This document shows positions 1-64,000 of a DNA stretch of 64,000 nt, one piece after another. Position 1 is the first letter of the stretch. Each line of letters begins with the position of its first letter. The stretch lies in the NCBI RefSeq assembly GCF_009914755.1, contig NC_060928.1; one strand, 5' to 3'. The notes beneath the pieces were generated by a model. The model worked only from the letters and a program-made list of their open reading frames with translations. It had not been told where the DNA came from and searched no databases. Source of the DNA: the human T2T-CHM13v2.0 reference genome, Homo sapiens. A program made the translations under genes and the position numbers.

Positions 1-102
1 CTTTCATCGTCTTTCGGAAATAACAATGTCACCTGGAAATGTAAGAATTTTAATATTATGTTTCACATTTCTTCTAGGAAAGTAATTAGTCTTGTTAATT
101 AG

Positions 103-484
<382 letters not shown>

Positions 485-1526
485 TATAACTAAATATTTT
501 AGTTACTTTAAACACAGCTCAAAAGTGGAAACGGCACACCAGAGCTCTAGTTCCAGCACAGCACTGTCTAGACAGGTGATGGACAAGACATTTTTCCTGT
601 CTGGAACGCAATCTGAAAGAATGGGTGGATGGGGGTTGGGTCAGATGGATGATTTCTATTAAGTTTTCCGGGGATTCTGACATGCCCTCTAGGTTCACGT
701 GAGAATCAATGGTCCACATCTGAGGTTTTGGGCCTTTAGATGACCATCGGAAACCCTGGGAAGCATGTTCGTAATATTCTGGGATATCCTCAAAATGTAT
801 ACATCATCATGCCTGGGCATGAGGTTATTCGTGTTTTTAATTTTAAAAGGTAATAAATGGACGTGGTTTTAAAACATATGAGATAAAAAATATCCAAAAT
901 GAAGTATCTGTCTCCCATCCTTAACCTCAGATCTAATCCCCAGAAGCAACCACCACTTACAATTTCTACTGAATTCTTCCATATTCTATGCATTCACAGG
1001 TGAACATACATCACAAGTTACCTGTTTTGTACCCAAATGGCGGCATACCATAGTGTTCCACACTTCCCTTTGAAAATCATCCCCATTGGTACATACGAGT
1101 CGACCTGATGTGTCAGGTATACATATACCCAAATTTACTTAAACAGCTTTCTGCTGACGGGCAAGGCAGATATTTCTAGTAATTCGCTATTACAAGCAAT
1201 CCTGAAGTGAAACACTGCGCACATCATTGTACACTGCGGTACACGCATGTTTCTGGTAAATCCTTAAGACTTAAAACTGGTGGGTATTTTTAATTTTAAT
1301 CGCTATTTCCAAATAGGTGTCAAATCAGCTCTCCAGAGAATTCTGAAGCGCAGCTGAAATGACGATGCACAGCACTCCGCGATTCTAAGGATCTTCCCTG
1401 ACATTAAATATTCGACTTGCAAAGCCGAAACTCAGTCCTTCCAGACTGGGCCAGGGCTGCCGGAGGCCGGCCGTTTTCCGACGCCTCGCCTCTGAGAACC
1501 TCGGGGCGGCTTGGTGCGCGCCTCAC

Positions 1527-1623
1527 CCGGCCCGGCGTCACCCTCGCGGTCCAGCTGGGCCTCGGCGTCCGGCAGGAGGAGGAATCGCCGCCGGAGCTGC
1601 TGCCGGGCCCGCGAGGAGTCCAT
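1527..1623 (-). CDS. TMEM128: TMEM128 coding exon 1 (MDSSRARQQLRRRFLLLPDAEAQLDREGDAGP + 1 nt); rest of gene lies left of the window
   Basis: ATG at 1623-1621, 97 nt to donor CGG|GTGAGG (GT at 1526-1525); peptide recognised as the TMEM128 N-terminus; lies in a CpG island. Confidence 0.95.
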
Positions 1624-1785
1624 CTTGGTACCGCCCCGAAATGCGACGGAAGTGACGTCAGACACAGCGCTTCCGGCGTCCGCTCCGGGTCTGGACCTCC
1701 TGGCGTTTGGATTGGAGACTGTGTTCTCTTCGCTGTTTAGTTAGCGAGCAGCTAGGGTGGAGTCGGCCTCAAAGGTTCCGCTCTC

Positions 1786-1926
1786 ATGTCGGCAAGTGTG
1801 ATTTGAATTTTAAAACACTGAGCTTTGCCGGTGGAAGAGTTCCCAAGTTTATTCCGACCTACGGAAGCCCAGGAGGACCAGGATTACCGCTGCCGCTGGA
1901 TGCGTCCAGGGCCGGGATGCGCGACC
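1786..1926 (+). pseudogene. Candidate decayed gene, exon A (MSASVI*ILKH*ALPVEEFPSLFRPTEAQEDQDYRCRWMRPGPGCAT)
   Basis: ATG 163 bp from the TMEM128 ATG; donor ACC|GTGAGA, phase 0; two in-frame TGA. Confidence 0.35.
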
Positions 1927-2931
1927 GTGAGACGCTGCGCTTCCGAAGCCCTCGCAGGCTTCCGGGTGCCAGAGCAGGAGACATACCCTCTGTCCAGCCT
2001 TCCACTCTCAGCCCCCAGTTTTTTTCCTACTTTTGCTTTTCAGGAGTCGTCCAGCAAGACTTGAAAGGAGGAGAAAGGCCTGCTGGACAGGATGCTAGAG
2101 CCTGGCAGTGACCACTTGGGGGCCCTGGGCATTAAATAAACTTCTTGGGGCCCGTTTCGTTATTACACTTGGCTCTAGATTTGTTGTGCGTTTCAGTGAG
2201 AAGTACCTGTATGTGGTTCATGTGAGCCTCCTCCTCGCCACTTGTGAAAAATCCTCCCAGCCTGAACCGAGGGAACTAAATTGCTTTCCCAGCAAACTGC
2301 GGTTTTCCACACTGCTCACGCCCACAAACTGTGTGTTACGAGTTCACAACTTTTTCTTCGTCAATAATCCCGCGTATTACTCTCCCAGCCGTTTCCCAGC
2401 GTGTCATGTGCTGAGAAATGGTGGGCTTAGCCACGCAAACGTTTACTGAGCATCTACTATTTGGTAGGAGCTGTTAGGCACCATGCTAGCAGTGGAGATA
2501 AAGATGAGTAAGACATGGCCTTGCACGTGAGGAGCTCCTTGTCCAAAGAAAACCACAGAGGTATATTACAAGAAAACTCTATTTGTAAATGTATGAAAGC
2601 ATTTCATCAATGCAGCCAACATTTTCTGAGCAGCTGCATGTGATAAAATGGTGAGGACAGAAGAATCTAGTAGAGGAAGCAGCTTCAATACAGTGCCATA
2701 ATAAAAACACTGTACATGGGGCATAATAGAAACACTGTACATATAAAGGGCAGTTTATTCTGCTGCAGTGTGGGAGAGCAGGGAGAGTGGTTTCAGGTGA
2801 GTTGAATACAGGGGTGGAGAGCCAGCTACATAGGAAGTAAAATTTGAATTAGTAGGCACTGTTTAATATCTTCGATGTGTTGGGGTGTTTGTAAAAGGAA
2901 TGTAATAAGAAATACTCAAGAAAAGAGTGCC

Positions 2932-3233
2932 AGCCGCGCGCGGTGGCTCACGCCTGTAATCCCAACACTTTGCGAGGCCGAGGCGGGCGGATCACAAGGT
3001 CAGGCGTTTGAGACCAGCCTGGCCAACATGGCGAAACCCCGTCTCTACTAAAAATACAAAAGTTAGCCGGGAATGGTGGCCGGCACCTGTAATCCCAGCT
3101 ACTCTGGAGGCTGAGGCAGGACAATCACTTGAACCTGGGAGAAGGAGGCTGCAGTGATCCTGCCACTGCACTCCAGCTTGGGCAACAGAGTGAGATTCCC
3201 TCTCAAAAATAAAAATAAAAAAAATTAAAAAAA
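2932..3233 (+). mobile_element. Alu (S)
   Basis: Dimeric Alu with A-tail. Confidence 0.95.
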
Positions 3234-3388
3234 AGAGAGAAATACCAAATCCCTACTGATTTATCATTTCTTCAGCCTTTCTTCCCCCTTCGGAGCACAG
3301 GATTTAACAGCTGGGTGGATCATATGGCCTTTCTAAACAATACCTCCTTTATCCTGTTTTTTTTTTTCTGTTTTTTTTTTCTTTCAAG

Positions 3389-3606
3389 ACTCCTAAAGAA
3401 CTGGATTCATTTATTCAAAGTCAACTGAAGTCTTTGCCCTCTCTTCTCTCTCGTACGGGGTTAGAAGCCTTGTTAACAGGAAGTGAATTTGTCCCATCAA
3501 ATACAATCTTCTGTTGATTGTCTCCTCGAAAAAGGGTCAGTGCAGGGCCTCCGTGGTAACTGAATACTCCCAAGAGCATCGCCGCTATCCCAGGTTCCCA
3601 TACATG
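3389..3606 (+). pseudogene. Candidate decayed gene, exon B (TPKELDSFIQSQLKSLPSLLSRTGLEALLTGSEFVPSN..., one frameshift needed)
   Basis: Long polypyrimidine tract then CAAG|; 42 open codons in phase 0; strong donor ATG|GTATGT. Confidence 0.5.
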
Positions 3607-3810
3607 GTATGTTCAGGTCAGATCAGGTTTCTCCTTTTGTGGTTTCGGGGCCTTTGAATTTGGATCTGAAATCCTTCCAGAGTTTTTTTCTCTGCAATTT
3701 TAAATGGCACTACTTGCACAGCATATTGATGATACTTAAAAGGAGGTTGGAAAAATTCCAGTATTTAATGACCACATCTTCATTTCTGAGGTCCATTAAA
3801 GAAGCCCTTT

Positions 3811-4130
3811 GGGCAGGTGCAGTGGCTCATGCCTGTAATCCCAGCACTTTGGGAGGCTGAGGCAGGTGGATCACCTCAGCTCAAGAGTTTGAGACCAGCC
3901 TGGCCAACATGGTGAAACCCCGTCTCTACTAAAAATACAAAAAAAAAAAAAAAATTAGCTGGGCATGGTAGCAAGCGCCTATAATCCCAGCTGCCTGGGA
4001 GGCTGAGGCAGGAGAATGGCTTGAACCCAGGAGGTGGAGGTTGCAGTAAGCCAAGACCACCCATTGCACTCCAGCCTGGGCAGCAAGAGTGAAACTCTGT
4101 CTCAAAAAAAAAAGAAAGAAAAGAAAAGAA
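3811..4130 (+). mobile_element. Alu (S)
   Basis: Dimeric Alu; TSD-like aaagaa(g/a)ccctt. Confidence 0.95.
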
Positions 4131-5732
4131 ACCCTTCAATGTGTGTACTGTGGCACCCTAATTATAGATAGATATGTGATACCAGATTTGCTACCAATTA
4201 AGAAATTTTCATTTTCAATGTGGATTACTTGTGGGGAACAAATGAATTTCATTGTGACCTTTACTGGCCCCCCCTTAGCAACATAGTTAAATCCAAGGTG
4301 TGTATAGACTGTCAAATCCTGCCTCCATCACTGTGGGTCTTTGGGCAAGTTATTTTATTGTTCTAAGTATCAGTTTGCTCATCTGTGAAACATCGGGTAT
4401 TGGAGTGAAGATACATGTATACAGATTGTTTAGCTTAGTGCCTGGCATACATAGTTTGCCTCCAAACAGCAGTAGTTACTATTCTTAGTAATTTGGCTTG
4501 CCAGGCCTTCAAGATCCGGCACCTGTTCGCCCCTTGATCAGTGTTCCCTTGTCCCTGGGTTCCAGTGACTCTATTCATGTCTCTCTTCCAAGAATTACCA
4601 AGCTTTATTGTTATTTTCCTTTTGCCCTGTGTTTCCCCCAGTTGATTGGGAGAAACAACCATGTCTTGGTATCCCCCAGTACCTTGCAAACACCGAGCAC
4701 ACGGCAGGAACTCCATTAGCTGTGCTTACTTTGGTCCTTGAGCACAGCTAACTTGTCTTCAATATGGACATACATGTGTCTGCCTACCTCTGAGAAACCA
4801 CTGCTGCTTTCTATAGTGGTCCTGCTCAGATCCCAGAGACTGACCCCGTCCTAGGGGAGGGCACAAGACCCAAAACAGACCTCTCATCCTCCACGTCTTA
4901 GGCTGGGAAGATGTTCACGGTTGCTTTGATATGGTGAGCTCTGAGGTCAGTTTGGGCTTGGGGCTGCTGTTCTGGAAATGGGAGCCCACGTGGGAAGGAA
5001 GCACTGAGAGGCAAGCTAAGAGGTCTTGGTAGCATTGCGCCGCCTCCCAGATCTAGCCAAGCCTTAGTTAATCCTGTTAAGGAACTGAGCTCTGGAGCTA
5101 GCTGCCTGCCTGGCTGTCATTGCCGGTCCTGTCATTACTGACTCTTTGAACCTTGAGAAAGCATCTTATCCACTCTTTGCCTTAGTTTCCTCACTTGCAA
5201 AATGGGGTTAAGAATAATACCCACCTCACAGGATTGGGTAAAGATTAAAAGTATTAATACATGCGAAGTCTTTAGAGCAGCCCATAGAAAACTCTCAGTA
5301 AATCTTAGCTGTTATTATCCATTGCTGAGACTTTACAGATGGTTAAATTTTCCCTTTTTTAAATTAATTTTAATTTCAGTTGTTTTCTGTTACTTGAAAC
5401 TCTGAGGCCAGACCAGTACCACCCTGTTCTCTCACTGTGCTGTGTAGCTGCCCCATTGGTCCCCAGGTATTCTGTGAGCGCCTCCAGGAATGAGAATACA
5501 GGTAAAGCTCTTAGAAAAGTACCTGGCATATGGAAAGTGCTCAGTGAATGTTAATATCTATCATTTAGGATACTGTTCTTCATTCCAAGAAGAAAGCTAG
5601 TTTTAAAAAGTTCTTCCATTGATTGTATAAAAACACAATAAAATGTGTGCCTATTTCTACACAGCTGTGATTATTCCCCTGGTAAAAGCTATAGCATTGG
5701 AATCCCTAGATCAAAAGATACAAACGTTTTAA

Positions 5733-6248
<516 letters not shown>

Positions 6249-6325
6249 ATTTTAAAGACTTTTGATTGATATTTTCAAAGAAGGTCCAGAAAGGACTTAC
6301 CATACTACTGTAGTTTAAATTCCCA

Positions 6326-6339
6326 CCAGCAGAGGGCAG
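6326..6339 (+). promoter_or_regulatory. Candidate CTCF site
   Basis: CCAGCAGAGGGCAG matches CCASYAGRKGGCRS with no mismatch. Confidence 0.5.
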
Positions 6340-6760
6340 GAGAGGCCATCTTCAATGTTTGCACCAACAGCGGGCTTTATCATTTTGATAAATTTTTCCC
6401 AAGTGATAGTTGTTGGCCGGGGCGAACTGCCATTTTAATTTGCTTTTCTTTGCTAACAGATTTTTTTATGTTAATCGACTATGCATATGTCTTTTTTCTT
6501 TTGGAATTTTCATTTTTGCATATTTTGATAGATCAAGGCTGTCTGTCTTTGAACCTCAAATATGTGGCAAGTCTACTTTTTTTCCAATTTGTTTACCTTT
6601 TAAGTTTGATCATATTCAATATACGTTCATACCTATGTTTTGTTTCTTACTTCTCATACCATGTGATGAAGAGAGTTGGAATGGGCTTGCCCTGTAGGGT
6701 CTAAATGGAAAAGCATGTTTCATGGAAAGTGTTCAGTCGATGTTAGTGTCTTTCACTTAG

Positions 6761-6801
6761 GGGACATACTATGTGGTAAAAATCACTTGAATCATCTTCA
6801 A
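6761..6801 (+). pseudogene. Candidate decayed gene, exon C (DILCGKNHLNHLQ)
   Basis: tctttcactTAG| ... CAA|GTGAGC; 41 nt; open; ends phase 0. Confidence 0.45.
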
Positions 6802-6891
6802 GTGAGCCTAGTTATTCCTCACCCATTCATTACTCAAACTAGCTGTACTGTGAGAGGTTCTACCCACGACAGAAACCAACTTTAACCAGCC

Positions 6892-7289
6892 TGTGATGGT
6901 TAATACCGAGTGTCAACTTGATGGGATTGAAGGATGCAAAGCATTGATCCTGGGTGTGTCTGCGAGGGTGTGGCCAAAGGAGATTAACATTTGAGCCAGT
7001 GGGCTGGGAAAGGCAGACCCACCCTCAATCTGGGTGGGCACCATCTAATCAGCTGCCAGCACAGCTAGAATATAAAGCAGGCAGACAAATGTGAAAAGGC
7101 TAGACTGGCTTAGCATCCCAGCCTACATCTTTCCCCTGTGCAGGATGCTTCCTGCCCTTGAACATCGGACTCCAATTCTTTAGTTTTGGGACTCGGACTG
7201 GCTCTCCTTGCTCCTCAGCCTGCAGATGGCCTATTGTGTAACGTTGTGATCGTCTGAATTAATAATAAACTCTCCTTTATTTGTATATA

Positions 7290-7337
<48 letters not shown>

Positions 7338-7370
7338 GTTAGTTCTGTCCCTCTAGAGAACTCTAATACA
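6892..7370 (+). mobile_element. Solo LTR, MLT2A-type (HERV-L), with internal (TA)n
   Basis: TGTGATGGTTAATA...CTAATACA termini; 5-bp TSD CAGCC (6887-6891, 7371-7375). Confidence 0.9.
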
Positions 7371-7413
7371 CAGCCTAAGCAAAATAGTAACAGTAATGAC
7401 AACAGTAATAATG

Positions 7414-7531
7414 GGCTGTGCACAGTGGCTCACACCTGTAATACCAACACTTCAGGAGGCTGAGGCGGGAGGATCGCTTGAGCCCAGGAGTTGGACACCA
7501 GCCTGGGCAATATAATAAGACCTTGTCTCTA
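7414..7531 (+). mobile_element. FLAM / Alu left monomer
   Basis: Single left-monomer match followed by (AAT)n. Confidence 0.85.
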
Positions 7532-7637
7532 TCTATAATAATAATAATAATGACAGTAATAATCATTATCATCATAAAATACACGTACAGTTTTTTAGAA
7601 AGAAACCTATTAGAATTCCTCTGAACTGTTTCATAAG

Positions 7638-7936
7638 ATTGAAAGAAAAATAGGATTTCCATCAAGCCTGAGTGAGCGTGAAGCCCAGGAAGCTCATGAT
7701 GCAGCTTTGAGGACACTGTGCGTCTGTCACATATGGTGTGCCCGCCGTCATCCCTGTGGAACTCACCACTTCAGTGCCTGCCAGCCCTACTTCTGACTCT
7801 CAGCACCTGCGCCGCTTTGCCTGGGGTTTTCTCTGGATGCATTCTATTTAAGCAGCGAGATGGAGGGGTTTCTCACAGAAGCGAAGTCAACGTGAGCACA
7901 ACAGCTGTCTGCTGCACTGGCAGAAAAGGGCCGCGA
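7638..7936 (+). pseudogene. Candidate decayed gene, exon D (IERKIGFPSSLSEREAQE...SSEMEGFLTEAKST*AQQLSAALAEKGR)
   Basis: Acceptor tttcatAAG|; 52 open codons from phase 0; donors GTGAGC at 7892 or 7937, both phase 2. Confidence 0.45.
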
Positions 7937-8678
7937 GTGAGCCTCTAAGGACAGACAGTGTGTTGTTTTCTGAAATAGGATGTTGGGGAGAAGAACAGAG
8001 AATAGAGATGCTGGTCTCAACCAAAATATCAGGAACAGGGAAAAGGACAGTTCCTATAACCAGAAAGAAGAGGGGAGAGGTAGGAGGGAGCTGGCCTTGA
8101 TTGAGAGGCCAGGTGGGCAGGACCCTTGACTATGTAAGTGTCCCCAAGCACTCCTGAAATTTCTGGCTGTGCGGCAACATTTGGGTTCCAGTTCTGTGGG
8201 AGGACAATTTCTTTTATTAAATTGCTGCCATTCAGGTTGAGGGCCACTACCAGGCTGGCAAACCTAGAGGACAATGGAGGCGGGTCCTGGCCGACTGCCC
8301 TTCCCAGGCGAACCCTGCAGCCTTGTCAGTCTTGTCACTGGCTGATTGTTCGGTGCCTGGAACTTGGTCTGTTACTGCTTTGCAGATGATCAAATAAAGC
8401 AGACTCATTTTTTTCTCTTTCAAAAAAAACCCTATATATTTGAATGATGGCCGTGCCTGATATTACCATCCATAAAACCATGATAAAGGCTTTCTGATCA
8501 CATGGCCCATCACGGAACCCGCTTAGAAAACCCTGTTGTTTTTAATTAAAACCCTACTTGCAAGATCTTTTTAATAGTGATCTAATCAGTACTGAGAAAG
8601 GGAAGGGGGAAACAAGAAGGGGGTCCTGACCAATGGAAAATGCTGGCCAGGAGAATACAAAGAAATCAAGGAGACACC

Positions 8679-9119
8679 TGTTGTGCCAAAACCCTATTGA
8701 CTCCAATGTAGATACCGCCAGGTTCAACAAGCTAAAGAAGAGACCCAGAGCCAGAGCAAACGAGACATGGAGTGTTACATACAAGAGAGAGTCTGCTGGT
8801 GCAGGGCTGGCCTGGATAACTGCACCTGCTTTCGAAAGGCATGCAGCTTATATAGCATCTTCTTTTGACACCCACCCCTAACAACCTCCACGCTATCCCT
8901 AGCAACCTTCATGCAACCCAAAACTCAGGGCTTCAATATCCCCTGTACAGCTCGTGTTTCATAGGACAGGACAGGACAGGGGCTCAGATGACAAGGAAAG
9001 AATCTCTGGTTGGCCAGTCCCGGATTCCCTAATCTGGAACACACATTCAGGTGCATCTGCCATAAAGGTCATTCCCAGGGTCTGCTTAAGTTATTGCTAT
9101 CAGATGCATTTACCATACA
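8679..9119 (-). mobile_element. Solo ERV LTR (LTR47-like)
   Basis: TG...CA termini; near-perfect TSD ACACC/GCACC; family from recollection of the consensus. Confidence 0.65.
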
Positions 9120-9843
9120 GCACCTGAGTTCAAATCAGTCCTGATTCTGCTACTTACCATGTGGCCTGGGACAAGTCACGTAAGCTCTCGGCACCTGCTC
9201 ATCTATGAAGGGGGAGCAATAACGCCTCCCTCCTAGAGATTTTGAAAAGCTTAATGATACATGTAAAGGGCTTATTACTATGCCTGGCATATAGGAAGTA
9301 CCCATGAAAGGGAACAATTCATATTAAAGTGGAATCCAGGCAGTGGGGAAAGGCTGCCCACGAAGGCCTCATGGTCACTCCCAGGGGAGCAGCAGCAGGT
9401 CATTGCAACGCGGCCTTGAAGGGGTGAGGCTGGTGGCCATGCCAGGAGAAAGAGGGCAGGAAGCAGTGGAAGAAAGGATGACTGTGGTGCAAACTGGCCA
9501 TCATTTACCATGCCCCTCACGTGTTAACTACGCCATCCTCACAGCAGCTGGATGAGGCAGTTACTGTTATAATTCCTATTTCATACATGAGAAAATGGAG
9601 GCACCAGTCTTTTTTGTTATGAGATTCAAAGGAGCTTCTTTCAAGTATTCCTTTGCTATGAATGATTAAACTCTCCGTTTGGTAGTTTAATTACAATTAC
9701 TGAGAAAATACCTACTTTGTCGGAGTTCAAAAGTCAGCCATCCCTCAGGTCTTTGCTCCGTAGGCTCAAAGCTAGGAAAGTGGGGGAGCTAGGATACTAA
9801 CCCAAGCTTTCGGCTGCCAGGCTAAACTGCGTCTCATGACTCA

Positions 9844-10179
<336 letters not shown>

Positions 10180-11119
10180 TCAGTGTCAGCTTCCAACCCA
10201 AGCTGGGGTCCGAGGGGAGTAGGTGGACTGGTGGCGGGTAGCTGAAAGAACACTGGAGGGATCTTATACAGGTGGGATATGGCTTTATTCTCTGTGTCAG
10301 CCTTTGTCTTGGCTGCCTGCTCAGCAGCCCCACTCAGTGCCAGCTCCACAGTCTGCAGCTGCACTCCCCAGTGTGCTCACCATTTCCTGGCTCCACCCAC
10401 CCACCCCCACCTGCAAGGCAGCCAACTCCATTATGCATGCCTTCTCACAGTGTTCGTGATACATTTGTGCGCTTCACAGACAATAGCGGCTCAGAGCCAG
10501 GGGATGAGCCCACCCATAACATGGTTACATAACTGATTATATGCTGCACGGGATTGTGCACCTGCACTCCAATCCCACTGCGTCATGCTGCACTGGATAT
10601 TTACCTCGGCCCACTCTTGATGGCAGCGCAGCCATTTCCTTTTCCCTTCCCTGGGGCCATTCTTGCTGAATGCTGGCTCCATGGTGCTGGCCATCTCCAT
10701 AGATGAGAAGCCAGGAGGGAAGATGTGGCAACCTGGGTGCCCCTTTCCACCCAGACCCGTGGCAGATGTTGCTGATCAAATGCAGCATTTATTTCCCTTT
10801 GACAGCCAGGTGGAAGCCTCAAAATCCTGAAGAGCACCGGAAAATCACTGCCAGTTGACTAGAGTTAGTTGTAGTGTCAGATAGAATCTATTTGCCATCC
10901 CTTGCTTGAGGGCTTAGGACATGCCCAATAATAGTACAGAAATTCAATAAGGTATTCGCCAACTGAGGGTCACTTTTATGCCAGTAAGAATCTGCATGTC
11001 ATCCCCTTGAGAGACTCCACACCTCCTCATCAAGAAGTAGTGAAAATGACATCCGGGTGTGATTTCTCACAAAAGAGAAAGGAACGAAAGAAATTTTTTT
11101 TAATGTAAAAAGGAAAATC

Positions 11120-11674
11120 ATACCATTTGACCCAGCAATCCCATTACTGGGTATATACTCAGGAATATAAATCATTGTATTATAAAGATACATGCACACA
11201 TATGTTCATTGCAGCATTATTCAAAATAGCAAAGACTTGGAACCAACCCAAATGCCCATCAATGATAGACTGGAAAAAGAAAATGTGGTACATATACACC
11301 ATGGAATACTATGCAGCCATCAAAAGGAACAAGAGAATATCCTCTGCAGGGACATGGATGAAGCTGAAAGCCATTATCCTCAGCAAACTAATGCAGAAAC
11401 AGAAAACCAAACACCACATGTTCTCACTTACAAGTGGAAGCCGAACAATGAGAACACACGGACACAGAGAGGGGAACAACACACACTGGGGCCTACTGGA
11501 GGGCAGCGGTGGGGTTGGGGAGAACATTAGGGAAAGGAGCTAATGCATGCTGGGCTTCATACTTAGGTGATGGGATGATCTGTGCAGCAAACCACATGGC
11601 ACATGTTTACCTATGCAACAAACGTACACATCCTGCACATGTACCCCAGAACGTATAAAAATAATTAAAAAAAA
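11120..11674 (+). mobile_element. 5'-truncated L1PA 3' end (ORF2 C-terminus, 3'UTR, polyA)
   Basis: TCTHMFIAALFKIAKTWNQPKCPSMIDW ORF2 motif; TSD-like aaaag(g)aaaatca. Confidence 0.92.
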
Positions 11675-11691
11675 GAAAATCACAAACGTCA

Positions 11692-12079
<388 letters not shown>

Positions 12080-12216
12080 ATAGACAAAGGAGAGAAACTG
12101 TCAGCCTTTCAAGACTGGCAACCGTGAGCAGAATGCCCAGCTGTGAGGGAAAGGACAACCATATTAGAATCCCAGCCTGGGTGCTGTGATGCGGCAAGAA
12201 GCAGACCTGACATTCA

Positions 12217-12583
<367 letters not shown>

Positions 12584-13387
12584 TACAGTAGCTGCCATCA
12601 TTACAATTGTCTTGAAGTTACTGCCTATCCCTATAGACCCACAACTCTCAAACTCATTCACACAGTAGAGTGCCAGGCACACTTTTGTAGAACATCATGA
12701 AATCTGGATAAATTAAGCAAAAAATAGCCAAGTGCTATAAATGTTTATGCCAGCTCTCCTAGCATCTAAATTAGAATCTCATGGCCACAGATGCCAAAAG
12801 GCTTAAGAGGTGTTACGCAGGGACACTAAAACTGAGAAATTCTATGACCTTAACTTTTTTCTGAAACCTGCAAGAGAGACTACCGTTTCAAGTTCAGCTG
12901 TATAATACCTCCCTGTTCAGTATAAAATCAGTCTGAGCGGGGCTATCCTATGACATTACTACTATAGTATCCTGATTCAAATTTGCTGCCAAATCCCCAA
13001 AGCCATGCTGTTAGCAACTGCTCAGTGGAACCGAATCTTTCCCTACCTTTGATCTACAATGGACAGAAGTCGGCCTGAGGTCACCGGGAAGGGAGGAGGG
13101 CAGCAAAGGTGGTATTTCAACAGCTCACAATACCCGCTCTGTGGCCAAACAAAGGCCTGACCTCCTGAGCGATGTGTGACCTTTAAACTCTGACAAACAT
13201 ATGTATTTACTCAGCAATTACAATTTAAACTACCCAAGGGGCAGTTTAATCACTTGTATCAGAGGGAATAAATTAAAGCTTCCCTAGATCCCATAACAGC
13301 AACAAGAAATGAAAGTAGCATTTGCACTCAAAAGAAAACAAAGAAACTTCTCTTTTCACCAGTACATACCATTTTTCTTTTTCTCAG

Positions 13388-13470
13388 AAATCGTCTGTGT
13401 TGTAATCGAGACAGACAGTGAGAAGCAGGGTCCAACCCCAAATTACAGAAGCTGTTAAATCTAATGATAA
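13388..13470 (+). pseudogene. Candidate decayed gene, exon E (NRLCCNRDRQ*EAGSNPKLQKLLNLMI)
   Basis: Strong acceptor tttttctttttctCAG|; donor TAA|GTGAGC; phase 2 to 1. Confidence 0.4.
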
Positions 13471-13981
13471 GTGAGCCGAGAGCAAGATCTCAAGTTTCTT
13501 AAATATGAAAAGGACAGGGGAAGGCAGATGCTATTCTTTAAGCTGGAAGAAATTACTGTTCCGTTTTATTTTTAACATCATCCAAGACTGAAATCCGCTG
13601 GGAAAATGGAGTCACCATTTTCCACAGTTTTATCATCCAGTGGTACCCGGTGACTTTGGTTGACAGCATCCAATAAGAGAGCTATTTTGAAAAGATAAAC
13701 ACAGAGATGGAAATGGGAGTAATACTAAATTTCGGTGCATTTTTTGGCAAAATAAATGCATATACCCTCAAATACTGAGGGTGGCAGTATAAACTGCTAA
13801 AAAGCCCTCTCAAAACTGGCTACATCTGTTAAAGCTGAAATATACCCTATGACTTAGTACTGCCACCTGTGGGCATATACTCAGTAGCAATGAGAAAGTG
13901 TATGTACACACTAGGAGATGAGGAGAAGATGTCATCGATTTCATGAGAAACCTAGCCACCCTGAAACAGCTGAACATTTTA

Positions 13982-14599
<618 letters not shown>

Positions 14600-14900
14600 T
14601 GTAAAATCCAACATTTCATCAAGAGATGAATCTCATGGAATGTTGGGTGAAAGAAGCAAGACACAAACAGATACATGCTGTGTGGTTTCATTTACATCAA
14701 GTTCAAAACCAGGCAAAACCAACCCATGCAGACAGAAGTAAGGTGGGCCGAATAGTCTGTTTCTTGATTTAGGTGTGGGCACTCTGTGAAACTCATGAAG
14801 CAGTACATTTACATTTTACATATGTATACTTCAATAGAAACCTGCATTAAAATATTAACTCATATAGGTTTGGCAGTCGTAGGATTGTGTCTTTGTTCAG

Positions 14901-15043
14901 AAAAATAGTTACACAGTAACTGTAAACTAGAGTGCTACTTCAAAAATTGAAGTGGATTTCTTCATTTAAATGCTGTATGGTTTGGCCTCGCTGATTCTTC
15001 TTTGCTGCAGTCCAGTCACTTAGAGAGCTTTGTGCATGAAAAA
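14901..15043 (+). pseudogene. Candidate decayed gene, exon F (K*LHSNCKLECYFKN*SGFLHLNAVWFGLADSSLLQSSHLESFVHEK)
   Basis: gtctttgttCAG| ... AAA|GTAAGG; phase 1 to 0; an internal acceptor at 15010 gives an open 33-nt version. Confidence 0.5.
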
Positions 15044-15794
15044 GTAAGGCGTCAGATCCTGTCTGTTGGGCCAGTGCCTCGGACAACCAATGGTAGACAC
15101 TGCTCGGTCTGTGTACTTCCTGTACTTTAAGAGGAGATATTTTCAGACACCTACTATGTGCTACTTTGTGTACAGTATATCAATTTCACTCTACCTACCA
15201 TAGAAAGTTGGTGTAAGAGAAAAACCCCTGAGGTTTAGAGATGCTAAGTAACCTGCCCACGCAGGGACCTTTGGCGAGTGAGATACACAGCTCAGATTCA
15301 ACCTTGAGTCTCATTCTGGCACATGGACCCTGTTTAGAACATGTCACCTCATACAGCCTGGGTGAAAATAGAGTGGCAGGAATATGGAAAAAGTGTCTTA
15401 AAACATCAAGCAGTTAATAGATAACAATTTAAATTCCAAGAATCAATCCGGGGGCCTTTAATAACCTTGTGCCCTCCATCCCCACCCAGGCAAAATTAAG
15501 CAGTCCTTCTCAGGCCCACGTTCTAACCAGCACACCTCATAACACTCCTTGTGTTGGCCTCAGTATTGTCTCTTCCTTCCTGAAGACCTCAGTGCCCGAG
15601 TACCCAGCCTAGATCTCAGCCCGGGTGGGCAATCTGGAATGATTTTATTAGTCCTTGTGACTTAGAATGGGTTCGATGATACAAGGGCTTGGTACAGAAT
15701 TGCAGGCACAAAGGGCACTAGAGGACTGAGATCTCAACAAGTTTGTGAGGGAAGCAAAACTCAAGACACGTAAGACAATTTCCCAACACTATTC

Positions 15795-16114
15795 TTTATT
15801 TTATTTATTATTTATTTATTTATTTATTTTATTTTTTTGAGACAGAGTCTCACTCTGCTGCCCAGGCTGGAGTGCAGTGGCATGATCTTGGGTCACTGCA
15901 GCCTCTGCCTCCCAGGCTCAAGTGATCCTCCCAAGTAGCTGGGAGGACTACAGGCGTGAGCCACCACACCAGGCAGATTTTTGTATATTTTTGTAGAGTC
16001 GGCGTCTTGCTACATTGCCCAGGCTAGTCTTGAACTCCTGGGCTCAAGCGATCCACCCGCCTCAGCCTTCCAAAGTGTTGAGATTATAGTAATAGGTGTG
16101 AGCCACTGCCAGCC
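15795..16114 (-). mobile_element. Alu (J)
   Basis: Alu consensus with J-type features. Confidence 0.92.
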
Positions 16115-16173
16115 TACCATGTGAAATCCCACCACATGCTTATGACCAGTACTTCCTCTTACAAAATGGAAAA

Positions 16174-16515
<342 letters not shown>

Positions 16516-16545
16516 CTACCTTCCAACTCTTTTGCTAAAATCCAG

Positions 16546-16619
16546 TTTACTGGAATGAGAACAAGGATTAACTACACAAACAACCTCCCGCCCACATGTA
16601 ATTCAGGAATCACTATAAG
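16546..16619 (+). pseudogene. Candidate decayed gene, exon G (FTGMRTRINYTNNLPPTCNSGITI)
   Basis: Pyrimidine-rich acceptor CAG|; donor AAG|GTAACA; fully open, phase 0 to 2. Confidence 0.5.
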
Positions 16620-16698
16620 GTAACACTTTCTGTACTTAGTAAATGAGAAACATAATACGCTCCCTGAGTGAAAAAGAAATTTAGAAGGCCTATTTTAG

Positions 16699-16770
16699 CC
16701 ATTTCTTGAAAGCTTAATTTGGAGAAGGGATAAAGGCTGAATATATTCTGAGATCAACCACAAAGAACAG
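16699..16770 (+). pseudogene. Candidate decayed gene, exon H (72 nt; HFLKA*FGEGIKAEYILRSTTKN or PFLESLIWRRDKG*IYSEINHKEQ)
   Basis: tatttTAG| ... CAG|GTAAAT; flanked by 79-nt and 73-nt introns. Confidence 0.5.
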
Positions 16771-16843
16771 GTAAATATATAGGATATGCCTTTCTCTTAT
16801 CTTGGATGATGATAATAATTGATCTCCAATTTTCTTCAACAAG

Positions 16844-17064
16844 GGAAGGAGTTACAAGCTTGAGCGCTATGGTGTCCTGGTTCTAAATCCAGGCAAATTC
16901 AACAACATACAATTATCTGCTTTATGCTGGAGTCCCGGTTCGTCATTGAGCCAAAAAAAGAATAACACCCGCTAGGAGGATCAGTTTTCAATGGTGGAGT
17001 AAAGAACTATGATATACTCTCAATAGCTTTCACTAATGGAGATGAATTGGATAAAACTACTTGA
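16844..17064 (+). pseudogene. Candidate decayed gene, exon I (frame and 3' end ambiguous; includes HTIICFMLESRFVIEPKKE*HPLGGSVFNGGVKNYDILSIAFTNGDELDKTT*)
   Basis: Acceptor ttttcttcaacAAG|; long open stretches in two frames. Confidence 0.4.
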
Positions 17065-17225
17065 TCTCTTAAAACTTTCTTTATTCGACTGCAAAAGTGC
17101 TATCTAAAAGACAGCAATCTATACCAAAGACTGCTTTTTTAAAACAATGTTTTATTCCTAGAAATCTCTTTTTGGACAAGAGAGGCAATTCAAGGGTAGT
17201 GAGATTACCAAAGTATATTGTTTAA

Positions 17226-17580
<355 letters not shown>

Positions 17581-17875
17581 AAGTTTTAACTTTCAAAGAA
17601 AATTTAGATGCTTAGAAGGATAATGTGAGAGCTTTTCACAGATATTCACAAAAACCTACAGAACTGTAAAAAATGCTGTTGATTAATCTTGACTTTTATT
17701 TTTTCATTTTTCTCCTAACCACCCTGAGGGGGTTTTAAACAGAGAACTAGAAATGGGATTCTGGAAAAGCCTTAGTTCCTCAGAGCAGAGGGGTCATCTT
17801 ACTTCACCAAGGGAAAACTTGAGTGATTTTACAATTTTTAAGCCTTCGTATAAATGCTTCTCTGCCATCAACCCA

Positions 17876-18184
17876 TTTTTTTTCTTTCTTTTTTTTTTTT
17901 TTTTTGACAGAGTCTCACTCTGTCACCCAGGCTGAAGTGCAGTGGTGCAATCTCGCTCACTGCAACCTCCGCCTCCTGGGCTCAAGTGATTCTCTTGCCT
18001 CAGCCTCCCGAGTAGCTGGGATTACAGGCATGCACCTCCATGCATGGCTAATGTTTGTATTTTTAATAGAGATGGGGTTTCACCATGTTGGCCAGGCTGG
18101 TCGCAAACTCCTGACTTCAAGTGATCCAACCTCCTCAATCTCCCAGAGTGCTGGGATTACAGGTGTGAGCCACCGCACCCAGCC
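17876..18184 (-). mobile_element. Alu (S)
   Basis: Alu consensus. Confidence 0.95.
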
Positions 18185-18429
18185 TCATTTGCGTTCTTTT
18201 GACTTCTTCTGCATCAGTCTGGGTCTAGCTGCCTCGTCCAGGTGCAAAAAGAAGGGAAACCTTGGTTCACTTCCTGGCTTCCCACTCGTTCTGAGCCTGT
18301 TTCCTTGCTGGAGTGCTAAGCACCTACTGTGTCCCAAATTAAGGGCATGCAACAGTCCCACATTTTAAGTTTTGGGAGGTTGACAGAGTCCATCTTCTCC
18401 CAAATCCTGCTTGTTCAGCATCATCACAG

Positions 18430-18489
18430 GAAATGGCCGGTACACACAGTTGACAAACACCAGGAATCCCCAGAAAATAGAACATCAAG
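18430..18489 (+). pseudogene. Candidate exon J (NGRYTQLTNTRNPQKIEHQ)
   Basis: CAG| acceptor (alternative exon start 18419); strong donor AAG|GTAAGA; open. Confidence 0.35.
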
Positions 18490-18907
18490 GTAAGACAACC
18501 ACAGTATGTCAAAATGCATGGCTGTCAGGGTTGGAGATACCCAAGTGTCAGGCTCATCAGACCAGGCTGAGGACAGGCAGAACATGGTAGAATTCAACCA
18601 TATACCCAACTTAGACAAAATGAAGCTGAAAAGCCTTACAGGAATATCATCAGATCACTTTCTAAAGTCTCTAGGAACTTCAATATCATGTGTGTTTTGA
18701 GTCCAAGTCAGGCAGGCAGCTAGCTGCCCAAACTGAAACGGGTGGTCTCTGCAAGGACATTGGGAATGACCCCTGGACCATGCTTTGCAGCCAGACCCCT
18801 GGAGCAACTGCACTTACAGCTAGTCCTTCCTGCCACTGACTGCAGACCCTTCCATGACACGGACCATCAGAGTCACCATCATTAGCTTTGCTTTTTTGTC
18901 CTTGTAG

Positions 18908-19147
18908 AGTTGAGGGAGCTAAAGCCACCTCCAGCCCCTGTGGGATGGATGCTCTGCTGAAATTCCTGAGCAGCACAGCCAGCCCCAGAAGTTCTAACTC
19001 TCGAGAACCTGGGGTAATGGATGGCAAGAACAGAAATGAAGACTCTGCTGCAGTGCTAAGGACACCTTTTAACTGTGTCACATTTGCCAAACTTTGCCTT
19101 AAATGTATCACGGTAACTGATAGTTTTGACGGAAAAATAAAGATCCC
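18908..19147 (+). pseudogene. Candidate terminal exon K with AATAAA
   Basis: Strong acceptor ctttgcttttttgtccttgTAG|; AATAAA at 19136-19141. Confidence 0.4.
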
Positions 19148-19508
19148 TGATATGGCTTGGCTGTGTCCCCACCCAAATCTCATCTTAAATTGTAGCTCCC
19201 ACAATTCCCATGTGTTGTGGGAGGTACCCGGTGGGAGGTAATTGAATCATGGGTACGGGTCTTTCCTGTGCTGTTCTTGTAATAGTGAATAGGTCTCACG
19301 AGACCTGATGGTTTCATAAAGAGTTTTCCTGCACAAATTCTCTCTCGTCTCTCGTCTGCCGCCATGGAAGACATGCCTTTTGCCTTCCGCCATGATTGTG
19401 AGGCCTCCCCAGCCACGTGGAACTGTGAGTCCATTAAACTTCTTTTTCTTTATAAATTACCCCATCTCAGGTATATCTTTATCAGCAGAGTGAAAACAAA
19501 CTAATACA
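19148..19508 (+). mobile_element. Solo MaLR LTR, THE1 family
   Basis: TGATATGGCTTGGCTGTGTCCCCACCCAAATCTCATC...CTAATACA; TSD ATCCC/ATCAC. Confidence 0.92.
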
Positions 19509-20723
19509 ATCACAAACTGAAATTCCATGGCGCTTGTAGAACATCATGTGACTCTCACGGGGTGGCCCTGCATCTCCCCTGTGCCCGGGTGATAACTGCA
19601 GAGCACACCTCCCTCTGCTCCCTGGAGTGCTGGCATAGGAAGACTTCGGGACTGGACTGGGGAGTCACAGCTCTGTTCTGCTTTTGTCCCTAATTAGGTA
19701 TGTGGTCTGGGTTGTTTCACTTTCTCAGTTTTCTTTTGCTTTCCAGAATGTCTAAAGCTTCTCATGGCCCAAAAATTGTTACTGGTAACGGTAAGAGTAG
19801 TGACAGCACACACTGAGGGGATCTATTGTGTCTAATAAGGGAACATGCTGTGTCCTTTACGTGAATTAGTTCATTCACTCACAACCTTTACTATCCCCAT
19901 TGTCCAGCTGAGAAAAGTGAGGTTCAGAGGTTAGCCAATAAGGGACAGAGTCAGGACCTGACTCTGGGCCTGATTCTGAAGCCTGAGTCCTACTCATTCT
20001 GACAGTGCCACTCAATGCCGTCACTACACTTATATGTGGCACATCCCCTAATGAGCACTGAACTCAAGATGCTGCTTGGCTTGGCTGGCAAGTCCCAGAG
20101 TGAAGCTGCTCCATGGGCTTCTGGGCACTCAGAGGCTCAGACAGGGCCTCTGTCCTCCCTCTCATCCCTCCTCTCCGTCCTAACCCTTTAAACTACTTGT
20201 TCCATGTCCCAGACTTGCTTTTGTGGGGAATTGATGAGATATTAATGAAACTGGCTAAGGGGTGATCTGTACCAGAGGACCAGCTTTTAAGGGTCTTGTG
20301 GGCAAAACCTACTGAACCATCCAAGAGGTGGCAAAAAGGCTGTCCTACAGCACAATCAACCAGGACTTCAAACACTGTTTCTGAAAGCATTCAGTCCAAT
20401 CAGAGCACTGGAGCAGCCACACAGCTGCACAAGAGATTCAGTCTCCAATGAGCTATTTCCCTGTGCCTCTCGCTTCCAGTCACAGGCCATGCTCCTGAAT
20501 CCAGCCACTGACAAACTCGTCTCTTTGGCTGAAGGTAGATGGGGCCAGTGTGGATGGGTGAACCTGTTACAGAGAAGCCTCCTCTATAGCACCATACTTC
20601 TGGCTACAGAAGGATTAACACATACAAGACTCTTGTCATGACCATTCCCGCAGTTCACATACACATTCCAACAACACAAAAAACAAACGCACAAAACATC
20701 TCTAATCAAAAATGTGTAGAAAT

Positions 20724-21013
<290 letters not shown>

Positions 21014-21183
21014 AGTGTAGAAATGATGTGGTTAAAATGAATACTTTTTAGTCTGATCAAAAGAGGAATTACTTTTTTACTTGTTGCTGCACTACATTGA
21101 AAAAAATTTTTTCACACAAAACTATTTTGTAAAGTTCAGTAATTTTTGCCACAACAAATTTAGAAGTTTGGACCAGAATATAT

Positions 21184-21189
21184 TTTATT
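21184..21189 (-). terminator. LYAR: LYAR polyadenylation signal AATAAA
   Basis: TTTATT on + strand, ~160 nt after the stop, followed by U-rich sequence on the - strand. Confidence 0.75.
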
Positions 21190-21348
21190 TTTCTCATAAA
21201 AGTTATACCAAAAATATATTTTTTCTTAACTTAAAAATACAGCTTCAAAAAGCAAAATTTGAGTTGTTAGAATTCATTACACATTTTATAAACAGCAGTG
21301 AAAGGAAGAAGTCAGCAGAATGGATTCAATTTTTAAATACACAAATGT

Positions 21349-21483
21349 TCATTTCACAAGCTTGACTTTGTCCTTTAATAACTTAAAGGTAGGGTTCTTG
21401 CTGATTTTCTTGTTAAAGATGACCAGGAGTTCCTCTTCGGATCTGTGATGCTCATCTGTCACTGTGTAGTACTGAGCTAAAAC
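21349..21483 (-). CDS. LYAR: LYAR exon 10 CDS (VLAQYYTVTDEHHRSEEELLVIFNKKISKNPTFKLLKDKVKLVK*)
   Basis: 135 nt to TGA; the eight coding exons sum to 1140 nt = 379 aa + stop. Confidence 0.97.
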   Translation of the reverse strand, partial: VLAQYYTVTDEHHRSEEELLVIFNKKISKNPTFKLLKDKVKLVK

Positions 21484-21990
21484 CTTCACAAAGAAAAACA
21501 TCAAATGAGTGTATTTGACCTGGAAAATTATCTTAAAATGTTCTGTCTTTAACCCAGAAATAGAACAACAGGAAAAAATAAAAGAAACCCAGGAGCAAGC
21601 GACACCGGCGTGCTCTCCTTGGAAAACCCAGGCGGCAGCCACGTGCAGGGGTTTGGCCATGTGTGAGTCATCCTGAGAAACAAAGTGAAATAAAGGAGAA
21701 GAAACCACTGCTCTGGGATAGGCAAAAGAGAGCAAATATCTAGAACAATAATTTCCAAACAATAAAAATTAAATAAATGGAGCCTCTCTTCAAAGTCTTA
21801 TAAACAAGCCCAAAATCTAGGCACCACCCTGGCTGAGGCTGTGTGGGGCTTTGGAGCAGCTTGAAAATCACTGAGACACACACACAGATTTTCAGTGTTT
21901 TAGGTGAAAAAAGAAAAAAACAAACAATTGTACATTTAGAAATAAGTTCTCCCCAGCTGTTAGACACGTGGGTTTGTTCATATGCCATAC

Positions 21991-22076
21991 CTTTTTCCTT
22001 AGCTTTTTGATGGTTATTTCATTGTCTGGGGCCTGTTTCAGAATTGCTTTAATAGTTCCCTTCCAGTTGAATTTAC
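21991..22076 (-). CDS. LYAR: LYAR exon 9 (KFNWKGTIKAILKQAPDNEITIKKLRKK)
   Basis: AG/GT bounded, 86 nt. Confidence 0.97.
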
Positions 22077-23397
22077 CTACAATATAAATAATAATATTTA
22101 AGACATTTCGTTTTGTTGTACTACGAGAAGGGTAAAGAAACAACTTCTGCAACACCTATTTGCTTCCCAGGAAATGAGCTAACCCTCTAATGAACCAGAC
22201 TCCATAGCACCAAGCATCTGTTCAATTCCAATGTCCTAGAAGCACTCACTACCCTTCAAAGGACTGGCTCTTAAGAGTGAGCAGGTGCCCATGTGCTATT
22301 GGCATGACAAACTCCTAGATAGAGTTGTATGTAATGAACTCAACACAGATTTCCTAAGCATCCACTAAGATCATGGGGCTGTCCATGCACAGTAGGGAGG
22401 ACAAAGATGAGCAAAACAGCTTGACCTGAAATGAGAGAGAGGACAACCACAAACTATTACAGAGGAACTAAAAATACTCATCTAGGGAACTTCTGCTTCT
22501 GGGAAGATGGAGTGGACACACTTTCCCCTTCCTCCTGCCCACTACAACTGAGAACCCTGAAACTATATAGGCAAGAAATGTAAGAAGACTCTGAAAGGTA
22601 GAGACCAGCTGGGACCTCGGGGCCTGCAGAGCAACACGGGGTGAGCCTCTTGCTGCCTGTACCCCAGATCTGGAGTTGAAGAACCCAGCAACCTGAACAC
22701 CAACAGCACAGACAAAACAGTCCCAACAGAAGCCTGCTCTCTTGGCAAAGGACCGGGAAAGGGCAGCCTAGCAAGACAGAAAACTTTTGTATAATAACAA
22801 CCCTACTGCAGCCACACATCACAGAAAAAACGGTGGCTCCACCCCCACCCGCACCAGCAAAAGCCGAGTGGCGAGCCTGAGTTCTCTACCCTCGCAAGGC
22901 TGTAATGAGGGACGGTGTCACAGAAGGCCAAGCAGGAATTCAGGGGTCTCATCCACACAGGCCGGTCATGAGGCTGCCCCTGCTGTGATGTCAGTGGAAC
23001 CTGCACCAGGAGCCCTGCCCGGCAGGAGCAAGAAGTGGCCATCCTCAGGTGTGGATGGAGGCTGAGTAGAGAGCCTGGACTTCCGCCCCCACCTGACAGC
23101 AACAAGGCCGTGCCCCTCCACAACCACCAAAGTCATGTGAGAGAAAGCCAGTTAAAACAGAAAGCGTAAACAGGATCTCACACCTTACAAAAACAACTAA
23201 CTCAAAATGGATCATGGACTTCAATAAAAAATGTAAGACTAGGAGGCATTTAACATAGACCTGAAATTTGCTGTGAGGATATATCTTAAGTGTTCTCAAC
23301 ACACACACACGTAAACTATGTGAGGTGATAAATGTGTTAATCAGCTTGATTGTAGTGACTATTTCACAATGTACATGTATAATAAAACATTAAGTTG

Positions 23398-23680
23398 AGC
23401 TGGGCATGGTGGCTCATGCTTGTAATCCAGGCACTTTGGGAGGCTGAGGCAGAAGGATTGCTTGAGCCCAGGAGTTCAAGACAGGCCTGGGCAACACTGC
23501 AAGACCTCCGTCACAAAATTTTAAAACTTCGCTGGGTGTGGTGGTGTGTACTCGTAGTCCTAACTACTCAGGAAGATTGCTTGAGCTCAGGAAGTTGAGG
23601 CTGCAGTGAGTCATGATCACACCAATGCACTCCACCCTGGGCAACAGTGAGACCCTGTCTCGAAAAATAAAAATAAAATA
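23398..23680 (+). mobile_element. Alu (J)
   Basis: Alu consensus. Confidence 0.92.
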
Positions 23681-24339
23681 CAGTAACACATTAAATTGTA
23701 CACCTGAACTACATAAAATGTTGATTTGTAAAAAAAAAAAAAAAAAAAAGTTATCCATTAAGATAATTTAGAAAACAAAAAAATCTTTAGGCTCTAGGGC
23801 TAGGTAAAGAGTTGTTAGCACAATCCATAAGATAAATTGATAAATTGAACTTTATCAAAATAAAAACCATTTGCCCTAAAAAGACTCTGTTATGATGAAA
23901 AAACAAGCAAAAAGACTGAAAAAAAATTCACAAACTGTTATGTCCCACAAAGGAGTACTATTTAGAATAAATTTAAAAACTAAAATCTCAACAGTTAAAA
24001 AAAAAAAAAACCCACAAAAACAACAACCAAAAAAACCCCAAACAACTCAAATTAGAAAATAGGGGAAAAAAATTTAAAAAAAGAGAGCAGACATTTCAAC
24101 AAAAACATATACAGATAGCAAATATGCACAGAAGAAGGTGCTCAACAACATTAGTCATTAGGGCCACACAAATTCAAACCACAATGAGCGGTTACCACAC
24201 ATCTATCAGAATGGCGAAAATACAACACAGTGGCAACGCCTAATATTGACCATGATGTGGAGAAACTAGATCCTTTACACACTGCTACTGGGAATATAAA
24301 ATGTGTACAGAGACTCCTGAAACAGCTGACAGTTTTTTC

Positions 24340-25145
24340 CTTTTTAAATTTTTGTGGGTACACAGCAGGTGTATATGGGGCACGTGAGATATTTTGATAC
24401 AGACATGCAATGTATGATACTTACATCAGAGTAAATGGGGTATCCATCACCTCAAGCATTTATCCTTTTGTGTTACAAACAATCCAATTATACTCTAGTT
24501 ATTTTAAAATGTACAATTAAATTATTATTGACTACAGCCACCCTGTTGTGTTATGAAATACTAGATCTTATTCATTCTATTTTCTTGATACCCATTAACC
24601 ATCCCCACCTCTCCCACAGCCTCCCACCACCCTTTCCAGTCTCTGGTAACCATCCTTTTACTCTCTATCTCCATGAGTTGGCAACTGTTTTGATTTTTAG
24701 ATCCCACAAATAAGTGAAAACATGCTATGCTTGTCTTCCTGTGCTTGGCTTATTTCACTTAGCATAATGACTTCCAGTTCCATCCACGTTGCTGCAAATG
24801 ACAGGATCTCATTCTTTTTATGGCTGAATAGTACTCCGCTGTGTACATGCACCACATTTTCTTTACCCATTCATCTGCTGCTGGACACATAGGTTGCTCC
24901 AATCTTGGTTATTGTAAATAGTGCTGCAACAAACACGGGAGTGCAGGTATCTCTTCAACACAGGGATTTCCTTTCTTCTGAATATATACCCAAACAGTGG
25001 GGCTGCTGGATTGGACGGGAGCTCTATTCTTAGGTTTCTGAGGAACCTCCAAGCGGTTCTCCATAGTGGTTGTACTAATTTACATTCCCACCAACAGTGC
25101 ACCAGCGTTCCTTTTTCTCCACATCCTCGCCAGCATTAGTTATTG
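24340..25145 (-). mobile_element. L1MA-type 3' fragment nested in the older L1
   Basis: [23 protein letters not shown]2 motif on - strand plus 3'UTR. Confidence 0.85.
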
Positions 25146-25806
25146 AGCTGGTGGTTTCTTAGAAAAGAAAGAATATGCAACTACTGTATGACACAGCATT
25201 GAACATTCGCTTCAGAAAAACTGACTTAGTTCACACAGAAACCTGCACATCAATGTTTACTGCAGCTTTATTCATTAATAACCAGAGACTAGAAACCACC
25301 CAGGTGTCCCTCCACAGGTGAATGATGAAAGGACTGTGATGCACGCACAGCACGGGATACTCCTCACCAATAAGATGAATATTGGTCAGTTCAGCAACCT
25401 GGGTGAATCTCCAGAGAAAAACGCTGAGCGAAGAGTCAGTCTCAAAAGGTTACATACTGTATGATTCCATTCATAGAACATTCGGAGATTCCAGAAATGA
25501 AGAACAGATTAGTGATTGCCAGAGGCTAAGGAGGGGGTGGGGGTGAGAGGGAAGTGGCTGTGGCTACAAGAGGGCAGCAGGAGGCAGCCTTGCGCAATGG
25601 CGATGGAAATGGAAGCGTATCCATGTCAACATCCCGGCTGAGATGCTGTACTACAGTTGTGTAAAGTGTTATCCTGGGTGGCAACAAGGTAAAGGGTACG
25701 CGGATACATAAGGACGCCTGAGTCTCCATTATTTCTTACAACTGCATGTGAGTCTACAAGGATCTCAAAACAAAAAATGTAACAACAACAACAAAAATAA
25801 CCATTC

Positions 25807-26206
25807 CAGTTGTCCCCCTTGATCTGCAGGGGACAGTTCCCAGACCCCCAGTGGATGCCTGAAATCACAATGGTACTGAACCCCTATATATACTGTCTTT
25901 CCCTAAATATTCATTCATGCCTATGACAATGCTCCACTTATAAATGAGGCACAGTAAAAGATTATCAATAACTAATAATAAAATAGAACAATTTTACAAT
26001 ACACTATAATAAAAGTTATGTGAATGTGGTCTCTCTGTGTCTCTCTAAATATCTTATTGTCCTATCCTCACCCTTCTTGTGGTGAAGAAGGCATACAGCA
26101 GGACAGCAAGAGATCTCGCCATGCTGCTCAGAACAGCATGCAATGGAAAACTTATCAATTGTTTATTTCTGGAATTTTCCATCCCACAGATATGGGGACA
26201 CTACTG
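25807..26206. mobile_element. TcMar-Tigger MITE (MER44-like)
   Basis: Imperfect terminal inverted repeats CAGTTGTCCCC / GGGGACACTACTG. Confidence 0.65.
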
Positions 26207-27044
26207 TTTACTAAGTTGAGAAGGGGGTTTTAAGCTTAGAGATCTAACCCAATGCTGGCAGTCACTGAACTCTGCTAATAAAGCTGCAGGCCCATTTGAG
26301 TCTTTGGACCTGTTCTGAACTGCAGGATCCTGGGGGTTGCGGGAGGTGGCAGAGAGATGACGACTTGCCACCTCCCGACAGGTATGAGTGCTTCAGGCCT
26401 GAAGAAGCAGGAGAGAAGCTTTGTGTAAGAGACAGCATTTCAGAGGGCCCGTGAAGGCCAGGGACTGGATTCTGAGGTTGAGGATACAAGCAAGGAGACC
26501 CCAGAAACAGGCCCAGAGATGGGCAGGGGCACAGTTCAGGGGACTTCTAAGAGAACAGAGAAAGGCAGGGGCAAGAGAGTTGGGGAGGAGCGAAAGGGAA
26601 CAGGGTCTCAGAAAGCTATATTGGGCTTATTTAAATTTCAAAGATAACATACATTTCCAAACCAGACTGCTTTACTTTTCTCCTTAAAGACAGTGGGTGA
26701 GAGGCACTGTAAGACTGACTCACACACCCTAGAGAACTGATTTTACTTTCAAATTCTTATATATACCTCTGGAGGGTAAGACCCTACTAGAAGTGCCCAC
26801 ATTACACCTTCCTTCCCCAGAAGGGGGCATCTCTCGGCCCCTCTCCCAACCTACAAGGGACCGTGTATTTCTCTCTTTTCTTTTCTCTCTCTCTCGCTTT
26901 TTGAAAGTGGTACGCCCATGGCTCACTACAGCCTCACACTCCTGAGCTCAAGTGACCCTCCTGCCCCTGCCTCTGAAGTAGCTGGGACTATCAGTGAGAG
27001 CCGCTGTGCCCAGCTGTGCTCTTCAAATGACAGCAGTGATATAC

Positions 27045-27131
27045 CTTTTGCAGGAGCCTCATCGTCTTCTGGTTCTCCGCCCTCAGGATGCTCTGGGAGC
27101 TTCATCTTTTTCTTCTTAGAATCTGTTTCAA
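27045..27131 (-). CDS. LYAR: LYAR exon 8 (ETDSKKKKMKLPEHPEGGEPEDDEAPAK)
   Basis: AG/GT bounded, 87 nt. Confidence 0.96.
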
Positions 27132-27416
27132 CTAAGTATTTGGAAAGATTTTTTTTAAAGAAGATTTTGCATTTACGCTAGCAGCTACCATTTAATGAGA
27201 CCTTATGCGAGCTAGGCAAACTCCACGTATCATCTCATTTCTTCTCCAAGCTGCCCAGCCCCGGTTTATAAAACCCCAGGAGGGTTTTATCCTCCTCCAT
27301 GCTGGAGATGGGATGAAGGGAGTTGAGAAGTGAGGTCATTTGCCTGGGCAGGGCCCACCTCTGCCTGGCCACAAAGCTTATGCTCGTTCCCTTACTTGGT
27401 TCAAAACATAAGGTCT

Positions 27417-27746
<330 letters not shown>

Positions 27747-27829
27747 CTAGGTCTAAGAGGCTTAAATATCCCAAATTCACAGCTTTCCCGGTTTTCAGAT
27801 GAATCCCAGAGCGTGAGCTAGCCACTTAC

Positions 27830-28232
27830 CTTCCGAGTGCCTCCGCTTCCTCTTCCCTGCGCCCACGCGTGCCTCTTCCTCACTGGCGCTGTCCTTGCGC
27901 TGCTTCTTCTTCTTGCTCCTCTTCCCTGCAGAGCCATTGGCCTCAGGGACTTCCTCCCCACCAGCCTCAAGGTCAGCCTCCTGTCCCTTTTTGCGCTTCT
28001 TAGGCTTCTGATTCCTTGAGTTTTCCTGGTGGTTTTCTAACTTTAGTTCTTTCTTTTCTCTTTTCCTTTTCTTCTGCCGTTCTTCCTTTCTTTCTCTTTT
28101 ATTCTTCTTCACCTCCCCTTGCTGTTCCACGGCGTCTTTCACTTTGGAGGCTGGAACCTTGGTGGAGATTTCTGCATGTGGATTTGCCACTGGGTGGAGT
28201 GGCCGTTGATCCTGTTCCTTATTGACTGGTTC
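27830..28232 (-). CDS. LYAR: LYAR exon 7 (Lys/Glu-rich coiled-coil and basic region, EPVNKEQD...KRKRRHSE)
   Basis: 403 nt within ORF 27795..28268; donor AAG|GTAAGT. Confidence 0.97.
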
Positions 28233-28903
28233 CTTATCATTAAGCAAAAGCAAGAAACACATATTCATTTTAAATGTGTAAATAGAGTTGTCACGTTATT
28301 GCCTGGGCCTACTACATAAACTGTTCAAGAAAAACGGTTGGTTTAATCCCTTATCGTTTTATAACTGTGACCCCCACCAACAGCTAAAATGTAGCAGTAA
28401 ATATACAAAATGGGAAACCACTTCCCCCAGTCCACACCCCTCTGTCTGCACAGAACAGACATTTTCATTCCACTGGAAAAGTGAAGAATCCTTATGTCGC
28501 TGAAGATAAGACCTTTCATTCCAGCTCACTATTCACCTTTTAGATAAGAGAAGAGTACTTAGGGGTGGTAGAAACCACTGGATGTTATGTGTCTGCAGAC
28601 CTGGGTTCAAGCTCCAGTTCTATTAATTCCTAGTCAGGTGACTAAGGGCAAGTCATTTATCTTTTCCAAACCTATTTCCTCATCTGTAAAATGAAAGGTA
28701 GTAATACCTACCTCACACACGGACGGATGAAACGAGGAAAGATCCGTCATGTGCTTATTAGCATAACACATGCCCAATAAACCAGCCCATTGTGTGTGAA
28801 GAGTTTTGTAAATTATCAGCCTTAGAAAATGGTACTGTTATTATCATCATTATTCAGACTGGAAAGTTACCATTAGAAGAATGGTCACCATTCTCATCAT
28901 TCT

Positions 28904-29458
<555 letters not shown>

Positions 29459-29884
29459 TTGCATTACCTTATTAAAATCAGCACATAGAGCCTACTTTAA
29501 ACAGTGACATCAGCAAGTTCAGTCCCATTCCTTCCTGAACTCCCTCCCTGAGCCCCTTTCTCAAGAGATGACCTGGAGCAATTCATTGAACTGTTCCATG
29601 TTCCCTGATGCCTCTGGAGGGAAAGAGAGTGGCCAGTGGCTGCTTCCAGGTGTGAGAAACCACTGAGCTGATGCACCTGCAGGCGGGGGTTCAAATTCCG
29701 TCTCTGTTAGTCTAGCCAAAGGACAGGGTAAGTTACCTACAGTCTTCCTCCTTTGGGAGATTGTGGGTAGCAAGGACTATGTCCTCAAAACTGGACCAAA
29801 TAAAAAAGGACAAGCTTTCACTAGAGTGCAAGGACTCAGGACTCAGACCTTAAGGCTCGATCCTTGGCTACAAGAGCAGCATTA

Positions 29885-30822
<938 letters not shown>

Positions 30823-32500
30823 TAACCACTGAGAGCCTGAGACCCTGGCATCCCTTCTACACAATCCAGACCAGATTTTCAGCTGGTGCCTTGCCTCTTT
30901 GTCTAAACCAACTCCTCGGCCACAGGGAGAGAGGGAGGGAGGCACACATTTACCCATCTGGTAGCTGCTCAATAAATAGGTGAACCAATTCTTCCCCATC
31001 TTCTTTTTACCTCATTACACACTCTCCTCAAATGTGGTCTCCTCTGTGATGCCCTGACTCTTTCCTAATCGAGCACCTCCTTCAGTCCTGGCCTCCCAAT
31101 GCCTCTGGCTTCTTCCCAGTGCTGATCAGGACCTGACATTACACCATGGACCCGCACGTGGTGCCTATCTCCCCCACTAGAACACAGCTCCAACCAGCCA
31201 GGACCTTGGCCTAATTACAGTTGCATCCACAGTGATCAGGTGAACTGTGATGGGGTAGAGGACAGAAAAGCATCCGACCTGACATCTGGCAGAGTTACAG
31301 GAGGATAAACAACCAAGGTACGGAGGACAAGGCCTCAGGACCCTCTGCTCTGCACTACAAACACAGGGTATGCTGGGAGGGCCGTGGTGCAAAGGCAGAG
31401 GTAAGGGATGACAAGCTGCGTTTCGCAGAGCTCAGGGTTTACCAGGGGCTGTTTACTCCTTATTTTATTTAATGTTTAATATGTTCACACTTCAAAAGGG
31501 AAACTGGAAAAAACTTTCTAAAACCCTGCAGTTGAAGCAATTTCAAATCTTTGATTCTTAGTTAAAACAGAAATAACCTTAAAAAATAGATGCCACATAA
31601 AGGCCAATCTAATGATCGGTTATACGGTTTCAAAGGGCCAATTTGTACCTTCTGAAAGAGACAAACGCTAGGTGTACTACCGAGATAAATTTTCATCTTG
31701 ATGCCCACTTGTTGCCGAAAGTATTCTCTCTACATAAGTGAATCAACTCCCGATAATTTGATAAGAATGAAAGACCAGTGGGGTTCTGACCCCACTGTTT
31801 TTTGAAACTGATATTTACACAAAAATAAACAATGTAATCAACAATGTGGCTGAAAGATAGCAAACCAAGATTTTCTACATATATAGTCCACATTTAGGGT
31901 CTCTATTCAACCATTTTGACTAACAGGTGGCTGATTTAATTACTTGAAGGGAATTCTCCTTCTACCAGAAGGAAGGCGCTTCAAGCACACTGCTCATCTA
32001 CCTTAACCGTAACCTTCAGAGGCTGCTGTGACCCCCTCACCCCTTATCCAGAGGAACACCTAGTCACTACGTCCTCACCCTGTTTTATTTTCCCTCATGC
32101 ACCACCACCTGGGATACTTTAGATTTTTTTGTTCAGGTCCTGGCACAGATCAGACACTCAGTTAAGTATTAAATAAATGAATGAATATTACTATCCACAT
32201 TTTTTTTAGATAAGGAAACTGAGGCTCAGAGGCTAAATAATGTGCCTAAGATCAAACGTCAGGCAAACTGCACAGCAGGGATTTGAACCAGGTCTGTCAG
32301 AAATCCAAAGCTCCTGTTCTTTCTTTCCCATGTATCTATCTCCCTGCCTGATTACTAAGCAAATCATTACATACTGGGCTGGCACCAGCATCAAACATTG
32401 GGATGAAACATCTTGCTCTTCACAATAAGGAAGTCTCTGCAGTGCATTCAGTTTCTTCCTTTCCATAAATGAAGGCACTAAGAGGTTCTCTAAAAAAGAA

Positions 32501-32815
32501 GGCTGGGCCAGGTGCGGAGGCTCATGCCTGTAATTCCAGCACTTTGGGAGGCCAACGCAGGCAGGTCACCTGAGGTCAGGAATTCGAGACCAGCCTGCTT
32601 AACATGGTGAAACTCTGTCTCTGCTAAAAAAAAAAAATACAAAAAATTAGCTGGGCATGATGGCTCGTGCCTACAGTCCCAGCTACTTGGGAGGCTGAGA
32701 CACGAGAATTGCTTGAACCCAGAGGCAGAAGTTGCAGTGAGCCACGATCGCACCACTGCACTGCAGCCTGGGCAACAGAGTAAGACTCCATCTCAAAAAA
32801 ATAAAAATAAAAAAG
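32501..32815 (+). mobile_element. Alu (S)
   Basis: TSD-like aaaaaagaaggctg. Confidence 0.95.
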
Positions 32816-32909
32816 AAGGCTGCCTTGACTTCCAAAAATAAGAAATTCCCATTTCATTATTACTAATTATTTTTGCCACAATGCAAATCTAAAATCAGAT
32901 CTGACTTAC

Positions 32910-32993
32910 GCTGTTGGAAGCTTCAGAAAAGATATTCCACACCTGGTCCAGAATGGATTCATTATGAACTTTTAAACTGTTCTTCATCCAATT
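32910..32993 (-). CDS. LYAR: LYAR exon 6 (NWMKNSLKVHNESILDQVWNIFSEASNS)
   Basis: AG/GT bounded, 84 nt. Confidence 0.97.
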
Positions 32994-33104
32994 CTGTAAG
33001 AAAGAAAAAGAAAAAGAACTATTGATCCCACTTGGACAGGTACACACAAGCTCAGTCACTGATGGGCCACACGGCCCCCTCCATTCAAGAAAGTCAATTC
33101 ATAC

Positions 33105-33212
33105 CTGAAATTTTGCCTTTTTCCTGGGAACGTTGTCAAAAGCACTAATTTGCTCTAAAAGTTCTCTCACTTTGGGGCTGACATTGGGTCTCTTTATTAA
33201 TTCACTAATTTT
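33105..33212 (-). CDS. LYAR: LYAR exon 5 (KISELIKRPNVSPKVRELLEQISAFDNVPRKKAKFQ)
   Basis: AG/GT bounded, 108 nt. Confidence 0.97.
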
Positions 33213-33369
33213 CTACAAAAAGGGAAGAAAAAAGAAAAACTATTAATAAACAACCAACATGAGTTTCATGAAAGCCAATTGAAAAAGTCCTTGCCATGGC
33301 TAAAGCGTTCACGTTTTAAGCCCAGATTCTGTATTTATGTCTATGCTTAAAAATATATAGGTTAACTTC

Positions 33370-34005
33370 TATTAACATAGTACTGGAGTCCTAGCCAGAG
33401 CAGTTAGGCAAGAAAACAAAATAAAAGGCATCCTAACTGCAAAGGATGAAGTAAAATTATCTCTGTTCACAGATGATGTGGTCTTATATGTCAAAAGTCC
33501 TAAAGAGTCCACACAAAAATTGTTAGAATAAACAAATCCAGCAAAGTTGCAGGATACAAAATCCACATTCAAAAATCAAGTTGCATTTTATATAACAACC
33601 AGAAAGAGAAATTAAGAAAACAATTCCATTTGCAACAGCATCAAAAAGAATAATCAGGAATAAACTTAACTGAAGAGGCAAAAGACTTGTTTACTGAAAA
33701 CCAAAAAACACTGCTGAAAGAAATTAAAGTAGACACAAATAAATGAAAAACATTCCGTACTCATGGACTGGGAGACTTAAAGTTGTTAAGATGTTAATAC
33801 TACCCAAGCAATCTACAGATTCAATACAATTCCTATCAAAATCCAATGTGTGTGTATATATACGTTTTTACAGAAACAGAAAAATCCATCCTAAAACTCA
33901 CAGGGAATCTCAAAAGATACCAAATAGCCAAAACAATCTTGAAAAGAACAACAAAAATGCAGATCTCATATTTTCTGATTTCAAAACTTATTACAAAGCT
34001 GTAAT
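33370..34005 (+). mobile_element. L1M ORF2 (reverse transcriptase region) fragment in LYAR intron 4
   Basis: Degenerate VLEVLARA...VKLSLFTDD and IPYSWTGRL motifs. Confidence 0.88.
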
Positions 34006-34783
34006 AAGTTTCTGTAGTTTGCTGACCCCTGCTTCAGAGGATTTCATCGAGTGTGACAGCAGCAGAGACGGAACTCACAGACCCATGCACCTCAACCTTA
34101 GGGTCTAGGAACGTCATCTGGTTTTTAGAGAATTACAGAGAGTGCTCAAAAGTGTGGCTGCTGGTCACCAGTGCAAACAGGATTTCATTAGCTTCTCAAT
34201 CTGCTCTAGTAAGTCCTTTGTGAACAGAAATACCCTCCCAGTAGTATGCTCATTCAGTAAGCTAGTTAATGTCTGAAAAATTCACGTTCCAACTCTATTA
34301 TCAAATGGAACGATTACTTTTTATTGGTTTTTAGAAAAACACAGAATTTTCAATAGATGACATCCGTCTTTTCATTATCCCACCTTCCTTTCTGAATCCT
34401 TCCTCCTGCTACCTATTCTGTAAATGATCAGTAGCATTCTGAGAGTTATACTTCCCAGTGAATTAGGGAGTCAATGTTTCTGCCATTTCTACTGTGCATG
34501 TTTTCATGCTGTTTTAGTTAAGTAGAAAATTCTCTGCATTGACGAAAGTATCTTTATTTTGCCTAATTCTAATGACTGGCAGATGTGACAGATTAACATG
34601 GCTTGAGTTATAAAAGCTCCATTATCACTAGAAGCAGGGAGAGATTAGAAGCTTCCATTTAGTTTTACAGCCAAGGGAAAGCTAATGAGAATTCTAAAAC
34701 TTTTTTTTCAAGAAATTAACAAAACACATGGATTAAAGGTATAATGCACCGCAACTGTTTTAACAGCTAGAAGAATAAAGAAC

Positions 34784-35081
34784 TTTTTTTCTTTCTTTTC
34801 TTTTTCTTTTTTTTTGAGACGGAGTCTCACTCTGTCACCCAGTACAACCTCGGCTCACTGCAACCTCTGCCTCCTGGCTTCAAGCGATTCTCCTGCCTCA
34901 GCCTCCTGAGTAGCTGGGATTACAGGCACCCGCCACTATGCCCGGCTAATTTTTTGTATTTTTAGTAGAGATGGGGTTTCACCACGTTGTCTAGGCAGGT
35001 CTTGAACTCCTGACCTCGTGACTCGCCTGCCTTGGCCTCCCAAAGTGCTGGGATTACAGGCGTGAGCCACCATGCCCAGCC
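34784..35081 (-). mobile_element. Alu (S) with a short internal deletion
   Basis: Alu consensus. Confidence 0.93.
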
Positions 35082-35245
35082 AAAGAATTCTTTTTCAAGA
35101 GGTTTTAGTTCAACCTGTCTATCCTAGGACATGAGGTTTCCAGAGCTTGTCTGCAGGGATGACACATTTACTCTTAGTCTCTTGGGCTTCCAAAGAAAGC
35201 GGAAGCTGTCAGAGGAAGCTACTCAATGAGTTAGAGAGACGTTAC

Positions 35246-35360
35246 CTGAATCCACGCCTGCTGTTTGATGTCGCCTTTGTGGGTTTTACCTTCATAGCCT
35301 TTGCCACCATACTTCTGATCTTCACTTATGCATTTCACGTGGTTTTTATAGTCATCGCCC
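35246..35360 (-). CDS. LYAR: LYAR exon 4 (GDDYKNHVKCISEDQKYGGKGYEGKTHKGDIKQQAWIQ)
   Basis: AG/GT bounded, 115 nt, phase-compatible with neighbours. Confidence 0.97.
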
Positions 35361-36619
35361 CTTTAAAGTGATCAAAAGTTCTGCCATTAGACTGATACCC
35401 AAGTTGGAGGCGCTAATACCAGCATGCTGCCACTATCTTCTGTGGTCTACACTGTATATTTTCACATGTGTCTATCACACAAGCACCCCATCTATTTCAC
35501 TTATTATGTTTACAGCCTCCTGGTCAGAACCACATCCCCCTTCCTCCAAAGTCGTCAATATAAAACCCATCACCAAACTTTTCCCCCATTTTTATAAACA
35601 CCTTAAGCTAAATTGATAGGCAGTATTTTTTTAAGTCATAAGTGTACATATACTGAATAAACAAGAAAATAGTTCTATGCAATAGGGTAGTTTTTTTAAA
35701 TTATAAAAATCTCAATGTCTAATAGACAGTCAATAATTAGTTGTAGAATAAATCAAAAACAGATATAAAATGGCAGCATGAGGTTACCAACAGTTCTGGA
35801 TCCCTTAGGGTCCTGAGAAAAAAGAAAACTAAATTCTCTCTCATATAATCTTTGTAAAGCTCTATGGGGTTCTTCAGGGAAATGTTGGGGACAAGGTCCA
35901 GGGCAAAGTCCCCTAATGAAAACTCAATTTTAACCTACTTTATATATCAAGCTTCCTCCTAGGATTACGTCTGAACAGAGGTTAGCAGTTTCCAAAAAAA
36001 ATCACTGCTCCAGAATGAATTAAAAGAGAGTATTAGCCAGTACCATCCGAATGCCTCAGAGGACACTGGGGCAGATGCAGCCAGAAGCCAGCTTCTCGCC
36101 TGGACCTTCTGAGGCTGAAGGGGAATCAACATGAAATTCAAGAGGGGAGCCCTCTGCAAACGACCCACCTGAAGAACCGGTGTCTAAGGCAGGATCTGTC
36201 CTGTCCCTCCCCGCTAACTCCTCACATTCACAGAGGCCTCCTCAGTGGAAGTGTCTCCTGACACACCCGTGGGGCCAGGAAGAGCCTCACTTCCACCAGC
36301 ACCTCTGATTTTCTAGGGAGGACATAGTTTCCTCTGCTACCAGTCATCTGCCCCACTGTGAGCTCATAAATTCACTTTCTGGTTCATAAGTCCATCTCTC
36401 CACTGTGATGGGCATGTGATACCCATGGTCTAATGAAACTGGCTCTAAACCCCTGGAGCCATCTTCCACGCAGTTAGTTCCCTGGGTCTGTAAACAGTGG
36501 CAATGCAATAGCAACCAGTGTCACCAACTGACTGAACACTCTAATCATCATAATTCCCCTTCCCCTAGTCTTTTCTTTAACATATCCTCAAAAAGCAAAT
36601 TGTTTCGTAAAGCACATTT

Positions 36620-36911
<292 letters not shown>

Positions 36912-37083
36912 TAGTAAAGCACATTTGAAAGAATCACACCAGTTTTAATCAATGGAACATACCAGTTTTTAGTCTTAATTTCATTCTTCAAATTTGCCAC
37001 TATTTTTCCAAGCTTTGTGGCGCCAAGGCTTCCAAAACTGATCTGGATTTACTATGGATCTACATGAATTCTGTGAAGCTTAC

Positions 37084-37205
37084 CAGAAATCTTTACCGCA
37101 GTCAATGCAAGAAAGGCATTCACAGTTTCTGCAAACAGACACATGCTTTTCCACTTGTATTTTCTTCACTGATTCACCACATGCATTGCATGTAAAAAAT
37201 ACCAT
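37084..37205 (-). CDS. LYAR: LYAR exon 3 CDS (exon begins 37258): MVFFTCNACGESVKKIQVEKHVSVCRNCECLSCIDCGKDF, LYAR-type C2HC zinc fingers
   Basis: ATG at 37205; acceptor ttttcctTAG at 37260-37259; donor TG|GTAAGC; 122 nt. Confidence 0.97.
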
Positions 37206-39895
37206 TTTTAGGTAAATGGCTAAATATTCTCTATCCAAGACAGGTTTTAAGTCTTGTCCTAAGGAAAAAAAGACAATTATAATTATAAACTGAAACTTCT
37301 CATTTCAATAAATGGCTCATGCCCCTAACTTTTCAACCATAATTTCACATGAAAATAACAGAGTCAAAGTTGATTAGCAATCTACATAAAATTCCACCAT
37401 TCATATAAGTAAAACTAACATTAACAATGAGAATGGCTAACATTTATTGTGTCCTTACCACGTGCCAGGCACTATTCTAGAGGCTTTACATTTATTCACT
37501 TATTCAATCCCCGCAGTAACCCTATGAGGGAAGGACTATTATTGTTCAAAATTTATATGAGGTAACTGAGACACAGAGATTACATAACTTGCCCAAGGAT
37601 ACACGGTTAACAGAACCAGGATTTAAACCTGGCAGATTGGCTCTCAAGATGAAGAGCTTTGAGGGTGTTAAATCTTACTTTCCATAATACCTTAAACTCT
37701 CTCTCTGTATATGAAACTTATAGAAGGCATTGCAATTTAGGTGTACACTACAAACTATTTCAGGTCCTCAAATATACTAAGAACACAGCAAGAGGAAAAC
37801 TGAGTGAAGTTTAGAAAGTGAAGAAGAGGCAATTCTATGGGCACAATTTCTATGGCACTAAAAGCATTCATATCAATATTACTATATATCTACAAAGGTT
37901 AAAATGAGGACATGCGCCTCAGCTGTAATGGACAGGGGCCTTCTTCATGTGGCAGCTTGTCAGACAAGTCAGAAAGAAACGGAACCAAGTCCAGGTGTCC
38001 CAACTGCTGGGTGCTGAATTACTGGAGTTCACAAACCCAGGTGTCCCGAGCACTGCCCCAAAAAGAAGTATGTCTGCACACGCACATAAACATCATTGTA
38101 AAATTTCACAGAAATGCTACCGTGCTCAGGAAAACACAAATTCGTCTAGAAGTGTTAGAGAAGTCACAGTAATTTTCCATACTTACATAATTTTTAATCA
38201 CTAGATTTTAAAACAGCATTGTTGTTTTACATTATAAGTTTTACAGCAAAAATACTGAGAACTGTTTAACCCAGAGCTTTCTTCCTCATTAGGAAAATAA
38301 AGGTGAGGGTCAAGTAAACCGATGCAATTTACTTCAGGGTAGGACTTCATCCAACAAGCTTTCAGTACAAATGATCTACCCTTGGTTTGCAGAGAATTCC
38401 CATGCATGAAATCACCGTTGCTCCTCCACCAGCATGTTTTGGATCACTGCCAGTGAGGCCACACCCAAGCAACGACCAAGGTTATTCATGTCCATTCAGC
38501 CTTGAATGGAAATGTACATCCTGGCTGCATCTCCAGGGTTCACAAAGGTCCAGCTGGTCTCTTGTGGAGGCCTCTTGCCCTGTGGGACACTATCAGACAT
38601 CAGCTCAGCTTCTACGCTACATACAAACCACAGACCCCTGATTCCGCGGTCCCAGGCCCCGCTCCTCAGCTCACTATCAGTGTATGTTAGTAAACGGACA
38701 GCATGTGGTCAGCTACAACCTAGCACCAAATCCTCAGGAAGGAAAACATGACTACCCTCGATGTGCTGCAGCAACTGTCATCTTCTCATCTGCTTACTGT
38801 AAAGATGTGTGATATTGTCAAGCTCCTGGGAGCTGGAATCACGTTTCCCACAACCCAGCTCCCTCAAAGCTTACCATTCTAAAAAAAGGCAGAGGGATGA
38901 TCAACATGTCAGGCAACAAGAGCAGCTATCCTGCCTGACAAGGGAGAACAAAGGCTGGAATAAGAGCCAACATCACATTCTCAAAGAGCATGGAGGTGCA
39001 CTTTGGTGTAAGAGCAGGAATAACTTATTAGTCACCAAGAAATAGATTGTCATCACAGGCACAAGGTGAAAGCAGCCGTGATATGCCAAATTATCTGCTG
39101 AAAAACGTTAAAGCACTTTTCTAATAAGATACAACAACAAAAAACAGTCTCTGAAACTTAGATACGGCTTAGAGCTTGCCAACCTCTGTTGCTGAGGACA
39201 ATTCTATTTCTGGATGGAGTGGGAGATGGGAGGAAGAAAGGTTTCGACAAGGCTTAAGAGTGAATTGAGAGATTCCTGTCCCAGCAGGAATTAAAGGCCT
39301 AGGAAGGAAGCTGGAAACAAAATATATTGACTGAAAGAAGCAGTGAAAGCAGTGATGTTGACAAAAAGATACTCAAGAGTAACTGTGCCAAACATTCTAT
39401 CTCTCTGGAGATCGGCTACACACTACAGTGTAATTAAATATCAATTCAGAAGGTGATTAGAATCTGGTTACATGTCCAGCTAAAAAATAACTCTCACATC
39501 ATTTTCATTTGGTCTTTACTTGTTTAAGGCCAAATGGGTGGATTGCACAGGAAGTCAGAACTGTCTCTTCCTGCCTTCCTCCGGATTTTTACACTTGCCA
39601 TGAAATGGGAACAGCTCTGTGTCCACTTGCTTGGCTAATGAGCTAATGTCTGTAAGGAGCTTACCTCTCCTTTATTCAGAGCCTGGAGGACAGTCCAGCA
39701 CCTTGATTACACCTCAAACCCAACCTAGCCCCAGGCGAAAATACCTGTAATTTATGCCATAAACACTTGCTTGGGCTTCAAAGAAAAGCTCAAAACCATC
39801 AGAAGCTTCAAAGTCAGCCTAACTGCACAGCAGACAGGGTGTCCCAGGTCTTAGTGCAGGCTTAATATTCGTAAGCGTAAATGCTACAAACTTAC

Positions 39896-39949
39896 AAAAA
39901 GCCGTCAGGTGGAAATTCAGTCCCTCTAATGGAAGACAGCAAACATTGC
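39896..39949 (-). other. LYAR: Tandem duplicate of the LYAR 54-nt non-coding exon ('2b')
   Basis: Same acceptor and donor as 2a at an 86-bp period; usage not demonstrable from sequence. Confidence 0.55.
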
Positions 39950-39981
39950 CTAAAACAAAAATGTAAATACTACAAACTTAC

Positions 39982-40035
39982 AAAAAGCCGTCATGTAGAA
40001 ATTCAGTCACTCCAATGGAAGACAGCAAACATTGC
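39982..40035 (-). other. LYAR: LYAR 54-nt non-coding exon 2 (upstream copy, '2a')
   Basis: Acceptor ttttgttttAG|GCAATG, donor TTT|GTAAGT, between exon 1 and the ATG exon. Confidence 0.8.
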
Positions 40036-40109
40036 CTAAAACAAAAAAGTAAAACGGTATTGTTCAAATTCCACAAGACTAGATAAGCATGAAGGAAATT
40101 TAATTAAAC

Positions 40110-40413
<304 letters not shown>

Positions 40414-41893
40414 TTAATTAAATTTTAAATGATGTTTTGGCAAGTTTGGATCATTTATGCTTCTGAAATTATGAAAGCTTAAAACTGCATTAAGATTTTG
40501 AGGACACCCAGTCTGCCGGGCTCAGATGTGACAGATTTCAACATCTAGCCCTAAGTGTAAAAAGACAGCAGTTTTTTCATGGGGCTGGATCTAAATAGAG
40601 TCCTCTTTTCCTTCCCTGGCTCCCCAACTCCCTCTGCCCAATGTCCAGTCCCAGCGCAGCCAGAGAGATTCTACATGCTTTCCTTCTGGCCACATGCGCA
40701 TGTTAAAAGAGAAAGGCAGGCAGAAGGCAGTGTTCTTGGACTGGTTGAGAGCATACTTCGGTTCTTGCTCAGTCACTTTAACTCAATTCGGCAGACATTT
40801 CCTGAATGCTGACACTATCCTATCCACCCAGATACACCTGGGGCCCTCACGCAGGTCCTCTGCGTGTGCTCCTGGCTGCGTCTTCGTCTGTCTGTATGGT
40901 CAGTTTACTGAGCTCTCATCACATGCCATACCCATGAAAAAGATGACGGGGTCTGCACCATAGAACACATGATCATTAGCTCTCTACAAAGCCGTGTCCC
41001 ATTTATGAACACAACTGCCCCCAATACCACTAAGACTGCTATGATCATACTACCTCCATCTGGAGAGAAAACCTAAGGCTCAGGAGGGTAAGTGAACTGC
41101 CCGAAGTCACAGTAAGTGGCAGAGGTGGCCTGAAAGACCAGGCAGCAAGCCCAGGCTCCCACCCTGCCTCCATCTTGACCTGCCATGTCCTAGCCGTTTG
41201 CTTGGTGGTTACTCAGCACCTGGGACCTTGAGGTCCTCATCCAAAGAGAAAAAAAATTAAGGTCTCTATAAGATGACTTTCCATGTATAAATATTAGAAC
41301 CCTAAGTCTTAATTATAAAACCTCTGTGCAGTGGGCAAGGAGACCACCCATGTCACAGGAGAGGCTGTCAGGGTCTGGACAGCAAAGCTAGCTGAGGGGC
41401 AGCAGCCAGTGGTCACTAAGGGGCTGGGAACTTGTTAGTCTTCTCTTAACAAGATGGTTGCCAGCTTTTGTTGGACAGGGCCCTGACTCAGGTGTAGAGG
41501 ATCTGAGCTGGAGCCTACATCTGCTAATGTCAAAAAAGTCATTAAAAACTAAATGACCTCAAAGCACCTTAACTTCCCAGAATCTGTTTATCTGTAAAAT
41601 GGATCTAATACCTAACTCAAAGCATTGGGTGGAAAGTTAAATAAGACACCAGATATGAAAGCTTCATCCCTGCCCAATTGTAGAAAGGTTTCTCTGTGAC
41701 CTACTAATTTGCACATCAATGCTATTATACCCAGCCCCCTCCTAAACCCATGCTCCTTTAAATATGACCATCAACCCACCCATTTATGTTCATAAATTCA
41801 CTCCAACCTTCTCTGGCTCCTCACCCCATGGCTGCCTACTTTACCAAGTTCCCTGATAACATGCCCTTAGGTTTGGTTCTGAGATTGGAATGA

Positions 41894-42250
<357 letters not shown>

Positions 42251-43242
42251 TGACTATTCTTAAAATATTCTTGCATGCACATGCAGACACTGACCTACAC
42301 ATCATTACCACCACTACCACTCAAACAGCCCACCTGAGGGGCCTAGCTGGCAACCCCAGGATATCCCCCACTGAACACTGTGACCCTGAGCATGCCACTG
42401 CCTCTATAAACTTCAAGTTATCTCATCTGTGAAACAAGAAGTCAGGCCAACTTGACAAGACTCAAGCCCCTTCCACGGGTAGCATTCTGAGAAACCATGG
42501 GTATGGTGCAAGAGAAGGACAGACAAACATACTCTGTCCACCATCCTGCCTAAACCTTTGTGTATGAGGCTGACAAGGGTTACAATGGGTGACATTCACA
42601 AGGAGAGAATCTCTCCCTTGTTCCTTGCAAAAGCCCTGGGAAGTAGGTGCACCTATCTCCACTAAACAGATGAGCAAACTGAGGCACAGAAGCCATTTCT
42701 CTCTGCCTCCTACCCCACCCACGGCATCACCAGCACTGTTTTAAACACCATCCCTTCACTCGAGTAACTACCATGTGTCAGGCACTATGCTAGACCCTGG
42801 GAGCCTCGGGCACAGTGTGAGTAAGTCCCAAGTGGGCCCTCTCTGCTAGAAATCAGGGTTGCAAATACAGACCCCACCTCATCCTCCTCCCTCTCTCCTC
42901 AGAGGTAGGTGCTTCAGAGAATCCTAACATTCATGGAGCACCCAAGCCCTCTCATAGGAGGTTAACACATTTCTACTCATGTAATCCTCATCACAGTTCT
43001 CCGAGTTAGATTCTATATGTTATGACAGATGAGGAAAGTGAGGCGCAAAGAGGTTAAAAAACTTACACCAGGTCATCCCACATCCAGGTAGTGGCAACCC
43101 AGATTCACACGCAGTAGTTATTCTGATCCTAAGTATGTGCTCTGGACCGCTACATCCTAAGGCCTCCTCTTTAGGGACTGATCTCCCAAGGCTCAGAGAA
43201 GAGCCCTGTCTCCAACATGCAGCAAGCCTGAAGCCCAGTCGG

Positions 43243-43334
43243 GCGGTGACCAATCGTCCTGGTTTGGCCAGGCCCGAGGGAGTTCCCAGGACGCCGGACC
43301 TTAAGTTTTAAAACTAAAACGAGTTGGTCACCCT
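43243..43334. mobile_element. Short hAT MITE (MER81-like)
   Basis: Inverted termini GGTGACCAA ... TTGGTCACC. Confidence 0.6.
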
Positions 43335-43499
43335 AAGTCCAGGACTCCTGCCACTTCCCCAGAGCAGGAGTGAGATCTGAATGGAACTCCTTCCTCCATG
43401 CGTAACCCAGAGGGGCTGACGGTGGAAATCCCGTCCCTCCCCTACTCACTCTCTGAGCCCCAGCCTCCCAGGTCGGACCTCTGGGCCACCACCCCTCAC

Positions 43500-43620
43500 C
43501 TCTCAGCCAGCGCCCGCCAACGGTTTCAACCGGCCGCGGGGAGCACGTGGACTCGCCGCCGCCAGCCCAGCGCCGCAGCTACCTGCCTCTCAGGCTTCGC
43601 GGTGCAGAATTCGCTTCTGA
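43500..43620 (-). other. LYAR: LYAR exon 1 (non-coding; TSS approximate)
   Basis: Donor GAG|GTGAGG (GT at 43499-43498) inside the CpG island; TSS cannot be fixed from sequence. Confidence 0.7.
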
Positions 43621-43714
43621 ACCACCCAGCGCGCCTGCGCACCGCGGCCACGCCCCCCCCAGTGGAAGTGACGCCAACGGAAGCAGGAAGGCGGTTCCGG
43701 CAAGCCAAGGGGGC

Positions 43715-43816
43715 GTTGTCGTGATGATTCCGCGGCCAGCGGATCGCTGCGAGTGGCCTTGAAGGCAGCTGCTGCAGGTGAAGAGTAGGCGGCGGGGCAG
43801 AGAGCGGCCTCCGAGG
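43715..43816 (+). other. ZBTB49: ZBTB49 exon 1 (non-coding; TSS approximate)
   Basis: Donor AGG|GTAAGG (GT at 43817-43818). Confidence 0.75.
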
Positions 43817-44607
43817 GTAAGGTGGCCGGCCTTGCGAAGGCGTGCGGGGCTGGCGCTGGTGGGAATGGCCCGGAAGGGAAGGGAGGCCGGGCGCCCGAAG
43901 GTGGCCCAGAAGGGCATGGACCCACCGCTCCTTCCCGTCTCTGGGCACTCGAGGATACCCGGGGGGTTGGCGGCTCCTGCGAGAGTCAGCGAGCATTTGC
44001 TCTGTGCCGGGCATCACAGGGGACGCGGACTGAGACCCAGACGGCCAGGTTCCGGGCCTGGGAGCCGGGCCTTCTCCCTGGTGCAGCTTCCTCGGCCTGG
44101 AAACCCCACCCGCGCCCTCTCATCTCCAGGCTTTGCCCGCTGGAAGCCAGCCCGGCCCGCCTCCGCTACGCGCTGCCCATCTCTCGGCTTCTGTTTCCTT
44201 CCACGCTGTAGTTGAGAGTAGCGCTTAAGACGACAGAGCCCACAGCCTAGCTCAGTTTCATTACGGTGTGGCCTCTTTGTGCCTCAGCCCCGCATCTGTA
44301 AAGCGAATGTCATAGCGGCACCTGCGTCCCTGGAACCTTGTCGTATTTCATGAGTTGGTGCATGTAAATCGCTTAGACTAGTGGCTGCCACTTAGTAAGT
44401 ACTCAATAAACGTTAGCTCTTCTCAGCCCTTAAAACAGGGTCTGGCACACAGTGGTGGTCACTAGGTGTTTGTTGCTTAAATGAATGAATGAAAGTTGAG
44501 TGGAGGATGCACAGAGTATTGTGAGAAACCTTCACTCCCAAGGTGTGTGTATATGGGTGATAAGGTTTCACTCTGAAAGTGAGCAGTGTTGGGCCTGGAA
44601 TAGAAGG

Positions 44608-44976
44608 TGTATTAGTTTGCTAGGACTGCAAACAAAATACTGGGTGGCTTAAACAACAGAAATTTATTATTTTCTCACAGTTCTGGAGGTTAGAAGTCCA
44701 AGATCAAGGTGTCTTCAGGTTTGGTTTCTTCTGAGACATTTCTCCTTGGCTTGCACGTGGCTGCTTTCTTGCTGTGTCCTCGCATGGTCTTTCCTCTGTG
44801 TTTTCACATCTCTGGCGTCTCTCTTTGCATCCAGATTTCCTCTTTATGAGAACGTCAGTCAGGTTGTATTAGGGCCCACCTTAATGGCCTCATTTTAACT
44901 TAATTACCTTCTTACAAGCCTGATCTCCAAATACAATCACATTCTGGAGTGCTGGGGGAACAGTTTAACCATAACA
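44608..44976 (-). mobile_element. Solo MaLR LTR, MLT1 family
   Basis: TGTATTAGTTTGCTAGG...ATAACA; perfect TSD GAAGG. Confidence 0.88.
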
Positions 44977-45297
44977 GAAGGAATTCACAGAAATGGACAA
45001 GGAGGGAAATACTTTCCAACAGAAGTGACAGAATGGCCAGGAGGCTTAAAAGCAGGGTGCTCAAGATGTTTTTTGTGTTCAGGGCACATATGTGTACTTC
45101 AGTCTTGTTTGTGCTCTCGTACTGTTTTTGGGTTTGGTTGTTGTTGTTTGTTTGTTTGTCCTCCTGAATACTCAAAGAAAGTGAGCCCTCTCATTTTTTT
45201 AGTCTGGCAAACTTAACTCACATTTCAGCATAGATGTGTCTTCCAGGAAGTTTTCCCTGACCCTCCCTCCCAAATTAATTTCTGCTTCCTCCATTTA

Positions 45298-45810
<513 letters not shown>

Positions 45811-46995
45811 TCATGAAGACATGGATGACCGTATCTGATGTGTTTGCCATCGTACCTTCAGTGCCTAGCGCATAATGGGCATTGTGTAAAGTTAAGTGAA
45901 TGATGGAAAACTGAGACACAGAGCCTGTGAAGAGTAGGGAACACATCTGTTCCGTTTGTCAGCATTCCATCCTCGCGACAATCTGTTGCACATGTTAGGC
46001 ACACAGTATCTGTTTAACCCAATTGGCCTTCCCAGTATGATAAGAGTCAGCATAAAGCTAAGACAAGATTCCAGGTTTGTTGCTTCAAGCCAGTGCTTTT
46101 ATGAGTAGGGTGGAGGTGAGGAGCTACAAGTAAGCCATTTGGAAAGTATGATGATGGGCAGACTCCTTAGGAGCCCTCTGAGGTAAGCTTGACTTTAAGG
46201 TGCGTGAACTGTGGGCCCTTGGAGAAGTAATCTATTAATGGCACTGCTGAAAAAACATCCACAAATTCTATCCAGTAGTATTTGACCTGTTGGTAGAATT
46301 GAGGGGCCTTTGCTCTAGGAGTCCTCTCTGCAGGTTGAAATTCCATTCTGGCTGTTGTTTTCTTTAGAAGCATTTCTTCATTCACATTGATCTAAACTTT
46401 TTCTTGTTTCTTTTCCCCCCATATTTTCATTTTTTGACGCCATTCATACCATCTTTCCACCATCACATTCCTTGTATAGATTTGTAGCTTTTAGAACTAG
46501 GAAAAAACCTCTAAAAGAGATCATCTAGTCCAATAGGGGACCTCTCCATTTTTATAGATGAAAAACTGAGGCCCAGAGTCTCATCCATCCAGAAATATGT
46601 ATTGAGTGCCTATTATGTCAAAGACACTCTGCTAGGCACCAGAGATACATTGTTCAATAAGACAGATGGAGTCCATGTCTTCACCACAGAAAATTTTTAC
46701 TGCTTGTCACTAGGTGAGTTAGTCGCAAAGATGGAAGAGAACCTTCTGCTCCTTCTGTCACGCTATAACACCTTGTGTAGCACATCTTAGTCCTGAATTG
46801 TGCAGTTCCTTAATGCAAAGCTTGTCTGTGGGATTACCTGGACAATCAGGCATAGGCAGTAGACTGAAGAGGCAGCTGATTCCGATCAAAGGAAACAGTG
46901 GTTATGAATGCGGCTTTGGTGTCAGATTCCCTGGCTCTGAATCCCACCTCTGTCCCTTATTACTTACCTATTTTTAGCTGTGTGACCATCTTCTC

Positions 46996-47469
46996 TGTAT
47001 ATGGTCAGGTTTTCTGTTGCTGTGTAACACTCTACCCCCAAATTTAGTGACTCAAAAACTATTTTATCTCATAATTCTGCAGGTTAGGTATTCAGGCAGG
47101 TGTCAGCTGAGAAATTCTTCAATTCTATGTGGTGTCAACTGGGATCACTCAGTGGCATTCAGTTGGAGGAGGGGCCAGCCTGGAGAGGTCAGGATGGCTT
47201 TCCTGGGAGCCAGCTGAACCCTTCTCTGTCTCCATGTGTTCTCTCTAGCTGGGCATCTTACAGGTGGCTCAGGCCTTCCATAGCCACTGTTCTGAAAGAT
47301 GGGAAGTGGAAGCTGTTAGCTCTTTAAAGGCCTGGGCCTGGGAAATGAGCACAGCTTTGTAGCACAGAATCTGATTAAGGCAGAGCCTGTGCAGGAGGGA
47401 AGGAGACCTAGACTCCACTACCCCATGGGAGAATCATCGGAGAATTTGTGGCCATCTTAAATCTGACAA
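46996..47469 (-). mobile_element. Old MLT1-family LTR inserted in a MIR
   Basis: Degenerate MLT1 motifs; MIR halves on both sides. Confidence 0.6.
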
Positions 47470-47673
47470 ATTCCTCATTGTCCTCACCTGTAAAATGTGG
47501 ATAATAGTAGCACCTATCTTATGGTAAATGAGTTAATAAGTGTAAAGGGCTTAGAATAGTGCCTGGCATCTAGGAAACATAAGTATTTGTCATAATCATT
47601 ACTATTATTAGGTATAAGATACATTTTTGTTTATAATTGACAGAACACATAAGAAATGTAAGATACAATTTTT

Positions 47674-47763
47674 TTTCCAGACCTTTTTATAACCTCATTG
47701 GGGTTTCCAGACCTTTTAATAACCTTATTGGGGTTTCCAGACCTTTTTATAACCTTACTGGGG
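47674..47763. repeat. 30-bp x3 minisatellite TTTCCAGACCTTTTTATAACCTTATTGGGG
   Basis: Units start at 47674, 47704 and 47734. Confidence 0.95.
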
Positions 47764-47812
47764 AGGTACAGGATTGACATCATGAAGTAATTTAGAGAAC
47801 TATACAAAATGA

Positions 47813-48118
<306 letters not shown>

Positions 48119-48334
48119 TCTAATTCCTATAGTAAAAGTAAATTGTGTAACAGTTAATAACTGCCTAGCATCATAACTCTGGGGGTCATTCCAAATAACT
48201 TTTTCCTTTATCACTTCTATAGAGCTAGAAAATGTCTAATTTTCTAATTAGACATTTACCTAATATACCTAGACATTTACATTTGTATAATTAGACATTT
48301 TTACCTAATTTTAACAGGTCTGTGGAGGAGGGTT

Positions 48335-48337
<3 letters not shown>

Positions 48338-48378
<41 letters not shown>
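48338..48378. repeat. (GT)n microsatellite
   Basis: Direct observation. Confidence 0.97.
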
Positions 48379-48380
<2 letters not shown>

Positions 48381-48579
48381 AATGTCTTTTTTCCCGTGGG
48401 CGATAGCATAGCATAAAAGCATAGACTCCAGTGTTTGGGGGCCAGGATTCAAATCCTGCCTTTGGCACATAATAGTTGTATGATCTTGGATAAGTGACTT
48501 AAAGTCTCCATATCTTAATTGTTTCTCTTGTGAATGGTGGTAATTGGGTTCTTAGAGACTTGCTTCAGTTAATGGATGT

Positions 48580-48943
48580 TGTATTAATCCATTATCACAC
48601 TGCTATAAAGTTGCTACCTGAGACTGAGTAATTTATAAAGGAAAGAGGTTTAACTGACTCACAGTTCTTCATTGCTGAGGAGGCCTTGGGAAACTTAAAA
48701 TCATGGCAGAAGGCGAAGGGGAAGCAAGGCACATCTTACATGGCAGCAGGGGAGAGAGAACCGGGTGGGGGGAGCAGGGACTGCCAAACATTTTTAAACC
48801 ATCAGATCTACTGAGAACTCACTCACTATCACAAGAACAGCATGGGGGAAACTGCTCCCATGATCCAGTCACCTCCCAACAGGTCCCTCCCCTGACATGT
48901 GGGGATTATAATTTGGATGAGAACACAGAGCCAAGCCATATCA
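48580..48943 (-). mobile_element. Solo MaLR LTR, MST family
   Basis: TGTATTAATCC...CCATATCA; TSD GATGT/GATAT. Confidence 0.88.
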
Positions 48944-49757
48944 GATATGATATGCTTAGCACAGGTCTGTGGTAAATAGTCAGTAAATGATAGTTTAAAA
49001 GAATGATAAACTTAGAAGCCTTTTCAGGCAACCAGCTTGGCAGGGGTGGGTAACTGATTACTCACTTGGCTGTTACTAGCCTTGAGGATTCAGCACTGGG
49101 AACAGTGTTCGCCGCCTACCATCGTGCCTTTCTTTCTGTACTCTCTTTTGGGGCAGTACCTCAGTGTTGCTCTTTGTCCCAGTTTTCTCTGAGTCTCACT
49201 TTGATCTCAAACCAGGAGATCTCAAACCAGGAGATCATGCCAATACCCCAAACCCTACACGTTAGAAACAAAGCTTTCCATAAAGAGATGAGGGGAATCA
49301 GAATAAGGTCTCGATTTGATAGGTGAGGTGATGGGGGATGAAATTTAGAGATTCTACATTGAAGGGGCATGCCATTGAAGAAGTTTAGCAGAGAGTTGGA
49401 GATTAGAACTGGTAGCTGAAGCTAAAGTTTCAAATTTAGGAATTGTGTTAGAACATGTAAAAGCCAAGAATGAAAGTGATTGTCAAGGGAAAGAGGAGAG
49501 GGCTATGGTGCTGCACCTTAAGGAACATCAATGTTTGCAAGGCTTGAGGGAGACAGGTACAGGATAGGGATGGGACAGATCAGGGACATAGGAAGAGAAC
49601 CAGAAGAGTTCTGGGACAGGAGGGATTTCAGGATGGGAGTTGGCAGACCACATTGCCATGTGTGGCAGGAAAGCTGGAGAGGATGGTTGAGGACTGAGGA
49701 AAAGTCACTGTCGGGAAAGTCTGTTTCAGTGGAGTGAGTGGCAGCAAGGTTGCAAGG

Positions 49758-50126
49758 TGATATATGGTTTGACTGTGTCACCACCCAAATCTCATTTTGA
49801 ATTGTAACTCCCACAATCCCTGCATGTCATGGGAGGAACCTGGTGGGAGGTGATTGAATTATGGGGGTGGGTCTTTCCCACGCTGTTCTCATGACAGTGA
49901 ATGAGATCTGATAGTTTTAAAAACGGGAGTTTCCCTGCACAAGCGCTCTCTTTGCCTGCTGCCATCCATGTAGGACATGACTTGCTCCTCCTTGCCTTTC
50001 ACCTTCTGCCAAGATTGTGAGGCCTCTCCAGGCATGTGGAACTGTAAGTCTAATAAACCTCTTTCTTTTGTAAATTGCCCAGTCTTGGGTATGTCCTTAT
50101 CAGCAGCATGAAAACGGACTAATACA
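49758..50126 (+). mobile_element. Solo MaLR LTR, THE1 family (THE1C/D-like), sense to ZBTB49
   Basis: TGATATATGGTTTG...CTAATACA; perfect TSD CAAGG. Confidence 0.92.
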
Positions 50127-50470
50127 CAAGGTGAGAAAGGAGTCATGAGAAAGTAAAGTGGGGCATGTAGATAGCTATTTTGAAAAGTATGAAAGAGAGA
50201 CCTGTGATGACTAGAGGAACCTAGGGGGAGGGCTTTGTCGTTACCCTGTTTTGCTTTGTTTTCAACATGGGGCAATGTCAGTGTGTTTGTGTGGAGGAGC
50301 CACCAAAGGACAGGGTGAAGCAATGAAAGCTTCGCTGATGGAACCAGGTTCTAGGGGAGGCAGGAAGGCTCAAGGGGAGAGGGAAGGTTCATCTTGGGAA
50401 GGAGGAGGCATGTTTCATCCCATGAAGCCTAAGGGAATGAGGGAGGGGTGAGTGGGAAATTTGGAACTGA

Positions 50471-50831
<361 letters not shown>

Positions 50832-50964
50832 GGGTTCAGCCTTCTTAGTGAAGTTTAAGTCACAGCCATTTTTATGAGTGAGGGAAAGAGACGTGATGGG
50901 AATGAAGACACTGGGAAGATCACAGAGGAGCAACCCCAAACCCAGAGCGGGTTAAGAATCATGG

Positions 50965-51254
50965 GGCTGGGTGCAGTGGCTCATGCCTTTAATCCCAGCA
51001 CTTTGGGAGGCTGAGGTAGGCAGATTGCTTAAGCCCAGGAGTTCAAGGCCAGCCTGGGCAATGTAGCAAAACCCCATCTCTGCAAAAAATTTTTTAAATT
51101 AGCCAGGTATGGTGGCACATGCCTGTAGTCACAGTTGTGGTGGGAGGATCACCTGAGCCCAGGAGGTTAAGACTGCAGTGGGCTCTAATCACATCACTGC
51201 ACTGTAGCCTGGGTGGCAGAGCTAGATCCTGTTTCAAAAAAAAAAAAAAAAAAG
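50965..51254 (+). mobile_element. Alu (J)
   Basis: Alu consensus. Confidence 0.92.
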
Positions 51255-51879
51255 AATGGTGGGAAAGTAGGTGACAGCTCACCTAAGCCCTGATCTGGAA
51301 GGTGGGAGGGTCAGGTATAAGTAAAGTATTCTCAGGACAGAACCAAAGGCTTTCAGAGGAGAGCGCAGGCAGAGATCTGCAGTCCGCCTGCTCAGAATCA
51401 CCGGAATGCCTGTGATGCGGTTACCAGGCTCCCCTGTAGACTGACAGAACAAAACCCTGGGATGTACCCAGGAATCTGCATTTTTAACAAGCTCCCCAGG
51501 TGATCCTTACGGATTATTACAGAATCCTTCCATATGCCAGATACTAGTCTAAATGTTTACACAGGTAACCACAATAACCTGTGAGATAGGGTGAGGACAG
51601 TGGGTCACAGAGAAGTCATTTGCCCAAAGTCATATAGCCAGTGAGTGGTGGAACTAGGTCTCCAACCCACTGGCCAAGAACATAGGTGGTTTGGGGAGCT
51701 GCTAGTAGTTCACTTTGGCTGCCACATACTTGGAGTAATGGGAGATAAGTCTAAGTGAGAAGTAAGGGGTGTGTTGAAAAGCTTAGATTTGGGATTAGTA
51801 TTGTAGTGACTTTTTCAGCCATGCTTGAGTACTGAGAATGAAGGCAAAAAAAGCAGATGATGCCTTTTTAGATTTTTAG

Positions 51880-52190
<311 letters not shown>

Positions 52191-53039
52191 GCAGACTGCC
52201 TAACCTTCATAGTCTTGTCCCAAACTGGTTCCATTTCTTCCAACTATTTCTCTTCCATAAATCATCCCCTACTAGACTGCGCCCTAGACATCCAAGACCG
52301 TGGCTTACTGGCCTGTGTATACCAGTGTCTAGCTCTTAACTGTTTTGTTTAGTCGTGCATCAGGCACTTTCGTGTGTGTGTTTCCCTCACTAGAATTTCA
52401 GCTGCATGAGAGTGGCGACCTGGCGTGTTTTGTTCATTGCTGTGACCCTACAGCCTGGCACACAGTAGTCAGTTGGAGAACAGAGGCTGAAGGTTGAAGC
52501 TTGCAGTGTCTACACAATGGCTTCCCATCTCATTTGGAATCAGAGTCAGGGTTCATAACAAGTCCCGCAGGCCTGGGCATGACCTGACCCTCTGTCCCCT
52601 CTAGGATGTCATCTCCTGCCACTCACTCAGCCACACCTGAGCCCAGCAAGCTCCTGCCTCAGAGACTTGGTGCTTGCTGTTCTTTCTGGCCCAGGTACCT
52701 GCACAGCTCCTTCCCTTCCTTCAGGCATCTGACCAAGTAGCCTCTTAGGGAGGCACAAAGGCACGAGTGAGGGGACCTGCTTCTTTGCGATGTCTCTTAT
52801 ATCATTGTCTGGTGATGTTAGGTATTTTGACCTGTACCTTATCTCCCAAAATAGGCTCCTAATTTCCCCGACTTCTAATTCAGTGACCTGTGTACAGGTG
52901 TTTGATAAATATGGATTTGATCTTAACCAGCTGGCTTTTCTTTCACCTTATACATTTTTATGTATGTGTATATTATTTTAATTTTTATTTGACATATTCC
53001 TAAGTAGATACCGAGAAGTACATACAATATTAACATGGT

Positions 53040-53220
53040 CATATTCTAGATTTGTACTGTTTAAATTCTGTGGCTTTTAAAATATAAATTACAATTTCAA
53101 TCCCTCAGCCACATTTCAAGTTCTCAGTGACCATGTGTGGCCAGTGGCTACTGTATTGAGCAGTGCAGATAGAGAGCATTTCCATCATGACAGGTAATTC
53201 TGTTGAACAGCAGCGGTCTA
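53040..53220. mobile_element. hAT-Charlie MITE (MER3/MER33-like)
   Basis: GCCACATTTCAAGTTCTCAGTGACCATGTGTGGCCAGTGGCTACTGTATTG core. Confidence 0.65.
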
Positions 53221-53236
53221 GATGCCTCAGAAACAG

Positions 53237-53238
<2 letters not shown>

Positions 53239-53280
<42 letters not shown>
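53239..53280. repeat. (GT)17(GA)n microsatellite
   Basis: Direct observation. Confidence 0.97.
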
Positions 53281-53407
53281 AACTGTGATGAGAGAGTGAA
53301 GCACAGATCAATCAGTAAGTTTCAGTCCCATTTAGTTTCCAGTGAGGTCCTTAAGAATATCTGTCGTATCTGTGATTTTTTGCTGTAGGTCACCTGAATG
53401 GTTGAGC

Positions 53408-53559
53408 ATGGACCCTGTTGCTACCCACAGCTGCCATCTGCTCCAGCAACTGCATGAGCAGCGAATCCAAGGCCTGCTTTGTGACTGTATGTTGGTGGTA
53501 AAAGGAGTCTGCTTTAAAGCGCATAAGAATGTCCTGGCAGCATTCAGCCAGTATTTTAG
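53408..53559 (+). CDS. ZBTB49: ZBTB49 exon 2 CDS (exon begins 53389): N-terminal half of the BTB/POZ domain, [50 protein letters not shown]
   Basis: BTB motif CD...F.AHK.VLAA.S.YF; acceptor tgctgTAG; donor AG|GTGGGT; 152 nt. Confidence 0.97.
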
Positions 53560-54104
53560 GTGGGTATTTTAGACTTCATTCTCCTAGCTGTGAATTAAGG
53601 GTAAAGCTCTTTTAGTATGGAAGTATTCATATTTTGTTCTCCTTGGATTTCACTATCTTTATCTTTTATAGCACATTGGATTTTGTAGGAGTTGTTTTAA
53701 TTTTTAAGTTTGTTAACCATTTTTATTATTTTTGCTTTTGTGTTTAGAGTAACCTGAAAAGAAAAGAGGCTCTTAAGTAAAATGAATTTGGGATGATTGA
53801 AAGTATTTTGGTTGTTTGTCTTTCATTTTACTAATTCTGGCTAATGTCAGTCTTCTACATATATTTCTTATCCTTTCAAGATAAAATGATGGAGGAATTA
53901 AGTTCCCGGTCAGAATTTTTCTGTGATAAGAAATCAGGGGAAAAACATATTTGGTGTTGGATTTTTCTTTTCTTTTTTTTCTTAATTAAAGCATTTTAGT
54001 TTTTGTTTCTCATTTGAATATTCTAAGAAAACCTTATAATCATTTTGGCTTATATGAAATATTTATTTATAAATAATAATACTAAGAAGTTGTGTTTCAG
54101 CTTA

Positions 54105-54260
<156 letters not shown>

Positions 54261-55450
54261 TGTTAGAGTTAAGTGATTCTGCATAAGTTCATTTTGTTGT
54301 TAGCAGGTTTCTCTCTCTTTAAATACAAAGTCTTTTTTTTTTAAAGTACTTTTTGTTTCCAAAATGCATACCGTTTTACTGCTCTAGTAGACAACGTGGG
54401 ACATGATTTGCTCTTTCCTTGATAATCCTGAATCATCAAATTGAGTCTCAGTTATTGTATAGACCACATTACACATTGTAATGAATCAGCTTCTTAAGGT
54501 AGGTAGCAGGTTTTGTTCCTAGGAAAAATGGTCGCAAACTCTTGGGTTTGCTATCACCTGTTTTTTCTGTCTTCCCAGGACAGTTAAATTTTGATATTGT
54601 GATACACAGGCTGTTTTGCGCTTAAAAACAGAACTGAAGGCTGTTTGGGGGAAATAGGTGATTGTATTTGACAAAATGTCTTCAACTTACTTACCTGAGC
54701 TTATTATTTCATACATAATACAAATTTGTTCACCTGTGACCTTGGCTTGTACCCAGAATAAAGTGCCTGGGCTTTAGAGTGCATTTTGGTCTTCACTAAC
54801 TCTTAGGGTTTTTCTCACTGTTGGTTTTTGAACCACTGGCTGGCTGAAAAACCTAACAGCCAAATAAATTACTGGTTACAAAGGAATGTATGTGGAGGGT
54901 TGGTTTATTCTAGCTATTTTTTTTTAAGTTTTCTAGGCACTTAGATGTGGAAATATTTGTGTATATGGTTTATGGCCTAAAATATAATACTTGTCAGACT
55001 ATGAAATAGTGAAAAGTATATATTATTTAATTTTGTGTACTCTATTAGTATGTATTTAATATATATGGATAATTACCTTTCGAAAAAATATTTAGAGCAA
55101 TCTTTTATTTCTTAGATCATATTGGGAATTATCTTAGAAACTTCTTGATTTGTGGTTTATCAGTCATATAAATGTATGTAATTTTTTATTGTGTAAATTT
55201 GAGTATATTTCAAAATTTACTTTGAGATATATTTTGAAGTCTGCATACCCAATCCACCAATTTAATTCATCTGAATTATTTAGTTGGATGGTTTGCCAGG
55301 TTGTTTTAAAGGATTAAAATGTACTTATGTTAAAAGTTTTGACATTCACAGAAGGATAGTATTTTTTAATATTAATATATGAATGTTATTTATAAGAAAA
55401 AGATGGTGTGAATTTTTGGCACTGTAAACAGATATTCTTTCTTTTACCAG

Positions 55451-56553
55451 GAGCCTCTTTCAGAATTCTTCAAGCCAGAAGAATGATGTTTTTCACTTGG
55501 ATGTTAAAAATGTCAGTGGCATAGGGCAGATCCTGGACTTCATGTACACTTCTCATCTAGATCTTAACCAGGACAATATACAAGTAATGCTGGACACAGC
55601 ACAGTGTTTGCAAGTTCAAAATGTTCTGAGTCTGTGTCACACATTTTTAAAATCAGCCACTGTAGTACAGCCACCTGGCATGCCTTGTAATAGTACATTG
55701 TCTCTACAAAGCACCCTGACCCCAGATGCCACTTGTGTTATCAGTGAAAACTACCCCCCTCATTTACTGCAGGAATGTTCAGCAGATGCACAGCAGAACA
55801 AAACGTTGGATGAATCGCATCCGCATGCTTCACCATCAGTTAATCGTCATCACTCCGCAGGTGAAATCTCAAAACAAGCTCCTGATACTTCAGATGGCAG
55901 CTGCACAGAACTGCCTTTCAAACAGCCAAATTACTATTACAAACTCAGAAACTTTTACAGTAAGCAGTACCATAAACACGCAGCTGGTCCCAGTCAGGAG
56001 AGAGTTGTTGAGCAGCCTTTTGCTTTCAGCACCTCTACAGACCTTACCACGGTAGAGAGCCAGCCTTGTGCCGTCAGTCATTCTGAATGCATCCTGGAGT
56101 CTCCCGAGCACTTACCTTCCAACTTCCTGGCCCAGCCTGTGAATGACTCTGCCCCACACCCTGAGTCAGACGCCACATGCCAACAACCTGTCAAGCAGAT
56201 GAGGCTCAAAAAGGCCATTCATCTGAAGAAGCTCAATTTCCTGAAGTCACAGAAATACGCAGAGCAAGTATCTGAACCCAAGTCAGATGATGGTTTGACA
56301 AAGAGGTTGGAATCTGCTAGTAAAAATACCCTAGAGAAAGCTAGCAGCCAAAGTGCTGAAGAAAAAGAAAGTGAAGAAGTCGTCAGTTGTGAGAATTTTA
56401 ATTGCATTAGTGAGACGGAGAGGCCTGAAGACCCGGCTGCCCTGGAAGACCAGTCCCAGACACTTCAGTCCCAGAGACAATACGCGTGTGAATTATGCGG
56501 GAAACCTTTTAAACACCCAAGCAACTTGGAGCTTCACAAACGGTCTCATACAG
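55451..56553 (+). CDS. ZBTB49: ZBTB49 exon 3: rest of BTB, linker and first C2H2 finger (YACELCGKPFKHPSNLELHKRSHT)
   Basis: 1103 nt; acceptor cttttacCAG; donor CAG|GTAACT; matches ORF 55497..56561. Confidence 0.97.
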
Positions 56554-57185
56554 GTAACTGATTCAGTACCCACAGGCAGAAGGGAAGGACGTAATGCGGA
56601 TGCTCAGACACCACTGGCTCTTCTTGTTTTTGTAAGAAGTTTTGCTGTTGTTTGATGTCATTGATGATTTTAAACAAAATAAGGGGGATTAACTACTTTT
56701 TGTTTTATATTTTTGGTGATGCATCTGACTTAAAGTTTTGTAAATGGTTTTATAAAGTCACTTTAAAAAGGTGCATACTTTTAATTTTTATTTCAACTAC
56801 ATTTTTATATGACAAGCCATCTGTCTCTAAAGAAAGTATAGTAATTTTGGTGCACCCAGAATTTCAAATTAATTCTAAAATGGATAAGCTATATTTAGTT
56901 GTCTTTTTAGAATTAGATTAAGCTTATTTTTTGAAAGCATCATATAGGTTAATTTAGACTAACCTAATATACTTTGAATGATTCTACAAGTTCTCTTGGA
57001 AGGAATTTGAGTGTCTAATTTTTAAAATTCTAATTTGGGAGTCAGGAAGTAAACTTTTTAATAAGAATCAGCTTTAACCATTTGATATTCTCAAAAGAAA
57101 ATTCTTCCAATTTAAACATTGAATTTTCAAAGTTTTGTTATCTTAATTCATGCCTCTTTCTCTTTCCCAAAAGATTTTTTTAAGG

Positions 57186-57188
<3 letters not shown>

Positions 57189-57233
<45 letters not shown>

Positions 57234-57272
57234 CTCTCTCTCTCTCTATATATATATCTCCACACACACACA
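57189..57272. repeat. Compound (TC)n(TG)n(TC)n(TA)n(CA)n microsatellite
   Basis: Direct observation. Confidence 0.95.
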
Positions 57273-57686
57273 TTATGTTATACAATACATATATATTACT
57301 TTTCTTCCTATAATTAAACATGAGTTTAATAGCACATTACAGATGAACAACAATTACCTTATAGGCATGAGAAGTAACATGCAACAGGATGCTTCCACAG
57401 CAGCTGCTTTTACGGTGTTTGTGTAATTGTGTTTGTTGATGTGACCTTCTGTTATCACTATGGATTCACAGTTTGCATTTTACGACCTTGTATTATTGGG
57501 AGATTTCTTTGATAATTGTGAAGGCCCTTTATACATTTTAGTGCATTTGAATATAAAGTACTGTTATTATCACTAGTAGTTCAAAATTATTCCACGTGAA
57601 GGCAATATCACAGACTTAGTTTTGCCCTGAAAAAACTTTAGATGATTCTGTTTGCCTAAATCTCCTACAGCCTAATGATTACTGCA

Positions 57687-58001
<315 letters not shown>

Positions 58002-58125
58002 TGAAACTTACCTGCTTAGCTTTTAAAGGAATCAAAAATTGTTTATTCTGGGAGAACCTCTTTGAATGACAGATACAGTCATGGCAAAGATGCTTACTGG
58101 CACATAAATATTCTACCGAGAAGGG

Positions 58126-58446
58126 CAGCAATTCTCAAAGTATGGTCTGGGGAACCCTTTTTGGGGGTCTGTGAGGCCAACACTATTTTCAAAATTGTCT
58201 AAGATGTTAGTTGTTTTTTCCTCCTCTTATGAGTGTACAGTTAGTCTGCCCAAAGCTACATGATGTGTGATGAAGTCCTCACCCTGGTGGCCTGTGAAGT
58301 GTGTATTTACCTGTTCTAAAGGTCACTCTGTTTTCATTTCCAGTATGGTAGATATCAATAGCTATAGCCCATATTAACAAAAGCTCTTTAGGACCTCAAT
58401 TTTAAGGTGAAGGGGTCCTGAGGCCAAAAAGTCTGAGGCCTACTGG
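58126..58446. mobile_element. hAT-Charlie-like DNA transposon remnant
   Basis: CAGCAATTCTCAAAGT...GAGGCCTACTG termini. Confidence 0.55.
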
Positions 58447-59599
58447 AGTAGGATTGTTAACCTTGGTCATTTATTAGTCTTAGTAACTGGTGACCTCTCT
58501 CTCTTTTCAAATTCTTATATTTCTTATGGGGGCTTTAACTTATTATCTGTCACCCCCAATAATTTCAGACATAAATGTAGTTTCATTTATTGCAATACAG
58601 AATTAATGTAATTATTAATTTATTATTAATATAAATATAATTATTCAGGGTCAAGGAAGCCATTAGACATTTTCAGGATAAAATAAAATTAAAATATCCT
58701 AGAATGAGCCCAGAAAGCTAGCAAGCTGCTTTCTTCAAGGTAGCAAGCCCCAACGATATAGTAGGAAGGGAAAACATTATTGTTACTTTTTAAAGAAGAT
58801 CTTAATGAAACCATTTGATTTCAGGGAAATGGAGAAAATGAGAGGTTCTTAGTGTTCAAAGTCTATTCATTAGCGTTATATAGATTAAAGGCAGTACCAT
58901 GGAGTGTGCTTTTAAATTCAGATCATGTTCTGTAGGCCACATTTCAGAACAGCTGTGGTTTTTTTGTAGTAGAGTACCATTCTTAGAATCTGTTCTGTCC
59001 CCAAGCGCAGTTACTTAGTTATTGAAATTAGAGGTGATAAAGAAGTCCGCAGAGGAGCACATCTCCCAAAATGAAATCTTACTTTCTCTCGTGAGAACCA
59101 AGGCAGGAAGACTGTGGTGAGGGGCTCTTTCCTTTTCACACTCATGCTTCAGGACGACCCACTGTGTTTGGGGCTCTCTGTGCTCATACCTTGTGTGGTG
59201 TGAACCAGTGACCCTGTGTCTGTTAGGATTGGTGGTTGGGTGGCATCAGGCTGAAGAATAGGTGAGCGGGATCGTGCTGTTCAGCAGGAAAACTCAACCA
59301 CAGGAAAAGACCACTTCCAGAACGTGGGTCTGCTCTGGATGCAAATAAATACATTGATTTTAACATAAGTTTTGTTTGGAGAACAGTTTAAGTTTTTAGA
59401 GGAAAATATTACTTTTATCATCTCTGTGTAGAAATAAAGGCAAGAGAGAAATATAAGGAAGTAGACACTCCCTATTTTCATACTGTTAGGATGCAGAATG
59501 TAATGCCATTTTGAAAGTACATAGGAGGTCATTTAAACAAAAAATTATTGAACAAATACTAGTAATGATTTTACAAGTTGTTGTTTTGTTTTGTTTTAG

Positions 59600-59646
59600 G
59601 TGAGAAACCTTTTGAATGTAACATTTGTGGGAAACATTTCTCTCAG
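59600..59646 (+). CDS. ZBTB49: ZBTB49 exon 4 (EKPFECNICGKHFSQ); gene continues beyond the window
   Basis: 47 nt; completes the TGEKP linker in phase; acceptor ttgttttAG; donor CAG|GTGGGA. Confidence 0.95.
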
Positions 59647-61524
59647 GTGGGAATACTCTTATTTATTGTTAATAATTGGAAACCTGCAACACAGTGTTTT
59701 TTTATTGGAAATAAGACATACTTTTGTACTTGTGAGAGAAGCCTCTAATGATGTCTGTAACTTAAAGACTTCAGAATAAATTAGGATAAATCGTTTTCAA
59801 GAAAACAGATTTCTAGTTCTTTGAGAGAAAAATAGCATTTTCATGTGTGAATTCTTACAATACTTTTTTCGCCTTGCTAAGGATGAGTCCAAACTTAGCA
59901 TATGTCTTCCGTTTCATGAATGAAGTTCACAGTGAACCACCTTGAGCTTGGCGTACCTGGAGGCTGCACATTGTGCTGGGTTAGGCTGAAGACAACTAGG
60001 TCTCCTCATTCTTGTTGGGACTGTAGATTGTAGGATGTTGGAAAAAAAGATGAAACAAGTTTTGTTCCCTGTGTTGACTGCTACCTTTAGCTGACCTCCA
60101 TTAAGGTCATTTGGACACATAGGCATTCAGTCCTTGAGGAAACGTTTGTTTTACCCTCCCATGGGCCAGGTGCTGTGCTGGGCATGGGACACAAAGAAAC
60201 CTAGAGACCTAATGTTTTCTAGAAAATGGCTTGTGGGAACCTATTCTTTCTGAAACAGAAGGTAACTATTCACCGCCATGTGCAGTGCCCTGGGCTTCCA
60301 GAGGTAGATCAGATGGAAGCTGCTCCAGGGCGTGAGGGCGCAGCTCTTCAGGGCACAGTCACTGGCACGACTGTCTCACACAGCATGGTAGATCCTGTGG
60401 CAGCAGTGCATGCCTCTGGAGCTGGGAGGCAGGCCCCGCAGAGCTTGGAAATGGCAAGCGCCGTGTTTGCTCGCATTCCCCCTAGAGCAGACTCTTCCAG
60501 TTTCTCTTCATCTGTTGAGGGTGTCAGTTCCATTTGCTCACACACCCAAACCTGCCATCTTAATGACTCTTCACCCTCCCACTCTCTGAGTCCCTGCCTG
60601 CTGGGATTCACCAAGTCCTCGCCGTCTCTCATCGCGTACTCGGTCGGGTCATGTCCTCCTGAGCACTTCATTTCTCTGGGCCTGGGGCCATGTCTTCTCT
60701 CCCATCCAGGAGAACACCCAGCAGCCAGCAGATGCTCAGGAAGGATTTGATAAGCTGAGCTGAGTGCTCGTCCCTCCAGCCGCCATTCTTGATGAGCCTC
60801 CGCTTCTTCCTGCCAGCCTGGCCTGGGGTTCAGAGCTTGGCCTCTGGGGCTGGACAGTCTAGAACTGAGCTCTGCCTCTGTCAGGGCGTCACTACCCTGT
60901 GACTTTGGGCAGTCTCACCTTTTGCCCCTTCAGTTTCCTTATCTGTGAAACACGGATAACAAGATTAGTTAACCTCATAGAGTGTGAGGAGTAAATGAGG
61001 TAATAACGGAAAGTCCTTAGAGCAGGGCCTGGCACATAGTAAGCGCTCAAGAAACGCCAGCATTCCCTACCTTGTTGCCATCCGCTTTCTCCTCTCCTGT
61101 CCATCCTCATGACCCCCAGATGCCGGTCTTTCTGAGGCACCTCCCCGCCCCCACCGTTTTCATCTCAGCAGCTGTGGTTTGATGGGAAAAGCATGAGACT
61201 CGGACTAATGACCATGAATAATTAGCAATTGCGACTTCTCTGGGCCTCATTTTTCTAATTCTTAAAATAGGGATAATACTACTTCGTGGAACTAGTGGGA
61301 AAATGAAATGAAAAACTAGAGCTGAAAGCCCTTTATACATTTAAATTATGTTGAGAGTAGAAGTTCCATCCTTCTCATGCTTTCTCTGACTCTCCATAGC
61401 TGACCATATAAGTTAAAACCCGACATTCAGTCAGGCTGCAGTCCACCTCCACTCCTCTCTCCTGGCACGGATCCTTGGTGCCCACATCAGAGATTCTGAT
61501 TCTGTGATTTGGAGTGGGGCTTAG

Positions 61525-61838
<314 letters not shown>

Positions 61839-64000
61839 ACGTATCAGTATTTTTAAAAATTCAGCAATTTTGGTGTGCAGCCAAGGTTGAGAACCACCAC
61901 TATAGCTCTTGACCTGCACTTGCTCTCTTAAATCTTACCAAGGGTAGCCCTGCCCGATCCAGAAACCCTTCCCTTCTGTATTGGTCTGTGTACTTTTGTT
62001 AGGTTTCTGTGATTGTAGAGTCATACATAGTGATAGTTTTCAGATGTATATTGCTGCTTTATTTTCATAGTAAAGTATGAATTTTGATGAACAAGGAACT
62101 GTTTTAATGTTTGTTGCAAGCCTACAGTGTCCATGTGCTGTCCATGAGCTCTGCTGTGTGCCGGGAAGGGGGACAGAAATGGCCATGGCCTCCAGGAGCT
62201 TATTGTTTAGAGGAAGCAACAGACGTGTAAATGATCGAGTACAGTGAAATGTTGGAACTGCTGACAGTTATCTACGGGAACAGTGTGGGCAAAGAAAAGG
62301 CAGTAGTCCTTTCTACCTGAAAGGTGTGTTTGGGACAGCATGAGGCCATGAAATGCTTGAGAGATTGCTTAGGTGAGCCCTGCAGACAAGCAGGCACTGG
62401 GCAAGCCTGGCATCCCTGGCATGCTGGGGCAAGAAAGCAGTCAGATTGTCTGCATAGGGATGCGTGGTAAAGAATGCCCACCGGCCCATCCTCCACCGTA
62501 TGCCTAACATTATTTTCTTGTAATGAACTAGAATAAATGTTTGTGGTTACATGGAATTGGAATGCTGTTGTATAAAAACATTTACAAATAAGAATCCCTC
62601 ATCCTGCTTACTGAGAATTTAGTATTTAGTAGGTTAGTCTTTTTAAAATAGTTAACCGCAGCCTGCATTATGAGGATGGCATGCCAGCATAAGGAAGTTA
62701 GCATCATCTTAGAGTGACCACAGAAGCTGCATCTGTCCGTGTGACTGGACACTGTATGTGTCCAGATCTCTGCAGGGAAGAGTCATGTCATACTTTAACG
62801 GAAGAGTCATGTCCTACTTTAGAGTATGACTGAGTCGCAGTCAGAGGGAAGTGTTTCCTCTGTGGCGTAGAACATGGACTGTTTGGAGGGCACTGGAGAG
62901 AACCAAAAGAGTGACAAGTTTTGAGCGCTTGTCATTTGAGAAACGGGAAAGAAAATGCGGCGTAATTACCTGTCTTTGGGGAGAGGAGTAGGATTGCTTT
63001 TGTTCCTCCAAGTAGGCAGAAACAGAAACACTGGGCAGCTGGTACAGAGAGACGGGTTTTGAGAGGCAGTACTCTGCCAGCAGCGCCGTCTAGCCAGCTG
63101 TCTGCCCGAGTCCGGGGGTCCTAGTGCCTTCTGCAGGATTACCCTATAGGAGGCATTTCCAGGGTGCTGATGTGGACTCATGCCAGAGGTGACAGTGTCA
63201 GCCATCCATGGTGGAAACACAAAAATAAGGACACTTAGTGAGCTTGGCCCAAGCTATTACATTGTCATCTCTGAGGTTATATTTGCCACACCTTTACCGT
63301 TGAATGTCCTTTTATCAAAATAGCAGTCATTGTTTAAGTGATATCTCTATGTTAAACCTTACATTTTTTTCTTTTTAATTTTATCGCTGTGTGAAATCCT
63401 AAAGTCTTGAAACTCCTGAGCTAGCTGACTTTTAATATCTGGGATCTCTTTTATCTCTAAATGATTACGATTCCTGACTTTTTTTTGATATAAACACTCA
63501 ACTGCCGTTAAGAGTGCTCATGATAGGGAATAGATGCTGGGTTTGTTCATGTTTAAATACTGAGGTTCAAGTACCTGTCAGAAGGAGTTTATTATAAAAA
63601 TTGCTGAAGGCAGATGTTAATTCTTCTCTACAGCATAGTTTTTCTGTTAAAAATTCTAACTCCATTTGAAGGTAAAATGGTATTAGAAAGGATCAAAGTT
63701 CCTTTACTGCTAATATCGTTAACATAGGTTTAACAGTCCAAACTTTGGAGTCACTAGGCAAACCTGAATTAGTGAATTCAGTCCCCATTTTATGACCCAA
63801 GGCTGGTTACTAACCTCTCAGAGCCTCTGTTGACTTCTCTGTAAAACATGGATAATACTGCTTTACAAGACATTGTGATGACTAAGTTAAATACTCTTCG
63901 CAACGGTTTAGCAAAGAGCTTCATTCATAGTAAGTTCTTAATAAACGAGAGCTATTATTACCACTTGCTAGAATTTTTTTTTTTTTTTTGAGATGGAGTC

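What the first reader, a model, noticed from the sequence alone, without database searches (positions are those of the whole stretch)
39877..40052. Tandem duplication of a whole LYAR 5'UTR exon creates a probable mutually exclusive pair
Seen: the 86-bp unit contains acceptor, 54-nt exon and GTAAGT donor, and both copies keep intact splice sites despite 6 substitutions. The spacer is 32 nt (GTAAGTTTGTAGTATTTACATTTTTGTTTTAG). Established: introns this short are below the spliceable minimum, a known steric cause of mutually exclusive splicing. Inference: LYAR leaders can use 2a, 2b, neither, or a fused 140-nt exon. Short reads could be mis-assigned between the 93%-identical copies and hide this.
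Basis: partly seen in the sequence, partly recalled or inferred. Interest (0 to 1): 0.7.

Follow-up and report, generated by a model that had tools for sequence, protein, structure and literature searches.

The report
Duplicated LYAR leader exon, use unproven
An 86-base piece of the human LYAR gene holding a complete non-coding exon with its splice signals has been copied head to tail, so a near-identical spare exon sits 32 bases behind the used one, but nothing available here shows that the spare is ever used.

Summary
It is an 86-nt tandem duplication, 2.1 copies, with 6 differences in 86 nt (93% identity), at 39877-40053 on the LYAR sense (-) strand. Each copy carries a branch-point-like TTTAC, a pyrimidine tract, AG, a 54-nt exon and a GTAAGT donor. 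The spacer is exactly 32 nt. The unit is bounded by a 5-nt TTTAC microhomology, occurs nowhere else in the T2T genome, and is tens of millions of years old by copy divergence.

The steric argument holds. The distance from the 2a donor to the only full-consensus branch point of 2b is 17 nt, against a published productive minimum of about 46 nt.

"Probable mutually exclusive pair" is not shown:
- None of the 4 RefSeq transcripts contains 2b or a fused exon.
- No paper or supplement I could read reports it.
- Intact splice sites in both copies are expected by chance about half the time (P = 0.52).

Sequence asymmetries all favour 2a. Copy 2b has a weaker pyrimidine tract, its branch point sits within reach of the 2a donor, its donor lies in a -14.5 kcal/mol hairpin, and it has gained UAG and AGGGA motifs.

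Best reading: 2b is a shadow or pseudo-exon, at most a minor alternative leader. It is a further example of a known kind, of modest interest.

The parts
39968..40053 (-). Upstream copy of the 86-nt unit. In the sense direction it holds TTTAC, a pyrimidine tract, AG, exon 2a, GTAAGT and 8 more nt.
   Evidence: blastn self-match 40053-39963
39882..39967 (-). Downstream copy of the 86-nt unit, with 6 differences from the upstream copy.
   Evidence: 93.4% over 91 nt, E = 3.8e-34
39877..39881 (-). Trailing TTTAC. The same 5 nt begin both copies, which is the microhomology at the duplication junction.
   Evidence: similarity in register ends right after TTTAC downstream and right before it upstream.
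39982..40035 (-). Exon 2a, the annotated LYAR non-coding exon 2 (54 nt). It carries two uATGs.
   Evidence: Hub annotation NM_017816.3
39950..39981 (-). The 32-nt spacer. It is at once the 2a donor (GTAAGT) and the branch point, pyrimidine tract and AG of 2b. The branch-point candidate A is at 39964, position -15.
39896..39949 (-). Exon-like copy 2b (54 nt), in none of the 4 RefSeq transcripts. It has one uATG and has gained UAG and AGGGA relative to 2a.
   Evidence: hub annotation table
39859..39903 (-). Predicted hairpin that pairs the 2b donor GUAAGU (39895-39890) with GCUUAC (39876-39871). The partner lies outside the duplicated unit.
   Evidence: -14.5 kcal/mol, z = -2.29, 5 of 200 shuffles fold as well. 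The equal window at the 2a donor gives -7.1 kcal/mol, z = 0.12.
40036..40053 (-). Acceptor region of 2a: branch-point candidate A at 40050 (position -15), pyrimidine tract, AG at 40037-40036.

Best explanation
An old slippage-type tandem duplication of 86 bp, between two TTTAC pentamers, copied LYAR's non-coding exon 2 together with its branch site, pyrimidine tract, acceptor and donor.

The upstream copy (2a) kept the native upstream intron and is the exon that is used. The downstream copy (2b) kept the native downstream intron, but its acceptor now begins 32 nt after the 2a donor.

When U1 sits on the 2a donor, the branch site and tract of 2b 17-30 nt away cannot be engaged. The 32-nt spacer also cannot be spliced out. 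A transcript can therefore carry 2a, or 2b, or neither, or one fused 140-nt exon, but never 2a and 2b as two separate exons. The constraint itself follows from the sequence and from published distance limits.

I infer that in practice 2a wins almost always and 2b is a shadow or pseudo-exon inside intron 2, used at most as a minor alternative leader. If 2b were used, the leader would be the same length, with one short uORF instead of two, and the protein would be unchanged.
For: Duplication and anatomy:
- The donor 9-mers are identical. By a recalled position matrix they are the weakest among the 9 LYAR donors (4.3 bits, ranks 162-163 of 1377 GT sites in the gene span). Exon 2 is therefore a weakly defined exon.

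Asymmetries favouring 2a:
- Acceptor score is 6.8 for 2a against 4.1 for 2b, rank 16 against rank 60 of 1707 AG sites. A T-to-A change at -13 interrupts the 2b tract.
- For 2b, the only full yUnAy branch point within 60 nt is at -15, 17 nt from the 2a donor. All further candidates lie inside exon 2a. For 2a, two further full-consensus branch points (-49, -55) lie in normal intron.
- The 2b donor lies in a hairpin better than chance (-14.5 kcal/mol, z = -2.29). The 2a donor does not.
- 2b gained UAG and AGGGA at exon positions 23 and 27. These are recalled hnRNP A1 and hnRNP H/F silencer-type motifs.

Annotation and distance limits:
- None of the 4 RefSeq transcripts contains 2b or the fused exon (hub table).
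- Distance limits come from PMC11291888 (abstract), PMC4463651 (abstract) and PMC5740500 (passage).

uORF content is.
Against: - No expression data of any kind could be consulted, so 'minor or silent' rests on sequence and on absence from one annotation.
- The two donors are identical over the 9-mer and beyond. By recalled in-vitro work on duplicated 5' splice sites, the downstream site is favoured when both are occupied. That would predict the 140-nt fused exon or 2b, not 2a.
- 2b keeps the native downstream flank that the ancestral single exon had, hairpin included, so that hairpin did not prevent use before the duplication.
- The scoring matrices are recalled approximations. MaxEnt-type scores were not available.
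- The Freddie paper validated by RT-PCR an unspecified novel LYAR junction in LNCaP cells, and it mentions 'intrasequence homology' as one reason for primers that detect only the novel junction (PMC9881145, section 28). That junction could be this one.
- Ivanov and Pervouchine report that some unannotated duplicated exons are expressed in a tissue-specific manner (PMC9013439, section 6).
Confidence: 0.6

Rival explanations
1. One reading: a genuine, regulated mutually exclusive pair. Copy 2b replaces 2a in some tissues or states. That gives a leader of the same length with one uORF instead of two, and so a different translational setting for LYAR.
For: - Both copies have complete signals and identical donors.
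- The steric block makes co-inclusion as two separate exons impossible.
- 2b lacks the second uATG and has a shorter first uORF, 6 codons against 9.
- Unannotated duplicated UTR exons with RNA-seq support are reported as a class (PMC9013439).
- An unspecified novel LYAR junction was validated by RT-PCR (PMC9881145).
Against: - None of the 4 RefSeq transcripts has 2b.
- No mention was found in four full-text searches with LYAR among the terms.
- Preservation of the splice sites is what neutrality predicts (P = 0.52), and exon and flank differ equally: 4 of 54 against 2 of 32 positions, Fisher P = 1.0.
- All asymmetries favour 2a.
- The uORF difference is small. The lost uATG has a poor context, with T at -3.
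Confidence: 0.2
2. The main alternative product is not 2b alone but the fused 140-nt exon: the 2a acceptor paired with the 2b donor, with the spacer retained. That makes this an alternative 5' splice-site event created by the duplication.
For: - The donors are identical, including 12 intronic bases.
- The 2a acceptor is the stronger of the two.
- 140 nt is an ordinary exon size.
- By the recalled rule for duplicated donors, the downstream one is preferred when both are occupied.
- This product would carry three uORFs in a 312-nt leader.
Against: - It is not in any of the 4 RefSeq transcripts.
- The 2b donor is in a stable local hairpin.
- The silencer-like motifs of 2b lie just upstream of that donor.
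Confidence: 0.12
3. 2b is never or rarely in mRNA but acts as a decoy. Its acceptor and donor engage splicing factors non-productively, which lowers 2a inclusion or slows removal of intron 2.
For: - Decoy exons that promote intron retention are described (PMC6097662 and PMC7373989, abstracts as listed in the search).
- 2b has full signals within 32-118 nt of the 2a donor.
Against: - The published decoys lie deep in introns larger than 1 kb (PMC7373989 abstract), not 32 nt from the donor.
- There is no evidence here that LYAR intron 2 is retained.
- No constraint on 2b is detectable.
Confidence: 0.08

Closest known systems
Mutually exclusive exons enforced by steric hindrance, where the donor is too close to the branch point. 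The classic case, recalled, is alpha-tropomyosin exons 2/3. OGDH exons 4a/4b are enforced by branch points near the 5' splice site (PMC7969005, abstract as listed in the search). Hatje et al. count 57 such human clusters (PMC5740500).
   Same: The upstream exon's donor and the downstream exon's branch site are too close for U1 and U2 to assemble across the spacer. Here the distance is 17 nt, and the limit is about 46-50 nt.
   Different: In those cases both exons are proven to be used, both are coding, and most are ancient. Here the exons are non-coding, the entire intron (not only the donor-to-branch-point stretch) is 32 nt, and use of the second exon is not shown.
Tandem exon duplications, including unannotated copies in UTRs and introns (Ivanov and Pervouchine 2022, PMC9013439; Martinez-Gomez et al. 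2021, PMC8373072, title and abstract as listed in the search only).
   Same: An exon has a homologous copy next to it within the same gene. The copy is unannotated and outside repeat families. The authors report 4,027 such intronic targets in human genes and say duplications are more frequent in UTRs.
   Different: LYAR is not named in that paper's text, and its tables (on Zenodo) could not be read. The unit here is unusually small (86 bp), so the two exons are almost abutting.
Intronic pseudo-exons and decoy exons (PMC6097662, PMC7373989).
   Same: An exon-like element with usable splice signals inside an intron that is not, or only rarely, included.
   Different: Here the element is a near-exact paralogue of the neighbouring real exon and lies 32 nt from its donor. 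No decoy activity was tested.

Membership tests
Tandem exon duplication | Two adjacent homologous exon-length segments in the same gene and orientation, not explained by an interspersed repeat. | tested here: met
   86-nt period at 93% identity. There are only 2 copies in the genome and the region is unique. The nearest masked repeat, an Alu at 40096-40440, lies outside the unit (hub table).
Tandem exon duplication | The copy includes the exon's own splice signals. | tested here: met
   AG and GTAAGT are present in both copies, and the donor 9-mers are identical.
Mutually exclusive exon pair | Each of the two exons is included in some mature transcripts. | not testable with these tools
   2a is annotated (NM_017816.3). 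2b is in none of the 4 RefSeq transcripts. No RNA-seq or long-read data are reachable, and the literature and supplement searches found nothing.
Mutually exclusive exon pair | The two exons are not included together as separate exons, and a mechanism enforces this. | tested here: met
   Met as a sequence constraint only. The spacer is 32 nt and the donor-to-branch-point distance is 17 nt, against a 46-nt productive minimum (PMC11291888). The absence of 2a-2b junctions in RNA was not tested.
Mutually exclusive exon pair | Transcripts with neither exon are rare, so exactly one is chosen. | not testable with these tools
   No expression data. Skipping is not penalised here because the exon is non-coding; the skipped leader simply has no uATG.
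Functionally maintained duplicate (under purifying selection) | Fewer changes at functional positions than expected, or conservation across species. | tested here: not met
   Six differences missing the 9 core columns has P = 0.52. Exon against flank is 4 of 54 against 2 of 32, P = 1.0. The longest identical run has P = 0.30. Cross-species conservation could not be tested because no primate genomes are held.

The most novel reading that the evidence does not exclude
2b is a real alternative leader exon restricted to primates. It is chosen instead of 2a in particular cell types, for example lymphoid, erythroid or germline cells where LYAR is high. The steric block makes the choice strictly one-or-the-other, and the switch removes one of two uORFs and so tunes LYAR translation. 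That would be a young, non-coding, duplication-born mutually exclusive pair caught early in its evolution.
Probability: 0.15. Interest if true: 0.5.

Novelty: new member of a known kind. Interest (0 to 1): 0.3.

Why it matters
If 2b is used, LYAR would give a clean natural example of how a very small duplication instantly creates a sterically enforced either/or exon choice. Because the exon is non-coding, no reading-frame constraint would be involved. It would also be a case where annotation-guided mapping could hide a paralogous exon. LYAR is a nucleolar regulator of ribosome biogenesis and fetal globin expression, so leader variants that alter uORF content could matter for its dosage. If 2b is silent, as I think more likely, the locus is an ordinary neutral duplication. 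Its value is then as a caution: intact-looking splice sites in a young copy do not indicate function.

Tried and rejected
- Fossil mRNAs: I looked for LYAR processed pseudogenes that would record old exon-2 usage. None exist. The 403-nt coding exon gives only the self-match plus 5 short matches of 56-72 nt at 77-84% identity, and the unit has no third copy.
- Older copies in the gene: blastn-short of the unit against the whole window gives nothing beyond the two copies (all other matches 17 nt or shorter, E >= 0.25). The 38-nt, 71% 'third copy' at 40769-40806 from the repeat finder (family D2) is therefore taken as chance.
- Dispersed-repeat origin: rejected, within the limits of that search.
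- Competing RNA structure of the kind that controls some mutually exclusive exons: the 216-nt region folds no better than shuffles (z = 0.13). Rfam finds no family in 37000-44000.
- Opposite strand: the only feature is a 52-aa ORF at 39881-40039 that runs through both copies. It has no support and is regarded as noise.
- Literature: full-text searches for LYAR with 'mutually exclusive', 'MXE', 'uORF', 'alternative splicing'+'exon' and 'UTR'+'isoforms' gave nothing on exon 2.
- Supplements: LYAR is absent from the held supplements of Hatje 2017 (10 files), Abebrese 2017 on short introns (4 files) and Freddie (1 file). The supplements of PMC9013439 are not held.
- PBMC long-read paper: its novel LYAR isoform concerns exon 8, not exon 2. 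Its supplement lists four ENST ids without structures.
- N-terminal extension: I asked whether the second uATG of 2a could extend LYAR. It is in frame, but a stop codon forms across the 2a/exon-3 junction after 4 codons, so this is rejected.
Full report
**1. What is there**

On the minus strand, which is the LYAR sense strand, the sequence between 40053 and 39877 consists of two head-to-tail copies of an 86-nt unit followed by the first 5 nt of a third.
- Tandem Repeats Finder gives 39877-40053, period 86, 2.1 copies, 93% matches, no indels.
- The repeat finder gives the same two copies.
- A comparison in register finds 6 differences in 86 columns, 3 transitions and 3 transversions.

Each copy reads, in order: TTTAC, a T-rich tract, AG, a 54-nt exon, then GTAAGT and eight more bases.
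- The upstream exon (2a, 39982-40035) is exon 2 of NM_017816.3 in the hub's table.
- The downstream one (2b, 39896-39949) is in none of the 4 RefSeq transcripts listed there.
- Between them lie exactly 32 nt (39950-39981). This stretch is at once the donor of 2a and the branch site, tract and AG of 2b.

**2. Is it more than chance, and is it a repeat family?**

- Within the window the second copy scores E = 3.8e-34. Nothing else exceeds 17 nt.
- The first 22 nt of the exon occur twice, against 0 expected in 100 shuffles.
- In the whole T2T genome the unit has only these two matches, and the surrounding 451 nt only match themselves. The tool warns that its counts are lower bounds.
- The nearest masked repeat is a sense-oriented Alu whose A17 tail ends at 40110, outside the unit (hub table).

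This is a local, single-event duplication, not a transposon fragment.

**3. How it arose and when**

Similarity in register stops immediately upstream of the first TTTAC and immediately downstream of the third. The ancestral sequence therefore had TTTAC at both ends of an 86-nt stretch, and the duplication joined them. This is the signature of slippage or microhomology-mediated tandem duplication (inference).

One consequence is that neither copy is 'the original' in context. 2a kept the native upstream intron and 2b kept the native downstream intron.

The Jukes-Cantor distance between the copies is 0.073.
- With recalled primate neutral rates of 1.0-1.2e-9 per site per year, this is about 31-37 million years. 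The Poisson interval runs from about 11 to 85 million years.
- At 0.5e-9 the estimate is about 73 million years.
- Gene conversion would make the duplication look younger than it is.

It is therefore old, not human-specific, and probably shared by apes and Old World monkeys. I could not test this because no primate genome is held.

**4. The steric argument**

- For the 2b acceptor, the only adenosine within 60 nt that fits yUnAy completely is at 39964 (position -15), 17 nt from the 2a donor. All candidates further upstream lie inside exon 2a.
- Zhang et al. give 46 nt as the minimal productive donor-to-branch-point length, with profound abnormalities below 50 nt (PMC11291888, abstract).
- Shimada et al. 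validated human ultra-short introns of 37-65 nt, mostly G-rich and unorthodox (PMC4463651, abstract). The spacer here is shorter and is U-rich.
- Hatje et al. treat a donor-to-branch-point distance under 50 bp as potential steric interference and find it in 57 (9%) of their clusters (PMC5740500, passage).
- LYAR does not occur in the four held supplement files of a survey of human short introns (PMC5435141). This is only a weak negative, because those tables may not use gene names throughout.

I accept that 2a and 2b cannot be joined as separate exons.

**5. Is 2b used?**

This is what the interpretation depends on, and I could not reach any expression data.

Indirect evidence against appreciable use:
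- None of the 4 RefSeq transcripts has 2b or the fused exon.
- Four full-text searches with LYAR among the terms found nothing on exon 2.
- Hatje et al. did not cover it. Their text never mentions UTRs, and LYAR is absent from their 10 held supplement files.

Indirect evidence for possible use:
- Ivanov and Pervouchine show that tandem exon duplications are frequent in UTRs. Among 4,027 unannotated intronic copies, some have read and junction support in GTEx (PMC9013439, abstract and sections 4-6). LYAR is not named in the text, and their tables could not be read.
- The Freddie paper validated by RT-PCR a novel LYAR junction in LNCaP cells without saying where it lies. It lists 'intrasequence homology' among its reasons for primers that detect only the novel junction (PMC9881145, section 28). 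This is a lead, not evidence.

**6. What the sequence predicts**

The donor 9-mers are identical. By a recalled position matrix they are the weakest of the nine LYAR donors (4.3 bits, ranks 162-163 of 1377 GT sites in the gene span). Exon 2 is thus a weakly defined exon of the kind that tends to be alternative.

The asymmetries between the copies all point the same way:
- (a) The 2b acceptor scores 4.1 against 6.8 for 2a, rank 60 against rank 16 of 1707 AG sites. A T-to-A change at -13 accounts for part of this.
- (b) 2a has further full-consensus branch points at -49 and -55 in ordinary intron. 2b has only the one at -15, next to the 2a donor.
- (c) The 2b donor pairs with GCUUAC at 39876-39871, just outside the unit, in a local fold of -14.5 kcal/mol (z = -2.29; 5 of 200 shuffles fold as well). 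The same-sized window at the 2a donor gives -7.1 kcal/mol (z = 0.12).
- (d) The changes at exon positions 23 and 27 give 2b a UAG and an AGGGA. From memory, these resemble hnRNP A1 and hnRNP H/F silencer motifs.
- (e) 2a is transcribed first. Once U1 sits on its donor, the 2b branch region is occluded (inference).

Against this reading:
- The two donors are equal, and recalled in-vitro work on duplicated donors favours the downstream one when both are occupied. That would give the fused 140-nt exon.
- The hairpin flank is the one the ancestral exon already had.

**7. No sign of selection**

- Six random differences miss the nine core splice columns with P = 0.52.
- At most one of six falls in the 28 signal columns with P = 0.36.
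- Exon and flank differ equally (4 of 54 against 2 of 32, P = 1.0).
- The 34-nt identical run is unremarkable (P = 0.30).

**8. What would change if 2b were used**

| Leader form | Length | uATGs and uORFs |
|---|---|---|
| Exon 2 skipped | 172 nt | no uATG |
| 2a included | 226 nt | two uORFs: 9 codons, with G at -3; and 4 codons, with T at -3, whose stop forms across the 2a/exon-3 junction |
| 2b included | 226 nt | one uORF of 6 codons |
| Fused 140-nt exon | 312 nt | three uORFs |

The main ATG has a strong context (A at -3, G at +4). The protein is unchanged in all forms. The functional difference between 2a and 2b is therefore small. The larger contrast is between including and skipping exon 2.

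**9. Other checks**

- The 216-nt region as a whole folds no better than shuffles (z = 0.13).
- There are no Rfam families in 37000-44000.
- There are no LYAR retrocopies that could record past leader structure.
- Nothing credible lies on the opposite strand.
- The short-read mis-assignment concern applies only to junction reads with 22 nt or less (exon-1 side) or 12 nt or less (exon-3 side) inside exon 2. Annotation-guided aligners would resolve such reads in favour of 2a.

**10. Verdict**

The duplication is real, precisely as described, and the 'cannot be spliced to each other' inference is sound. Calling it a probable mutually exclusive pair goes beyond the evidence.

My best reading, at about 0.6, is that 2b is a shadow or pseudo-exon, at most a minor alternative leader. 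A regulated pair (about 0.2), a fused-exon alternative-donor event (about 0.12) and a decoy role (about 0.08) remain open.

In kind it belongs to the tandem exon duplications in UTRs already described as a class, and the steric mechanism is classical. It is a new member of a known kind and of modest interest. A junction count in public RNA-seq would settle it within an hour.

Noticed in passing
window 39982-40035 and 37206-37258 (- strand): Every upstream ATG of the LYAR 5'UTR comes from exon 2. A leader that skips exon 2 has none. The second uATG of 2a is in frame with the main ATG but is stopped after 4 codons by a TGA formed across the 2a/exon-3 junction.
   Followed up: yes
window 39859-39903 (- strand): The donor of copy 2b is predicted to pair with GCUUAC at 39876-39871, outside the duplicated unit (-14.5 kcal/mol, z = -2.29). 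The ancestral single exon must have had this same flank.
   Followed up: partly
window 40096-40440 (- strand sense): A sense-oriented Alu with a 17-nt A tail ends at 40110, 74 nt upstream of the 2a acceptor. It is not part of the duplication (family D3; hub repeat list).
   Followed up: no
literature, PMC9881145 section 28: The Freddie long-read paper validated by RT-PCR a novel LYAR splice junction in LNCaP cells. Its position is given neither in the text nor in the one held supplement. It could be unrelated, or it could be this exon.
   Followed up: partly
literature, PMC13252915: A PBMC single-cell long-read study reports a novel LYAR transcript (BambuTx88) as the most highly expressed LYAR isoform, differing at exon 8. 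It is scored non-coding, with a 64-aa peptide. It is unrelated to exon 2.
   Followed up: partly
window 43618 / 43715: By the hub's table, LYAR (-) and ZBTB49 (+) start 96 bp apart, head to head, which is a bidirectional promoter arrangement. An alternative LYAR exon at 43450-43485 ends in a GTGAGT donor at 43449.
   Followed up: no
whole genome (G000): LYAR has no processed pseudogene in the T2T assembly. The 403-nt coding exon matches only itself plus 5 short matches of 56-72 nt at 77-84% identity, on contigs C12, C24 (three) and C3.
   Followed up: partly
window 39664, 36168, 42333 and others (- strand): Several GT sites inside LYAR introns score as high as real donors by the recalled matrix, for example 10.6 bits at 39664, 232 nt downstream of 2b. 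No paired acceptor was examined.
   Followed up: no
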